A stretch of DNA of 63,068 nucleotides, the filler included, from an uncultured bacterium (GTDB taxonomy: Bacteria; CAYJOG01), in the NCBI GenBank assembly GCA_964371695.1. It is 36 parts of 36 records of this genome, joined end to end, with 100 filler letters (N's around TTAATTAATTAA, not from the genome) between each part and the next. Parts side by side here need not be neighbours in the genome. Positions count along the whole stretch, not along the records: positions 7,465 to 9,225 come from CAYJOG010000634.1; 35 more parts are not named here. One strand, 5' to 3'. A program made the translations under genes and the position numbers. Positions 1-63,068 of this stretch are shown here, piece after piece. The notes below the pieces were generated by a model. The model had not been told where the DNA came from. It worked only from the letters and a program-made list of their open reading frames with translations, and made no database searches. The stretch's first letter is position 1; the number at the start of each line of letters is the position of its first letter.

Positions 1-5
1 CGTAT

Positions 6-80
6 GCGGTCATCCATAACCGCAAGAGCCTGCTTGAAATTGGAATATATTTCACATACCCCAATTTTCAAACAGGCTCT
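6..80. repeat. Repeat family B (CATCCAT hairpin + AGAGCCTG...CAGGCTCT inverted repeat), copy 1
   Basis: GCGGTCATCCATAACCGC followed by AGAGCCTG(25-32)...CAGGCTCT(73-80); same architecture at 34648-34721 and 62995-63068. Confidence 0.8.
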
Positions 81-553
81 CAGCTCGCTTCTTCCCGCCG
101 CAGGCCATCCTGCGCCCGTTCACCTGCGAGGTGCTCCATGCCGTTTTTGATTTCGTGCCCCATGCGGCTGAGTTGGCCGAACAATTTGTGCAACACACCG
201 TGGGCATAATCATCGGCCTCGTGGCGGATGAGCGCGGCTTCGGCGTGGGCCTCCTGCAAAATGCGGTTTACCCGCTCGCGGGTTTTGCTGCTCAGGGGTT
301 CGGTCTTGAGCATTTCCTCCAGGCGGTCCTGACGCGAAGCAGCTTCTTCTTTTGCGCCGGAGAGAATTTTTTCCTTGTTCTCCAGCACCTGACGGGCGGC
401 GTGAATTTCTCCCGGCAGCGCCTCGCGGAGAGCGCGAAAAAACTCGTGGGTCTGTTTTTCATCCAGCACCACCTTGTTGATCCAGCCCAGGTGCAGCGCA
501 CTGTCCACCATGCGCTCGAACTGGTCCAACAGGCCCAACACACGCTGGCTCAT
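80..553 (-). CDS. Coiled-coil protein of the DivIVA-like/'ATPase' family typically found downstream of coaD
   Basis: Motifs 'LREALPGEIHAARQVLENKEKIL' and 'EADDYA'; ATGA overlap with coaD; rsmD-coaD-this gene order is conserved in Firmicutes/Actinobacteria. Confidence 0.7.
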   Translation of the reverse strand: MSQRVLGLLDQFERMVDSALHLGWINKVVLDEKQTHEFFRALREALPGEIHAARQVLENKEKILSGAKEEAASRQDRLEEMLKTEPLSSKTRERVNRILQEAHAEAALIRHEADDYAHGVLHKLFGQLSRMGHEIKNGMEHLAGERAQDGLRREEAS

Positions 554-1083
554 GTTTTCCCTCCCTGGGTTTTCTGTTTTTGTCGTTGTTTGAGCGCCTT
601 GACCACGCAGCGGGGCACAAAAGGCGACACGTCTCCACCAAAGGAAGCCACCTCTTTGATGATGGTGCTGCTCACAAAAGACACGTCCTGACTGGCCACC
701 AGAAATATCGTCTCCACGCCCCCCAGGTTGTTGTTGGCATGGGCCATCTGCAGCTCATGGCCGTAGTCTTCAATGCCCCGCAGGCCGCGTATCACCAGGT
801 GAATCTCCTGCTTTTTCAGAAAGTTCACCAGCAGTTCATCAAAGGAAATCACCGTGATGTTGGGAATGTGGCTGGTGGCCTCGCGCACCAGTTCCAGCCT
901 TTCTTCAATGGAAAAAAGCGGCGCTTTGCGGATGTTTTTGTGTACCGCCACCACCAGTTCCTCCACCAGACCGCTGGAGCGCTCCATGATGTCCAGGTGG
1001 CCGAACGTAATGGGATCAAAGGTGCCCGGATAGGCTCCCCGGTGGTAAATGGTGCGAGTGTTTTTGGCGACGCGTTTTTTCAC
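550..1083 (-). CDS. coaD: Pantetheine-phosphate adenylyltransferase
   Basis: YPGTFDPITFGHLDI (HxGH-type motif), RGLR, FVSSTIIKEVASFGGDVSPFVP. Confidence 0.97.
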   Translation of the reverse strand: MKKRVAKNTRTIYHRGAYPGTFDPITFGHLDIMERSSGLVEELVVAVHKNIRKAPLFSIEERLELVREATSHIPNITVISFDELLVNFLKKQEIHLVIRGLRGIEDYGHELQMAHANNNLGGVETIFLVASQDVSFVSSTIIKEVASFGGDVSPFVPRCVVKALKQRQKQKTQGGKT

Positions 1084-1655
1084 GGAGAGTCACATAATCT
1101 GTATTCGAGAAGCTGGATTCTGCCGTAGGTCCGCTGCCTGTGCAACTCAAAGAATGGCAAAAAATCCACCGGCTGCCCCGATGTTTCCCAAAAAATCCGC
1201 CCATGGGGTGACATCAGCTCTTTCAATTGCGGCAACAGAGGGGTGAGGTCCGCGCCAAAGGGGGGGTCCAGATACACCACATCCGCCTTCACCCCCTGAC
1301 GGCCCAGCCAGCCCAGGGCCATCTCCACCCGTTGGGTCAACACCCCCTTGTCCGGCTCCCCCACCGAGCGCAGAAAACACCGCAGGGCCTCGGTCATGGC
1401 GCGGTTTTCGTCCACCCACCACACTTCTTTGGCCCCTTCGCTCAGGGCTTCCAGTCCCATCTGACCCGTTCCGGCATACAAATCCAGAAACACACAGCCT
1501 TCAAACTCTGGGCGCAGCACACTGAACACCGCCTCGCGCACCCGCCCCAGCGTGGGGCGCGCCGCCCGGCCCACCAGCGGCACACGCACCACACGGCCCT
1601 TCAACCGCCCCGCCAGAATGCGAAAGACGGCTTCTTTTGAGGCGCTTTTTTTCAC
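1080..1655 (-). CDS. rsmD: 16S rRNA m2G966 methyltransferase
   Basis: RILAGRLKGR, RPTLGRVREAVF, LDLYAGTGQMGLEALSEGA, DPPF; adjacent to coaD. Confidence 0.93.
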   Translation of the reverse strand: MKKSASKEAVFRILAGRLKGRVVRVPLVGRAARPTLGRVREAVFSVLRPEFEGCVFLDLYAGTGQMGLEALSEGAKEVWWVDENRAMTEALRCFLRSVGEPDKGVLTQRVEMALGWLGRQGVKADVVYLDPPFGADLTPLLPQLKELMSPHGRIFWETSGQPVDFLPFFELHRQRTYGRIQLLEYRLCDSP

Positions 1656-1767
1656 AGGGGCATCTTAACCACCGAAGCTTAAGGCGCATTGATTGTGCCT
1701 TAAGCGGGGGCGTTGCCCCCGCACCCCCACCGGGGGAACAGCGGTTCCCCCGGACCCCCTGTGTATG

Positions 1768-1867
1768 NNNNNNNNNNNNNNNNNNNNNNNNNNNNNNNNN
1801 NNNNNNNNNNNTTAATTAATTAANNNNNNNNNNNNNNNNNNNNNNNNNNNNNNNNNNNNNNNNNNNN
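1768..1867. other. Artificial contig linker (N44-TTAATTAATTAA-N44); first of 35 identical linkers separating 36 contigs
   Basis: Identical 100-bp spacer with stop codons in all six frames recurs every ~1.6-1.9 kb; contig lengths decrease monotonically. Confidence 0.98.
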
Positions 1868-3275
1868 GGGCCGTGTTGTCGGTGGCAAAGGTGGCGGGGC
1901 TGGTGGCCAGGGCGAAATCGCCGCCGCCCAGGCAGTTGCCGTTCTGGTCCACGTCAAAACACATCACCACCGAGGTGATGCCGCTGGACGTGTCCGGCCC
2001 CGTGCCCGTGGGGGTGAGGGTGATGCTGTTGAGGATTACGTCTTCAGAGCCGGTGCTTTCATCCAGCGTCATGGACTGCACCAGCACCGAGGTGGAGTTG
2101 GCCCGCACATAAGACGCCGCCGGGTTGGTGGCCCCTGCGGCCACGGTCAGTTCGGCCCCCAGAATGTGGGTGCTGCTGGTGAGCGAGCCGGTGGGCACCA
2201 CGCTTTGGGCCGTGGTGGCCCCCACCGCCGTCACGTCAATGCTGCCGCTGGTGATGGAGGTGATGGCCGTGACCCCGGCAGGGGCCGCGCCGGAAATGTC
2301 GTAGGCCACAATGAAGGTTTCTGTGGTGCCCGCGATGATGGTGTAGTCGGGGTTGATGTCGAAGGAGGTGATGGTGTTGTCTGCGCCATAGGTGGCGGCG
2401 GTGCTCACCAGCGGGTCCGACCCGCTCACCTCACCAAAGGGTGCGGCGGTGTCGCGGTAAACCTTGACCGCCGTGAAATGCGTGTTGTCGGTGGCCGTGC
2501 CCGTGGGGTTGAGCTTGAGGGATTGCAGGGTCACGTTTTCAGCGCTGGAGGCCGTGAGGGTGAACTGAAGCATGGCCTGATTGGTGCCGCCGATTTTCTT
2601 CACACCCGCCGCCGGGTTTTGCGCCCCGGCCGCCAGGGTGAGCGCGCCCTTCACCGTCTGCACCGCGCCGTTGATGGGGAACGATCCCAGAATGTCCACC
2701 GGGCCACAGCAGGCACCGAAGTGCTGCACCTGCAAATCCGCCGAGGTGGCGGTGTCCACACGGGCGCTGAAGGTCTGGTTGGCCGTGGCGGTGCCGTTGA
2801 GGGTATACATGAGGATGAGGTTCTGGGCGCTGCCCGCGCCGCCGGGCACGTCAATGGGGGTGCCCAGAGTGAAACTCACCGTGCCGTTGTCGCCGCTGAA
2901 GGTGCCGGTGCCCACGATGGTGTCGTCGCCGTCGTACACACAGTTTTTGCTGGTGCCCTCTTTGACCAGATTGACATTGGTGATGGCGGTGCTGTCGGCC
3001 ATGGTGCCGCTGGCGGTGTAGCGCACAAACAGAATCTGCTTGGTGTTGGCGATGTGGCTCTCGAACTTGGCGCAGTTCACCACCACGTTGCTGGCGTTGT
3101 TGCCAAAATAGGTGGCGGTGACCACCTGCTGGGTCACCTCGATGTCGTTGCTGTCAATGGGCGCCGCCAGGGCCGCCCTCCCCCCCAGGCTCAAAAACAG
3201 GGCCAGAAAAGGCAAAAAAATCCCTCGCCAACCAAAGCGGGGTTCAGCATGAGTGAACGTATGTTTTTTTGACAT
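1868..3275 (-). CDS. Large secreted/surface protein with repeated Ig-like beta-sandwich modules (3' truncated)
   Basis: Signal peptide ending AALA-AP; Thr/Gly/Ala-rich repeats such as 'LTLAAGAQNPAA' and 'LTVAAGATNPAA'; start set at the ATG preceding the signal peptide. Confidence 0.7.
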
Positions 3276-3578
3276 GTGGTCTCGGACCATTGAGTTTAAC
3301 AGATGCCGGGCAGGGGGTTCAAACGGTCCGAAACCCCTGTCTGGCCCCCTTAATTTCCAGTGCATGCCCCTCTGTTTACCCATCTGTTGCAAAATCGCAA
3401 CAGATTTTGGTGAGATTGGGGGGCATGGCATCTTGCCCATGGCTGTCAGGTTAACCGGAGTAGCGGTGACGCCCCCGTCGCCGTGAATGGCAAAAACCCT
3501 TGGTTTTGCTTTGGTTGTTGCGCGGTATGTGGTTCATATGGCTTAAAATCGGTGGCTCAGGCATCTTGCCTGAGCGTT

Positions 3579-3633
3579 TAGAGCAAATTCATATTTGACG
3601 TAGACAAAGGGCGGGGCCAGTCCTTGCCCTCTC
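3579..3633 (+). repeat. Repeat family C (TAGAGCAAATTCA..TTTGACGTAGACA..GCCCTCTC MITE-like end), truncated by contig end
   Basis: Near-identical reverse-oriented copies at 7465-7534 and 48321-48390. Confidence 0.8.
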
Positions 3634-3851
3634 NNNNNNNNNNNNNNNNNNNNNNNNNNNNNNNNNNNNNNNNNNNNTTAATTAATTAANNNNNNNNNNN
3701 NNNNNNNNNNNNNNNNNNNNNNNNNNNNNNNNNGGTGGCGCGTGAGTAGGGCGGGCGTCCTCGCCCGCCTGAGCGCGAAGCGCGAAACACGCCGGATGAG
3801 GGCGTTAAACAAAAAAATCAAACCTTCTTCTTTTTCCGACCTCCCGCCCCT

Positions 3852-4652
3852 TTACTTCTTTTTCTTTTTCACCGCCGCCTTGGGTGTGGCTATTTTCTGC
3901 ACCAGACCCCGCAGGGTTTTCTGGAACGCCGGGCTGGCGTAACAGGCGGCCTGATGCCAGGCCTCGGTGTCCAGCACTGCGTCCAGACCAGCGTCTTCCT
4001 GCTGGCGCAGCGCCCGCAGCGTGAGCACCGTGGCCGGGGGTTTGCCTGCCGAAAGGGAGGCCGCCGCCACCCGCGCCGCCGACACCACCGCTTCTGCGGG
4101 ATACACCTCCTGCACCATGCCCCAGGCCTTGGCTTCTTGAGCGCCAAAAGTCTCACCCGAACACAACAAACCCGCCGCGATGGTGGCGCTGGTGCGCCGG
4201 GGCAGATAAAACGTGCTGGCCATGCCCGGCGAAACCCCCAGGCGGGAGAAGTTGAAGCCCATGCGGGCTTCTTCGGCGCACACCCGCCAGTCTGCCGCCA
4301 GCGTGAGCGCCAGCCCCGCCCCCATGGCGTGGCCGTTGATGGCGGCCACCACTGGCACCGGCAACGACCGCAGCGACAGAAACCGGCTGTAGAACCAGCG
4401 CATGGCGTGGTGGTTTTCTTCTGGCGTCTGGCGGGTGCGTTCCTCCAGAAAAGCCAGGTCGCCCCCGGCGCAGAAAGCGCTGCCCGCACCGGTGAGCACC
4501 ACGGCCTTCACGTCATTCATGTGCTTGAGTTTTTCCACCGTGTCATAAAAAGCCTCGGCCATGGAGGGGGACATGGCGTTGCGCCGGGCCGGGTCGTTGA
4601 GCACCAGATGGGCAATGCCTTCCTTGACGGTCAGAAGCACGGGATTCTGCAT
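3852..4652 (-). CDS. Enoyl-CoA hydratase/isomerase (crotonase family)
   Basis: LTGAGSAFCAGGDL, VVAAINGHAMGAGLALTLAADWR. Confidence 0.93.
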   Translation of the reverse strand: MQNPVLLTVKEGIAHLVLNDPARRNAMSPSMAEAFYDTVEKLKHMNDVKAVVLTGAGSAFCAGGDLAFLEERTRQTPEENHHAMRWFYSRFLSLRSLPVPVVAAINGHAMGAGLALTLAADWRVCAEEARMGFNFSRLGVSPGMASTFYLPRRTSATIAAGLLCSGETFGAQEAKAWGMVQEVYPAEAVVSAARVAAASLSAGKPPATVLTLRALRQQEDAGLDAVLDTEAWHQAACYASPAFQKTLRGLVQKIATPKAAVKKKKK

Positions 4653-4765
4653 GGAAACAGATTAGCAGGTCTGGTCTGGCCACTGGCCGAAGGACTCCGG
4701 GTGTTTACACGGGCCGCCACTTGTGCATAAGATGCATCGCCCGTTCACCGGGAATCAGAAAGACC

Positions 4766-5499
4766 ATGTCTGGCTCACCCTCTACACTGGTGCTGCTGGA
4801 CGACGCCGCACAGGGCACGGCCCTCAGGGCCGCCGCCCCCCGCAACAGCAAGTGGCTTTGTTTTGAAGCAACCGCGGGCGGTGTCGTTCCAGAAGGGCGC
4901 CTGATTGTTCCAAGCCTTGAGGCCAAGGTGCTGGCTCCTGTGCCGGTCAAGGCCCTGGAATGGAGCCACAAATGGGCCAGGGAACTGGGCGTGCAAAGCA
5001 CCTACACCATCGAGGGGCTGGACATTCCCAGCGTGTTCGAGGCCGACTTCACCTTTTTGGTGGATGAAGTGCTGCGCACCGCCCTGCAGGTGCGAGAGGC
5101 GTTTCAGCGCAGCGGGGCCACCACCGTGATGACACCCAACAGCGTGCCCCCCCGCCAACTGGTGCTGGCCCAGGGCGAAAGCCTCATCACCGAAATCGCC
5201 CGCGCCATGTGCCGACACGACAAAGTGCGCCACCGCATCGTGCCCTGCAAAAGGGGCAGCCTGGGGCAGCAATACCGCCCCTCGCAGGGCCAGAAACGCC
5301 GCCACGTGGCCGGGCTGGACCGCATGGCGGGCAAAGACGTGTATCTGTTGCAGGACCACCACCTCGCCGCCCGCCTCACCCCCGTCAGGCGCATGCTCAA
5401 TCAGGTGCAGTGGGTGGCCCAGGGGTCTCGCCCCAAACGCCCCCTGGGGGGTGTATTTTATATCGTGGAGCCGGACAACGACGCGCTCACCCGCGAGAA
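4766..5499 (+). CDS. Hypothetical protein (3' truncated), possibly polysaccharide-biosynthesis related
   Basis: Long ORF with host-like codon usage, divergent from the crotonase gene; no diagnostic motif. Confidence 0.5.
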
Positions 5500-5599
5500 N
5501 NNNNNNNNNNNNNNNNNNNNNNNNNNNNNNNNNNNNNNNNNNNTTAATTAATTAANNNNNNNNNNNNNNNNNNNNNNNNNNNNNNNNNNNNNNNNNNNN

Positions 5600-7345
<1,746 letters not shown>

Positions 7346-7464
7346 TGCGGGGGCATCATAGGCGNNNNNNNNNNNNNNNNNNNNNNNNNNNNNNNNNNNN
7401 NNNNNNNNTTAATTAATTAANNNNNNNNNNNNNNNNNNNNNNNNNNNNNNNNNNNNNNNNNNNN

Positions 7465-7534
7465 GCCCTCTCCCTCAGGGAGAGGGCAAAGACTGGCCCC
7501 GCCCTTTGTCTACGTCAAATGTGAATTTGCTCTA
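7465..7534 (-). repeat. Repeat family C copy
   Basis: GCCCTCTCCCTCAGGGAGAGGGC...GTCTACGTCAAATGTGAATTTGCTCTA. Confidence 0.8.
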
Positions 7535-7667
7535 ATAAACCCCTCACCCCAACCCTCTCCCTCAAGGGGAGAGGGGGGTCGAGGGCGTTCTGTTGTTTGG
7601 TCAACGGGCACGACAAGGCGGAAAACTGTGCATAAACTTACGCAAAATGAACTAACAGCGGGCTTGA

Positions 7668-8522
7668 TTACTGCAACAGTTGCAACGCCACCTGGGGAGC
7701 AGAGTTGGCCTGGGCCAGTGTGGCCAGTGTGGACTGGGTGAGGATTTGCAGCTTGGTGAAGTTGGCCAGTTCGCTGGCATAGTGGGTGTCGGCAATCTGC
7801 GACCGGGCCGAAGACTGGTTGATGTTCTCCGCAGTGAGATCGCTCACGATGTGGCTGAGGCGGTTGCGAAGCGATCCCAGGCCAGATCGGATGCCCGCCA
7901 GGGTGCTCAGGTCCACATCGGCCTGACTCAGGCCGCTCTGGGCCTGCAACGTGAGGTTGGCCAGGGGGTTGGGGGGCGGGGGCTGGGCCAGAAAGCCGTT
8001 GATGGCCGTCTGCATCTGGGGAATCACCACCGACAGGCGGAACACCGAGCCGCCGTCGGCCCCAATCTGCGCCACCGCGCCCACAGTGCTGTCCAGGTCG
8101 CCAAAAAGAATGAGCTTGGTGTTGAAGGTGGTGGACTGGGCGATGCGCCCCAGCTCGGTGCGCAGGGTGTCGGCCTCCAGAATCAGCATGGCCTGTTCCT
8201 CGCCGGTGAGCGTGGCCCCGTTGGCAGCCCGCACCAGCAGGTCGCGGATGCGCAGCAGGTCCATGGTCATTTCTTCCATGGCCGCGTCGGCGGTGTCCAG
8301 CAGGTTCATGGTGTCCTGGGCGTTCGCGAGCGCCACGGTGTTGCCGTTGATGCGCGAGGTCATCACCGTGTTGATGCCCATGTCGCTGGGGCTGTCGGCG
8401 GCTTGGTTCAGCTTGTAACCCGTGGTGGTATGGCGCAGTGAATCAGCGGTTGCATTCGCAGTCATCCGCAGGCTGTTTAATGCCCTGAGCGCCGCCACGT
8501 TGGTTGTTACGCTGATACTCAA
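7668..8522 (-). CDS. fliC: Flagellin (short type, minimal variable region)
   Basis: N-terminal SVTTNVAAL...GYKLNQAADSP, STTFNTK, QIGAD; C-terminal RSGLGSLRNRL...SARSQIADTHYASE...LAQANSAPQVALQLL; TTG start after GGGAGG. Confidence 0.93.
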   Translation of the reverse strand: MSISVTTNVAALRALNSLRMTANATADSLRHTTTGYKLNQAADSPSDMGINTVMTSRINGNTVALANAQDTMNLLDTADAAMEEMTMDLLRIRDLLVRAANGATLTGEEQAMLILEADTLRTELGRIAQSTTFNTKLILFGDLDSTVGAVAQIGADGGSVFRLSVVIPQMQTAINGFLAQPPPPNPLANLTLQAQSGLSQADVDLSTLAGIRSGLGSLRNRLSHIVSDLTAENINQSSARSQIADTHYASELANFTKLQILTQSTLATLAQANSAPQVALQLLQ

Positions 8523-8650
8523 AAGGCCATCCTCCCTGAATCGCCCGTTGAAAAGAGATGTGTGTGCTAGTTCTTGACCCCCTAGCTTAATGCCAAATCC
8601 GGTGGATAACAACCTGAATATGGTGCGAGGGATAAAAAACCACCCCTGCC

Positions 8651-8819
8651 TATGTTTTCTGGTTCGCCGGTTTCATCCGTGAAACCTTGCGAACAACGCC
8701 GCACGCCCCAGGCCCACCCAGTTAAACGGGGCTGTTTGTCACAGCTTTTGCCTTTAAAGAAAATTTTCGGGTGAGCGCCACCCACCTTGGGGCGGCGGCG
8801 GAAACGGCCATCCATGGCC
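8651..8819 (-). ncRNA. Candidate structured RNA or ssDNA element, family A, copy 1 (upstream of flagellin, sense orientation)
   Basis: Plus-strand hairpin GTTCGC-C-GGTTTCA-TCCG-TGAAACC-TT-GCGAAC (8662-8694); long stem 8697-8712 pairing with 8786-8800; hairpin GGCCA-TCCA-TGGCC (8806-8819); homologous copies at 17445 and 26465. Confidence 0.6.
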
Positions 8820-9003
8820 TCTTTCCCGTGGATGCCGCCAAAATGGTCAGGAACAGATCCTTTTTCAATGTTCGTTTTGACAAAAAACACCACCAGATAA
8901 CCCAGAGCCACCAAATAAGCCCGGAGGGAAGTTAAATTATACAAAACAGTCTGGTTTTTAGCCGATTTTTCAGCTAAAGTGGCCGATATTCCAAGGAATA
9001 GGG

Positions 9004-9225
9004 ATGTTCCTGAAAATAAAAAGCTGGATTGGTGTGGTGGGATTGACCCTGCTGATGGGGCTGGGGATGACGCTGCCCCTGGGCTGCGGAGGCGGCGGCA
9101 AGTCGGCCCGGCCGCTGGTCTCGCAAAACACCACCACCCATCCTGCCCCCGTGGCTGCGCCTGAGACACATGAAACAACCAAATTCACCTGGAGCCAAAC
9201 CGCGGGCGCTTATTTGGTGAGCGGC
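9004..9225 (+). CDS. Lipoprotein N-terminus (3' truncated)
   Basis: Hydrophobic signal peptide with lipobox-like PLGC followed by GGGG. Confidence 0.6.
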
Positions 9226-9477
9226 NNNNNNNNNNNNNNNNNNNNNNNNNNNNNNNNNNNNNNNNNNNNTTAATTAATTAANNNNNNNNNNNNNNNNNNN
9301 NNNNNNNNNNNNNNNNNNNNNNNNNATCCTGTGGGGTGCGGCGCAAGCGGGCTTTGCCTGCGCCGCGCCGGGCCGCAGCCATTCACGACGAATGGCAAGG
9401 CCAATTAATCCAATGAAAATTCATGCTTTTTTGAATGTTCATTGGTATAACAGCGGGCGGCTCTGGACATTATTCCC

Positions 9478-10857
9478 ATGAGCAAGCGACGGCGTTATCA
9501 CCTGGTGGGCGTGGGGGGGGTGGGCATGTGCGCCCTGGCGCAGGCCCTGTTGTGCGTGGGCCAGCGCGACGGCCTGGACGTGAAGGTGCAGGGCAGCGAC
9601 CGCAGTTTTGACCGGGGTGAGCGCAGCGGACATTTTGATCTGCTGAAGTCGGCGGGCATCAAGCTGGTGACGCAAAACGGTGCGGCCATCAAGGGCTGGC
9701 TCACCGCCGTGGTGGTGTCCACCGCCATCGAAGAGGACAACCCCGACATTCAGGCGGCCCGCGCCCTCAAGGTGCCCATCCTGCATCGCAGCGAACTGCT
9801 GGCGGACATATTGCACAGCGGCGCGGGGGTGGCCGTAGCGGGCACCAGCGGCAAAAGCAGCACCACCGCCATGCTGGGCCACGCTCTGGCCGCCAACTGG
9901 AAGGATCCCCTGGTGATCGGCGGCGCGGCCATGCTCAACTTCACCGACAAAAACGCCACGGGCCACGTGCGCTGCGGCGCGGGGCCGGTGGTGATCGAGG
10001 CCGACGAAAGCGATGGCACTCTGGAGCGTTACAACCCCCAGATTGGCTTGGTGAGCAGCATCACGCTGGATCACAAACCCCTCTCGGAACTCAAACCCAT
10101 GTTCGAGCAGTTTGTGGGCCGCGTGACGCAGCGGGTGGTGGTACACCACAGCCTGAAGGCGCGGCTGAAGCCCTTTGTGAAAAAGGGTGTGGAACTGGTG
10201 GACTATGGCATTGGCGAGGGAAGCCTGCGGGCCTGGGCGCTGCGGCAAGACGGCGACAATCTTTTTTTTCGTGTGGGGCAGGCGAAATATCACCTCAAGG
10301 CCGTGGGGCATTACAACGTGCTCAACGCCCTGGCCACCACGGCGGCGGCCCAGGCGCTGGGGCTGAGCAAGTCGCAGGTGGCGCAGGCGCTGGTGACGTA
10401 TTCGGGCGTGGAGCGGCGGTTTGTGCTTTTGGGGCGCACAAAAAACGGCGTGATGGTGGTGGATGATTACGCCCACAATCCTGAAAAACTCAAGGCGGCG
10501 CTGCTGGCGGCGCGGCACCTGGGCGGGCGGGTGGCGCTGGTGTTCCAGCCCCACGGCTTTGGCCCCACGCGGCTGATGAAAGACGCCCTCAGCCGATGTT
10601 TCCGCCTGCACCTACGCAAACAGGACGGATTGTTTCTGCTGCCCATTTATTACGCCGGGGGCACGGTGCAGCGGGACATTTGCAGCGAACACCTGCTGCC
10701 CGGCAAAGGCCCGGCGCACCAGCTTTCGATGGGGGGTCGCCCGGCGCTGCTGAAAGCCCTGCGGGAGTGGGCCATGCCCGGCGACGTGATTCTGCTGGCG
10801 AGCGCCCGCGACCCCACGCTGGGCGAACTGGCCCAACAGATTTTTCAGTCGGTGTGA
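9478..10857 (+). CDS. murC: Mur ligase, MurC/Mpl-like
   Basis: HLVGVGGVGMCALA, VVVSTAIEEDNP, VAGTSGKSSTT, IEADESDG, VDDYAHNP, FQPHG. Confidence 0.8.
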   Translation: MSKRRRYHLVGVGGVGMCALAQALLCVGQRDGLDVKVQGSDRSFDRGERSGHFDLLKSAGIKLVTQNGAAIKGWLTAVVVSTAIEEDNPDIQAARALKVPILHRSELLADILHSGAGVAVAGTSGKSSTTAMLGHALAANWKDPLVIGGAAMLNFTDKNATGHVRCGAGPVVIEADESDGTLERYNPQIGLVSSITLDHKPLSELKPMFEQFVGRVTQRVVVHHSLKARLKPFVKKGVELVDYGIGEGSLRAWALRQDGDNLFFRVGQAKYHLKAVGHYNVLNALATTAAAQALGLSKSQVAQALVTYSGVERRFVLLGRTKNGVMVVDDYAHNPEKLKAALLAARHLGGRVALVFQPHGFGPTRLMKDALSRCFRLHLRKQDGLFLLPIYYAGGTVQRDICSEHLLPGKGPAHQLSMGGRPALLKALREWAMPGDVILLASARDPTLGELAQQIFQSV

Positions 10858-10885
10858 AAGAGGTGATGGGGCAGGTGTCCTGCTG

Positions 10886-10942
10886 GTGGCGCAGGCATCC
10901 TGCCTGCGTTCATGTTAAAGGCGGGCGAGACGCCCGCCCCAC
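10886..10942. repeat. REP-like inverted doublet (GTGG/GTAG-type hairpins)
   Basis: GTGGCGCAGGCATCCTGCCTGC...GGCGGGCGAGACGCCCGCCCCAC; related units at 3553, 3747, 14041, 30651, 46615, 53402 and 62855. Confidence 0.7.
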
Positions 10943-11185
10943 TGAAAGAGAACAGAAAAAGGTGTGATGTTTTTGTTTCAACTGGACTGCCGCTTCCTGG
11001 GGAATGACGGCGGGGTGATGAGGCTTTTCTTTTACCCTCTCCCGTCGTCAGATGGGAGAGGGTGGTATTGACCAAGCCGGGCTTGNNNNNNNNNNNNNNN
11101 NNNNNNNNNNNNNNNNNNNNNNNNNNNNNTTAATTAATTAANNNNNNNNNNNNNNNNNNNNNNNNNNNNNNNNNNNNNNNNNNNN

Positions 11186-11779
11186 CACCTGATCCACTGG
11201 GATGCCCACCAGCCGGGCGGCGTCGCGGTCCTGCGCGATGCACCGCATGGCGCGCCCAAGGCGGGTGCCATAAATCAGGGTCATCAGGCCGGTGAGCGCG
11301 AGGGCCGTGACGCCGATGACCACGATGTCGGCCTGCCGCAAACGCAGCGAGGCCAGGGTGTAGGTGACATCAAACAGGGGCGGATAGGTTTTGGCGTCGT
11401 TGGCCACAAAAAGCATGACAAAGTTCATGAGAAACAGGCTCGCCCCGATGGCGCTGATGAGCAGGCTCAGGCGGGGCGCGCCCCGCAGGGGCCGGTAGGC
11501 CAGCCGCTCAATGCCCAGCCCCAACAGCGCCGTGGCCATCATGGCCAGCAACAGGGCGGGCAAAAACGCCATCAGGGCCGAAAACCCGGCCTGCATGAGT
11601 TTTTCCAGAAAAAACAACCCCAAAAACGAGCCACACATGAACACCTCACCGTGGGCGAAGTTGATGAGTTCCAGAATGCCGTAGACCATGGTGTAACCCA
11701 AGGCGATGAGCGCCAGCATGGCCCCCAGGGTGAGGCCATTGATGGTCTGCTGTCCCATGAGGCCCAGAAACTCAGCCAC
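11186..11779 (-). CDS. livH: Branched-chain amino acid ABC transporter permease (3' truncated)
   Basis: NGLTLGAMLALIALGYTMVYGILELINFAHGEVFMCG; TRLGRAMRCIAQDRDAARLVGI. Confidence 0.92.
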
Positions 11780-11907
11780 GGGTTTGCTCCGAATAAGGGC
11801 GGGGACTCATTCGGGGCCAGATTATATGACGTTCGGGCGGTGGCGGGCGAAAAGCAGCAGGGGCGGTTTTTGGCCGCCCCTGCTGCTTCGAAAAAGAAGG
11901 TGTTTCT

Positions 11908-12660
11908 TTACCCCACCATCAATTCGTAATGCGGTGTGAAGGCGGCTTCCAGTTTGCCCAGGGCGCGGCGGTGCAACTGGCTGATGCGGCTGATGGAGAG
12001 TTGCAGTCGGTGGCTCAGGGTGCGCAGGTTGGTTTCTTCAAAATAGATGGCTTCCACAATCTGGCGTTCGTTGGTGGAAAGCGTGGCCAGCCCCTGTTTG
12101 AGGATGTCCCGGCGGGTTTCCATCTGCATTTCGCGCACGGGGTTGAGGGTTTCTTCGTCGGCCAGCAGCGAGCCAAAGGTGCTGTCGCTGTCTTCGCCGT
12201 CGTGGCGCAGGGTTTCGTCCATGCTCTGGGTGGTGGCGCGGTTCAGTTCCTGGCGCAATTTCAGCAGGCGTTCCTGGCTCAGACCGGTTTCGTCGGAGAT
12301 GGACTGAAGGTTGATTTCCTGCTGGCCGCAGGCGAGTTTCTGCATGGCTTTTTCGACTTTTTTCTGTTTGCTGCGCACCGAGCGGGGAACCCAGTCATAG
12401 CGGCGCAGCTCGTCAATCATGGCCCCATAAATGCGGCTGGAGGCGTAGGTCTCGAACTTGACCCCCTTGCTGGCGTCGAACTTGTTGATGGCGTCAATGA
12501 GGCCCAACACGCCGTAGCTGAACAGGTCATCCTTTTCGACATTGGAAGGAAACCGGGGGTGGACGGCTTTCACCATTTGCTCCACCAGATAGGCGTATTT
12601 TTCCACCAAGCGGTTGCGTTCTTTTTCGCTGAGGATGACTTTGAGGGGAGCGGTTGACAT
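11908..12660 (-). CDS. fliA: RNA polymerase sigma-28 factor (FliA/WhiG/SigD family)
   Basis: DDLFSYGVLGLIDAINKFD, FETYASSRIYGAMIDELRRYDWVPRSVR, SRISQLHRRALGKL. Confidence 0.92.
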   Translation of the reverse strand: MSTAPLKVILSEKERNRLVEKYAYLVEQMVKAVHPRFPSNVEKDDLFSYGVLGLIDAINKFDASKGVKFETYASSRIYGAMIDELRRYDWVPRSVRSKQKKVEKAMQKLACGQQEINLQSISDETGLSQERLLKLRQELNRATTQSMDETLRHDGEDSDSTFGSLLADEETLNPVREMQMETRRDILKQGLATLSTNERQIVEAIYFEETNLRTLSHRLQLSISRISQLHRRALGKLEAAFTPHYELMVG

Positions 12661-12694
12661 TTTGGGTTTGCCTCCTGAGATTGAAAAAAGGAGA

Positions 12695-12709
12695 GCAATC
12701 CTGGTGCCA
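12695..12709 (-). promoter_or_regulatory. Sigma-54 (-24/-12) promoter of fliA
   Basis: Minus strand reads TGGCAC-CAGGA-TTGC, an exact match to TGGCAC-N5-TTGC, ~35 bp upstream of the ATG. Confidence 0.75.
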
Positions 12710-12770
12710 AGTGAGAAAAAGGTTTTTTGAGGGGTTTTGTCAGCGTTTTAGAAGCAGAAGGCGTGCTTTT

Positions 12771-12836
12771 GGGTCATTCTGACCCTTATTGGGGCGGGAG
12801 TGTGTGGGTCAAAATGGACTTCGCTCAAAATGACCC
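12771..12836. promoter_or_regulatory. Putative enhancer-binding-protein sites (GTCA-N3-TGAC palindromes)
   Basis: GGGTCATTCTGACCC (12771-12785), GGGTCAAAATGGACT (12806-12820), CGCTCAAAATGACCC (12822-12836), 60-130 bp upstream of the sigma-54 motif. Confidence 0.55.
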
Positions 12837-13128
12837 TGAAAAATATCGGTGGCAACTGGTCGAATAAGAGGAAGAATCACACCCGGTTTTCGACAAAGTC
12901 CTGCCACAGCACCTTGCGCAGGGTGTTCTTCCANNNNNNNNNNNNNNNNNNNNNNNNNNNNNNNNNNNNNNNNNNNNTTAATTAATTAANNNNNNNNNNN
13001 NNNNNNNNNNNNNNNNNNNNNNNNNNNNNNNNNAGAGGGCAAGAAAAAATGCTCTTATTTCGTCCACGTCTACTCCGAAAATGCTCTAAAAGCAGTCAAA
13101 AAACTCACAAAACAGGCTCTGAAAGAGG

Positions 13129-13641
13129 CTACTGCGCCGCCGCCAGGGCGTCGCCGGTGAGCGAGGGAGCCGACACCGAAAAATTCATGCCCAGCAAAAT
13201 GCTGCCGTGGTTTGAAATCACCGGCACCGCCAGGGTGGGCTTGGCTGGGGCCGCCTGACGCAGGGGCAGCGTGAACAGCACCGGCGGCGTCACCGTGCAG
13301 CCATAACCCTGGCGCGACAGACTGTGGGCGGCGCTCGTGGCCATCACCTGGGTGATTTCCAGCAGGGCGCTCTGGGCCATCACGTCCAGCCGGTTGATGT
13401 TCAGGCCCAGCAGCATGGCCCCGGCCACCTTCAGGGCGGCCTGCTGATCCATGGCCAGCGAATAGGTGCCGTTTATATCACCCTTCAGCCCCACCCGCAC
13501 CATCACGCCGCCAGAAAAAGGCGGAAACTCCTTGCACAGCGCGGGCGGGCCTTTTTTCACATCCAGCAGCAGACGCATGTCCAGATAGGTGAGGGAGGTG
13601 AGGACAAAAGGATTGAGCACTTCGGCCTTGGGGGCGGACAT
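13129..13641 (-). CDS. cheX: Chemotaxis phosphatase CheX-family protein
   Basis: EVLNPFV, VGLKGDINGT, ALKVAGAML, SALLEITQVMA, VTPPVL; Gln replaces Asn in the ExxN motif. Confidence 0.75.
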   Translation of the reverse strand: MSAPKAEVLNPFVLTSLTYLDMRLLLDVKKGPPALCKEFPPFSGGVMVRVGLKGDINGTYSLAMDQQAALKVAGAMLLGLNINRLDVMAQSALLEITQVMATSAAHSLSRQGYGCTVTPPVLFTLPLRQAAPAKPTLAVPVISNHGSILLGMNFSVSAPSLTGDALAAAQ

Positions 13642-13881
13642 ATCAACGCACCCCTTTCCGAAAAAGCGTTATCCCTTTCAGCGCAGCAAAAAACTGGCTG
13701 AAAACGGCTGGCGTGAACCCATGCACCAAACCCATGGCAGGCAGGTTAGCAACCCAGAAACGTTGTTCCTAAAGAAAATGGTTAAATTATTTTAAACACC
13801 TGTGTTTTTTCATGTGGGGTGTGTAGATGCGGGCGAATGTTCTGCATTTATTCACGCGCCGCTTCCTTTGCCCTTTTTGAG

Positions 13882-14059
13882 GTAGCCCCGGCGTCCCCGC
13901 CGGGAGTGTCCACCGCGCCAAAGGCGCGCACCATTCAGATTCCTCTTCGTGTTTCCCGGAAAAAATCTCCTTTGGTGTCGCCTTCGGCGTTTTTTTCTCC
14001 CGGCGGGACGCCGGGGCTACCAATAAACCTGACAGCAATGGGCAGGATGCCTGTGCTAC
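13882..14059. repeat. REPIN-like element, family D, copy 1
   Basis: GTAGCCCCGGCGTCCC(C)GCCGGGAG...CTCCCGGCGGGACGCCGGGGCTAC terminal inverted repeat; near-identical copy at 15712-15885. Confidence 0.88.
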
Positions 14060-14090
14060 GAAAAACAAAAACGTCACCAGCCCTCCAGCC

Positions 14091-14780
14091 TCAAAGCTTA
14101 AGCCTGCCCTTCTCCCGCTTGTGCCGGAATGACGCCTTCTTCGCTTTTTGCATCACCCGCACAAGCAACACTTCGCGTTCGGTCAGGCCCTCCTGCTCCA
14201 TCAGGTGGCGCGCCAGTTGCAGCAGTCGCCCCACCTCCGGCCCCGGTGGCACACCCGCCGCCATCAGGTCCCGGCCATTGAGGGGCAGGGCCAACTCGGC
14301 AGGCAAAGAGGGGGCCAGCAACTGCCGGTGGCGCAAAAGGGCCAGCGTCTGCAACTGGCTGTGGCTGGCCAAGCAGTCGGCCTGATGCAGCAGCAGGTGA
14401 TCGGTGGCCAGGTCTTCGTGCAAAAACTGCGACAGCTTTTGCCCCCGCACCTCGGCCACGTCCTTGAAGAACAGGTGTTTCTGCACCAGACGCACCACCT
14501 CTTTGACAAAAACCGAAGGCGCGCCAAAGCGGTTGAGGATTTTGCCCGCCATGTCCGCGCCCTGCTCCACGTGGCCATAAAAGGTGGTTTTGCCGTTTTT
14601 CTGCCCCCGTGTGAGGGGCTTGGCCACGTCGTGCAGCAGGGCGGCCCAGCCCAGTCGCGGCGTGGTGCGCCCCAGCGCCCGCAACAACAAAAGGGTGTGT
14701 ACCCACACGTCGCCTTCGGGGTGGTTGGGCGGCCCCTGTTCCACGCCCCGCATGGCGGCCACTTCGGGCAGCACGCCCTG
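14091..14780 (-). CDS. cca: CCA tRNA nucleotidyltransferase/poly(A) polymerase family, HD-domain C-terminal part (5' truncated)
   Basis: LPEVAAMRGVEQGPPNHPEGDVWVHT, AALLHDVAKP, FYGH, LNGRDLMAAGVPPGPEVGRLL. Confidence 0.85.
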   Translation of the reverse strand, partial: QGVLPEVAAMRGVEQGPPNHPEGDVWVHTLLLLRALGRTTPRLGWAALLHDVAKPLTRGQKNGKTTFYGHVEQGADMAGKILNRFGAPSVFVKEVVRLVQKHLFFKDVAEVRGQKLSQFLHEDLATDHLLLHQADCLASHSQLQTLALLRHRQLLAPSLPAELALPLNGRDLMAAGVPPGPEVGRLLQLARHLMEQEGLTEREVLLVRVMQKAKKASFRHKREKGRLKL

Positions 14781-14880
14781 NNNNNNNNNNNNNNNNNNNN
14801 NNNNNNNNNNNNNNNNNNNNNNNNTTAATTAATTAANNNNNNNNNNNNNNNNNNNNNNNNNNNNNNNNNNNNNNNNNNNN

Positions 14881-15660
14881 GCCCCCCACAAACACCACGG
14901 GGTGGCGGCCTTCTTTTTCGTTGCGGGGGCCCACAACAAAAAACTCCTGAGGGCTGAGAAAAACCTCGTCGCTGTGAAAGTGAAACTGCACCGCGCTAAG
15001 CCGCCACGCTCCCTCAAAAGGGGTCTTGCCGCCCCCACCCTCCAGCAGCACCTCGATGTGCTCCCAGTCGCTTTCGTGGCTGTTGCTCCATTTGTCATAG
15101 GGATAAAAAAACCAGTAACGCAGCACCAGCCGTTTTCCGTTTTTTTGCGGCGGCAACCACAGGCCCTGCACCAGCACCGTAGGCGGATAAGCCGCCTTGA
15201 CCGGGTCGCTGCCCTGAATACGCCGCCATTCGGTAATCCACGAGGCATCCTCTTCACCCGGCCCCAGGTTTTCGCCAGGGCCATCGATGTAATAAACATA
15301 GGGCTGCCCCCCCGGCGCCTGGCTGGGCAGCGTGTGCCAGGGGCGCTGGCTCAGCACACTAGCCGAGAGGACCTCCTGGGGATTTTCGGGCTGGCCATCG
15401 GCCCTCAGCAAACCCCGCATGAGAGGCGAGCCGTTGTGCCACTGATAACTGGGCAACACGGGCCAGATGTCCCCACCGGTGACCGCCAGACAGGGAGCAA
15501 AACGTTTCACCAGTTTCAGATAGGCGGGCTGTCGGGCCTCCTGGGCGCTCACCACACGGCCTTTTTCAGCGGCAGGCTCACCCGCCAGCAGTGGCAACGG
15601 GGCCATCGCCCCGACCATCAGGGCCAACCAACAGAACAACCGCCGCAACACACCGCGCAT
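14881..15660 (-). CDS. Secreted protein with Vps62/NPP1-like HExDWE motif (3' truncated)
   Basis: Signal peptide; LRYWFFYPYDKWSNSHESDWEHIEV. Confidence 0.65.
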
Positions 15661-15711
15661 CTTAACAGAAACTTAAAAATCCTGGTGAGCCGAAAAGAAC
15701 GCGTCTGGGAT

Positions 15712-15885
15712 GTAGCCCCGGCGTCCCGCCGGGAGTGTCAACCGCGCCAAAGGCGCGCACCATTCAGATTCCTCTTCGTATTTCCCTGAAAAAACCCTGT
15801 TTTGTGACGCCTTCGGCGTTTTTTTGCTCCCGGCGGGACGCCGGGGCTACCAATAAACCTGACAGCAATGGACATCCCTGTGACT
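15712..15885. repeat. REPIN-like element, family D, copy 2
   Basis: Same GTAG-terminated inverted repeat, internal GCGCCAAAGGCGC and CGCCTTCGGCG hairpins, and 3' tail CAATAAACCTGACAGCAATG. Confidence 0.88.
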
Positions 15886-15917
15886 CATTTCAAATCGAAT
15901 GAACCACTGGGGCCAGA

Positions 15918-16624
15918 TCAACCCAGTTTGAGGTGAATGGAGAGCAGGCCCCAAAGCGAATTGCCCACCTGGGGGTTGAAGGCATCAGTCAGGGCCGAAA
16001 CCTGTTTTTGCGGCGTCAACGCCCGGTTGTGAAGGTCATTGTTGATTGCCGTAAAACGGCTCTCTAGTCCGCCGACCTGACTCCGGTTTTCGCCAAGAAA
16101 TTCAAGGGCATGGTCAATGGTGTCAATGGCATTTCTGGCCTTTTCAGCCGTGGTCGCGTCTGCTTTTGACAGACCGCTTGTTTCCGCCGTGCTTGTTTTG
16201 AAATTCTCAACGATATGTTCGTCCGCTCCCGGCCCCACCTGAAAGGTCAGGTCCCAGTCGTCGAGAATCACGGATCTGGTGGTGATGATCTTTTCCGTCA
16301 CCACTTCTTGAGTCGTTTCTTTCCCGATATCCTTTTCAACACTGGCGATGAAGTTCTTGGTCACTTCGTCAACCCACTTTCCCCCACTGTCCAATTTAAC
16401 GGTGCCACCCTCACCAACCTTGCTAATCACATCCAGATAATCCTTGTCTGCGGTCTCGTCTGGGTTGAGTTCCCACCCTGAAGTTATTGGGTTATACGTA
16501 TACAGTACCCCTCCTCCACCAACAACAAAAAGCTCCGAACCGGCCGATTTCAGTGCATCCGCCACCTTCTGCCTGAAAATCTCCGGTTTTTCACCGGGTT
16601 GCAGTTCGGCATTCTGGTTTATGT
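15918..16624 (-). CDS. Flagellin-like protein, C-terminal part with divergent end (5' truncated)
   Basis: LTFQVGPGAD...ARNAIDTIDHALEFLGENRSQVGGLESRF matches the flagellin C-terminal D1 region; lower GC than neighbouring genes. Confidence 0.65.
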
Positions 16625-16724
16625 NNNNNNNNNNNNNNNNNNNNNNNNNNNNNNNNNNNNNNNNNNNNTTAATTAATTAANNNNNNNNNNNNNNNNNNNN
16701 NNNNNNNNNNNNNNNNNNNNNNNN

Positions 16725-17123
16725 GTGCTGGACCGCCCCATCTTTGAGACGTATTACAAAGACGACGAACTGGGCGACCCCATGATCAACCCGGATCACA
16801 TCCGCGCACTGGGTCTCGCCAGCGGCGGTGAAATGAAAACCATCGAAAAACTGGCCCGGCACATCAACAAGCTGCTGGTGAAATACATGGCCAAACGGGG
16901 TCTGCAACTGGTGGATTTCAAGCTGGAGTTTGGCCGCCCCCACGACAAGGGCGAGAACGAAGGCGGCCTGATTCTGGCCGACGAAATCAGCCCCGACACC
17001 TGTCGCCTGTGGGATGCCGCTACACACGAAAAACTCGACAAGGACCGGTTCCGTTTTGACCTGGGGAAGGTGGAGGAAGGTTATCAGCAGGTCTACCAGC
17101 GGGTCACAGGAGAAAAACCATGA
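16725..17123 (+). CDS. purC: SAICAR synthase, C-terminal part
   Basis: [43 protein letters not shown]. Confidence 0.96.
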
Positions 17124-17389
17124 AAACCTATCACCTGCAGGTGTTGGTGCGCCGCCGGGCGAACATTCTCGATCCCCAGGGTCAGGCCCTGGAAAAAAGC
17201 CTCTCGCGCCTGGGTTTCAAGGGTGTGGAAGACGTGCGGGTGGACAAGGAAATCCGCCTGAGCGTGTCGGCCCAAAACCTCGCCGAGGCCAAATCCCAGG
17301 CCAAGAAAATGTGCGACCGCCTGTTTGTCAATCCGGTGCTGGAAGACGCCATCATCACGCCGATTGACCATCTTGCAGGGGTTTTGTAG
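17120..17389 (+). CDS. purS: FGAM synthase subunit PurS
   Basis: [33 protein letters not shown] overlap with purC. Confidence 0.95.
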
Positions 17390-17444
17390 CAAACATCCAG
17401 GTGCATCCCCCCGTTTCCTTGACATGAAAAACTCGGCTCATTTC

Positions 17445-17608
17445 ATATTCTGGTTCGCCGGTTTCATCCGTGAAACCTTACGAACAACACCGCACGGTTC
17501 AGACCACCCCGGTCGGTGGCGTGGTTGGGCTGTGGCTTTGTTGCCAGTTAAGTTCAGGTCAGCGCCTCCCCGTTCTGAACCGGCGGCGGAACGGGCCATC
17601 CATGGCCC
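17445..17608 (-). ncRNA. Candidate structured element, family A, copy 2 (between purS and purQ)
   Basis: Hairpin 17453-17485; stem CACCGC-A-CG-GTTCAGA (17488-17503) pairing with TCTGAAC-CG-GCGGCG (17574-17588); GGGCCA-TCCA-TGGCCC (17593-17608). Confidence 0.6.
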
Positions 17609-17655
17609 TTGGCTTCCTGATTCTTCCATCATCCTGATAGTCGGGGGTTCTTGAA

Positions 17656-18372
17656 ATGATCGCCACCAGAACACCATCCATTTCTAAAAAAAACCTCCGT
17701 TTCACCGTGGTGCGTTTTCCGGGCAGCAACTGCGATTTTGACTGCGCCTGGCTGGTGGAGCACCGCCTGAATCAGCCTCTGGCCTGGGCTTGGCACGAAG
17801 ATAAAAAACTGCCCCCCACCGATGTGTTGCTGGTGCCCGGTGGGTTCAGTTATGGCGACTATCTGCGGGCCGGAGCCATCGCCGCCACCAGCCCGGTGTG
17901 TGAGGCCATCGTGCGACACGCCGAAAAAGGTGGTTTGGTGATGGGCATCTGCAACGGGTTTCAAATACTCACCGAAATCGGCCTGCTGCCCGGCGCGTTG
18001 CAGCAGAACAGCGGCCTTCGGTTCGCCTGCCAATGGGTGCATCTGCGGGTGGAAAACAACACCGGGCCGTTTTTGTCGCACCTGCCCGTGGGCACGGTGC
18101 TGCGTTTGCCCATCGCCCATGCCGAGGGCAACTACACGCCCCCCGCCAAGGGTCCGCGCCCCGTGGCCGCCCTGCTTTATTGCGATGAAAACGGCGTGGT
18201 TTCCGAGGCGTCCAATCCCAACGGCAGCGTGGGCAACATCGCGGGCCTCCTCAACCAGCAGGGGAATGTGCTGGGACTGATGCCCCACCCCGAACGGGCC
18301 GCCGACCCCCAACTGGGCGGCACCGATGGCCTCGCGCTTTTCAGTGCGCTGGGTTTGCCGCCACGGGCCTGA
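17656..18372 (+). CDS. purQ: FGAM synthase glutaminase subunit PurQ
   Basis: FPGSNCD, PGGFSYGDYLRAGAIA, GICNGFQIL, AHAEG, LMPHPER. Confidence 0.96.
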   Translation: MIATRTPSISKKNLRFTVVRFPGSNCDFDCAWLVEHRLNQPLAWAWHEDKKLPPTDVLLVPGGFSYGDYLRAGAIAATSPVCEAIVRHAEKGGLVMGICNGFQILTEIGLLPGALQQNSGLRFACQWVHLRVENNTGPFLSHLPVGTVLRLPIAHAEGNYTPPAKGPRPVAALLYCDENGVVSEASNPNGSVGNIAGLLNQQGNVLGLMPHPERAADPQLGGTDGLALFSALGLPPRA

Positions 18373-18544
18373 TTTGCCCGGCCCAGGGATTAAAAGTTAA
18401 AAGGTAAGCCCCCTCTCCCCTTTAATGGGGAGAGGGTTGGGGTGNNNNNNNNNNNNNNNNNNNNNNNNNNNNNNNNNNNNNNNNNNNNTTAATTAATTAA
18501 NNNNNNNNNNNNNNNNNNNNNNNNNNNNNNNNNNNNNNNNNNNN

Positions 18545-19082
18545 CGGTGAAGGTCTGCATGTCATAGTCCCCGCCCCAGTGCAGCGTCATTTTCTGCGAC
18601 TGGTAATTGTCGGGATTGAGCAGGGCAGAGAAGGGCACCCAGAACACCTGCTCGATTTCGGCGGTGTCGGGTTCCACGGCCTGGGGGTCTTCCAGCAGGG
18701 CCACAAAGGGGCGGATGACGTAACCCGTGATGGTGTGTACGTCGTCCAGTTCGCCCAACAGGGTCACTTTGTCGCTGGGCACGGAGAGTTCCTCCCAGGT
18801 TTCCCGCAGGGCGGTTTGCCACAGGCTGCCGTCTTCGGCAGAAGGTTTGCCGCCGGGAAAACAGATTTGCCCCGGGTGGGAGGCCAGAGAGGCCGCCCGT
18901 TTGGCCAGCAGCAGGTGGTCTTCGCCCCGCAGGTTGGCCAGGGGCACAATCACGGCGCTCTGGCGCACATCGGGGGCGTCCAGTGCTCTTTTGGTGTGTT
19001 GTTCCAGGGCCTGGCGATAGTGGCTGGTGGTGGTGGTCACAGCGACAAGTTTATAGGGATTTGAATAAGATTGTGTGCGCAT
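18545..19082 (-). CDS. Nudix hydrolase, CoA pyrophosphatase type (3' truncated)
   Basis: LLAKRAASLASHPGQICFPGGK...TALRETWEEL (NuCoA motif plus Nudix box). Confidence 0.88.
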
Positions 19083-19115
19083 AATTTTTCAGGCAGCCGA
19101 AAAAATAAAAAGACT

Positions 19116-20252
<1,137 letters not shown>

Positions 20253-20352
20253 NNNNNNNNNNNNNNNNNNNNNNNNNNNNNNNNNNNNNNNNNNNNTTAA
20301 TTAATTAANNNNNNNNNNNNNNNNNNNNNNNNNNNNNNNNNNNNNNNNNNNN

Positions 20353-21329
20353 TTCAGTTCGTTTTTGAAACCGGCCCAACTGTCGCCCAGTGTGCCCTGC
20401 AGGTCGTTCCAGGGGGTGCCCACGGCCAGCAGCTTGAAAGTGCCTTTGGACTCTTTCAGGCCCGCCTTGAGCCACGCCAGTTGTTTTTTGCCCAGCATGG
20501 TTTTGGCCGGGCTGTTGGGGGTGCTGTTGGGGTCGCGGTGAAAACGTCCGTCCAGCAGAAACACGTCCACGTCTCCCATGCTGAACTTGCTGTAAACGCC
20601 GGGGTTGCCCGGCTCGCCATAACCCAGATTGGCCCAATAACGCTTGAACATGGACAGGGCGGAGTTTTTTTCCGGGTGGCGCTGATCCCAGTCGTTGAGG
20701 CCGAAGTCGTGGTCATCCCAGGTGGCGAACTGGGGAATGTGGACATTCACCTTTTCCTGTTCAGGCACGTCGCGCTGCATGCGATAAAGCTCTGCGAGCA
20801 CGGTGGGTTGCAGGGTGTCGCCATAGATGTTGTCGCCCACCCACATGAACACATCGGGGCGTTTGGCCCACACGGTGTTCCAGATGGGCTGGCTGCGGTC
20901 GGCCTGCACCTTTGAGCAACTGCCAAAACCGATCTTGAACTTGCCTTTGGTTCCGGGGGCGGGAAAGGTCTTGAAGGTGGGGTCTTCGGTGGAGCGGGTG
21001 TAATAAGACGCCAGACCGTTGGTGAGTAGGTCGTATTCATAAACGGTGTCGGGCTTGAGGTTTTTCAGGGGAATCTGCACCACAAATTCGTCGGCCTTTT
21101 TGGCGGTGATGGCCTCGCTCATCAGCCACTGGCCCGCCGTGACTTTTTCGCGGTATTTCACCTGCACGGGAATCTCGTCACTGGCTCTGGCCCACACGAT
21201 CACGCTGTTGTGGGTCATGCCCCCCAGAAAGGGGCTGTTGGTGAGCCGCAGGTTGCCGCGCATTTCGGCGCTGGCCACACCAGCCAAAACCAAAGCCGCA
21301 CAAAAAAAAATAACCGGTTTCAGAAGAAT
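20353..21329 (-). CDS. phoD: Alkaline phosphatase D family protein (3' truncated)
   Basis: FGSC, WVGDNIYGD, TWDDHDFGLND, LLDGRFHRD, TMLGKKQLAWL; signal peptide; start inferred at an ATT 6 nt after AGGAG. Confidence 0.85.
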
Positions 21330-21382
21330 GGGTTTCTCCTGAAGGAAGATGCGCCCATTGTAGGCCGGATTATTAAGGTCCG

Positions 21383-22058
21383 TTATCGCCCGCCCAAAGC
21401 CACCAGCGAGAGCGCCGCCATCAGCCCCAGGCTCAGCGCGAGTCGCCAGGGGCTGAAACGCCTTTGGCTGAACTGGTCCAGTCCCTCGACAAAAATCAGG
21501 CTTACGTTGCGTATGACGATGGCCTCGCCCGCGCCCACGTGCCCAAGGGCGGTGAGAAACAGAAAAAAGCTGAGCCAAGTGAAAAAACCGGCCAGTGTGT
21601 CCAGGGGTCTGAAGAAAGGTTGTTTGTCGCGCCACAGCAACCAAGCCGCCACCAGCCCCAGGGGGGCCATGCCCAGCAACTGAGACTGCACCGGCAGCAG
21701 GCCGCCCTGTTCTGCGGCTTTGAATCCGGCGGTGTAACACACAATGGTGACGCCGGTGAGCAGGGCATAGGTGATGGCCATGAGGTTGCCGCCCCGTGGG
21801 GGTTTCAGCCCCGCCATGGCGGCCATGGCTCCCAGCACACCCAGCAGCCGCAGGGTTTCCCATTTTTCGTGGAACAACAGAATGCCCAGGGGAATGCCCA
21901 ACACGGCGGCGGACCCCCGCACGATGGCATAGGCCGGCCCGGCGCTGGCCAGGCGATAGGCCCACATGAGGGTAAACAAGAACACCGTTTCACCCACACC
22001 CGCAAAAAAAATGCCTGTTCCCCACTGGCTGATGGGTGGATATTGCCAAGCCATGGGC
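21383..22058 (-). CDS. EamA/DMT family membrane transporter (5' truncated)
   Basis: Multiple TM helices; AYRLA...AYAIVRGSA...LFHEK, RNVSLIF. Confidence 0.75.
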
Positions 22059-22332
22059 NNNNNNNNNNNNNNNNNNNNNNNNNNNNNNNNNNNNNNNNNN
22101 NNTTAATTAATTAANNNNNNNNNNNNNNNNNNNNNNNNNNNNNNNNNNNNNNNNNNNNAATATAAGCAGGGCTGGCTCTTTTTGTCTCGCGGCCAAGTGC
22201 CCTTTCTTGTCTTAATTTACTATGAATTTGCTCTAACGCCTGAAGAAGTCAAGCCCAAAGGCCTGATTTAACCCGGCGTTCACCTTTCTTTTTCTTCATC
22301 ACACCTTTACGCAGGGCTGGGATTTTCGGGTT

Positions 22333-23379
22333 ATGAGACGAACCGCCCCCACCCTGCTCACACTGGTTGCATTGGCGCTGGCTTCTGTGGCGCAGGCCGC
22401 CACGCTGCGTTTTTCCATTCCCACCGGCGAAAACAGCCTGGGAAAAGACCAGATGGCCCAGACCCTGCAAAAGATGTTTTCGGTGGTGCAGAAAAAAACC
22501 AGCGTGACACTGGTGCTGGACCCCCTCACCGCCTATGGCATTTCGCGCAAAGAAGGTTTACCGGGGCACATGATTCGCCTGCGGGAATACCTCAAACGGC
22601 TGAAGGCGGGCACAACCGACATCGTGGGGGTCACGGCAGAGGAATATTTCACCCACGATGCCCTCAGGGCGCTGGTGACGCCCGCCTTTGCATGGTCAGT
22701 CAATCACCAGAAATTCGGCAAGGAATGCCTTTATGTCAAAAAGGGCAGCGGCATCACCCACGTCAAACAGCTTCAGGGCAAAACCATCACCGGCCTCACC
22801 AGTTATCAGACCGTGCGCCGCCTGTTGTGGGAAAACGGCGTGGACATGCCCCTGAAAAAATTCTTCGGGAAATTCGCCTACATCGACGACCCCATGGAGC
22901 AGTATCAGTCCCTGCTGGCGGGCAAGGTGGACACCTTTCACGACACCTGGCAGGGGTGGTCTTTTTACAAAAACATGAAGCCCCAGTTCAAGGACGTGAC
23001 ACCCCTTGCCTGCCTGAAAGACCCCCAGCCCATGGTGTTTTTCGGCCTGCGTAAAAACGCCGACAAAGCGGCGGCGCAAAAAGTGGGTGATTACCTCATC
23101 ACCGCGCACCGCGACCCGGAAATGGCCAGTGCGAAGTGGTTTTTTCTCGCCTTTCGGGGCGAGTTTTTCAAGGTGGACAACACCTATCTGGCCGCCTCAG
23201 CCAAAACCTTTGAAGACAACCGCAAACGGGGCTGGATGAAAGAAGCCCAGTTGTGGCACACCCAGGATTCCCCGGCGCTTTTCAAACTCTTTCTCAAATC
23301 GGCCGCGCTGAGCCATGAGCGCCTGAAACCACCTGCCCAGCCAGGACAAAAAATGGTCAAAAACCATTCCACCCACTGA
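22333..23379 (+). CDS. Periplasmic substrate-binding protein (PhnD/SsuA/transferrin-like fold)
   Basis: Signal peptide AQA; 'LYVKKGSGITHVKQLQGKTI' and 'LLAGKVD' patterns of type-2 SBPs. Confidence 0.7.
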   Translation: MRRTAPTLLTLVALALASVAQAATLRFSIPTGENSLGKDQMAQTLQKMFSVVQKKTSVTLVLDPLTAYGISRKEGLPGHMIRLREYLKRLKAGTTDIVGVTAEEYFTHDALRALVTPAFAWSVNHQKFGKECLYVKKGSGITHVKQLQGKTITGLTSYQTVRRLLWENGVDMPLKKFFGKFAYIDDPMEQYQSLLAGKVDTFHDTWQGWSFYKNMKPQFKDVTPLACLKDPQPMVFFGLRKNADKAAAQKVGDYLITAHRDPEMASAKWFFLAFRGEFFKVDNTYLAASAKTFEDNRKRGWMKEAQLWHTQDSPALFKLFLKSAALSHERLKPPAQPGQKMVKNHSTH

Positions 23380-23398
23380 CAGAAACAAGAGGCGCCCC

Positions 23399-23861
23399 AT
23401 GTTTCCAACAGGATCAAAACACCTCATCGTGCTGGGGGTGGCCCTGATGGGCCTGCCCGTCGCCGCCCGGCCAGCCCTCCCGGCCAATCCACCGCCGCTG
23501 CGTTTCACGGTGCCTGCGGGTGAACACAGCATGGACAGGGAACAGACCCTGAAATCCCTCTCCATCCTCACCGGCCATCTCTATCAAAAAACCGGCGTGC
23601 GGCTGGTGCTGGACCCGGTGGCCGCTTATTCGGTGGCCCGTCAGAAAGGCCTGCCGGGCAACCTGGTGCGCATCAACGAAATCAAACGCCGCCTGAAAGC
23701 CCGGCTGACGGACATCGTGCCACTGACCGCCGAGGAATATTTCCTGCACAACGACCTGCGTCAGTCGGCCATTCCCTTCATGACCTGGACGGTGAAAGGC
23801 CAGCCCCTGGGCCAGGAATGTCTATATGTCTCTGCCAAAAAGGGTTACACCCACCCACGGC
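23399..23861 (+). CDS. Tandem paralog of the preceding substrate-binding protein (3' truncated)
   Basis: Shared blocks LRFxxPxGExS, KTxVxLVLDP, GLPG, TDIVxxTAEEYFxH, ECLYV. Confidence 0.75.
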
Positions 23862-24132
23862 NNNNNNNNNNNNNNNNNNNNNNNNNNNNNNNNNNNNNNN
23901 NNNNNTTAATTAATTAANNNNNNNNNNNNNNNNNNNNNNNNNNNNNNNNNNNNNNNNNNNNCCCTGAAACCAAAAACTCCCGCCGCTTTCGCAGCAGGAG
24001 ATTCGTCCTCCCCACCAGGAGTTGTTGAGTCATTGTACTCTCCTGCCAATCCAGCGCCTACGGAATAAATGAATTTCAACGGCGTTGTTCAGCGGGGCTG
24101 CGGGTTTCATACAGCCAGAGTAAACTACCGGC

Positions 24133-25654
24133 ATGTCGCCCCCGCCGCCCCATGAAGACAATGCGCCGGGGGCAAACAGGCCGTCTCAGCCCGTGTTCCC
24201 CTTCAACCCCGACAGTTTTTTCTGGGGACTTTTCATGGGGCACACCGCCCCGCAGATTTTTATTGACCCGCAGAACGGCGACATTCTTTTTGCCAATCCG
24301 GCGGCAGAAGCTTTTTATGGCTACACCATTGATGAACTCCGGCGCATGAAAATCGGTGAGATCAACCAGCTTTCTTCCGCCAAGATCACCGAAAACCTGA
24401 AGCGGGCCGCCGACCAGCAGGTGGCCACGTTCCTGTTTCCGCACCGCCTCAAAAACGGCGTCATCCGCATGGTGGAGGTGCGCACCGGGCCGGTGACGGT
24501 GCAGGGGCGGAAAATCCTCCATTCCTTCATTCACGACGCCACCGAAAAGGTCGCCGCTGAAGAAGACCTGAAAGAGCGCGAGCGCCAGTTGCGCACGCTT
24601 TCCGCCAACCTGCCCGGCGCGCTGGTGCAGATGGCCCCCACCTCGCTGGGGGACTGGATGCCCACCTTCTTCAGCACCGGCGCGGCGGACCTGCTGGGTC
24701 TGGACCTGGACACCCTGCTGAACAACCCTTTTCCTCCCAAAGACATTTTTGCGCCGGGCCACCGTGAAAAACTCAAGGAAGTTCTGAAAACCGCCGCCGA
24801 AATCCACGGCCCCGTCAACACCAGTTTCGCCGTGCTGCATCCCGGCGGACATAAAAAATGGATGCACCTGAGCGCCACTCCCCGGCAGGAAGAAAAAGCC
24901 CTGGTGTGGGACGGCCTGATGATGGACATCACGCCCCAGGTGCGGGCGCGCCAGCACCTGAACCGGCGCATCAGGACCGAAAAACTGCTGGCGGACATCA
25001 GCAGCCGCCTGCTGAACGCGCCCCCCGGCGAACTGGACGCCACTCTGATGGAGGTGCTGGCGCTGCTGGGCCGGTTTTTTGAGGCGGACAGGGTGTGGCT
25101 TTTGCAGTCTGCCCCCGACGCAGACACGGGCACAAACGACTTCTATGACGGAACCCACGAATGGTGCGCCCAGGGCATTGCACCGGTGCTGCACACCATG
25201 GGGCGCATTGGCGAAGCGGATTACCCCTGGTGGTTCAAGACACTCCGCGAACACCATCAGGTCTACCTGCCGGACATGTCGCACCTGCCCCCCGAGGCGA
25301 TTCACGAAAAAAAGATCTACGTCCCCCTGCATTTCAAATCACTCATTTCCCTGCCGGTGATCTGGCAGGGCCAGCAGCACGGATTTGTGGAAATTGTGCG
25401 CGTGCGGCACGAGAAAAAATGGTCCGAGCGCAAAATCATGTTGTTCCGCATGGTGTGCGACCTGCTGGCCGGGGCCATTTCGCGCCACCGTTCCGGCTTG
25501 GCGCTGCAAGAGAGCGAAGAAGAACGCCGCAGCACCCAGCAGGCCCTGTGGCAAAGCCAGAAACTGGAAAGCCTGGGCCTGCTGGCGGGCGGCGTGGCCC
25601 ACGACTTCAACAACCTGCTGCTGGGTATTCAGGGTTATCTGGAACTGGCCCTGA
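24133..25654 (+). CDS. PAS-PAS-GAF sensor histidine kinase (3' truncated)
   Basis: PAS (ANPAAEAFYGY, FIHDAT), second PAS (WDGLMMDIT), GAF (THEWCAQGI), H-box QKLESLGLLAGGVAHDFNNLL. Confidence 0.9.
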
Positions 25655-25754
25655 NNNNNNNNNNNNNNNNNNNNNNNNNNNNNNNNNNNNNNNNNNNNTT
25701 AATTAATTAANNNNNNNNNNNNNNNNNNNNNNNNNNNNNNNNNNNNNNNNNNNN

Positions 25755-26406
25755 GCTCAGCAAGTGGGCAACACCCTGGACTCATCCGGGGATCTGGGCC
25801 TCGAGTCATCTGGATTCCCACCATGTGTTGCTGAGCGGTGTATCCACCACCCTTTTTCTGCCCAAGCCCCTTGAGGATGAAAAAAGTCGGCAGAAAGGCC
25901 AGAGCCGCGTGATGTGGCTGGTGGCGTTGCCCCCCGCACACCCATTGCTCACACAACCCTTTCGGCGGCTTGCCCAATCTGAAAACAACGACCTTTTTCC
26001 GATTGAGCCGTTTGACCCGGAGGCTTCCTCCAACCTGTCCATTGTGGAGAGTCCGCCTGTCCAGAGCTGGAACCAGCCCAATCCCCTGAATCAATCCCAC
26101 TGGCAACACCTGTGGACAGGTGTCAAACCCCAGGGGGCTTCTTTTTTCCTGGCCGAATGCGAGGCCCCCCGCGCCACGGTGCAAGTTCCTTCAGGAGGCG
26201 GAACGACGGGCAACGAAACCTGTGGCCTGAACAACAATCAGGCCGCCCCTGCCGGAAGCGCCTCCCTGCTTTACAATCCCCTTTCCGACACGCTCCAGGA
26301 TCCCTGCCCCGATGGCCAACTCCCGCCTGAACTGCCCTATTTTTTTCAGGACCAGCAAAGCTTTGTTTCCCACCCTTTCTTAAATGACGCCAGAACCACT
26401 TATTAG
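25755..26406 (+). CDS. Hypothetical protein, C-terminal part
   Basis: Frame open from the contig start to TAG at 26406; no recognised motif. Confidence 0.45.
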
Positions 26407-26464
26407 AACCTATTTACTCTTAAAGCTGCATTCCCGTTATGAACACAAAGAACCCCGCCCGGCT

Positions 26465-26630
26465 TATGTTTTCTGGTTCGCCGGTTTCATCCGTGAAACC
26501 TTGCAAACAACGCCGCACGTCCCAGCCCAACCCTGAAAGATTCTTGTTTTCCAAACTGCCCTTTTCCAGAGAACGCTCTCTGCCGCTCGCCCCCCATGCT
26601 GGGTCGGCGGCGGGAACGGCCGCTATCGCC
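26465..26630 (-). ncRNA. Candidate structured element, family A, copy 3
   Basis: Hairpin 26476-26508; stem CGCCGC-A-CG-TCCCAGC (26511-26526) pairing with GCTGGGT-CG-GCGGCG (26598-26612); degenerate terminal hairpin. Confidence 0.6.
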
Positions 26631-26699
26631 TTTGCTCGGCCAGATGCCCCAATGGGCATCTGGAGTGACTCCTCGCAAACTCCTGGCCTCTGGATGTGG

Positions 26700-27442
26700 A
26701 TGTCGCGAGAAATTCTGTTTACCGCTTTTATCAACCGGGTCCTTGTCTGTGGTGTGACCCTGTTGCTGTGCCTCGCCGCGCCAGCCGTTCAGGCCAAGCT
26801 GGGGGTGCGGGTTTCCAGCGGCCTGGGAGACAAAAATACCGGCTTCGCCCATGTGCCGGTGCAGGTGGACCTCACCCTCACGCCGCAAACCGAAATCACT
26901 GGCCCCCTCACGGTGGAAATCCTCACCCCCCATGGCCGCCCCCTTGTCAGCCGCACCGCCCTGCTCACGCCGCCCATGGAAACCTCTCTGTGGCTGATTT
27001 TGCCGGAGCTTTTGCGCGAGAGTCAGGACAACACCTATCGCCTGCGGGTGAGTGACGAAAAAACAATTCACTTCGAAGACAAGTTCACACCCAACGTGAC
27101 TTCTTCGGGCGGCGGCTGGTATCGCGGCAACCAGGGGCTGAACGAGGGGGTGCTCATCGCCAGTCCGGCGGTGTCGGCTTTTCCTTCGTTGCTGATGAAG
27201 GAACTTTTTTCCGCCCCCATGGCCATCAAGACCCAACTCTCCATCTCTCCGCCCGCCTGGCCCCACCCCGACAGAATGGGGGCGCTCAGCACCCGCCAGT
27301 TGCCCGACCTGCCAGAGATTCTGGATCAATTGGCCGCCGTGGTGCTGGTGCCCTCCACCCAGGAACCCCTCACGCCCCAGCAGGGTCAGGCGTTGCGGCT
27401 TTTTGTGCTGAACGGCGGCCAGTTCGGGGTTCTTCAGCACAT
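26700..27442 (+). CDS. Secreted hypothetical protein (3' truncated)
   Basis: Signal peptide ending AVQA; 'LDQLAAVVL...LTPQQGQALRLFVLNGG' resembles glutamine-amidotransferase-like/DUF4350 domains. Confidence 0.6.
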
Positions 27443-27542
27443 NNNNNNNNNNNNNNNNNNNNNNNNNNNNNNNNNNNNNNNNNNNNTTAATTAATTAANN
27501 NNNNNNNNNNNNNNNNNNNNNNNNNNNNNNNNNNNNNNNNNN

Positions 27543-29216
27543 GCTGAGCGCCGGTTCGACACCTTTGCCGCCCGCGACCTGCGGGTGGAAAGCAGCGCCC
27601 CCAACGTGGCCCTGGGCGGCGTGGTGCGCTTCACCGTCAAGGCCAAAACCACCACCGGCCTGTGGCAGGACGTCACCCACCAGACCACTTTCACCATCAC
27701 GCCCACCGCGGCTCTCAGCCGCAGCCCCGGCGAAACGGCGGGGGCGTTTTATGCCCTGCAAACCGGCAACGTCAACGTGAAGGCGGTGTTTGCGGGCCTC
27801 AGCAAAACCCTGCTGGTCACCGTCACCGCGCCGAATACGGCAGACACCCTGCTGGCCAGCCTCACCCAGGCCCCCGGCCCCGCGCCAGAGGCCGACGGCC
27901 GCCGCCCCGCCGCCCCCACGCGCCTCACGGTGCAGATGCAGTGCCCCAGTCTGGTTTTCAGTTGGGCCGCCCCCACGCAGGACGACAACAACAACGACGG
28001 CGCGGGCGACAGCCCCCTCACGGGTCTGGTGGGTTACAACCTTTATTCCGGCTCAGCGCCTTTGGGGGGTCTGGACCCAATGGCCGCCACGCCAATTTAC
28101 AACCTGAGCCCCGTGAACGGCGGTGGGCCGGGCAACCTGATTCCGGCGGTGTCCTATGACCCCAACTGCCAAAACCCGCTCACCGAGTCGTGCAGCCCCG
28201 ACACGCTGGTGGCGGTCACCACCTACAGCCTCAACCCCCGCGTGAACCAGCCCCCGGTGAACTTCGCCGTCACCGCCCACGACGGCGTGGACCCGGAGCG
28301 GGGGCGCAACGCGTCGCTGAGTTCCCAGGCGGTGAACGTGGCCTACGGCTGCCAGCCCACGAGCGACCTTTCCGCCACTTTCACACCGGGCCAGTGCGGC
28401 GGGGGCGGCACGGTGCGCCTCACCTGGAACGACGTGGACGACGACGGCATCTACCGGGTCTATCGCAAAACCGGCGTGAACCCCGTGCCTCCCGTGCCCA
28501 CCACCCACGGCGGTGCTGATCAGCCCGTCGCCACGGCCCCCAATCAGGGTGGCCAGGGTGTGGTGAGTCTGGACGTGCCGGTGGAAGACACCGAAGGCAA
28601 ACCCAGCACCTATTTTGTGAGCGTGTGGGATGGCTGTAACGAAGAAACCGCCCCCGTGGCGCTCAACCCTGTCGCCCCCGTGGTGGCCGACTGCACACCC
28701 CCCGCGCCCCCCACCAGCGTGTCCGTAGAAGAAAACCCCGAGGGTGACTTCACCCTGGAATGGGAACACGACGGCACGGACGTGAAGGAATATCACGTTT
28801 ACCGCGCTCTTTCCCCGGATGGTCCCTGGGTGCTGATCCGCACGCTGGGGCCTGATGTGCGGGAATGCGACGACGTGGAAGACGACGACCCGGCGGTGGT
28901 GAGTCGGCAGGAGGACGAGAACTTTTTTTATATCGTGCGCGCCAGCGACGGCGAGAACGAAAGCCCCGCCACAGGGCCGGTGCAGGCCGCCCATGAAGAC
29001 ACCACGGCTCCCCCGCCGGTGCGGGACGTGACCGCCAGCCGCTCGCCCCAGGGCAACCCGGAGCTGAAATGGAAAGCCCCTGTCGAAACCCCCGGCGGCG
29101 CGCCCCCGGATGATCTGGCGGGCTTCAACGTCTACCGCAGCAAAACGCCGTCTTTCACCGAGGCCCGCTTGGTGGCCACGCTGTCTCCCTCTGCCACCAC
29201 CTTCACCGACACCAGC
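27543..29216 (+). CDS. Large extracellular protein with Ig-like and fibronectin type III repeats (both ends truncated)
   Basis: Repeated 'DxTPPAPP', 'LxW', 'GYNLY/YRVYR/GFNVYRS' and 'YIVRASDG-ENES' FN3 signatures. Confidence 0.8.
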
Positions 29217-29316
29217 NNNNNNNNNNNNNNNNNNNNNNNNNNNNNNNNNNNNNNNNNNNNTTAATTAATTAANNNNNNNNNNNNNNNNNNNNNNNNNNNN
29301 NNNNNNNNNNNNNNNN

Positions 29317-30607
29317 CCATTTCGCGCATCAGCCCCCAGGCCACGCGGGGCCGGGCATAAAACCGCAGGCCAAAACGGTTGTAAAACCGCAGCATGTCTT
29401 CGTCCACCAACTGGCTGAAGCCGCCCCCCTGGTCCTGATCCGCCCCCCCCGTCTCATTGGCCAGGGCTGTGCGGTTGCGGGGCACCGCCAGATTCACCGA
29501 GGCGTAATCCAGGCCGCTGGTGAGCGCCCAGTCCAGCGTGGCCTCTGCATCGGCCAGGGTTTCGCCGGGCAGGCCCACCAGAAAAGTGCCCAGCACCTTC
29601 AGCCCCGCTTTTTTGGCGGCGGCGATGCCCGCCTCCACCTTCTCCTGTTCCGCAAACTTCTTCACCCGTTTCTGGGTTTCGGTGTGAATGCTCTCCACAC
29701 CCAGCATCACCGTGTGGCATCCGGCCTGGGCCATGTCACGGGCCAGGCCGCCATCCCTCAGCAGGTCGCCCCGCGTGAAACACACCCACCCCATGCCGCT
29801 TGCGCCCAGCAGCGGCAGCATGGCCTGGGTGTGGCCCCGGTGCGCGCCAAAGGTCTGGTCGCTCACATACAGTTCACGCACCCCCATGGCCTTGAGTTGC
29901 CGCAGTTCCTCGGCCACCTCCCCGGCGGGGCGGGTGGCGAAACCAATGCTGCTCATCACACAAAACGTGCAGGCATAGGCGCAGCCAAAATCGGTGAGCA
30001 GCGTGGCGAAGGGTTTGCGCCGCACAAAGGGATAGTTGTAGCGGTGCAGGGGGAAGAGGTCGTGACGCGGCGTGCCCACGGCGCGGGGGTGGCCCCCCGC
30101 CCGCGTGGTGGCAGCGGGGGAAATGGTTCCGTCAGGCAGCCGGATGGCCGCGCTGGCACAAACCCCCGGCCCGTGCTGCACCACCAGCGCCCGCAGACCA
30201 GGGGCATCGGCAAAATCCAGCAGCAGGCCGTTTGCAAAAGGCAGGCGCAAAAGGGCCTCGCCGGTGGGGTCCTGGGCCAGGTCGCCGCTCAGATAAATCC
30301 GCGCCCGTGTCTGCTGGCGCAGGGCGGCATAAAAAGTCATGTCTTCACTGGCGGTGGCTGCGCCGATGAGGCCAAAGATCACGTCCTCTTCGCCGGTGGG
30401 GGCGAGAGCCAACGTGTGGGCCACGGATTTGCCCTCGGCCACGGCGTCGGTCACCAGCAGGTCTTCGTCAGCAAAAATGGCGCTCAGCATCAGCAGGTCC
30501 ACCGGTTCGTACAAATAAAACGCCTTGCTGATTTTTGAGCAGTAATAATCCCGCAGAACCCGCCTGCGGCTGGGCGGGTTCAACAACCAGATCCGCCCCG
30601 TCGCCAT
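29317..30607 (-). CDS. B12-binding radical SAM protein (3' truncated)
   Basis: GCAYACTFC (CxxxCxxC), MAQAGCHTVMLGVES, FLVGLPGET; N-terminal cobalamin-binding-like region. Confidence 0.9.
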
Positions 30608-30753
30608 GAAAAAAGTATAGAAGGGGTTTTCTGAATTCTTGCTTCTTTTGGTGGAGCAGGCATCCTGCCTGCCGCACCAGTTTTTTGTCTCAATGACGAT
30701 GGAAAAAACTTGCGATCCCCTGATTTTGGCAGGTGACCCGTTACCATGGATGT

Positions 30754-30970
30754 ATGTCCATCACCCCCACCCACACCAAACGTCGGCTGACCGGCCTGCT
30801 TTTTCTGAGCACCGGCGTTCTCGCCATGGCGCTCACCACCTGCTGGCTCATGGCCAAACCCGCTGGCGCGGACGTGGTGAAGGTAGGCGAGAAGGCCCCG
30901 CTGTTCACGCTCAAAAGCGCCACGGGCAAATCCTTTACCCTCAAAAAAGCGCTGGGGAAGGGACCGGTGG
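30754..30970 (+). CDS. Redoxin/AhpC-TSA family protein, N-terminus
   Basis: Signal or anchor segment followed by KVGEKAPLFTLKSATGKSFTL...KGPV. Confidence 0.75.
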
Positions 30971-31070
30971 NNNNNNNNNNNNNNNNNNNNNNNNNNNNNN
31001 NNNNNNNNNNNNNNTTAATTAATTAANNNNNNNNNNNNNNNNNNNNNNNNNNNNNNNNNNNNNNNNNNNN

Positions 31071-32142
31071 TGCCGATGCAGGGCAAAAAATCTCCGGCGG
31101 GGTCTTCGGCATAAAGGCGGCATTCCACGGCGTGGCCGTTGTGACGGATGTCCGCCTGAGCCAGCTCCAGCGGCAGGCCCTGGGCCACTTCAATCTGCAA
31201 CCGCACAAGGTCCAGCCCCGTCACCATTTCGGTCACCGGGTGCTCCACCTGCAAGCGCGTGTTCATCTCCAGAAAATAAAAATTCCGGTCGGCGTCCAGA
31301 ATGAACTCCACTGTGCCCGCGCCCAGATAATCCACGCTTTTGGCGGCTTCCACCGCCGCCTGACCCATGCCCTCGCGCAGCACCGGGTCCAGCGCCAGAC
31401 TGGGGGTTTCCTCGATGATTTTCTGGTGCCGCCGCTGGATGGAACACTCGCGCTCCAGCAGGTGCACCACGTTACCGTGGGCGTCGGCCATCACCTGAAT
31501 CTCCACGTGGCGCGGGTTTTCAATGTAACGCTCCAGAATGACCGTGTCGTCGCCAAAGGCGTTTTTGGCTTCGCGCCGGGCGGTGTCCAGGGCGGTCTTG
31601 AGCGCGCCCGCCTCGCGGCAGATACGCATGCCCTTGCCGCCGCCGCCCGCGCTGGCCTTGATGAGCAGCGGAAACCCGATGCGCTTGGCTTCGAGGTCCA
31701 GCGTTTTTTCGCTCTGGTCTTCGCCGTTGTAACCGGGAATCACCGGCACGCCCCGCTGCATCACCAGCAGCTTGCTCTCGCGCTTGAGGCCCATGGCCCG
31801 GATGGCGTGGGGCGTGGGGCCGATGAAGACAAAACCGGCGTCGGCCACGGCCTCTGCAAAACTGGCGTTTTCGGCGAGAAAGCCGTAACCGGGGTGTATG
31901 GCGCAGGCCCCCACGGCTTTGGCGGCGGCCAGGATTTTTTCCTGGTCCAGGTAACTTTCGGCGGGTGTGCTGCCGCCGATGTTCACGGCTTCATCGGCAA
32001 GGCGCACAAAGGGCGTGCCCGCGTCGGCCTCGGAGTGAACCACGGCGGTGGCGATGCCCATGTCGCGGCAGGTGCGCATGACGCGCACGGCGATTTCGCC
32101 CCGGTTGGCGATGAGAATTTTTTTGAAGGTGCGGTGGCTCAT
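31071..32142 (-). CDS. Acyl-CoA carboxylase biotin carboxylase subunit (3' truncated)
   Basis: KILIANRGEIAVR, IHPGYGFLAEN, KASAGGGGKGMR, RECSIQRRHQK, EMNTRLQVEHPVTE. Confidence 0.95.
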
Positions 32143-32176
32143 AAGTGTTTTCCTGACGGGTTGACGGCCCCTGTGC

Positions 32177-32721
32177 CTACATGCGGTAAACGCCCCAGTT
32201 GAGCGACCCCTGCACCGCCCGGCTGTGGGCGGCAGAGAGCGAAATGCCCAGCACGTCGCGGGTGTGGCGGGGGTCGATGATGCCGTCGTCCCACACTTCG
32301 GCGGTGGCGGCAAAGGCGTTGCTCTCGGTTTCGATTTTGGCGGACAACATGCCCTTGGCGAACTCCAGTTGTTTTTCGTCCACCTCTTTGCCCTCTTTGG
32401 CGGCGGCCTCGCGCTGAATGATGTCCAGCACACCCGCCAGTTGGTCTGGCCCCATCACGGCGATTTTGTGGTTGGGCCACGAGAACATGAACCGGGGGTT
32501 ATAGGCGCGCCCGCACATGGCGTAGTTGCCCGCGCCATAACTCACGCCGGTCATGATGGTGAAGTGCGGCACCTCGCTGTTGCTCACGGCGTTGATCATC
32601 TTCGCACCGTGTTTGATGATGCCCTCGCGCTCGTATTGTTTGCCCACCATGAAGCCGGTGATGTTCTGCAAAAACAGGATGGGCACGTCAATCTGGTTGC
32701 AGAGCTGGATGAACTGCGCGC
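32177..32721 (-). CDS. Acyl-CoA carboxylase carboxyltransferase subunit, AtuC/MccB-like (5' truncated)
   Basis: [41 protein letters not shown]. Confidence 0.92.
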
Positions 32722-32821
32722 NNNNNNNNNNNNNNNNNNNNNNNNNNNNNNNNNNNNNNNNNNNNTTAATTAATTAANNNNNNNNNNNNNNNNNNNNNNN
32801 NNNNNNNNNNNNNNNNNNNNN

Positions 32822-33199
32822 GTCCAGCACCGTGCCTTCGGCCAGGCCGGTGCGTTTTTGCAGGCTGCCCGCCACGATGTTGCGCATCACCACTTCCACT
32901 TTCACGATCTCCACGCCCCGCACCGCCATGGTGATGTCGTCTTTCAAACCCAGGTAGTGCGTGGGCACGCCTTATTTCTCCAGCATTTCAAACAACGCGG
33001 CGCTGATGGCGGCGTTCATGCGGCCCTTGTCCGTGATGGTGCCTTTCTTTTTGGCGTTAAAGGCGGTGGCGTCATCTTTGAAGGTTTGCAGGAACACGTC
33101 TTTTTGCGTGGTGGCGAACACCTTTTTGGCCTTGCCCTCATAAAGCTGCTTGCCCTTTTTCAGGCCCTTCAGGTCAGTGCTTTTTTTGTCTTTTGCCAT
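32822..33199 (-). CDS. purC: SAICAR synthase, N-terminal part, with in-frame TAA at 32972-32974
   Basis: [43 protein letters not shown]; contig end overlaps the start of contig 16725 by GTGCTGGAC. Confidence 0.93.
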
Positions 33200-33223
33200 G
33201 GAAATCTCCTTGATGTTTCAGAA

Positions 33224-34463
33224 TCACTTCAGTCCGGCCCGTGCATAGATTTCGTCCACGTGTTTCAGATAACGGGCCGGGTCAAAACATTCGTTCAGGC
33301 GTTTTTTGCTCAGGGCCTTCACCACGCGGGCGTGCTGCAAAAGCAGGGTTTTGAGCGGTGTGCGGCTGGCCCAGCTCTGCATGGCGTTTTCCTGCACCAA
33401 GCCGTAGGCCGCCTCGCGGCTCTGGCCAGACTGCACCAGCGCCAGCAGCACCACCTGGCTATAAAAAAGCCCGCCGGTGAGTTCCAGGTTTTCTTTCATC
33501 CTGCCGGGGTAAACCAGCAGGGTGTCTACCAGCCACGCGGCTTTTTTGAGGATATAGACCAGCACGCCGGTGGCGTCGGGCAGGGCCATGCGCTCGGCGC
33601 TGGAATGGCTGATGTCCCGCTCGTGCCACAGGGGCACGTTCTCCAACCCCACCAGGGCGTAACCCCGCAACAGGCGGGCCATGCCGCTGATGCGCTCGGC
33701 GGTGATGGGGTTGCGTTTGTGGGGCATGGCGCTGCTGCCCTTCTGGCCGGGGCTGAAATATTCCTCGGCCTCGCGCAACTCGGTGCGTTGCAGGTGGCGA
33801 ATTTCGATGGCCAGTTTGTCCAGACTGCTGCCCACCAGGGCAATCCAGTTCAAAAACTCGGCGTGGCGGTCGCGCTGCACAATCTGCGTGCTCACGGGGG
33901 CGGGCTTCAATCCCAGGCCCTTCATCACACGCTCTTCGAGGTGGGGCGGAAAGTTGGCAAAGGTGCCCACCGCGCCACTGATCTTGCCCACCAGCAGGCG
34001 TTTTTTGAGTTCCTTGAGGCGCTCCTGATGCCGCTCAAACTCGGTGTAATAAAGCAGCATTTTCAGGCCAAAGGTGGTGGGTTCGGCGTGTACGCCGTGG
34101 GTGCGGCCCATGACAGGCGTGAGCCGGTGCGCCAGGGCCTGTTTTTTGAGGGCCGCAAGCACCGCCACGAGGTGTTTTTCGATCACGGCCACAGCCTGTT
34201 TCAGTTGCAGCGCCAGGGCGGTGTCCACCAGATCACTGCTGGTCATGCCCAGGTGAATATAGCGGCTGTCGGGGCCGACGTATTCGGCCACGTTGGTGAG
34301 AAAGGCGATCACGTCGTGGTTGGTGGTTTTTTCGATTTCCTTCACGCGGGCCACGTCAAACCGCGCCTTGCGGCGACAGTTTTCATAGGCCTCGGCGGGG
34401 GCCTCGCCCACCTCCACCCACGCCTTCAGTGCGGCCAGTTCCACCTTCAGCCAAGTGTTGAAT
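33224..34463 (-). CDS. purB: Adenylosuccinate lyase (5' truncated)
   Basis: HDVIAF, HLGMTSSD, GRTHGVHAEPTTFG, GSSAMPHKRNP, HERDISHSSAER. Confidence 0.97.
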
Positions 34464-34647
34464 NNNNNNNNNNNNNNNNNNNNNNNNNNNNNNNNNNNNN
34501 NNNNNNNTTAATTAATTAANNNNNNNNNNNNNNNNNNNNNNNNNNNNNNNNNNNNNNNNNNNNACTTTATAAACCCAACGCCATCGGGGGCAAAGCCCCC
34601 TCGGCGTGGCGAAAACCTTAACATTTTCAATGTTTCGGCTTTCGGAT

Positions 34648-34721
34648 GCGGCCATCCATGGCCGCAAGAGCCTGTTTGAATTACACCATGTTTCACATGG
34701 CGCAATTTATAAACAGGCTCT
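34648..34721. repeat. Repeat family B, copy 2
   Basis: GCGGCCATCCATGGCCGC-A-AGAGCCTGTTT...CCATGT-TTC-ACATGG...AAACAGGCTCT. Confidence 0.85.
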
Positions 34722-34805
34722 CAGGGAGAGGGCATTTTTATTCCAATCCTGTCGCCTCACCTTGCTTCATCACACCCCTGTCCCATCCTGGTTGTCAATT
34801 GGGTG

Positions 34806-36015
34806 TCAAGCTTTTCCCTCGGCGCGATAGGCCAGGGCCGCCTTGTGAATCGTCTCCTGCAGGTTGCGGCTGCATTTGAAGCCCGCGAGGCGCTCAGCCT
34901 TGTGGGGGTCGATGATCCAGTGGTGCTCGGTCATTTCACCCACGCGGCGACGGTCCAGGTGCAGGTCCACGTTCAGCAGTTTTTTGGCGGTTTCGGCCAC
35001 GGCGGCCAGGGTCCACAACNNNNNNNNNNGGCCGAGCCTCCAGGGTTTCGGCCATCAGCTCCATGGCCTGGGGAATGCTGAGGGTGTCTTCGTGGCAGAC
35101 GTGAAAGATTTCTCCCTTGGCGGCAGGGGCCTTGGCCAGGGCGATCATGCCCTCCGTCAGGTCTTCCACGTTCACAAAGCTGTAGCGTCGTTCCAGACCC
35201 AGCACACCCAGCACCAGCCCCTTGCCCGCCATCTGATACAGCGGCTCGGTGGCGTCGTCCTGCGGCCCCATGACGATGGGGGGGCGCACGCTGGTGAGTG
35301 GCAGACCGGCGATGCGCGACAGGGCTTCTTCGCCCCGCAGCTTGCTGACGCCGTAGGGGGTGGTGGGGTTGCCTGGGCTGGATTCCAGGCGGGGCAACTG
35401 GCCCACGCTGGGGCCGGTGGCCGCCATGCTGGAGACATACACAAAGCGACTCAGGCGGGGATTCTCTCGCAGGGCCAGGCGGGCCAGGGCCACCGAGGCG
35501 TCTACGTTAAAGGCGTCATAAGCCTCCTGCGAATCTGCATGAATGGCCCCCGCCACGTGAAACACCACGTCCACGTCGCCCAGCAGGCCCGCCAGGGCTT
35601 CGGGGTCGTTGATGTCCGCTTCGATGACCTTGATGTCCAGCCCCTTGAGGCGGGAGCGGTCGCTGCCGGGCCGCACGGGGGCCAGCACACGCACACCCTG
35701 CTCGTGCAGTTTGCGCGCCAGCCACGAGCCGACAAAACCATTGGCCCCTGTTACCAGCGCCTTGTGCAGGGCAGGTTTAGGAGCCGATTTGACGGCTTTG
35801 GCCACAGATGGTTTTTGGGCGGGCGCCGCCTTTTTGGCCACTGTTTTGACCGGTGCGGATTTCTTGGCCACTGGTTTGGCGGCGGCTTTTTTCATCGGTG
35901 GTTTCTTTTTGGCGGCGGCCTTGGCCGGAGCTTTTTTGCCTCCACCGGCCGGAACAGCCTTGAACCGAGCCGCCTGTTTGGCCTTGGGGGTATCAGGACG
36001 TTTTTTGTCTGCCAT
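34806..36015 (-). CDS. NAD-dependent epimerase/dehydratase with Lys/Ala/Pro-rich N-terminal extension (spans a 10-N scaffold gap at 35020-35029)
   Basis: LVTGANGFVG, HVAG, YVSS, YGVSK (YxxxK), VNVEDL; C-terminus continues after the gap. Confidence 0.85.
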
Positions 36016-36205
36016 GGGGTTCTCCTTGTGGGGTGGCGGCCACGCTGCCAAAGGCCAGTGTACTCAGCAGCCGGACGGTGCTTTTGAGGCTATCGGGATC
36101 ACGCATGAGAAGATACCGCGTCTTCACGCCTTCCACCACCATGCTGATCAGCGCGGCCACCTCTTTGGGGTCAAAACCGGAAAGCGGTCCCTGAGACATG
36201 ATGCC
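35993..36205 (-). CDS. C-terminal fragment, possibly of a TetR-family regulator
   Basis: 'DPKEVAALISMVVEG' resembles TetR C-terminal helices; fragment only. Confidence 0.35.
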   Translation of the reverse strand, partial: GIMSQGPLSGFDPKEVAALISMVVEGVKTRYLLMRDPDSLKSTVRLLSTLAFGSVAATPQGEPHGRQKTS

Positions 36206-36305
36206 NNNNNNNNNNNNNNNNNNNNNNNNNNNNNNNNNNNNNNNNNNNNTTAATTAATTAANNNNNNNNNNNNNNNNNNNNNNNNNNNNNNNNNNNNNNN
36301 NNNNN

Positions 36306-37943
36306 GTTCATGCGCGGTGCGGGGCCGTCCAGCTTGGGGCCATCCCCGGCGCTGAGCTGGCTTTTGTCGGCGTCCAGGGAATCCGTCGCTGCGCTCAGCA
36401 CACCGCCGGGCCAGGTGGCGGCCAGAAACACCACCGGCGGCAGGTTGGTCTTGACCGGCGTGACCTTGGGGGGCGACGTGTCCAGGTCTACCCGCAGCAG
36501 GGCGGCCGGGGTGGTTTTGGGATCTGCCCCATTCCCGGTTTTCATGGTTTCGGGCATGTCGGCGGGTTTCAGGCTGATGCAGGCGGCGAGAAGTTCCTTT
36601 TCTGCAAGGGGTGTCAGGGAATTGGAAAGGCAGAAACCAGTGATTTCTTCTTTCAGCAGGGCTTTTTGGCCAAAGCCGGTGAACACCAGCAGACGGCCCG
36701 AAAAATCGGGCAGCGCGAGTGTTCCGTCGTGCAGCGTGAGGGCGGCGGTGTAGCGGGAGCCTCGCTGGGGTGGTACCAGAAGACGGGAGGAGGATTTGTT
36801 TTTGTTCCACCAAGTCTGCTGCACCGCGCCGTTTTGGCTGGCGGCCCACAACTCGCCCCAGCGCCAGCCCAGCCACATGGTCTGCTCTGGTGTGGCCAAC
36901 AGGCCGGTGGACACGGGGGCGGCTGTGGGGCGCAGGGTATAGAGCAGCGCACCGGCGTTGCCCGCCCCCAGCACCGCCAGTTTTTGTCCCTCCACGGCCA
37001 CCTTGGTGGCGGGCACCGGCAGGTTGAGCCGCCACAGGCGTTTGGGTGGGGTGGTGTTCAGGTCAAAGGCCGAGAGGGCCTGGGTCTCAAGCACCAGCAA
37101 CTGGCCCTGAAACTGGGCGAAGTCCTGGGCCGGGGGCAGGCCCTGAATGGCTTGGTGATGAAGGCCGCCGGGGCCTGTGTCCGGGAAGAGAAAAACAGTC
37201 TCCTGCATTCCCCCCGCCAGCAGCGCCGTGACGGCGCTGGGGCCGGTGAGTTGTCCCTCCAGGCCGCTGGGGCCAATGGCCACGCCCGGCGGCGATTTGA
37301 TCAGTTTGCCCCCCGCCCAGTGTTTGAGCGCCGGGTGGGGCAGGCTGCTGAGCGCCAAAGAAAAAGACCGGGCGGGCGCAGATGCGGCGACCCCCTGGGG
37401 TTGGCCGCCTTTCACCGTGATGAGCATCTGGTGTTGTGCGCCGGGCATGAGGCCCTTGAAGGTGACGGAGGTCTGGCCGGGTTTCTGGCCAGACACGATC
37501 ATGTCGTTGATGCCGGTGAAGGTGAGTGCGGCGCTGTTGCCCGTGGTGGTGATTTTGACGGACGCGCCGGAGGGGTAGGGGGGTGTGGCGGTGAGTTGAG
37601 GGGTGGCGGGCACGAATTTGGAAAGTTTCACCAAGGCCTGTTCCCCCACGGCCACGGTCAGGGTTTTGGGCAGCCCCGCCAGTGAAGAGGGTTCTGATTC
37701 TCCCGCCGCCCGGGATTCTGTGGGGGCGATGAGGGCCTCCATCTGGTCGGGCATCACGCGATAGGTGAGGGGCAGCGGGCCGCTGCCGGGTGTCACCTTG
37801 ACCGCGATGACAAAGTCAGGCTTCTGGCTGGTTTTGGGCGCTTGAATGAAGCCCTCCAGCGTGAGGTTTTTCAGCGTCAGGTCTTGCGGCCCTTTGAACA
37901 GCAGGCTGGCCTCGCCGATGGTGCAGGCCTCCGGCTCCAGACC
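36306..37943 (-). CDS. Large hypothetical extracellular/beta-rich protein (both ends truncated)
   Basis: Frame open across the whole contig; LVIVD/propeller-like stretches. Confidence 0.55.
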
Positions 37944-38043
37944 NNNNNNNNNNNNNNNNNNNNNNNNNNNNNNNNNNNNNNNNNNNNTTAATTAATTAAN
38001 NNNNNNNNNNNNNNNNNNNNNNNNNNNNNNNNNNNNNNNNNNN

Positions 38044-38345
38044 CCTATGTGCGCTCCAGCTACGTCACCGCCAATCTGCTGAAACAGTTGCCGCCTCTGG
38101 TGGGCGTGGCGTTCATCAAGCGGAGTTATTTCACCAGTGGTCTGGCCGAAGCCCACGAAGGCGTGTTGCTGGATCAAAAAGACCTGGTGCATGCCTCCAG
38201 CGTGGAGAAAAAAGTGGTGAAGGTGTCGTTTCTGGACTATCTGCGCCCCCGCACCGGTCAGCCCAAGTTTGATGGTGTGATGTTTTATCGCATCCTGCCC
38301 GGCGCGACGCCCCAGACAGACCCGCTGGTGCAGATGAGCCACTGA
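38044..38345 (+). CDS. DUF1460/AmiA-like (NlpC/P60 superfamily) amidase C-terminus
   Basis: HEGVLL...VHASSVEKKVV...LDYL...GVMFYR. Confidence 0.55.
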
Positions 38346-38423
38346 GCACCTGTTGCCAGTTGGCCTGCGCCATGACACCATGCGGGGCGTTCAAAACCGT
38401 CACTGGTGTCAAAGGAGATTCCC

Positions 38424-39626
<1,203 letters not shown>

Positions 39627-39773
39627 GCATTGACTGCGTCTTGGGTTTAACGGGGGGGGGGGGGGGGGGGGGGNNNNNNNNNNNNNNNNNNNNNNNNNNN
39701 NNNNNNNNNNNNNNNNNTTAATTAATTAANNNNNNNNNNNNNNNNNNNNNNNNNNNNNNNNNNNNNNNNNNNN

Positions 39774-40458
39774 TGTCGAGGTGGACGCCCCCGCCACGAA
39801 ACCCTATGACCTCCCGCCCCCCAAGGAATGCCCCAAGGAAAAATATTTTGAGGTTAACATCGAGTCTCCGGTGGCGGGCGCCCGCGCCACCGACGACGCA
39901 GGAAACAGCACCGCCTGGCTGCCCCCCGTGGCCTGGCCCCCCAAAAACGCCATCACGCTGATCGAAGACGACAACCAGCCCGAAGCCGAACTTTTTGCCG
40001 ACTACGACATCGTGGGCCTGTGGGGCGGTCTGGACAAAGACTGGCTGTATCTCTCCATGAAGGTGGACGGCAAGATTTCTGACGGCACCACCGCACCGCC
40101 AGAGGGGCATCTTTACACCGTGCTGCTCATGGATCCCAAAGAAGGAGACCGTGTGGTGCGCGACCGCGTGAACGGTTTTTCGCTGCAATACATGTCGCTC
40201 TACCGCCTGGCCAACCAGCCCCCCCAGGTGCTGCTGCGCCTGCGTCAGGACCGCACCAAACTGAACGACAAAGATGTCGAGGCGCGGGTGGATGGCGACA
40301 CGGTGCATTGGCGCGTGAAGCGCACAGCCCTGAAACTTTCCGCCGACCGCTCCCTGAAGATCATCGGCGCGGCGGGAGAAGCGCGCCTTGGCCCCGGCAC
40401 GGTGCATTTCACGGTCAAGGACATCACCCCCACCGGCCAGTTGCAGTTCATGCCGTGA
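39774..40458 (+). CDS. Hypothetical protein (5' truncated), possibly DOMON/carbohydrate-binding-like
   Basis: Open frame with 'DYDIVGLWGGLDKDWLYLSMKVDG'. Confidence 0.55.
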
Positions 40459-41198
40459 CAACCGCGCCCAGCCGCTGCTTTTTTATTTCACTCGCGGCCC
40501 TGTTTATGCTTTTGTCCAGCCACGCCAGCCAGGGCGCGTCGCTGGTTTATTCGTCTTTCAGCGGTTATTACCTGTGCCCGCAGCCCACGCTGAAAAACCC
40601 TGCCCCCATGCGTCTGGTGCAGGGCAAAAAAGGCCGCCTGGGGGGCGGCGCGGCGGGGCTTTATGAAATCCAGAAAGGCGTGGCTGTGGGCGACACCGCC
40701 CTGGTGACGCTGTGGGTGCTGGCCCTGAACCCCCATGTGCAGCCGGGAGATTATGTGGTGGCCCAGGACATCGCCGTGGTCCAGACCAGCACTGGCCTGC
40801 ATTTTGAAGGTCGGGGGTTTCGCATGGACTGCCGTCGCACCTCTAAAAGCCAATACGACAAAATCATGCGGTGGTACCAACCCCTGCTGGCGAACGCTCA
40901 GGTGAGCGACTGCGCCGTGCTGGTGGATTTGATCAGCCGCGCCCAGGCCGCCCGCCGCAAGGCAGGCCAGCCCCCGGCCGGGTCGGTCAAAGACCTGCTG
41001 CCCATGAACCCGCCCGTCTCGCCCCGCCTCATCCGGGCCGGTGAAGACCGCTTTTTTTGCAGCGACGTGCTGGTACGCACCAGCGGCGACGGTTTTTCCG
41101 TTCAGGCCCGCCCCCTGGGCGAACTTTCCCGCACCTGCACCCTTTCCCTAAAAAGCGGTCAGAAAAAAGTGCAACAGGCCGGGAAATGTGTGATGTAA
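40455..41198 (+). CDS. Secreted hypothetical protein
   Basis: GTGA overlap with the upstream gene; signal peptide; several Cys. Confidence 0.55.
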   Translation: MTTAPSRCFFISLAALFMLLSSHASQGASLVYSSFSGYYLCPQPTLKNPAPMRLVQGKKGRLGGGAAGLYEIQKGVAVGDTALVTLWVLALNPHVQPGDYVVAQDIAVVQTSTGLHFEGRGFRMDCRRTSKSQYDKIMRWYQPLLANAQVSDCAVLVDLISRAQAARRKAGQPPAGSVKDLLPMNPPVSPRLIRAGEDRFFCSDVLVRTSGDGFSVQARPLGELSRTCTLSLKSGQKKVQQAGKCVM

Positions 41199-41498
41199 AA
41201 ACAGTCCGGCCAGAAAAAAGAAGCTGAAAAAAGAAAAGGCCCCGACAGTTCCCTCTCCCGTGCTTTGCATGGGAGAGGGTGCCCCGAAGGGGCGGGTGAG
41301 GGCGATAAAAAAACACCACACCTTTTTCTTTTTTCTTTTTCTGTTCTCTTTCAGTGGGGCGGGGGGGGGCCCCCCGCCCCGCAAAAAATAGAAGAAAANN
41401 NNNNNNNNNNNNNNNNNNNNNNNNNNNNNNNNNNNNNNNNNNTTAATTAATTAANNNNNNNNNNNNNNNNNNNNNNNNNNNNNNNNNNNNNNNNNNNN

Positions 41499-41743
41499 GC
41501 CCCGGTGTGGACAACGCGGTGAAGGGTTATCTGGAAGCCAAGAAAAACAAACAGACCCTGGCGGCCATGATGCTGTTTGGCAACTCGCCGCAGATTCTCA
41601 CCAAATACACCTACAACGACACCCACGCCACGGGCTTCAACGAAAAAGGCGAACAGGCCGTGAGCGTGCCCTATACCGAGGCATTTGTGGTGCGCCGAGC
41701 GTTTGACGAGAAGTTCCAGGCATGGCGGCACAACACCGGCTGA
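41499..41743 (+). CDS. DMSO-reductase family type II enzyme, Fe-S beta subunit C-terminus (NarH/NxrB/SerB/EbdB-like)
   Basis: PGVDNAVKGY...LFG...GFNEKG...VP..E...RHNTG resembles beta-subunit C-termini; directly precedes gamma and chaperone genes. Confidence 0.7.
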
Positions 41744-41768
41744 GCCGACCAAAAGGAGGAGACCAGAC

Positions 41769-42668
41769 ATGAAACACAAATTAATTTCCACTCTTTCCCT
41801 TCTGGCGGCGATGGGCGCGGCGGGCGCGGCGCAGGCCGAAGGCATCACGGCCAAATATCTGGCCGTGGAAGACGGCTTCTTCGCCGTTCCCCACCCGCTG
41901 TTCGGCCCCTGGGCGCAGTTGCCCGCAGTGCCGGTGACACTCATGCCCCAGGGCATCACCACGCCCAGCAAAAGCACCCCCGGCCCCACCACTGTCGAGG
42001 CCCGCGCGGCCCACAACGGCAAGTGGCTGGCGGTTGAGGTGAGCTGGGCCGACGCCAGCAGCAACAACAAGTCCGCCACCTCGCAGTTTTCTGATGGTGT
42101 GGCCATGAGCATTCCGCTCAAAGACCCCGCCGCCACCAGCCCCTTCATGGGCAGCAAGGGTGCGGAAGTGTCCGTGATTTACTGGAAGGCCCTGTGGCAG
42201 CGCGACATGGTGAACGGTTATCAGGAAGTCACCGACCTTTACCCCAACGCCTTCACCGAGGGTTATCACAACTTCTATCCGCCCAAGGAAACCATCCATG
42301 GCCTGGCCACCAGCAAAGAGGTGTGGGCCAACCCCGGCAGCCGCGAGGCCAACCCCGCCCTGGTGCTGAACAGCCCCATGACGCAGCCCGACCGCACCAC
42401 GCCGGTGGAACAACTCATCGCCGAAGGTTTCAGCACCCTCACCACCCAGCGCCAGCAAGACGCCAAAGGCTGGGGTGTGTACAAAGACGGCAAGTGGCAC
42501 GTGGTGTTCACACTGCCGCTGAAAAGCGGCGACACGGCTGACCCGGCCCTTGTTCCCGGCGGGGTCAGCGCCATCAACTTTGCGGTGTGGGACGGCGGCG
42601 TGGAAGACCGTGGCGCCCGCAAGTCCTACAGCATGTTCACCCCGCTCACGCTGGAGAAATCGCCATGA
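41769..42668 (+). CDS. Periplasmic heme b gamma subunit (EbdC/DdhC/SerC-type DOMON domain)
   Basis: Signal peptide AQA; ARAAHNGKWLAVEVSWAD, FSDGVA, PFMGS...IYWKA, GKWHVVF, NFAVWDG...RGARKS. Confidence 0.88.
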   Translation: MKHKLISTLSLLAAMGAAGAAQAEGITAKYLAVEDGFFAVPHPLFGPWAQLPAVPVTLMPQGITTPSKSTPGPTTVEARAAHNGKWLAVEVSWADASSNNKSATSQFSDGVAMSIPLKDPAATSPFMGSKGAEVSVIYWKALWQRDMVNGYQEVTDLYPNAFTEGYHNFYPPKETIHGLATSKEVWANPGSREANPALVLNSPMTQPDRTTPVEQLIAEGFSTLTTQRQQDAKGWGVYKDGKWHVVFTLPLKSGDTADPALVPGGVSAINFAVWDGGVEDRGARKSYSMFTPLTLEKSP

Positions 42669-43115
42669 CAACCGCCCAGGTCACCTCACCCTCACTGCTG
42701 CTCGCGGACCTCTTCCGCGTGCTGGCCCTCACCTTTGGCCCCCCCGAGGGGCGCGACGGCGAAGCCCTGGCAGGCATCCTCAAAGACCTGGGCGATGTGC
42801 TGAAAGACGAAAAACATCCCCTGGCCGAACCCGTGGAATTGCTGCGGGAGGCGTTTGAAGAAATTCCTGCGGACATCGTGAACGACGACTACCACCCCCT
42901 GTTCAACACCCATGTGCTGGTGTCGCCCTTTGAGGGCAGTTATCACCGGCAGGAACGTGGCCCGGTGATGGGGGACGTGGCGGCTTTTTACAAGGCCTTC
43001 GGACTGGAAACGGCCCTGGAGTCTGGCCCGCCCGATGCGATGCACAAAGAACTGGCCTTCATGTCGTGGGTCAGCCTGAAAGAAGCCTATGCCCTTGAAA
43101 ACGGCCTGATCGAAG
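42665..43115 (+). CDS. TorD/DmsD/NarJ-family molybdoenzyme maturation chaperone (3' truncated)
   Basis: DYHPLF...SPFEGSY...GDVAAFYKAFGL...PDAMHKELAFM; ATGA-coupled. Confidence 0.85.
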
Positions 43116-43319
43116 NNNNNNNNNNNNNNNNNNNNNNNNNNNNNNNNNNNNNNNNNNNNTTAATTAATTAANNNNNNNNNNNNNNNNNNNNNNNNNNNNN
43201 NNNNNNNNNNNNNNNCTCCCGCCCGCCTGAAGAAAAGGACAAAAACATTTTTATTTTGAACTGGACTGCCGCTTTCGTGGGAATGACGGCGGTAAACGTT
43301 TCCTGTTTTTTTGCCGCTG

Positions 43320-44540
43320 TTACAACGACACGTCCGCCACCTGATCCAGCGTCTGGTCCAGTTGGGGGATGTTGTAGATGTAGCGCGGAGCGGTGGGGAG
43401 GTTTTCCAGATCGGTCACGTCGGTGACACCGTAATAACCATTGCGATAGGGCAGGCGGCCGCCCATCACCACCTGCTGGCTGGTTTGGCATGAAATGGTG
43501 AACTGGTCAGAGCTGGGCAGTGTCTGCACCAGGGTTTCGCGGAAGTCCGTGAGCCGCACCACCGACACGCGGGCGATGGCCTGGGGCGCGCTGCCCCCGG
43601 CGGGCGGCGCGCTGATGCGGGTGAGCACGGCCAGTGCGCCCTGCAGCGGACACAGCGCCTGTCCTTCGCCCTGCAAATCCGCCAGCTTTTGCGGCAGAAA
43701 ACCCGCCCCCCGCCGCACGCGCCACAGGGCGCTGTCCGCGCCGGTGGAAAGCAGGAAATAAATCCACTCCTGGGCCGGGTCATACACCGGCGAGACAACC
43801 CCCGCGAGGCCCGCCAGCACCGTGGTGACGGTTTTGTCCTGCACCGTCAGCTCGCGCCAGCGTTGTGCGCCGCTGCTGGTGGTTTCAAAAAACAGCACCC
43901 TATCGCCCTGGGGCGAAAAACGGGGTTGGGACAACAGTGTTGTGCTCGCGGTTCCATAAAGGGTGACGCCGAAATCCTTGTCGGCCAGCGCCATGGGCAG
44001 GTTGTAAAGCATCAGGCGGGGGCGGCTGGCGGCCCGCACGCTCACCACCCACTGGCCATCCTCGGAAAGGTCTGGTTCCTGCTCCGCCCTTTCGCTGGCC
44101 GAGAGCGGCGTGAGCGCCAGCGCGCCCAGGGCAGGGTCCAGATAAAACACCTCGCGGCGGCCGGTGCGGTGGCTGCGGGCGCTGAATACTGAGCCCAGTT
44201 GGCGGTGCAGCACATAGGGCTGGTTATAGCGCTGGCCCGTGGGCGTGGTGATGTCGAGCGAAAAGGTGTTCTCACCGATTTTGAGCGGCAACGGCGCGCT
44301 GAACAGGCCGGTGGTTTCGGTGAACACCACACCCTCCATGCGCACCCGGCTGCCGGGGGCGGTGCTGATGCGCACCGTGGCCTGGCTGGCGCTGAGGGCC
44401 TGCTGCGAAGGCGGCGACAGGGTTTTCAGCGCGGGGGCGCTGCTGCTCTCGGTGCTCCCCCCGCCGCCGCAACCCACGAAACCCAGCAGCGCTGCAAAAA
44501 CGAGAGCGCCGCCCGAGAGGCCTGAAAGGCGGTGTTTCAT
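43320..44540 (-). CDS. Lipoprotein with TolB-like/PD40 beta-propeller
   Basis: Lipobox FVGC-GGGG; EPDLSEDGQWVV, PRFSPQGDRVLF, PVYDPAQEWIYF. Confidence 0.75.
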   Translation of the reverse strand: MKHRLSGLSGGALVFAALLGFVGCGGGGSTESSSAPALKTLSPPSQQALSASQATVRISTAPGSRVRMEGVVFTETTGLFSAPLPLKIGENTFSLDITTPTGQRYNQPYVLHRQLGSVFSARSHRTGRREVFYLDPALGALALTPLSASERAEQEPDLSEDGQWVVSVRAASRPRLMLYNLPMALADKDFGVTLYGTASTTLLSQPRFSPQGDRVLFFETTSSGAQRWRELTVQDKTVTTVLAGLAGVVSPVYDPAQEWIYFLLSTGADSALWRVRRGAGFLPQKLADLQGEGQALCPLQGALAVLTRISAPPAGGSAPQAIARVSVVRLTDFRETLVQTLPSSDQFTISCQTSQQVVMGGRLPYRNGYYGVTDVTDLENLPTAPRYIYNIPQLDQTLDQVADVSL

Positions 44541-44815
44541 TTTCCGCGTCCGCGAATTTTTTCGGCCAGGGCCGAGGTGCTGGCGCCGCCCACCAGCGGA
44601 ATGATGACCACCTGGCCGCCGTTCTGGCGCACCAGTTCGCTGCCCACCACGGTGGCGGGTTTATAGTCCCCGCCCTTCACCAGCACGTCGGGCATGATGG
44701 TCTGGATCAGCTTGCGCGGCGTGTCCTCGCGGAACGCCACCACGGCGTCCACCATGTTCAGTGACGCCAGCAGTTCCAGTCGATGGGCCACGGGGTTGAA
44801 GGGCCGACCCTTGCC
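44537..44815 (-). CDS. rfaE2: ADP-heptose synthase adenylyltransferase domain (RfaE2/HldE C-terminus; 5' truncated)
   Basis: GRPFNP, VDAVVAFREDTP, PDVLVKGGDY, GGQVVIIPLVGGASTS. Confidence 0.9.
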   Translation of the reverse strand, partial: GKGRPFNPVAHRLELLASLNMVDAVVAFREDTPRKLIQTIMPDVLVKGGDYKPATVVGSELVRQNGGQVVIIPLVGGASTSALAEKIRGRGK

Positions 44816-44915
44816 NNNNNNNNNNNNNNNNNNNNNNNNNNNNNNNNNNNNNNNNNNNNTTAATTAATTAANNNNNNNNNNNNNNNNNNNNNNNNNNNNN
44901 NNNNNNNNNNNNNNN

Positions 44916-46363
44916 GCGCCCAGCAGCGTGCCCACACGGCCAATCATGCCAGGCCGGTCGTGGTGGCGAGTGATGAGGAAACGGCCCTGGGGCACCAGGT
45001 CCACCCGGTACGGCCCCACCTGATGAATCTTGGGCGTGCCGTCCAGGTCCAGATGCGCCGCCACGCTGAAGGCTTCTCCATCGATGTCCGCCGTCACCCG
45101 CAGGCTGTTGGGTAAAAAGTCTTCGGCGTTGGTGATCTGGTGCGTAATGCTCATGCCCTGGCGCTCCATCACCATCGGCGCGTTCACCAGATTCAGGTCT
45201 TCGTGCAGGTCGGCGAACTGCCCCACAATCAGGCTGCGGCCCACCAGGTCCAGCTCCCGCTGGCTGAGGGGCCCCCGGTGCGTGAGGGTAAACGCCAGCT
45301 TGCGGTGAGGTTTGTCGCCCACAAACAGGGTGTTGATCTGGCTGATGAGGCTGCCCAGGTGCCGGGCCAAATCCAGATAGGGACTGACCTTGGCCAGTGT
45401 CTCGGAGGTGAGCGCGGGCATGTTCACGGCGGTGGCCACCGGCTCGTCGTCGGCCAGATAGGCGCGAATCTGTCGGCACACATCCAGCGCCACGTTTTCC
45501 TGAGCCTCCACCGTGCTGGCCCCCAGGTGGGGCGTGAGAATGATGTTGGGAATGCCCCGCAACACGCTGTCGGCGGGCAGGGGTTCTTTCTCGAACACGT
45601 CCAGCGCCGCGCCGGCCACGTGGCCGCTGTTCACGGCATCCACCAGGGCCTGATTGTCAATAAGGCCGCCACGGGCGCAGTTGATGAGCCGCACGCCTTT
45701 TTTGCATCGGGCGAGGAAATCCTTGTTCACCATGCCTCGCGTGTGATCGTTCAGCGGCGTGTGAAAGCTGATGAAATCCGACTGGGCGATGAGATCCTCC
45801 AGGGGCACCAGTCTGGCCCCCAGTTGCTGGGCTTTTTCAGTGGTGATGCCGGGGTCAAAACCCAGCACGTCCATGTTCAGCCCCGCCGCCGATTTGGCCA
45901 CGTAACCGCCAATCTTGCCCAGGCCGATCACGCCGATGGTTTTGCCATAAAGCTCGTTGCCCACATAAGTCTTGCGGTCCCATACGCCCTCCTGCACCTT
46001 TTGGGCGGCCTGGGGCAGATGCCGGGCCAGGGCGAACATCAGCGCCAGGGCCTGCTCGGCAGCGGCGATGGTGTTGCCCTCGGGGCTGTTGATGACCACA
46101 ATGCCCCGCTCGGTGGCGATGGACACGTCGATGTTGTCCACCCCCACACCGGCGCGGCCAATGATGCGCAGGTTTTTGGCCGCCTTGAGAATGGCGGGCG
46201 TGACCGTTGTCTGGCTGCGCACCACCATGCCCTGATAGTCCGCTGCAAAACCCAGGATTTCTTCTTCTCTCTTGCCGGTAAACACATCCACGTCCAGTGA
46301 CTGACGCAAAATGTCCACACCGGTCTGACTGATGGGGTCGAGCACCACAACTTTGGCTTTCAC
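44916..46363 (-). CDS. serA: D-3-phosphoglycerate dehydrogenase (3' truncated within the ACT domain)
   Basis: VRSQT, GRAGVGVDNID, NTIAAAE, GLGKIG, NCARGG, TPHLGASTVEAQ, HHDRPGMIG. Confidence 0.96.
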
Positions 46364-46698
46364 AATTTTCTCCTTGGGTGAGGGATGGGCTGGCTTTCGT
46401 CAGCTTTTTTTGCGACACAGTCAGCGGACTGCCTCAGCGCACATTCATTTTTTTCAGGTTTCCAGAGCCTTGACGGTGGCCTCGATGCCCGCCATGGGGG
46501 TGTGAGGAATGCCCNNNNNNNNNNNNNNNNNNNNNNNNNNNNNNNNNNNNNNNNNNNNTTAATTAATTAANNNNNNNNNNNNNNNNNNNNNNNNNNNNNN
46601 NNNNNNNNNNNNNNGGCGGGACGCCCGCCCTACTGCGTCGGCCACCCTCTCCCCGTAAAGGGGAGAGGGCAAAATGGGGGTTTTCTGAACAAGAATTT

Positions 46699-47982
46699 TC
46701 ATTGCCGTTCCTTAATATCCAGCACAAGCCCCAGCAGTTGCCGCCGTAAAAGTTCCAGGGCCGAGCGCACGCTGAGCTGGCGGTTCTGCTCGCGGTCGCC
46801 CCGGAACTGATAACACCGCGCCGCCTCGCCCCAGGGGCCGGAAAGACCAATCCACACCGTCCCCACGGGTTTTTCCTCCGTGCCGCCCCCCGGCCCGGCA
46901 ATGCCCGTGATGGCCAGGGACACGCTTTTTTCCAGCGGCAGGCTGCCCTTGGCGCGCTCGCGGCGCACCCCCGTGGCCATGGCCAGCACCGTGGCCTCGC
47001 TCACCGCACCGTGGTTTTGCAGCAGTTCCTGGGGCACCCCCAAAAACTGCCGCTTGGCGCCGTTGTGATAGGTGATGGCCCCGCCGTCGAACACTTCGCT
47101 GGCCCCCGCCACCGCCGTCAGCCCCGCCCCCAGCAGGCCACCGGTGCAGCTTTCGGCCACCAGCAGGGTGAGGTTTTTCTCTTTCAGCAGTGCAATGACG
47201 GTTTCGGCAATGGAGGGGCCTTCGCTGTAGACCAAAGGACCAAGTTTTTCTTTCACCAGGGTTTTGGCCTGTTCCAGTTCCTGCGCCCGGTTGGGGGCGG
47301 CCAGCAGCACCACGTCGTTTTCGGGGAACGAATGGCGAAAGCCCACCTTCACCTCTGGCGGGAAATCGCCAATTTCAGCAATGCGCCGGTCCAGGCCCGA
47401 TTCCGTGGCGCCAAAGGTGCGCAGCACCACGCGCTGCATGGGCGAGACGGTGGGGAACCACACCGGCAGGCGGGGTTTCACCTGCTCCGCCACCATGCGG
47501 TGAAACTCGCGGGGCACACCGGGCAGACACACAAACCGCACCCCTTCAGACACCACCGAAAAACCCGCCGCCGTGCCGATGGGGTTGGGCAGAATCTCGC
47601 TGCCTTCGGGGAAGTCGGCCTGCTTGGTGTTGTTGTCGTGCAGGGTGAGGCTGCGGGCGGCGTAGAGCCGGGTGAGTTGGGCCAGGGCTTCTTCACTGCG
47701 CACCAGGGGTCTGCCGCAAAACTGCGCCAGGGCGGGCTGGGTGAGGTCATCCACCGTTGGCCCCAGGCCCCCCACCACAAACACCAGTTGGCTGATTTTG
47801 GCGGCCTCGCCAAAGGCCCACAACAGGTCAGGCAGGTCGTCTCCCACCGTGAGGTGGCGCGACACCCCCAGTCCCAGTTCGGTGGCGAGTTGGCTCAGGC
47901 TGCGACTGTGGGTGTCCAGCGTGACGCCGGTGAGCAGTTCGTTGCCCGTGGCGATGATGGTGATGTTGAGTGGCGTGGACAT
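46699..47982 (-). CDS. cinA: Competence/damage-inducible protein CinA (NMN deamidase fusion)
   Basis: GNELLTG, GGLGPTVDDLT, NPIGTAAG, LPGVPRE, AESCTGGL, TGIAGPGGGTEEKPVGTVWI. Confidence 0.95.
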   Translation of the reverse strand: MSTPLNITIIATGNELLTGVTLDTHSRSLSQLATELGLGVSRHLTVGDDLPDLLWAFGEAAKISQLVFVVGGLGPTVDDLTQPALAQFCGRPLVRSEEALAQLTRLYAARSLTLHDNNTKQADFPEGSEILPNPIGTAAGFSVVSEGVRFVCLPGVPREFHRMVAEQVKPRLPVWFPTVSPMQRVVLRTFGATESGLDRRIAEIGDFPPEVKVGFRHSFPENDVVLLAAPNRAQELEQAKTLVKEKLGPLVYSEGPSIAETVIALLKEKNLTLLVAESCTGGLLGAGLTAVAGASEVFDGGAITYHNGAKRQFLGVPQELLQNHGAVSEATVLAMATGVRRERAKGSLPLEKSVSLAITGIAGPGGGTEEKPVGTVWIGLSGPWGEAARCYQFRGDREQNRQLSVRSALELLRRQLLGLVLDIKERQ

Positions 47983-48320
47983 GGAAAGAGCGCTATGCAG
48001 GTGGGTGCAGATTGTTTTTGTTCTTCCAAGAATGTCGCCCCCCGCCCCCTCTCCCCTTTAATGGGGAGAGGGTTGGGGTGAGGGGTTTATTCAAAGACAA
48101 AAAACCACTGTTTTTTTTGATTTTTTGCTTATGTTTTGCCCCTCACCCGGTCCTACGGACCACCCTCTCCCCAGAGGGGAGAGGGAACGATGTTGGGTNN
48201 NNNNNNNNNNNNNNNNNNNNNNNNNNNNNNNNNNNNNNNNNNTTAATTAATTAANNNNNNNNNNNNNNNNNNNNNNNNNNNNNNNNNNNNNNNNNNNNTC
48301 ACGCTGTTCAGTCACGGGCT

Positions 48321-48390
48321 GCCCTCTCCCTGAGGGAGAGGGCAAGGTCTGGCACCGCCATCTGTCTACGTCAAAAATGAACTTGCTCTA
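48321..48390 (-). repeat. Repeat family C copy
   Basis: GCCCTCTCCCTGAGGGAGAGGGC...GTCTACGTCAAAAATGAACTTGCTCTA. Confidence 0.8.
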
Positions 48391-48403
48391 GTCCGAGTCG
48401 TCT

Positions 48404-49252
48404 CTACGCCGCTTCGCTGAGCGCGGCGGCCCGCTCCAGCACTTCGTTGATGATCCACTGGGGTGTGCTGGCCCCTGCGGTCACGCCCAGCACGTTCACG
48501 CCCCGCAGCCATTCGGGGTCGAGTTCCCCAGCGTTCTCCAGCAGATAGACCCGTGGGCAGTGCCGCCCCGCCACCGCCGCCAGTTGTTTGGTGTTGGAGC
48601 TGTTCGGCCCGCCGATCACCAGCACAGCGTCCACCTCGCGGGCCAGTTCGTCCACGGCCTCTTGCCGCTCTACGGTGGCGTAACAGATGGTGTTGCGCAC
48701 CACGGCGTCGGGGTGGTGGGCCAGCAGATATTGACCCGCCTCTTCAAATTTCGCCACACCGGCGGTGGTCTGGCTCAGCAGGGCCACGGGGGTGTTTTGC
48801 AGTTCCGCCGCCACGGCCTTCAGTTCGTCCAGCGAATACACCACCCGGTGGTCGTGGGTGTAGCTGATGACTCCCTTGATTTCGGGGTGGTTGGGGTTGC
48901 CAAAAAGAATCACCGTGCGCCCGGCCTGGCTCTCTTTTTGCGCGGCCCGCTGCACCTTGGTGACAAGCGGGCAGGTGGCGTCCACCACGCGGAACTTCTC
49001 CCGCAGGGTTTTCATCTCCTGCTTGGGCAAGCCGTGGGCACGCACCAGCACCGTCTGGCCCGGCGAGAGTTCTTCCACACTGGGCACGGGGCTTACCCCC
49101 AGGCTTTTCAGGCGGTTCACCTCCATGGGGTTGTGAATCAGCTCCCCCAGTGTGTGGACGGCATCCTGCCGGGTGGATTCACGTTCGCCTTTTTCAATGG
49201 CTTTTTCCACCCCTTCGCAGAATCCGAACACCTGGGCCAGTCTGATTTCCAT
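48404..49252 (-). CDS. ispH: 4-hydroxy-3-methylbut-2-enyl diphosphate reductase
   Basis: GFCEGV, IHN, RAHG, DATCPLV, HPEI, SQTT, TICYATVERQ, SSNT, TAGASTP. Confidence 0.97.
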   Translation of the reverse strand: MEIRLAQVFGFCEGVEKAIEKGERESTRQDAVHTLGELIHNPMEVNRLKSLGVSPVPSVEELSPGQTVLVRAHGLPKQEMKTLREKFRVVDATCPLVTKVQRAAQKESQAGRTVILFGNPNHPEIKGVISYTHDHRVVYSLDELKAVAAELQNTPVALLSQTTAGVAKFEEAGQYLLAHHPDAVVRNTICYATVERQEAVDELAREVDAVLVIGGPNSSNTKQLAAVAGRHCPRVYLLENAGELDPEWLRGVNVLGVTAGASTPQWIINEVLERAAALSEAA

Positions 49253-49271
49253 GGGGGTGAAGCTCCTTAGA

Positions 49272-49880
49272 TCAGGGGTTTTTCTGAAGCAGGGCCGTGA
49301 GGCGGGCCTGGCTGCCCAGCAAGGTCACTTCAGACCTTGTTTTTTCGATGATAGAGCGCATCTGGTCTTGCTTGGAACGAATGGGCAAAATTGCATCGGG
49401 GTGGTCAAACACGCTCACCACCTGCCACAGGGCGTCCATCACCGTCAGCCAGCGGGCCTGCTCGGCGGCCTGTGTCAGGGGGTCCAGGCGCATCAGCGTG
49501 CGGCGCACCTCGCCAATGACATCCGACAACCCCAGCAGCCAGGGGGCGGGGGAAAGGTTCAGGTCTTCGGGCGTGGGCAGGGGATTGTCCAACAGCAGCG
49601 CCAGCAGCAGGGCCGCCTCGGCGTATTCCTGCAACTGGTCGCGCACAAACCGGAACTGCAACTCGCGGCACGTCAGGTCCGCCGCTTTGGCCAGCAACGG
49701 GGCCAGCAGGGCCTGGGCCTCGGCGATTTTGCCCTGATGGGCCAGGCGAATGGCGGTGGTGGAATCCCGCCTCAGTTCACGCCCCAGCTTCATGGCGGCT
49801 TCGCGCTGGGCGTCTTCTTCGTCCAGCGTGCTTTTCAACCGGTCCCGCAGGTCGTTCAGGGCCCCCTGGGTGGTGAGCAG
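49272..49880 (-). CDS. Translin/Trax (C3PO)-family protein (5' truncated)
   Basis: LDEEDAQREAAMKLGRELRRDSTTAIRLAH, QEYAEA, LLGLSDVIGEVRR, RSKQD. Confidence 0.82.
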   Translation of the reverse strand: MLTTQGALNDLRDRLKSTLDEEDAQREAAMKLGRELRRDSTTAIRLAHQGKIAEAQALLAPLLAKAADLTCRELQFRFVRDQLQEYAEAALLLALLLDNPLPTPEDLNLSPAPWLLGLSDVIGEVRRTLMRLDPLTQAAEQARWLTVMDALWQVVSVFDHPDAILPIRSKQDQMRSIIEKTRSEVTLLGSQARLTALLQKNP

Positions 49881-49980
49881 NNNNNNNNNNNNNNNNNNNN
49901 NNNNNNNNNNNNNNNNNNNNNNNNTTAATTAATTAANNNNNNNNNNNNNNNNNNNNNNNNNNNNNNNNNNNNNNNNNNNN

Positions 49981-50193
49981 GTCCAGCTCTTTGAGCAGCG
50001 CCTTCACCGTGGGCAGGTCGGGTAGTTTGTCGGCGCCGGGGGTTTCTTCGGTGAAGGTTTCCTCCAGAAAGTTGCGCAGGCCCGGCAGCACCAGCAACAC
50101 CGTCACCTTGCCCCCCATGGCCCCCACCGACAGCGCCATGCTCAGGCCATGAATCAGTCTGGCCCGCTCCGACGCACTGAGGACGAGAATCAT
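49981..50193 (-). CDS. DsrE-like small protein (3' truncated)
   Basis: LSMALSVGAMGGKVTVLL...GL pattern. Confidence 0.5.
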
Positions 50194-50318
50194 GGGGGGA
50201 TTGTAACCAGAGAGCTGTCCTTTTTGATGAACTGGAGGATTGATGCCTGAAACAGGCGGAGCGCGCCCATGGTGGCTGATTTTTAAGAAGAAACCGAGGT
50301 TTTATCTGTTTTGCATGA

Positions 50319-50441
50319 GTAGGCGCGACGCCCCCGTCACGCCACAACAACCTTGGAGTAGGCGCGGTGTCCCCACCGCGCAACAACAATTTCAAAATCA
50401 GGGGTTTTTGCCATTCGCGGCGACGGGGGCGTCGCCGCTAC
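50319..50441. repeat. Cluster of three GTAG-type REP hairpins
   Basis: GTAGGCGCGACGCCCCCGTC, GTAGGCGCGGTGTCCCCACCGCG, and inverted GACGGGGGCGTCGCCGCTAC. Confidence 0.7.
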
Positions 50442-50579
50442 TCCGGGAAAGCGTGATGCCGCTTCCAGCAGTGCCTGCCAGTCACCTAATATAAGGAGGC
50501 GGGAACATGGTGTTAATCCGGCATTAACATTCAGGCGGCCTTGACAAGCCCAATGGTGGGGTTTTTACTGGCCCTGATC

Positions 50580-51275
50580 ATGCCCCGTTTCAGGACCATC
50601 GTCTCGGCTTTCGCCGCTCTGGTGTTGATTCCCGTGAGCGGCCCTGGCCGGGCCGCCACCGTTCCCACACTGGAAGTGACCATGGTGGATGAGCTGGATA
50701 ATAAAGTGGAAGGTTTCCTGGCGAGCGTGGAGTTAAAAGACAAGCGCTTCGGCACCGGCGTGACGCGCACCGCTGCCCTGCTGGATGGTCCGGCCAAAGA
50801 CCGTCAGCCGGGCGACGGCAAAAAAGATGGCGTCATCCTGTTTGAAAAAGGTCCCTGGGCCAAAATGGCGGCGGTGGGGGCTTCGGCCAAGCTGTTTGTC
50901 ATCGCCCCCGGATTTTGGGGGTCGGAACAGGTCATGAAATTGACGGCAGGGGCAGGTGCCGCCCACCTCACGGCCCGTTATCCGTTGGTGGTGAGGGCCG
51001 AAAAGGGCCTTTCCCCCGGTTTTTCCCTGTGGCTGAACGACACCCAGACCGCCACCGATGGCGGCCCCGGCGATGGCGACGGAAAAAAGGACAGCGTGAT
51101 CCATGCCAGTGTGCCCCATGAGTGGGTGATCAAAAGCGGCATGGTGGAGGCCCGCGCCACTGGCCCGGCGGGCGGAGAAATCGCCCGCACCCGGTTTGGC
51201 CGCAATGATACCGGCTGGGACTGGACATTAACAAAAAGCGGTGGCAGACTTGCCCCGCGCTCTTTCCCAAAATGA
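50580..51275 (+). CDS. Secreted hypothetical protein with an internal duplication
   Basis: Signal peptide; two 'DGxxxD..GDGKKDxVI' motifs. Confidence 0.6.
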   Translation: MPRFRTIVSAFAALVLIPVSGPGRAATVPTLEVTMVDELDNKVEGFLASVELKDKRFGTGVTRTAALLDGPAKDRQPGDGKKDGVILFEKGPWAKMAAVGASAKLFVIAPGFWGSEQVMKLTAGAGAAHLTARYPLVVRAEKGLSPGFSLWLNDTQTATDGGPGDGDGKKDSVIHASVPHEWVIKSGMVEARATGPAGGEIARTRFGRNDTGWDWTLTKSGGRLAPRSFPK

Positions 51276-51309
51276 CCTCTATGACTCGCAAGAAGCAGGT
51301 GCTCCATTT

Positions 51310-51558
51310 ATGAACACACGACGACTTCATGGCGTTCTCCCCTCCATGCTGCTGCTGGGCCTGTTGCTGGCCGCTGTTCCCCGAACAGCGCTGGCGACGT
51401 GCAGTCAGGGTGTGGGTGGCATCAAGGTGACGGTGACCAATGCGGGCGGATTCGCCGTGCAGAACGCCAGCGTCAAGTTTTCGTTTCAGGACCCCAACAA
51501 CCCCGGCAACTTTTTCAGCACCAGCAAAACCAGCGACGCAGACGGCGAAGCCTGCATC
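51310..51558 (+). CDS. Secreted protein with carboxypeptidase-regulatory-like domain (3' truncated)
   Basis: Signal peptide ALA; IKVTVTNAGGFAVQNASV...TSDADG. Confidence 0.6.
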
Positions 51559-51658
51559 NNNNNNNNNNNNNNNNNNNNNNNNNNNNNNNNNNNNNNNNNN
51601 NNTTAATTAATTAANNNNNNNNNNNNNNNNNNNNNNNNNNNNNNNNNNNNNNNNNNNN

Positions 51659-51740
51659 CCGGCAGCATCAATATGCTGCCGCTTTCCCAAAAGACCTCCC
51701 GCGCCCATTACCCCAACCCTCTCCCCCCTTGGGGAGAGGG
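51659..51740. repeat. Repeat family E (GGCAGCATCAATATGCT...CCCTCTCCC..GGGAGAGGG)
   Basis: Closely similar copy at 55417-55509. Confidence 0.75.
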
Positions 51741-51870
51741 GGTTAAGGCGGCGGCCGCCCGCCAAATAGTTGACCCCTCGGTTGTCTTTCTTTCCCATTT
51801 CCGTCCCAGGTGTTAAATTTCATTCGTCTTTTCCCTTGACAGGCCCCGGTTTTTATTAAAACTTAATGTT

Positions 51871-51919
51871 TGTGAAAAGAGTCACTTGTTTTGTGATGGT
51901 CTTCACACCCGTTTTGTGA
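51871..51919. promoter_or_regulatory. Tandem CRP-family binding sites
   Basis: TGTGA-AAAGAG-TCACT (51871-51886), TGTGA-TGGTCT-TCACA (51892-51907, full consensus), half-site TGTGA at 51915. Confidence 0.7.
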
Positions 51920-51990
51920 CACAGCTTCTTTTTCAAATCCACACAAAGAACAGTCCACATACAGACCGATAACCCAAAGGTAAAGGAGCC

Positions 51991-53139
51991 ATGTCCACCC
52001 TCACCCCTCCCCCTTCTGAAAGCGCTCTGCTGCAGAACATGAAACAACTGCAACAGGAGAACCGTCAGTTGCGCCTGCTGTTGCACCTTTCGCAGGAGCT
52101 GGGTCTGGCCATGGATATGAGCGCCCTGGTGGATAAAACCCTGTCGCTGTGCAAGTTGCAGTTGGGGTTTGACGCAGCCAACCTGCGGATTCTGGAAGGC
52201 GACCAGTTGGTGACCCGTGGGGCCTATGGCGGCAATGCCATTTTTCGGCAGTCTCTGGCGGTGGGCGATGGCCTGCCCGGCCAGGCCGCCGCACAGGGTC
52301 AACCCCTGGTGGTGAATGACCTGTCCCGCAAAACCACCCCATCTGCCGGCCTGGGCGAGGGCAAAAGCCTGCTGGCCGTGCCGCTGACCGACGAAGGCGA
52401 ACTGCTGGGGCTGCTCACCGCCCAGAACAAGGCCAAAGGGGCCTTTGACGCCAGCCACATGGAAATCACCACCGCCTTTGCTGCACAGTTGGCGGCGCGG
52501 CTCAAAATCCTCACCCTCAACCAGAAAATGGCCCGCTTGGCCATGACCGACCAGCTCACCGGCCTGCCCAACTATCCCCACTTTCTGCACCGGCTCGAAG
52601 AAGAAATCAGCCGCAGCGAGCGTTATGGTCAGGCGCTGACACTGGTGCTGATGGACCTGGACGACTTCAAGCAGGTCAACGACCGTTACGGCCACCTGTG
52701 CGGCAACTTTCTGCTGGAGTTCATGGGGCGGTTTCTGGAAGAAAAAGTGCGCAAGAGCGACATCGCGGCGCGTTTTGGCGGCGAGGAGTTCTGCATGTTG
52801 CTGCCCCACACCACCCCCCAGCAGGGGGCGCTGGTGGCCGAAAAACTGCGCATCGCGCTCAACAAGGTGCGTCTGGATTATCTGCCCCACGTGGGCGAGC
52901 CGGTGATGGACCTGCGCCTGAGCGCCACCTTTGGTGTGAGCGGCGTGTTGTTTGATCGCTCACGGCCACAGGGGTATCCGCGCACCGTCACACCCGTTTC
53001 GCTCATCTGTCAGGCCGACGAAGCCCTTTATCAGGGCAAGGCCCAGGGCAAAAACCAGGTGGTCACCTACACCCCCGCCATGACCAAAAACAGGTCCGCC
53101 AAAGTGTTGTCGTCTCCGGGTTTTTCACCGGGGCGATAA
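51991..53139 (+). CDS. GAF-GGDEF diguanylate cyclase
   Basis: GAF domain; TDQLTGL, DLDDFKQVNDRYGH, RKSD I-site, RFGGEEF, ADEALYQGKAQGKNQV. Confidence 0.95.
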   Translation: MSTLTPPPSESALLQNMKQLQQENRQLRLLLHLSQELGLAMDMSALVDKTLSLCKLQLGFDAANLRILEGDQLVTRGAYGGNAIFRQSLAVGDGLPGQAAAQGQPLVVNDLSRKTTPSAGLGEGKSLLAVPLTDEGELLGLLTAQNKAKGAFDASHMEITTAFAAQLAARLKILTLNQKMARLAMTDQLTGLPNYPHFLHRLEEEISRSERYGQALTLVLMDLDDFKQVNDRYGHLCGNFLLEFMGRFLEEKVRKSDIAARFGGEEFCMLLPHTTPQQGALVAEKLRIALNKVRLDYLPHVGEPVMDLRLSATFGVSGVLFDRSRPQGYPRTVTPVSLICQADEALYQGKAQGKNQVVTYTPAMTKNRSAKVLSSPGFSPGR

Positions 53140-53422
53140 ACTGACCGGGGGTTTTTAACGTAGCCCCGGCGTGCTGTCGCCTTCTCGCGGCTGGGTGCCC
53201 CAATGGGCACCCAGAAAGACTCCGCTCGAACNNNNNNNNNNNNNNNNNNNNNNNNNNNNNNNNNNNNNNNNNNNNTTAATTAATTAANNNNNNNNNNNNN
53301 NNNNNNNNNNNNNNNNNNNNNNNNNNNNNNNCGCTGCGCTACGGCAGAAACCACCCTCTCCCCGTAAAGGGGAGAGGGGAATAAGGTGGTTTTTTTTCAC
53401 AGGCAGGATGCCTGTGCTACTG

Positions 53423-53442
53423 ATTCCCGCTTTCGCGGGAAT
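53423..53442. repeat. dRS3-like palindrome ATTCCC-N8-GGGAAT (family F)
   Basis: Other copies at 58296-58323 and 62917-62944; variants CTGGACTGCCGCTT..GGGAATGACG at 10982, 43261 and 59651 (reverse). Confidence 0.8.
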
Positions 53443-53494
53443 GACGCCACTTGTGGGGAATGACAAGCCCCAGCGGGGAAGAGGGGGAAAAACC

Positions 53495-54265
53495 CTACGC
53501 CGCCAAGCCGCTGAGGCTCAGTTCGCCCAGCAGGTTGTCGGACTGCTCGGCCCTGGCGGACTGCACCGGCGGCAACTGGCCTTGCAGCAGGCGTTGCAGC
53601 ACACGGGCCGGCGTGGTGGTATCGGCGCTCACAGCCGGTTCGGCTTCTGCCGCCGGGGTCTCATCCACAACAGGGGCCGGTGCATCGGGCAGATTCACAC
53701 GCCCCAGCAAAAGAGCCGCCTGACTGTTTTTCACAAAAGCCACCAAGCCGGTGGTGAGCACCGAGTCGCCACTCACACCGGGGGCCTCAGCCCCCAGGCG
53801 GTTGAGCGCGTCAGACTGCAACAGGCGGCGAATGTGCCGCTCCAGCGTGTCTTCCAGCCGTTGCATGTCCCGCACCAGTTCATGGGCTTCCTGCTCTGAA
53901 ACAGCCTCGCCTTTGGCGGCCAATTCGGCCTTCAGGCGCTGAATGTCGGCATTCAGCCGCTGGCGCTGGGCGCTGGCAGCCACCAGGGCGCGCTGATAAT
54001 TGGGCGCAGCCTCGGCAGCGAGGTCTTCCAGCGGGTCCGCCGCAGGGCGTGCTTCAGGGGCCTTGACAGACACGCCCTGCTGGACCGGCTGTTGCGACTC
54101 AACGGCTTCAGAGGCCGGGGCCTGAACCTCTTGCACTGCCTGGGCCGTGGCGGCGCGGGGGGCCTCCCGCTGAATCCGCTCCTGGTTTTCCCGTGCAGAG
54201 CTGGTGCGCCCGGCGGTGAGTTTCGCCAGGAGCTGCCACACATTTGCTGATTGAATCGCTTCCAT
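53495..54265 (-). CDS. Hypothetical Ala/Gln/Glu-rich coiled-coil protein
   Basis: 256-aa complete ORF with host-like codon usage, preceded by a sigma-28-like promoter. Confidence 0.65.
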   Translation of the reverse strand: MEAIQSANVWQLLAKLTAGRTSSARENQERIQREAPRAATAQAVQEVQAPASEAVESQQPVQQGVSVKAPEARPAADPLEDLAAEAAPNYQRALVAASAQRQRLNADIQRLKAELAAKGEAVSEQEAHELVRDMQRLEDTLERHIRRLLQSDALNRLGAEAPGVSGDSVLTTGLVAFVKNSQAALLLGRVNLPDAPAPVVDETPAAEAEPAVSADTTTPARVLQRLLQGQLPPVQSARAEQSDNLLGELSLSGLAA

Positions 54266-54275
54266 TACATTCCGG

Positions 54276-54302
54276 TTATCGGATGGGGCGATTTTTTCTT
54301 GA
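54276..54302 (-). promoter_or_regulatory. Sigma-28 promoter
   Basis: Minus strand TCAA-N15-TCCGATAA versus consensus TAAA-N15-GCCGATAA, ending 10 nt before the ATG. Confidence 0.6.
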
Positions 54303-54346
54303 GCAGATTCACCGACACCCGGAACAAACGTTTAACGGTGGCCGTT

Positions 54347-54895
54347 TTACCGCCTTTTCAGTAGGCGGGCGGTCTCTTTTTTGCTCTTTTCCACACCCGG
54401 CTGATCAAAAGCGTTGATTTTCATTTTTTCGGCCAGGGCGGGCACCAGCACCATCCACACGCCAAAGAAATAACCCATGGACTCTTCGCTCAGGCGGTTC
54501 AAAGACCACAGGCTCACCGGCACGCCATCCTGCGCCAGAGCCTGGGCGGTGGCCCTGGCCTGGGCCGTTTGCACACCGTGCAGGCTGTGGCCGGTCAACA
54601 GCGGCGGAAACTCCGGCCAGTCCCTGAGCGCCGAAACGGCGGGGTCTTCCGCCAACGGTTTTTCCACCGTGAGCACCATCACCTGTTTGTCGCGGGGGCC
54701 ATCCTGAATCAGTTGCAGATAACTGTGCTGGTCGCGGCTGCCCAGCGCCCGCACCGGCGTCAGCCCCACCCGGCGGTTGCCTTTGTGTTTACCCAGAGAC
54801 TCGCTCACCAGTTGCACCACCCATTCCCCCATATCTTCCAGCGGGTCGTGATAGGGCATGAACACCAGCGTTTTTTTGCCCGCTTGGGCATGGCC
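54347..54895 (-). CDS. pgi: Glucose-6-phosphate isomerase, C-terminal part
   Basis: WVVQLVSESLGK, GSRDQHSYLQLIQDGP, INAFDQPGVEKSK. Confidence 0.93.
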   Translation of the reverse strand, partial: GHAQAGKKTLVFMPYHDPLEDMGEWVVQLVSESLGKHKGNRRVGLTPVRALGSRDQHSYLQLIQDGPRDKQVMVLTVEKPLAEDPAVSALRDWPEFPPLLTGHSLHGVQTAQARATAQALAQDGVPVSLWSLNRLSEESMGYFFGVWMVLVPALAEKMKINAFDQPGVEKSKKETARLLKRR

Positions 54896-54995
54896 NNNNN
54901 NNNNNNNNNNNNNNNNNNNNNNNNNNNNNNNNNNNNNNNTTAATTAATTAANNNNNNNNNNNNNNNNNNNNNNNNNNNNNNNNNNNNNNNNNNNN

Positions 54996-55349
54996 CCCCT
55001 GACCACAGCCCAGCTCCAGCACGCGCCCGCCCTTCACAAACCGCCCCAGTTGCCGCGCTGCCAACTGATCATTGGCGCTGCGCCAATGCCATTCGCCCAG
55101 ATAACCCGTGTTGTCGTTGGTGTGAATGAGCGCCGTGAGATCGGCCTCTCTGGGCCTGGGGTTGACAAACCACAGGCCGCATTGATTACACCGCACATAG
55201 GGGCCGTGCAGGTGATCGGCATAAAACTGCGTGAAGGCCTCGGCGCGGCACCAGTTTTCGTCGCTGGCGACATAAAGCGGCGTGGCGTTGGTGCTTCCGC
55301 AGCCGGGGCAGGGCACGGGCGACGAGGAGAGAGAGTTGTTCAGCGGCAA
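54996..55349 (-). CDS. Class I SAM-dependent methyltransferase with N-terminal Zn ribbon (3' truncated)
   Basis: CPGC...RCNQCGLWFVNPRP...RVLELGCGQG. Confidence 0.85.
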
Positions 55350-55544
55350 ACACCTCCCTTTTGTCTGGATTTTTTGTTTATGTTTTGCCCCGGCACTATC
55401 GTGCCGCTGGGCGCGCCCGGCAGCATCAATATGCTACCGCACTCCCAAAAGACCATCCCGCGCCCATTACCCGGTCCTGCGGACCACCCTCTCCCCAGCG
55501 GGGAGAGGGCACGATGGTTCATTTATTTAAACTCGCAAAAAATG

Positions 55545-56537
55545 TCATAACGGCACGGGCTGAATGACCGCCCCCAGGCTCGCCAGCGTGGACACGAGGG
55601 CTTTTTCCCGGTCGGGCGGAATGACGCCCAGGCGGTCCATCGCCAGCAGCACCGCGCCTGCCTCGGGGGGGAAATCCGCCGGTGTGATCTGGCAGGTCAT
55701 GGGCAGGCTGTGGAGCGCCTCCATGAAGGGTTCCATCAGCGGCGGCCCCAGGCGAAAGGCCCCGCCCATCAGGCACACCCTCACCGGCGAGGGCATGACA
55801 AGCCCCCGCGCCACCGCCAGCACCAGGGCGGCGAGGTCCACCGCCGCCTGCTCCAGCACCATCATGGCGGGCATGTCCCCCTCGCCAGCGGCCTGGGCCA
55901 CGGCGGGGGCCAACGCGGCAATGGCATGCCGGGGCACGGTGTGCTCCATGGTTTTTTTCAGCAGGGCCTCCACCGAAACCTCACCGGCGGACTGGGCCAT
56001 TTTTTCGCCAAGAGTCGTCGGCTGCCCCCGGCCATCCAGCGCCTTGACCACTTTTTTGAGACCCGAAAGGGCGATGGCATAGGCGCTGCCTTCGTCGCCC
56101 AGCAGGTCGCCCCAGCCGCCGGTGCGCCGCTCGTGGCCCCCATGGCGGCCATAGGCGATGGAGCCGGTGCCCGCGTTGAGCATCACCCCCGTCTGACCGT
56201 GGGCGAACGCCGCCCGGTGGCTGGCCTGCACGTCGTTCTGTATCACCACGGGGCGCGGCAGACCCAGGCGGTGCAGCAGGTGGGCGTAACGCTCCTGGTC
56301 GCCCGGCAGGTCCACCCCCGCTGCGCCCCAGGCCGCCGAGGCAATGTGCTCTGGCCCCGCGCCGGTGTCCGAGAAAAGCTCCTCCAGCCCCAGCGTGAGC
56401 GAGGCCAGGGCCTGGTCTTCGGACACATCGTGCAGGTTGGTGCCCTCCTGCACACTCACGGCCCCCGTCTGGCCGTCCTCGCGGATCAACCAAAGGCGGG
56501 TTTTGGTGCCGCCGCCGTCTATGCCCAGCACCCAGGC
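55545..56537 (-). CDS. N-acetylglucosamine kinase-like, BadF/BadG/BcrA/BcrD ATPase family (5' truncated)
   Basis: LGIDGGGTKT, ND, AGTGSI, RTGGWGDLLGDEGSAY. Confidence 0.9.
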   Translation of the reverse strand, partial: AWVLGIDGGGTKTRLWLIREDGQTGAVSVQEGTNLHDVSEDQALASLTLGLEELFSDTGAGPEHIASAAWGAAGVDLPGDQERYAHLLHRLGLPRPVVIQNDVQASHRAAFAHGQTGVMLNAGTGSIAYGRHGGHERRTGGWGDLLGDEGSAYAIALSGLKKVVKALDGRGQPTTLGEKMAQSAGEVSVEALLKKTMEHTVPRHAIAALAPAVAQAAGEGDMPAMMVLEQAAVDLAALVLAVARGLVMPSPVRVCLMGGAFRLGPPLMEPFMEALHSLPMTCQITPADFPPEAGAVLLAMDRLGVIPPDREKALVSTLASLGAVIQPVPL

Positions 56538-56637
56538 NNNNNNNNNNNNNNNNNNNNNNNNNNNNNNNNNNNNNNNNNNNNTTAATTAATTAANNNNNNN
56601 NNNNNNNNNNNNNNNNNNNNNNNNNNNNNNNNNNNNN

Positions 56638-57526
56638 AAACCCCCCCCCCCGGGGGGTTGTGGGGGGGGGGGGGGGGGGGGGGGGGCCCGCGGGGGGGGG
56701 GGGGGGGGGGGGGCCCCAGCGGCAGGTGGCCGATGATGGCCCGCGCCCGGCCCAGGGCGTCGCGGTCGTCGCTGGCCAGGTGGTCGGCCACGCCGCTCAG
56801 GCGCGCATGCACCGCGCCACCCCCCAGTTCCTCGGCGGTCACGTCTGCGCCGGTGGCGGCCTTGACCAGCGGCGGCCCCCCCAGAAAAATGGTGCCCTGA
56901 TTCGCCACGATGATGGTTTCGTCGCTCATGGCGGGCGCATAGGCTCCCCCGGCGGTGCAACTGCCCATCACCACGGCCACCTGCGTGAGGCCCCGCGCAC
57001 TGAGGCGGGCCTGATTGAAAAAGATACGGCCAAAGTGGTCGCGGTCGGGGAATACCTCGGCCTGCATGGGCAGAAACGCGCCGCCGCTGTCCACCAGATA
57101 CACGCAGGGCAGGTTGTTTTCCAGGGCAATGTCCTGGGCGCGCAGGTGTTTTTTGACGGTGACGGGGTAATAGGTGCCGCCCTTTACGGTGGCGTCGTTG
57201 GCCACCACCATCACCATGCGGCCCTTGACCCGGCCCATGCCGGTGACAATGCCCGCCGAGGGGGCGTCGTTGCCGTACTGGTCAATGGCGGCGAGAGGCG
57301 AGAGTTCCAGAAAAGGACTGCCTTCGTCCAGCAGCAGGCCGATGCGGTCGCGCACCAGCAGCTTGCCCCGTTCTTCGTGGCGACGGCGGGCTTTTTCGCC
57401 CCCGCCCCCACCGGCCCAGGCCAGCTTCTCTTTCAGCTCCTGCGCCAGCGCCCGGTGGTGTCGGGCGTTCTCCTGAAACTCGGCGTCCCTGGGGTTCAGA
57501 CGGCTTTTGAGGACCTGGCTGCTCAT
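56638..57526 (-). CDS. mccB: Methylcrotonyl-CoA carboxylase beta subunit (3' end lost in a poly-G artefact)
   Basis: [59 protein letters not shown]. Confidence 0.9.
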
Positions 57527-57679
57527 GCACCGCTCACGTTAGCGCGACGCCTACTTGACGTCCAACCGCCAAATTGCCACCCGTGGCAATTTCCCGGCAT
57601 TTCTTCTGGCCATTCCCTGACCTGCATCATGGACAACTTTGTCCTTTTTAATACACTTTTATTTATGTTGCGCACACCC

Positions 57680-58179
57680 ATGGACAAAAAAGAGATGGAA
57701 GCGTTTCTCGTGCGAGAGCCGCTGGGCCGTTTGGCGCTGGTGAGTGACGGTGCGCCCTACATCGTGCCCATGCCTTTTTTGTATGAGGCAGGGGTTCTTT
57801 ACATCCCCTTTCGCAAGGGGGGGCGCAAGCAGCAGGCGTTGCAACAAAACCCCAACGGGTGTTTTGAGGTGGACTGGTGGGCCTTTGGCCTGGGGGAATA
57901 TGCCAGCATTCTGCTGGAAGGCCCGTTGAGCATTGTGGATGCCCCCGAAGACACCCACCGGGCGCGGATTCTGCTCACCGAGAAGTATCAGAACGCGGCG
58001 GAGTTTCCGAACCTGGCGTGGTCGGGCCTGGCCATGGGGGGCGACGCGGTGTTATTGAAAATGGAGGTCATCAGCATGAGCGGACTGAAGGCCAACGAGC
58101 AGAGCTTGGTGTGGGTGCCGCTGCTGAACATAGACAAAGCGCCGGAGATCGCCGACCCCCTGGCGCATCTGGAGGAAAC
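57680..58179 (+). CDS. Pyridoxamine 5'-phosphate oxidase/NimA-like flavin-binding protein (3' truncated)
   Basis: GRLAL...PYIVPM...GRK...NPNGCFEVD...YASILLEG. Confidence 0.85.
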
Positions 58180-58435
58180 NNNNNNNNNNNNNNNNNNNNN
58201 NNNNNNNNNNNNNNNNNNNNNNNTTAATTAATTAANNNNNNNNNNNNNNNNNNNNNNNNNNNNNNNNNNNNNNNNNNNNTTTGGCCTATGTTTTACTGGA
58301 TTCCCGCTTTCGCGGGAATGACGCCAGCCAGGGCGGGGCTTTCAGACGATGCATGACTCACCAATTCCGAAAATGCTCCAACGGCACGCCCGCCCCTGGC
58401 CAAGAGCCGGGTCTTTATGATGTGTTTGCGGCGTC

Positions 58436-59578
58436 ATGAAAATCCTGCTCATCCAGCACAAGCTCACCGAGCCCAGCAACCACCCGTGGCTGGATGCCTA
58501 CGCCGCCGCCTGGCCCGGCGATGAACTGCTGGCCCTGCGCCCACAGGCTGGTTTTGAGGGGGGCAAAAAAGCGGCGGCGACGGGGGCGCACCCTGGTCTG
58601 GTGCAGGGGTTCGCTTTTTATCCCACCCACTACACGCTGGCGTTTTACCTCAACCGCCTGGGGGGTCTCATGCGCCGCTTCAAACCCGACGTGATTGACC
58701 TGCACGACGAACCCTGGACCCTCACCAGCGCCCAGACGCTTTTTTATCGCCGCCTGTTTGCCCCCCAGGCGCGCCTGGTGGTGGCCAGCGCCCAGAACAT
58801 TTTCAAACATTTTCCGCCCCCTTTTGGCCCCATCGAGCGGCGGGTGCTGGGGGCGGCGGCGGGGGCCTATGGCTGCTCGCGGGGCGTGTTGGAAGTGCTG
58901 CGCGAAAAGGGTTATCGTGGCCCGCTTTATGATGTGCCCCTGGCGGTGAACGGCCCCCCGGAGTTCTCGGTTCCGGCGCTTCACACGCTCTGGTCACCCC
59001 TGCATCCCCAGCGGGAAGCCCGCATTGGCTACGCCGGAAAACTCCTCACCGAAAAAGGGATTTTTGTGTTGCTGGAGGCGTTTGCCCAGCTCGTCCGCAC
59101 CCTGGCCGCGCCGGTGCATCTCACCTATCTGGGCACGGGACCGGAAGAGGCCACGCTGCGCCAGCGCATCGCCCAACTGGGGCTGGAAGACAGGGTGTTC
59201 ATTCACCCCCGCGTGCCGCCCGCCGAGGTGCCGGGCTGGATGAAAACCCAGGACGTGCTGGTGATGCCCAGCCAGAGCACCGCCACCTGGAAGGAACAGT
59301 TTGGCCGGGTGGTGGTGGAGGCCTTTGCCTGTGGCGTGCCGGTGGCAGGCTCAGACAGCGGCTCGATTCCTGAAGTCATTGGCGAGGCCGGGCTGGTGTT
59401 CCCGGAGGGCGACACGGCGGCCCTGGCCCAGGCCATGGGGCGGATGCTGATGGAGCCTGCCCTGCGCCTTCGGTTCATCGAAGAGGGCCTGCGGCGGTTT
59501 CGCACCTGCTACACCCCCCAGGCCGTGGCGCAAAAGATGGGTGAGGTTTATCGCGGCACCGCCGAAGCAGTGGGATAA
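58436..59578 (+). CDS. Glycosyltransferase family 4
   Basis: IGYAGKLLTEKG, DVLVMPS...WKEQFGRVVVEAFACGVPVAGSDSGSIPEVIGEAG. Confidence 0.93.
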   Translation: MKILLIQHKLTEPSNHPWLDAYAAAWPGDELLALRPQAGFEGGKKAAATGAHPGLVQGFAFYPTHYTLAFYLNRLGGLMRRFKPDVIDLHDEPWTLTSAQTLFYRRLFAPQARLVVASAQNIFKHFPPPFGPIERRVLGAAAGAYGCSRGVLEVLREKGYRGPLYDVPLAVNGPPEFSVPALHTLWSPLHPQREARIGYAGKLLTEKGIFVLLEAFAQLVRTLAAPVHLTYLGTGPEEATLRQRIAQLGLEDRVFIHPRVPPAEVPGWMKTQDVLVMPSQSTATWKEQFGRVVVEAFACGVPVAGSDSGSIPEVIGEAGLVFPEGDTAALAQAMGRMLMEPALRLRFIEEGLRRFRTCYTPQAVAQKMGEVYRGTAEAVG

Positions 59579-59721
59579 AAACAGGTCAGAGCATTTTCGG
59601 AGATGGTAGAGCATTGACGAGGTTTCATGTCCAAACCTTGACCAACCCGCCGTCATTCCCGCGAAAGCGGCAGTCCAGTTGAAATATGGGCAGTACGCCT
59701 TCTTCTTTATTCCCTTCAGTG

Positions 59722-59813
59722 GCACGGACAGGAGTGTCCACTGCTGTCAGGTTTATTGGTAGCCCCGGCGTCCCGCCGGGAGCAATAAAACGCCGAAGGC
59801 GTCACCAAACAGG
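59722..59813. repeat. REPIN-like element, family D, copy 3 (reverse, truncated by contig end)
   Basis: TGCTGTCAGGTTTATTGGTAGCCCCGGCGTCCCGCCGGGAG...CGCCGAAGGCG. Confidence 0.85.
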
Positions 59814-59913
59814 NNNNNNNNNNNNNNNNNNNNNNNNNNNNNNNNNNNNNNNNNNNNTTAATTAATTAANNNNNNNNNNNNNNNNNNNNNNNNNNNNNNN
59901 NNNNNNNNNNNNN

Positions 59914-61344
59914 GTTTTTGCCCACGCCAAACGCCTTTTCAAAATCGGCCAGCGCCGCCGCCGAAAGGCCCATGGGGTTGGCGGCATCCTGTTGGCTACG
60001 ACGGTTTTCGGCAAACAGGTCCGCCGTCATTTCCCAACCCCGTTTGAGAGAAAAAGCACCATTCAGACCCCAGCGATTTTCGCGCGTGTTCAGCCCCCGG
60101 CCCCCGTGGCGGCGGTGCTGCTGTTGAAAAAACACACCGGCGCTGTGGCGGTTTTTTGTCCAGTTCAGTTGGTGCCGCACGCGGTTTTGATGTTCTGCAA
60201 ACGGTGAAGGCCGCTCAGGCCCCGCACCGGCCACAAGACGCGTCCGGGGCAGGTCGCGCCACCGGCTCCAATCACCCACGCCCCTATATTCACTGTTCTT
60301 CCCCAGACGCCACACCAAGCCAAGGTTGGCCGTGCGGGCTGTGGCGCTGCCGGTTTGCGACGCCGTGCGCCCCAGGGCGAAATCGGCGGGGGTCTGGCGC
60401 GCTTGCGTGCCCCGGCGGTGGTGCAGACCCAGCCGCACCGTGGCCCGTGGGCCAGGCCGCCACACCGCCGATACCGCCGCCTGCCCCTGACGCCTGGCCC
60501 ACGCGTTGCGCGTGATGTCCTGGTCTGACCACTTCTGGCTGAGGGCCACCCGCGCCTGCCAGTGGCGGCCCGGCGAAAACGTGAGCACCCCCGCCGCCTG
60601 TGTGGCCGTGTTTTTTCCGGCGGTGTCCTCCAGTTTCGCACCCTGATGCGTCAGGGAAAAACGGTAAACCCCCCGCTGACCCAGCGGCCCCCCCAGCAAC
60701 GCCGCGAGGCGCATGTGCTTTGCATCCTGCGGGCCGGTGAGCGGCGCGGCGGGGTTGTCGTGGCCCTGCCGCTGGCGCGCCGAGAGGCTCATCTGGAACA
60801 GCCCCCGGCCCTGCACGCGGTGGGCGGTCTTGAGCGCGCCCGACAGAGTAGAAAAACCTGTGGCCGCGCCGGATCGGTCGTGCTGATTCAGCCAGCCCGC
60901 CTGCCACCACAGGGGCCAGCGGCCCTGGTGCTCCATCGCAAGCGCGCCTTCACGGCGGTCCACATCCCCCGAAAAACTCCCGGCCAGCGGACTGCGAAAC
61001 CAGCGGTGTTGACGCCACACTGTCCAGGTGGTGAGGTGATCCAGCAGGCGATAGTCCTCTTGCAGGCGCATGGTGGAAAGGCCCAGGTCAGTCACACGCA
61101 GGCGGTAATCCTTGCTGGGGTTTTCACGGACAAGGCGAACCTGCAAAAACGTCAGGCCCTTGGGCGCGGCTTGGTTCAGTTCGGACAACCCCCGGTTTTT
61201 TGAGCCTGACTGCCAGTGGCCAGACAGGGTGTAAAAGCTGGTTTCTTTTGCGCACACCTGCTGCGCGCCAGCCGCCAGCAACAGGGTGGTGAGGGCGAGA
61301 AGTCTGCGATTTGTGTTAGAGCATTTTCGGAAATGGTAGCGCAA
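59914..61344 (-). CDS. Probable outer-membrane beta-barrel protein (3' truncated)
   Basis: Signal peptide; alternating aromatic/polar beta-strand pattern rich in W, Y, R and G. Confidence 0.55.
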
Positions 61345-61544
61345 AAAGCGGGGCGGTCCTTCACCTCTCCCCTTGAGGGAGAGGTCGGATGGCGTGGCGG
61401 TTTTTTTGGGAACCCCCCCCCAGGGGGGGTGATAAAAAAAAAAANNNNNNNNNNNNNNNNNNNNNNNNNNNNNNNNNNNNNNNNNNNNTTAATTAATTAA
61501 NNNNNNNNNNNNNNNNNNNNNNNNNNNNNNNNNNNNNNNNNNNN

Positions 61545-62761
61545 TGTTGCAGGGCGACGTGGGCAGCGGCAAAACGGCGGTGTGCGCCCTGGCGATGGCG
61601 GCGGTGGCGGGGTTGGGCGAGCAGGCGGCGCTGGTGGCCCCCACCGAAATCCTCGCCGAGCAGCATTTCATCACCCTCAAGCGCCTGTTTGCGGGCACGG
61701 GGTTTCACGTGGGTCTGCTCACCGGCAGTCTTTCTGCAACTCAGAAACAGGCGTTGAAAATGGCGCTGCACCACGGCCAGATTCAACTGGTGGTGGGCAC
61801 CCACGCCCTGTTTGAGCGCAACGTGGGGTTTGAAAAACTCGGCCTGATTGTGGTGGACGAACACCACCGTTTTGGTGTGGAACAACGCCACCACCTCACA
61901 CAAAAAGCCCCTCTGGCCGACCTGCTGGTGATGACGGCCACGCCCATTCCCCGCACGCTGGCGCTCACCAAATATGGCGACCTCACGCTGAGCGTGATCG
62001 CCCGGCCGCCCAAGACACGGGCGGGGGTGAACACGCTGGTGTTGCCGCTGGAACAGAAAACAGAGGTGGCCGAACTCATCAGAAAAACAGTGGCCCGAAA
62101 AGAGCAGGTTTATTTTGTGTGTCCCCTGATTGAAGAGAGCGAAGCCCTGCAAGCGAGCGCTGCCACAGCCCGTTATGAAGAACTGAAAATCGAACTGCCT
62201 GACCTGCGCCTGGGCCTGCTGCACGGCCGCATGAAGGTGGCCGAAAAAGAAGCCGCCATGGAGGGATTGCGGCGGGGCGAGCTGGATGTGCTGGTGGCCA
62301 CCACCGTGATTGAAGTGGGGGTGGACGTGCCGGGGGCCACGCTGATGGTGATTGAACACGCCGAGCGGTTTGGTCTGAGCCAGTTGCACCAGTTGCGGGG
62401 CCGGGTGGGGCGAGGCAGCGGCAAAGGGTTGTGCGTGCTGTTTGGCGACCTGAAGGGCCAAAAGGCCCGCGAGCGGCTCTATGTCATGGCCAACACCGAC
62501 GATGGTTTTGAGGTGGCCCGCCTGGACCTGGCCATTCGTGGCCCGGGGCGGGTGCTGGGCACTGAGCAGAGCGGTTTTTTCAGTGACTTCGCCATCGCCG
62601 ACCTGAACCGCTCCGCTGACCAGAAGTTGCTGGAATGGGCGCGGGAAGACGCCGAGGCGCTTTTGGCCGAAGACCCGGACCTGACCGCCCTCGCACACCG
62701 GGCCATGAAGCTGATGCTGGATCGCAACCTGGAAAAATATCAGTGGGCCCAGCGGGCGTGA
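61545..62761 (+). CDS. recG: ATP-dependent DNA helicase RecG (5' truncated)
   Basis: QGDVGSGKT, PTEILAEQH, VDEHHRFGVEQR, MTATPIPRTL, HGRM, LHQLRGRVGRG, DGFEVARLDLAIRGPG. Confidence 0.97.
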
Positions 62762-62994
62762 TGGAGGGCGTGGTGTCAGAGTTTTTTCAAAACCAAAGGG
62801 GTTAATTCAAAGGCAAAAAACCAAATAAAGTTTTTGGTCTTTGTTTTTTATGCCACAGGCGAGACGCCCGTGGCTACTGCGGTGTCACCAGAAAATGGCT
62901 TTGGGCTTTTGTTTGGCTGGATTCCCGCTTTTGCGGGAATGACGCCAGAGATCAATTGGTTGTTTGCCTTTTCCAATTTCCAGCCTCCTCCCTA

Positions 62995-63068
62995 AGAGCC
63001 TGTTATTAAATTACGCCATGTGAAACATGGTGTAATAGAAACAGGCTCTTGCGGGACATGGATGTCCC
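62995..63068. repeat. Repeat family B, copy 3 (reverse)
   Basis: AGAGCCTGTT...CCATGTGAAACATGG...AACAGGCTCT-T-GCGGGACATGGATGTCCC. Confidence 0.85.

Follow-up and report, generated by a model that had tools for sequence, protein, structure and literature searches.

REPINs are high-copy, extragenic and non-coding repeats with highly conserved ends; the spacer between these is less conserved but its length is set, and compensatory changes are common. In the spacer, both the length and the ability to pair matter, a hairpin is predicted to form in single-stranded DNA or in mRNA, and movement is brought about in trans by a single-copy enzyme (PMC3116915). The bcr1 element of the Bacillus cereus group is a transcribed, dispersed repeat of ~155 bp whose distribution differs between related strains; compensatory changes keep its multi-helix fold and 5-bp direct repeats flank it (PMC3184786). 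MITEs such as Correia and ERIC are small, non-coding and multi-copy, show presence/absence between relatives, and can sit inside operons and carry promoters (PMC3575422; PMC3184786). Sequences count as putative mobile promoters when they are at least 80% identical over 50 nt or more and lie in front of genes that are not homologous (PMC3575422).

Here we describe a family of intergenic elements that are multi-copy, combine a conserved scaffold with a middle that varies in sequence at constant length, show compensatory changes, are missing at the one site compared with a close relative and contain no conserved ORF. With moderate confidence, we regard them as a lineage-specific family of small, non-coding, non-autonomous repeats, mobile or recently mobile, of an uncultured deep-branching sediment/groundwater bacterium. 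By analogy, such repeats would probably act like REPINs or bcr1, with a build that is asymmetric. Asymmetric ends are known from the IS200/IS605-derived PATEs, which have subterminal imperfect hairpins, lack terminal inverted repeats and move as single-stranded DNA, both hairpins being bound by the Y1 HUH transposase. To our knowledge, a long-range stem that joins the ends is not a feature of IS200/IS605-derived miniature elements. A variable loop sequence is found in the IS110 bridge RNAs of ~170 nt, where a 5' stem-loop is followed by a larger structured region carrying that loop; the bridge RNA is the same in all copies of a given IS.

Architecture and genomic context of the three copies

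The window analysed here is a stretch of 63,068 nucleotides composed of 36 short contigs, with N spacers between them, from the fragmentary genome of an uncultured sediment bacterium. An initial annotation had pointed to one architecture shared by three separate contigs, and the sequence is as it described. The copies are located at 8651-8819, 17445-17608 and 26465-26630, one on each of three of the 36 contigs (7465-9225, 16725-18444 and 25755-27442), i.e. ~1 per 20 kb. A 32-nt 5' block, which begins with TTCTGG and includes the inner hairpin, is present three times with no mismatch, and motif scans of the window allowing up to 3 mismatches returned exactly these copies, all on the + strand. 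A covariance model was built from the three copies, as the initial annotation had suggested, and was run unfiltered on the window; it recovered them and nothing else, with 196.5, 181.1 and 175.7 bits against 11 bits for the next best match. In comparisons within the window, copies 1 and 3 are 96.7% identical over 61 nt and the pairs with copy 2 are 94-96% identical over 49 nt. To the idea that these are chance resemblances or an assembly artefact we give practically no weight. No point in its support was found, none of 100 shuffles contained any match to the 32-mer, every copy is interior to its contig with none at a contig end, and the scaffold recurs in 4/4 metagenomic runs from 2 studies as well as in the record of protein P0122 (see below). 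The boundaries first given hold for a core of ~170 nt; looser conservation reaches ~60 nt further upstream and ~30 nt downstream, and the whole unit is ~230 nt.

All parts of the copies are given here on the + strand. In copy 1, a loosely conserved upstream block (8592-8656), delimited by the three-copy alignment, contains a GCCAAA/GGTGGAT segment followed by an A-run, C-rich sequence and finally TATGTT. This pattern of A-run, C-run and T/A-rich sequence recurs in the loose-end consensus of other copies derived from metagenome contigs. The TTCTGG leader and 5' hairpin follow (8657-8694), with 6 + 7 pairs, a bulged C, a TT bulge and the loop TCCG; 11 of these 13 pairs are invariant across the three copies. 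The 5' strand of the long-range stem (8697-8712; inverted repeat I1) consists of CGCCGC, a bulged A, CG and the variable 7 nt CCCCAGG, and its 3' strand (8786-8800) reads CTTGGGG then CGGCGGCG. Between them lies a loop of 73 nt (8713-8785), the edges of which are C-rich and conserved and the middle of which is unrelated in the alignment. A GAAAC linker leads to the 3' hairpin GGCCA-TCCA-TGGCC (together 8801-8819), whose apical CATCCATG is similar to CATCCGTG at the apex of the 5' hairpin. The first 9 nt of a downstream block, CCGTGGATGCCGCCAAAA (8826-8843; inverted repeat I5), are complementary to 8809-8817 and so provide an alternative to the 3' hairpin. The P0122 copy contains a block resembling it, and so does the loose-end consensus of other copies. 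In the best RNA fold of copy 1, a helix forms between the GAAAC linker and the T-run that precedes the leader. This extra helix is tentative; from reading the sequence it is possible in copy 3, and in copy 2 its register is shifted.

The upstream block of copy 2 (17391-17447) begins directly after the purS stop codon and contains two CATCC motifs, TTGACA and an A-run. Its leader and 5' hairpin (17448-17485) carry a private A at 17480, where contigs of other copies have a G (11, 10, 14 and 9 contigs in runs X1, X2, X5 and X6, respectively). The two strands of the long-range stem are at 17488-17503, with the inner 7 nt GTTCAGA, and at 17574-17588, with TCTGAAC then CGGCGGCG; they enclose a loop of 70 nt (17504-17573, three-copy alignment) and are followed by a GAAC linker and the 3' hairpin GGGCCA-TCCA-TGGCCC (17589-17608). 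Copy 3 comprises an upstream block (26432-26470) placed by the same alignment, a leader and 5' hairpin with one C-A mismatch (26471-26508), stem strands at 26511-26526 (inner 7 nt TCCCAGC) and 26598-26612 (GCTGGGT then CGGCGGCG), a loop of 71 nt likewise placed by alignment (26527-26597), and a GGAAC linker with a degenerate 3' hairpin (26613-26630). The three loop lengths are those reported in the initial annotation.

The neighbour genes of the copies are flagellin, purS/purQ and secreted-protein genes. Copy 2 is contained in the 266-nt gap between purS (17120-17389, + strand; Pfam PurS, E 7e-24) and purQ (17656-18372, + strand; Pfam GATase_5). The next gene downstream is a lipoprotein ORF from 9004 for copy 1, purQ for copy 2, and a signal-peptide ORF at ~26650 for copy 3. 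All three copies have the orientation of the downstream gene, which would fit a function at the RNA level too and speaks against the mobile reading. A conserved small ORF was considered and rejected: open frames occur on both strands and differ from copy to copy, with a GC3 of 0.49-0.55 versus 0.75-0.82 for genes.

Conservation of the fold

On the structure named above, 94.9% of 99 cells are paired, and sliding the partners by 1-3 columns lowers this to 34-48%. Changes on both sides are found at 5 pairs, 4 of them in the inner part of the long-range stem (15 pairs in the stem), a number reached by 8 of 500 shuffles. Within the long-range stem covariation is confined to the inner part, and the 5' hairpin does not vary. 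The inner 7 bp had been described as covarying and as distinct in each copy. They do change on both sides, but the first pair of copy 3 is a T-T mismatch, leaving 6 of 7 paired, and they are not wholly distinct, since CAG at positions 4-6 is common to all three. With DNA parameters, copy 1 folds at z -5.3 on each strand, with the same architecture on both. The RNA fold z-scores for the plus and minus strands are -3.8/-2.8 for copy 1, -3.0/-4.5 for copy 2 and a weak -1.2/-1.3 for copy 3. That a single-stranded fold is under selection is supported, in agreement with the initial annotation: the inner stem covaries and, with DNA parameters, both strands fold well below shuffled controls. Its preference for the minus strand is not supported. 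The RNA z-scores are split between the strands, and the wobble count that had favoured minus by 3 versus 1 is actually 3 versus 2, as a G-T in the 3' hairpin of copy 3 pairs only on plus; including the copy inferred from P0122 it becomes 4 versus 2, which is not significant.

The arms of the long-range stem could also be regarded at the DNA level. In each copy, imperfect 16-nt inverted arms flank the variable segment, and their complementarity is kept despite sequence change, as if they were inverted repeats around an invertible ~70-bp segment, with recombination by a global invertase keeping the arms complementary. We consider this very unlikely. It leaves the two flanking hairpins and the bulged A unexplained, 70 bp is very short for site-specific inversion, and none of the 51 ORFs of the window encodes a recombinase. 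No strand-change joint appeared in the metagenome contigs either, though these did not cover the loop.

The loops have C-rich edges, as noted initially, and their middle ~47 nt are near random (z 1.0-2.2). They are however not unrelated throughout: the edges are homologous, and their conservation on both sides lifts whole-loop alignments to z = 3.1-5.0 above shuffles. The scaffold is constant, the stem that closes the loop covaries, the variable cassette measures 73, 70, 71, 72 and 68 nt in the copies now known, and a -10-like hexamer may lie upstream; taken together, this could suggest that each copy is a small RNA gene. It would present a ~45-nt locus-specific cassette as guide or decoy in a constant protein-binding scaffold, and the copies would form a dispersed library, on the order of a hundred genes, used by an unknown effector. 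In our judgement this is improbable. Homologous edges with faintly similar middles fit the drift of an ancestral loop better than acquired cassettes, and about a hundred guide genes per genome would be without known precedent. The initial annotation had proposed to look for targets of the loops, and the idea of a guide gains nothing from the result. The elements gave only short, chance-level matches with the rest of the window, nothing above E 0.01, and 50,697 phage and 72,556 plasmid records gave only chance-level matches of 27-46 nt with E 0.07-0.8. Loops compared with their own flanks showed no excess over cross and background controls: the longest exact matches are 5-9 nt, against a background mean of 7.6-7.7 and a 95th percentile of 9-10. 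The complementarity of loops to their own flanks that characterizes IS110 bridge RNAs is therefore at background level here. In further contrast to IS110 bridge RNAs, the loops differ between copies and no adjacent DEDD recombinase is found among the 51 ORFs. Nuclease, Cas, TnpB, IscB and recombinase genes are likewise absent from these ORFs, which counts against a guide system; integrase genes are absent too.

Further copies in metagenomes and in a protein record

The contig of copy 2 is contained in six listed runs, none of them an RNA run, and contigs from 4 metagenomes among these, belonging to 2 studies, were aligned (50, 40, 95 and 63 contigs). The summed depths on the 5' scaffold are 541, 254, 9443 and 2954, compared with 4.7, 2.9, 7.9 and 11.2 on purS. 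The scaffold depth is ~90 to 1200 times that of the flanking genes in 4/4 runs, bearing in mind that summed depth does not equal copy number. The pile-up is smaller on the 3' scaffold and ~0 in the middle of the loop; in all 4 runs the loop middle of copy 2 is uncovered by contigs, a gap that in itself carries no evidence. The pile-up concerns the scaffold and spares the loop. The family is present in high copy number, with loops that vary from one copy to the next.

In one further contig the alignment skips 68 nt, the loop there having diverged without a change in length. A fourth full copy was reached via the spurious protein P0122, which comes from a separate NCBI/ENA record; the same scaffold peptides are present, the middle is unrelated, and its loop is computed to be 72 nt. 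Loops of random length in additional copies would have spoken against the initial annotation, and with 72 nt in the P0122 copy and 68 nt in the metagenome contig the length stays nearly constant. P0122 was the one true match in a search with the plus-frame ORF through copy 2 (P0121). P0123 and P0124, candidates for further copies, were dropped as low-complexity false matches to P0121, and a protein search with the minus-frame ORF through copy 1 gave no candidates. An exact 22-mer had no match in 185,579 representative genomes, and a 26-mer pattern had none in viral contigs. An exact 19-mer matched 13 loci in JGI metagenome contigs, but 0/13 continue into the element and we consider them chance matches. 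Two copies with an identical loop were not seen among the known copies; therefore no recent copying event is documented.

An empty site between purS and purQ

In the groundwater runs, both contigs that bridge purS and purQ (2/2) join these genes directly, with 324 nt of the window skipped and 57 or 33 other letters instead. They differ from the window in the flanks at 16/212 and 15/164 positions (run X5) and at 23/212 and 15/165 positions (run X6). The relative with the empty site is ~92% identical in purS and purQ, and the comparison concerns one orthologous site. Among 45 other genomes with purS upstream of purQ, a gap of more than 200 nt is found in 5 only, and the covariance model, run on 415,611 bases from the purQ loci of 80 other genome entries, gave no match. 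Presence/absence between relatives, as described for mobile repeats, is hence observed at purS-purQ. The empty site may instead be a deletion in the relative, which is ~8% diverged and in which the gene ends also differ. Whether the element is a non-coding RNA or a mobile element had been left open in the initial annotation. The scaffold pile-up and the empty purS-purQ site favour a non-autonomous mobile element, while a guide-bearing RNA is unsupported.

Comparison with known families

None of the 4227 models of Rfam release 15 matched the window at the gathering threshold. In E-value mode, the best scores for the three copies were 16.0, 15.8 and 11.7 bits (E 0.9-1.7), where the respective thresholds are 55, 48 and 72. 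ARAGORN detected no tRNA or tmRNA gene in the window. The element is thus neither a known Rfam family nor an attC site, as the initial annotation had supposed. Like attC, it has a single-strand fold, a bulged base and a conserved outer pairing around a variable centre. However, the R''/R' core motifs are absent as judged by eye against the consensus, no integrase is encoded in the 51 ORFs, and the copies are located between housekeeping genes on separate contigs and not in a cassette array.

Conserved ends, a spacer of set length and compensatory changes, which are listed together for REPINs (PMC3116915), are all found in the family. A REPIN is symmetric, with two inverted copies of one REP forming a single hairpin of ~100 nt, whereas our family is asymmetric. 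Its 33-nt 5' hairpin has no inverted copy on the 3' side, the palindrome of one end hairpin differs from that of the other, and the 70-nt loop is no palindrome; the imperfect cross-element arms are 9-16 nt, and 15-16 nt pair across the element. A REP-RAYT system would moreover have a cognate RAYT (Y1 transposase), and such a domain is found in 0/51 ORFs of the window. No sequence relation exists with bcr1, whose copies are alike throughout and flanked by direct repeats, whereas the middles of our family are unrelated and its flanking direct repeats are not secure. In copy 1, a stretch of 10 nt at 8598 is directly repeated at 8824 with 1 mismatch, the right one inside the family-conserved block; copy 2 has a weak one only and copy 3 none, so that no clean target-site duplication is seen. 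The defining features of MITEs, namely terminal inverted repeats and target-site duplications, are not demonstrable in this family: no inverted 10-mers (with at most 1 mismatch) occur at corresponding flank positions, where only CATCC/GGATG recurs, too weak a motif to count as a terminal inverted repeat. As regards PATEs, the family has two end hairpins with a shared apical CATCCRTG, the stems being different and only these apical 8 nt common. In contrast to IS200/IS605 elements, no TnpA, TnpB or omega-RNA-like part was found in the window.

Possible mechanism and function

In our preferred reading as a mobile repeat, the unit consists of two different end hairpins with the common apical motif CATCCRTG and the long-range stem directly between them. 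When the strand is single and unpaired, the long-range stem would close, so that the end hairpins come to lie next to each other. The folded single strand could then be recognised by an enzyme whose gene lies elsewhere in the genome; by analogy, this enzyme might be a Y1/HUH-type transposase like those that mobilise REPINs and IS200/IS605 elements. Sequence conservation would be required of the outer stem and of both end hairpins, the inner stem would need only to pair, and the loop only to keep its length. In moving elements, the scaffold would stay identical and the middles would drift apart. What we infer here is that the elements move, that they do so through a single-stranded DNA intermediate, and what kind of enzyme is involved. 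It counts against the mobile reading that transposase, HUH, recombinase and reverse transcriptase domains were found in 0/51 ORFs, which cover ~61 kb of the genome; the initial annotation had suggested that nuclease genes or genes with such domains might be linked to the copies, and none is among the window ORFs.

Another account, which we hold possible at a tentative level, is that the element functions chiefly as RNA in cis: carried in front of many unrelated genes, it would be transcribed as a leader or as an intergenic module. Its role could be that of a mobile promoter, an mRNA processing or stabilisation site, or a platform for one global RNA-binding protein. The scaffold would then be kept by selection at each locus, which is compatible with spread by mobility. 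All copies (3/3) lie upstream of the next gene in the same direction, but the agreement of three orientations is weak, with a chance of 1 in 8. Copy 2 is inside the purC-purS-purQ operon, and its + strand must for this reason be transcribed. In the copies, and likewise in several loose-end consensus strings, the leader is preceded at a distance of 0-6 nt by a TAnnnT hexamer. At the conserved position, however, strict scans for sigma-70 promoters and terminators are empty in all copies; they gave one promoter-like and one terminator-like site, both in the loop of copy 1, and none in copies 2 and 3. A T-run paired to the GAAAC linker, furthermore, could not double as the -10 box for a transcript starting downstream. 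The C-rich loop edges could mimic an anti-Shine-Dalgarno sequence, yet the duplex energies of loops with their own downstream regions are no better than with those of other copies. The pairing of the downstream block with the 3' hairpin offers an alternative fold, as would suit this account. Copies 1 and 3, with 96.7% identity over 61 nt and unrelated downstream genes, have the degree of similarity by which putative mobile promoters are recognised, the pairs with copy 2 being one base short. Near-identity over 32-61 nt is, on the other hand, unlike that of independently conserved riboswitch or leader paralogues.

If the mobile reading is true, the family would represent a clean natural case of selection that acts on how a mobile element folds and not on its sequence. 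The architecture, in which a covarying stem clamps two unlike end hairpins together, would be new for its kind, and a partner enzyme would be predicted in this deep-branching uncultured lineage. If the copies were instead RNA genes with individual cassettes, they would constitute a new type of guide/decoy system, of much higher interest, in a bacterial lineage whose relatives are neither cultured nor well sampled. Insertion into operons such as purS-purQ may alter expression. Such repeats also break assemblies of this organism, the genome of which is in pieces of 1.5-1.8 kb, and they create spurious ORFs, P0122 being an example in public protein collections. Public records also contain a longer assembly of this species, in which a PGK agreeing with that of the window at 399 of 400 residues lies on contigs of up to 41 kb. 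As for the host, the best named relatives of its PurQ and PGK are 53-55% identical and belong to mixed phyla, among the matches listed.

Sequence and structure of the element

Direct checking of the sequence found the three copies (copy 1, 8651-8819; copy 2, 17445-17608; copy 3, 26465-26630) to be as the initial annotation described them, with a leader, a 5' hairpin, a long-range stem enclosing a loop, a linker and a 3' hairpin; the conserved parts outside the loop are called here the scaffold. A 32-nt block made up of the leader plus the inner 5' hairpin is identical in all three copies and was absent from each of 100 shuffles. R1, the covariance model built from these copies and run unfiltered on the window, recovered exactly the same three, scoring 176-197 bits versus 11 bits for the next best match; motif scans (up to 3 mismatches) and short-word BLAST of the three elements, like the unfiltered model, yielded no fourth copy in the window. 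The proposed structure holds well, with standard pairs in 94.9% of the 99 sequence-by-pair cells versus only 34-48% in a control with partners slid by 1-3 columns. Of the five pairs with two-sided changes, four lie in the inner long-range stem; the 5' hairpin, with its 13 pairs, shows no covariation. The inner stems were said to change together and to differ between copies. Covarying pairs bear out the first statement except at the first inner pair of copy 3, a T-T mismatch, and the second is right overall but for a CAG common to all three. The loops, presented as unrelated in the middle, are near random there over ~47 nt (z 1.0-2.2), but both C-rich edges are homologous, with z 3.1-5.0 for whole-loop alignments. 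A fold of the minus strand had been thought most likely. RNA folding gave plus/minus z-scores of -3.8/-2.8 (copy 1), -3.0/-4.5 (copy 2) and -1.2/-1.3 (copy 3), and three substitutions pair solely on the minus strand versus two solely on the plus strand; these values do not decide the folding strand. With DNA parameters, copy 1 reached z -5.3 on both strands.

The long-range stem begins two bases past the 5' hairpin and stops five bases short of the 3' hairpin, and both end hairpins carry the apex CATCCRTG. The plus strand around copy 2 has five CATCC motifs in 281 nt, against 2.1 per kb over both strands of the window. In all copies, and in the loose-end consensus of other copies, the leader is preceded by an A-run, C-rich sequence and a T/A-rich hexamer (TAnnnT). 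A loosely conserved block with GGATG and GCCAAA follows the 3' hairpin, and the copy 1 version of this block complements the loop and 3' arm of that hairpin. According to fold prediction, the T-run before the leader of copy 1 could form a helix with the GAAAC linker, thereby closing a three-way junction; because the same helix would need a shifted register in copy 2, it is treated as tentative.

Host and genetic context

The 63,068-base window is made up of 36 contigs of 1524-1767 nt, ordered by size and joined by spacers (N44 + TTAATTAATTAA + N44); ORFs running across these spacers are artefacts. A gap of 10 N interrupts one of the contigs. The gene content is that of ordinary bacterial housekeeping, motility and signalling. 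Since PurQ and PGK share at most 53-55% identity with named relatives, which belong to mixed phyla (for PurQ, among the matches listed), the host is, judging from its proteins, an uncultured, deep-branching bacterium. Near-identical PGK sequences are present in public records. Among the 41 larger ORFs compared with Pfam, 17 have no family at E 1e-5, in keeping with a lineage that has been poorly sampled.

Each copy lies between genes, in the orientation of the gene that follows: a lipoprotein-like ORF after copy 1 (from 9004; signal peptide, lipobox, GC3 0.73), purQ after copy 2 and a signal-peptide ORF after copy 3 (from about 26650). No reading frame across the element is conserved among the copies. 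Just 3' of copy 3, a perfect 10-bp hairpin (26640-26663; CCAGATGCCC / GGGCATCTGG, 4-nt loop) overlaps the likely start of the following ORF.

Copy 2 fills the 266-nt purS-purQ gap inside a purC-purS-purQ operon. Both groundwater contigs bridging purS and purQ leave out 324 nt and have 57 or 33 other letters instead. Their flanks differ from the window at 16/212 and 15/164 positions (metagenome run X5) and at 23/212 and 15/165 (run X6), and the 33 letters of the X6 contig can be read as a purS stop overlapping a purQ GTG start. R1 matched none of 80 purQ loci taken from other genomes. In 45 of these loci purS lies upstream on the same strand; the median extrapolated gap in these is about -30 nt, and it exceeds 200 nt in only five. 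Insertion in the window's lineage is the simplest reading, a deletion in the relative being formally possible. As the relative's purS and purQ ends also differ from those of the window, the exact borders of the element are not readable from this empty site. The window PurQ has a longer N-terminus (17656-17690) than that of this close relative, and the insertion may have reshaped the purQ start, because the apex motif of the 3' hairpin, CCATCCAT, lies within the added codons. The C-terminal tail of PurS differs as well.

The uniform orientation of the copies and the operon location favour a cis-acting role at the RNA level: the element could be a mobile promoter or leader, mark a processing site, or offer a platform to a protein. 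By sequence alone, it would count among putative mobile promoters as defined in PMC3575422, and strict scans detected neither a sigma-70 promoter nor an intrinsic terminator at a conserved position. We regard this main alternative, which is compatible with mobility, as rather unlikely.

Copies outside the window

One study contributes four sediment-metagenome runs in which the contig of copy 2 is present; two groundwater runs from a second study contain a small part of it. Contigs from four of these six runs (X1, X2, X5 and X6; 50, 40, 95 and 63 contigs, respectively) aligned to 17150-17850 at at least 80% likeness. In the same order, summed depth was 541, 254, 9443 and 2954 at the 5' scaffold bin (17462-17485), up to 97, 68, 928 and 595 at the 3' scaffold bin, and 4.7, 2.9, 7.9 and 11.2 on purS. 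Loop depth was near zero, and the bin 17534-17557 was empty in all four runs, which is a hole in contig cover and not a finding. Summed depth is not copy number; even so, the scaffold/purS ratio of ~90-115 in the two sediment runs is of the order that three copies in 61 kb would suggest. The A at position 17480 is private to copy 2: 11, 10, 14 and 9 distinct contigs read G there. In several contigs the 5' and 3' scaffolds align with the loop left out, and one contig carries a loop of the same size (68 nt) whose sequence has diverged. The element is thus a high-copy family.

A search with P0121, an open frame chancing through copy 2, in 1.84 billion representatives and 5.8 billion clusters returned one true relative, the same in both protein collections. 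This relative, P0122, is a protein entry of 118 residues in an NCBI/ENA record; it is a spurious ORF, listed in public collections as a protein although it translates straight through a non-coding repeat copy. The scaffold peptides WFAGFIRETLRTTPH and NRRRGRPSMA lie in one frame 87 nt apart, giving a computed loop of 72 nt whose edges are proline-rich, hence C-rich, and whose middle is unrelated. Its amino acids fix three inner-stem positions, of which two are pairable and one is a C-A mismatch. At the level of sequence, P0122 is the read-through of a fourth full copy.

Possible nature of the element

We lean towards a non-autonomous element moved in trans via a folded single-stranded intermediate, both mobility and intermediate being inferred. 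Closing of the long-range stem would let the end hairpins, with their shared apex, meet on one strand, and this geometry leads us to that reading. A Y1/HUH-type enzyme is a conceivable, if doubtful, mobilising partner by analogy; no transposase, recombinase, reverse transcriptase, HUH or Cas domain was detected in 51 ORFs scanned. Scaffold sequences hardly vary, even where the housekeeping genes of two hosts differ by ~8%. Together with many copies, an inner stem that varies yet pairs, and a middle of fixed length and free sequence, this fits the logic of REPINs. The unit of selection for REPINs is the replicating element, not the host, and the features kept are those needed by the mobilising enzyme (PMC3116915). 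The element would work like REPINs and bcr1 (PMC3184786), but it lacks the symmetry that defines REPINs and shows neither the TIRs nor a clear TSD by which MITEs are defined.

The architecture is the sole support for a guide RNA, also suggested initially. The three copies gave only short matches in phage and plasmid records (E 0.07-0.8), viral contigs had no match to the element, and the loops matched neither their own flanks nor their own downstream mRNA better than controls. A guide role is thus very improbable.

The initial annotation recognized no known riboswitch or ribozyme, and no Rfam family was identified: the whole window had no match at gathering thresholds, and single copies gave only noise (E 0.9-1.7). 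No tRNA-like genes were detected in the window. Neither 185,579 representative genomes nor the JGI metagenome contigs contain the exact core; in the latter, none of 13 chance matches extends into the element. Keyword searches of the literature, by which sequence motifs are not searchable, found no description of the family. Our claim of novelty is limited to absence from Rfam 15 and the scanned collections.

The 3' hairpin core elsewhere in the window

A solitary hairpin at 34647-34664, 85 nt from its contig start, has the core of the element's 3' hairpin (CCATCCATGG within GCGGCC...GGCCGC). On its 5' side are GGATG and a separate GC-rich hairpin (34580-34612). The solitary hairpin scores only 6.9 bits with R1; it might represent either a solo remnant or some related module. 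At 42292-42304, GGAAAC followed by the 10-mer CCATCCATGG lies inside an ORF (41685-42668) with an ethylbenzene-dehydrogenase-like domain. This 10-mer occurs four times in the window, more than we would expect by chance in about 60 kb.
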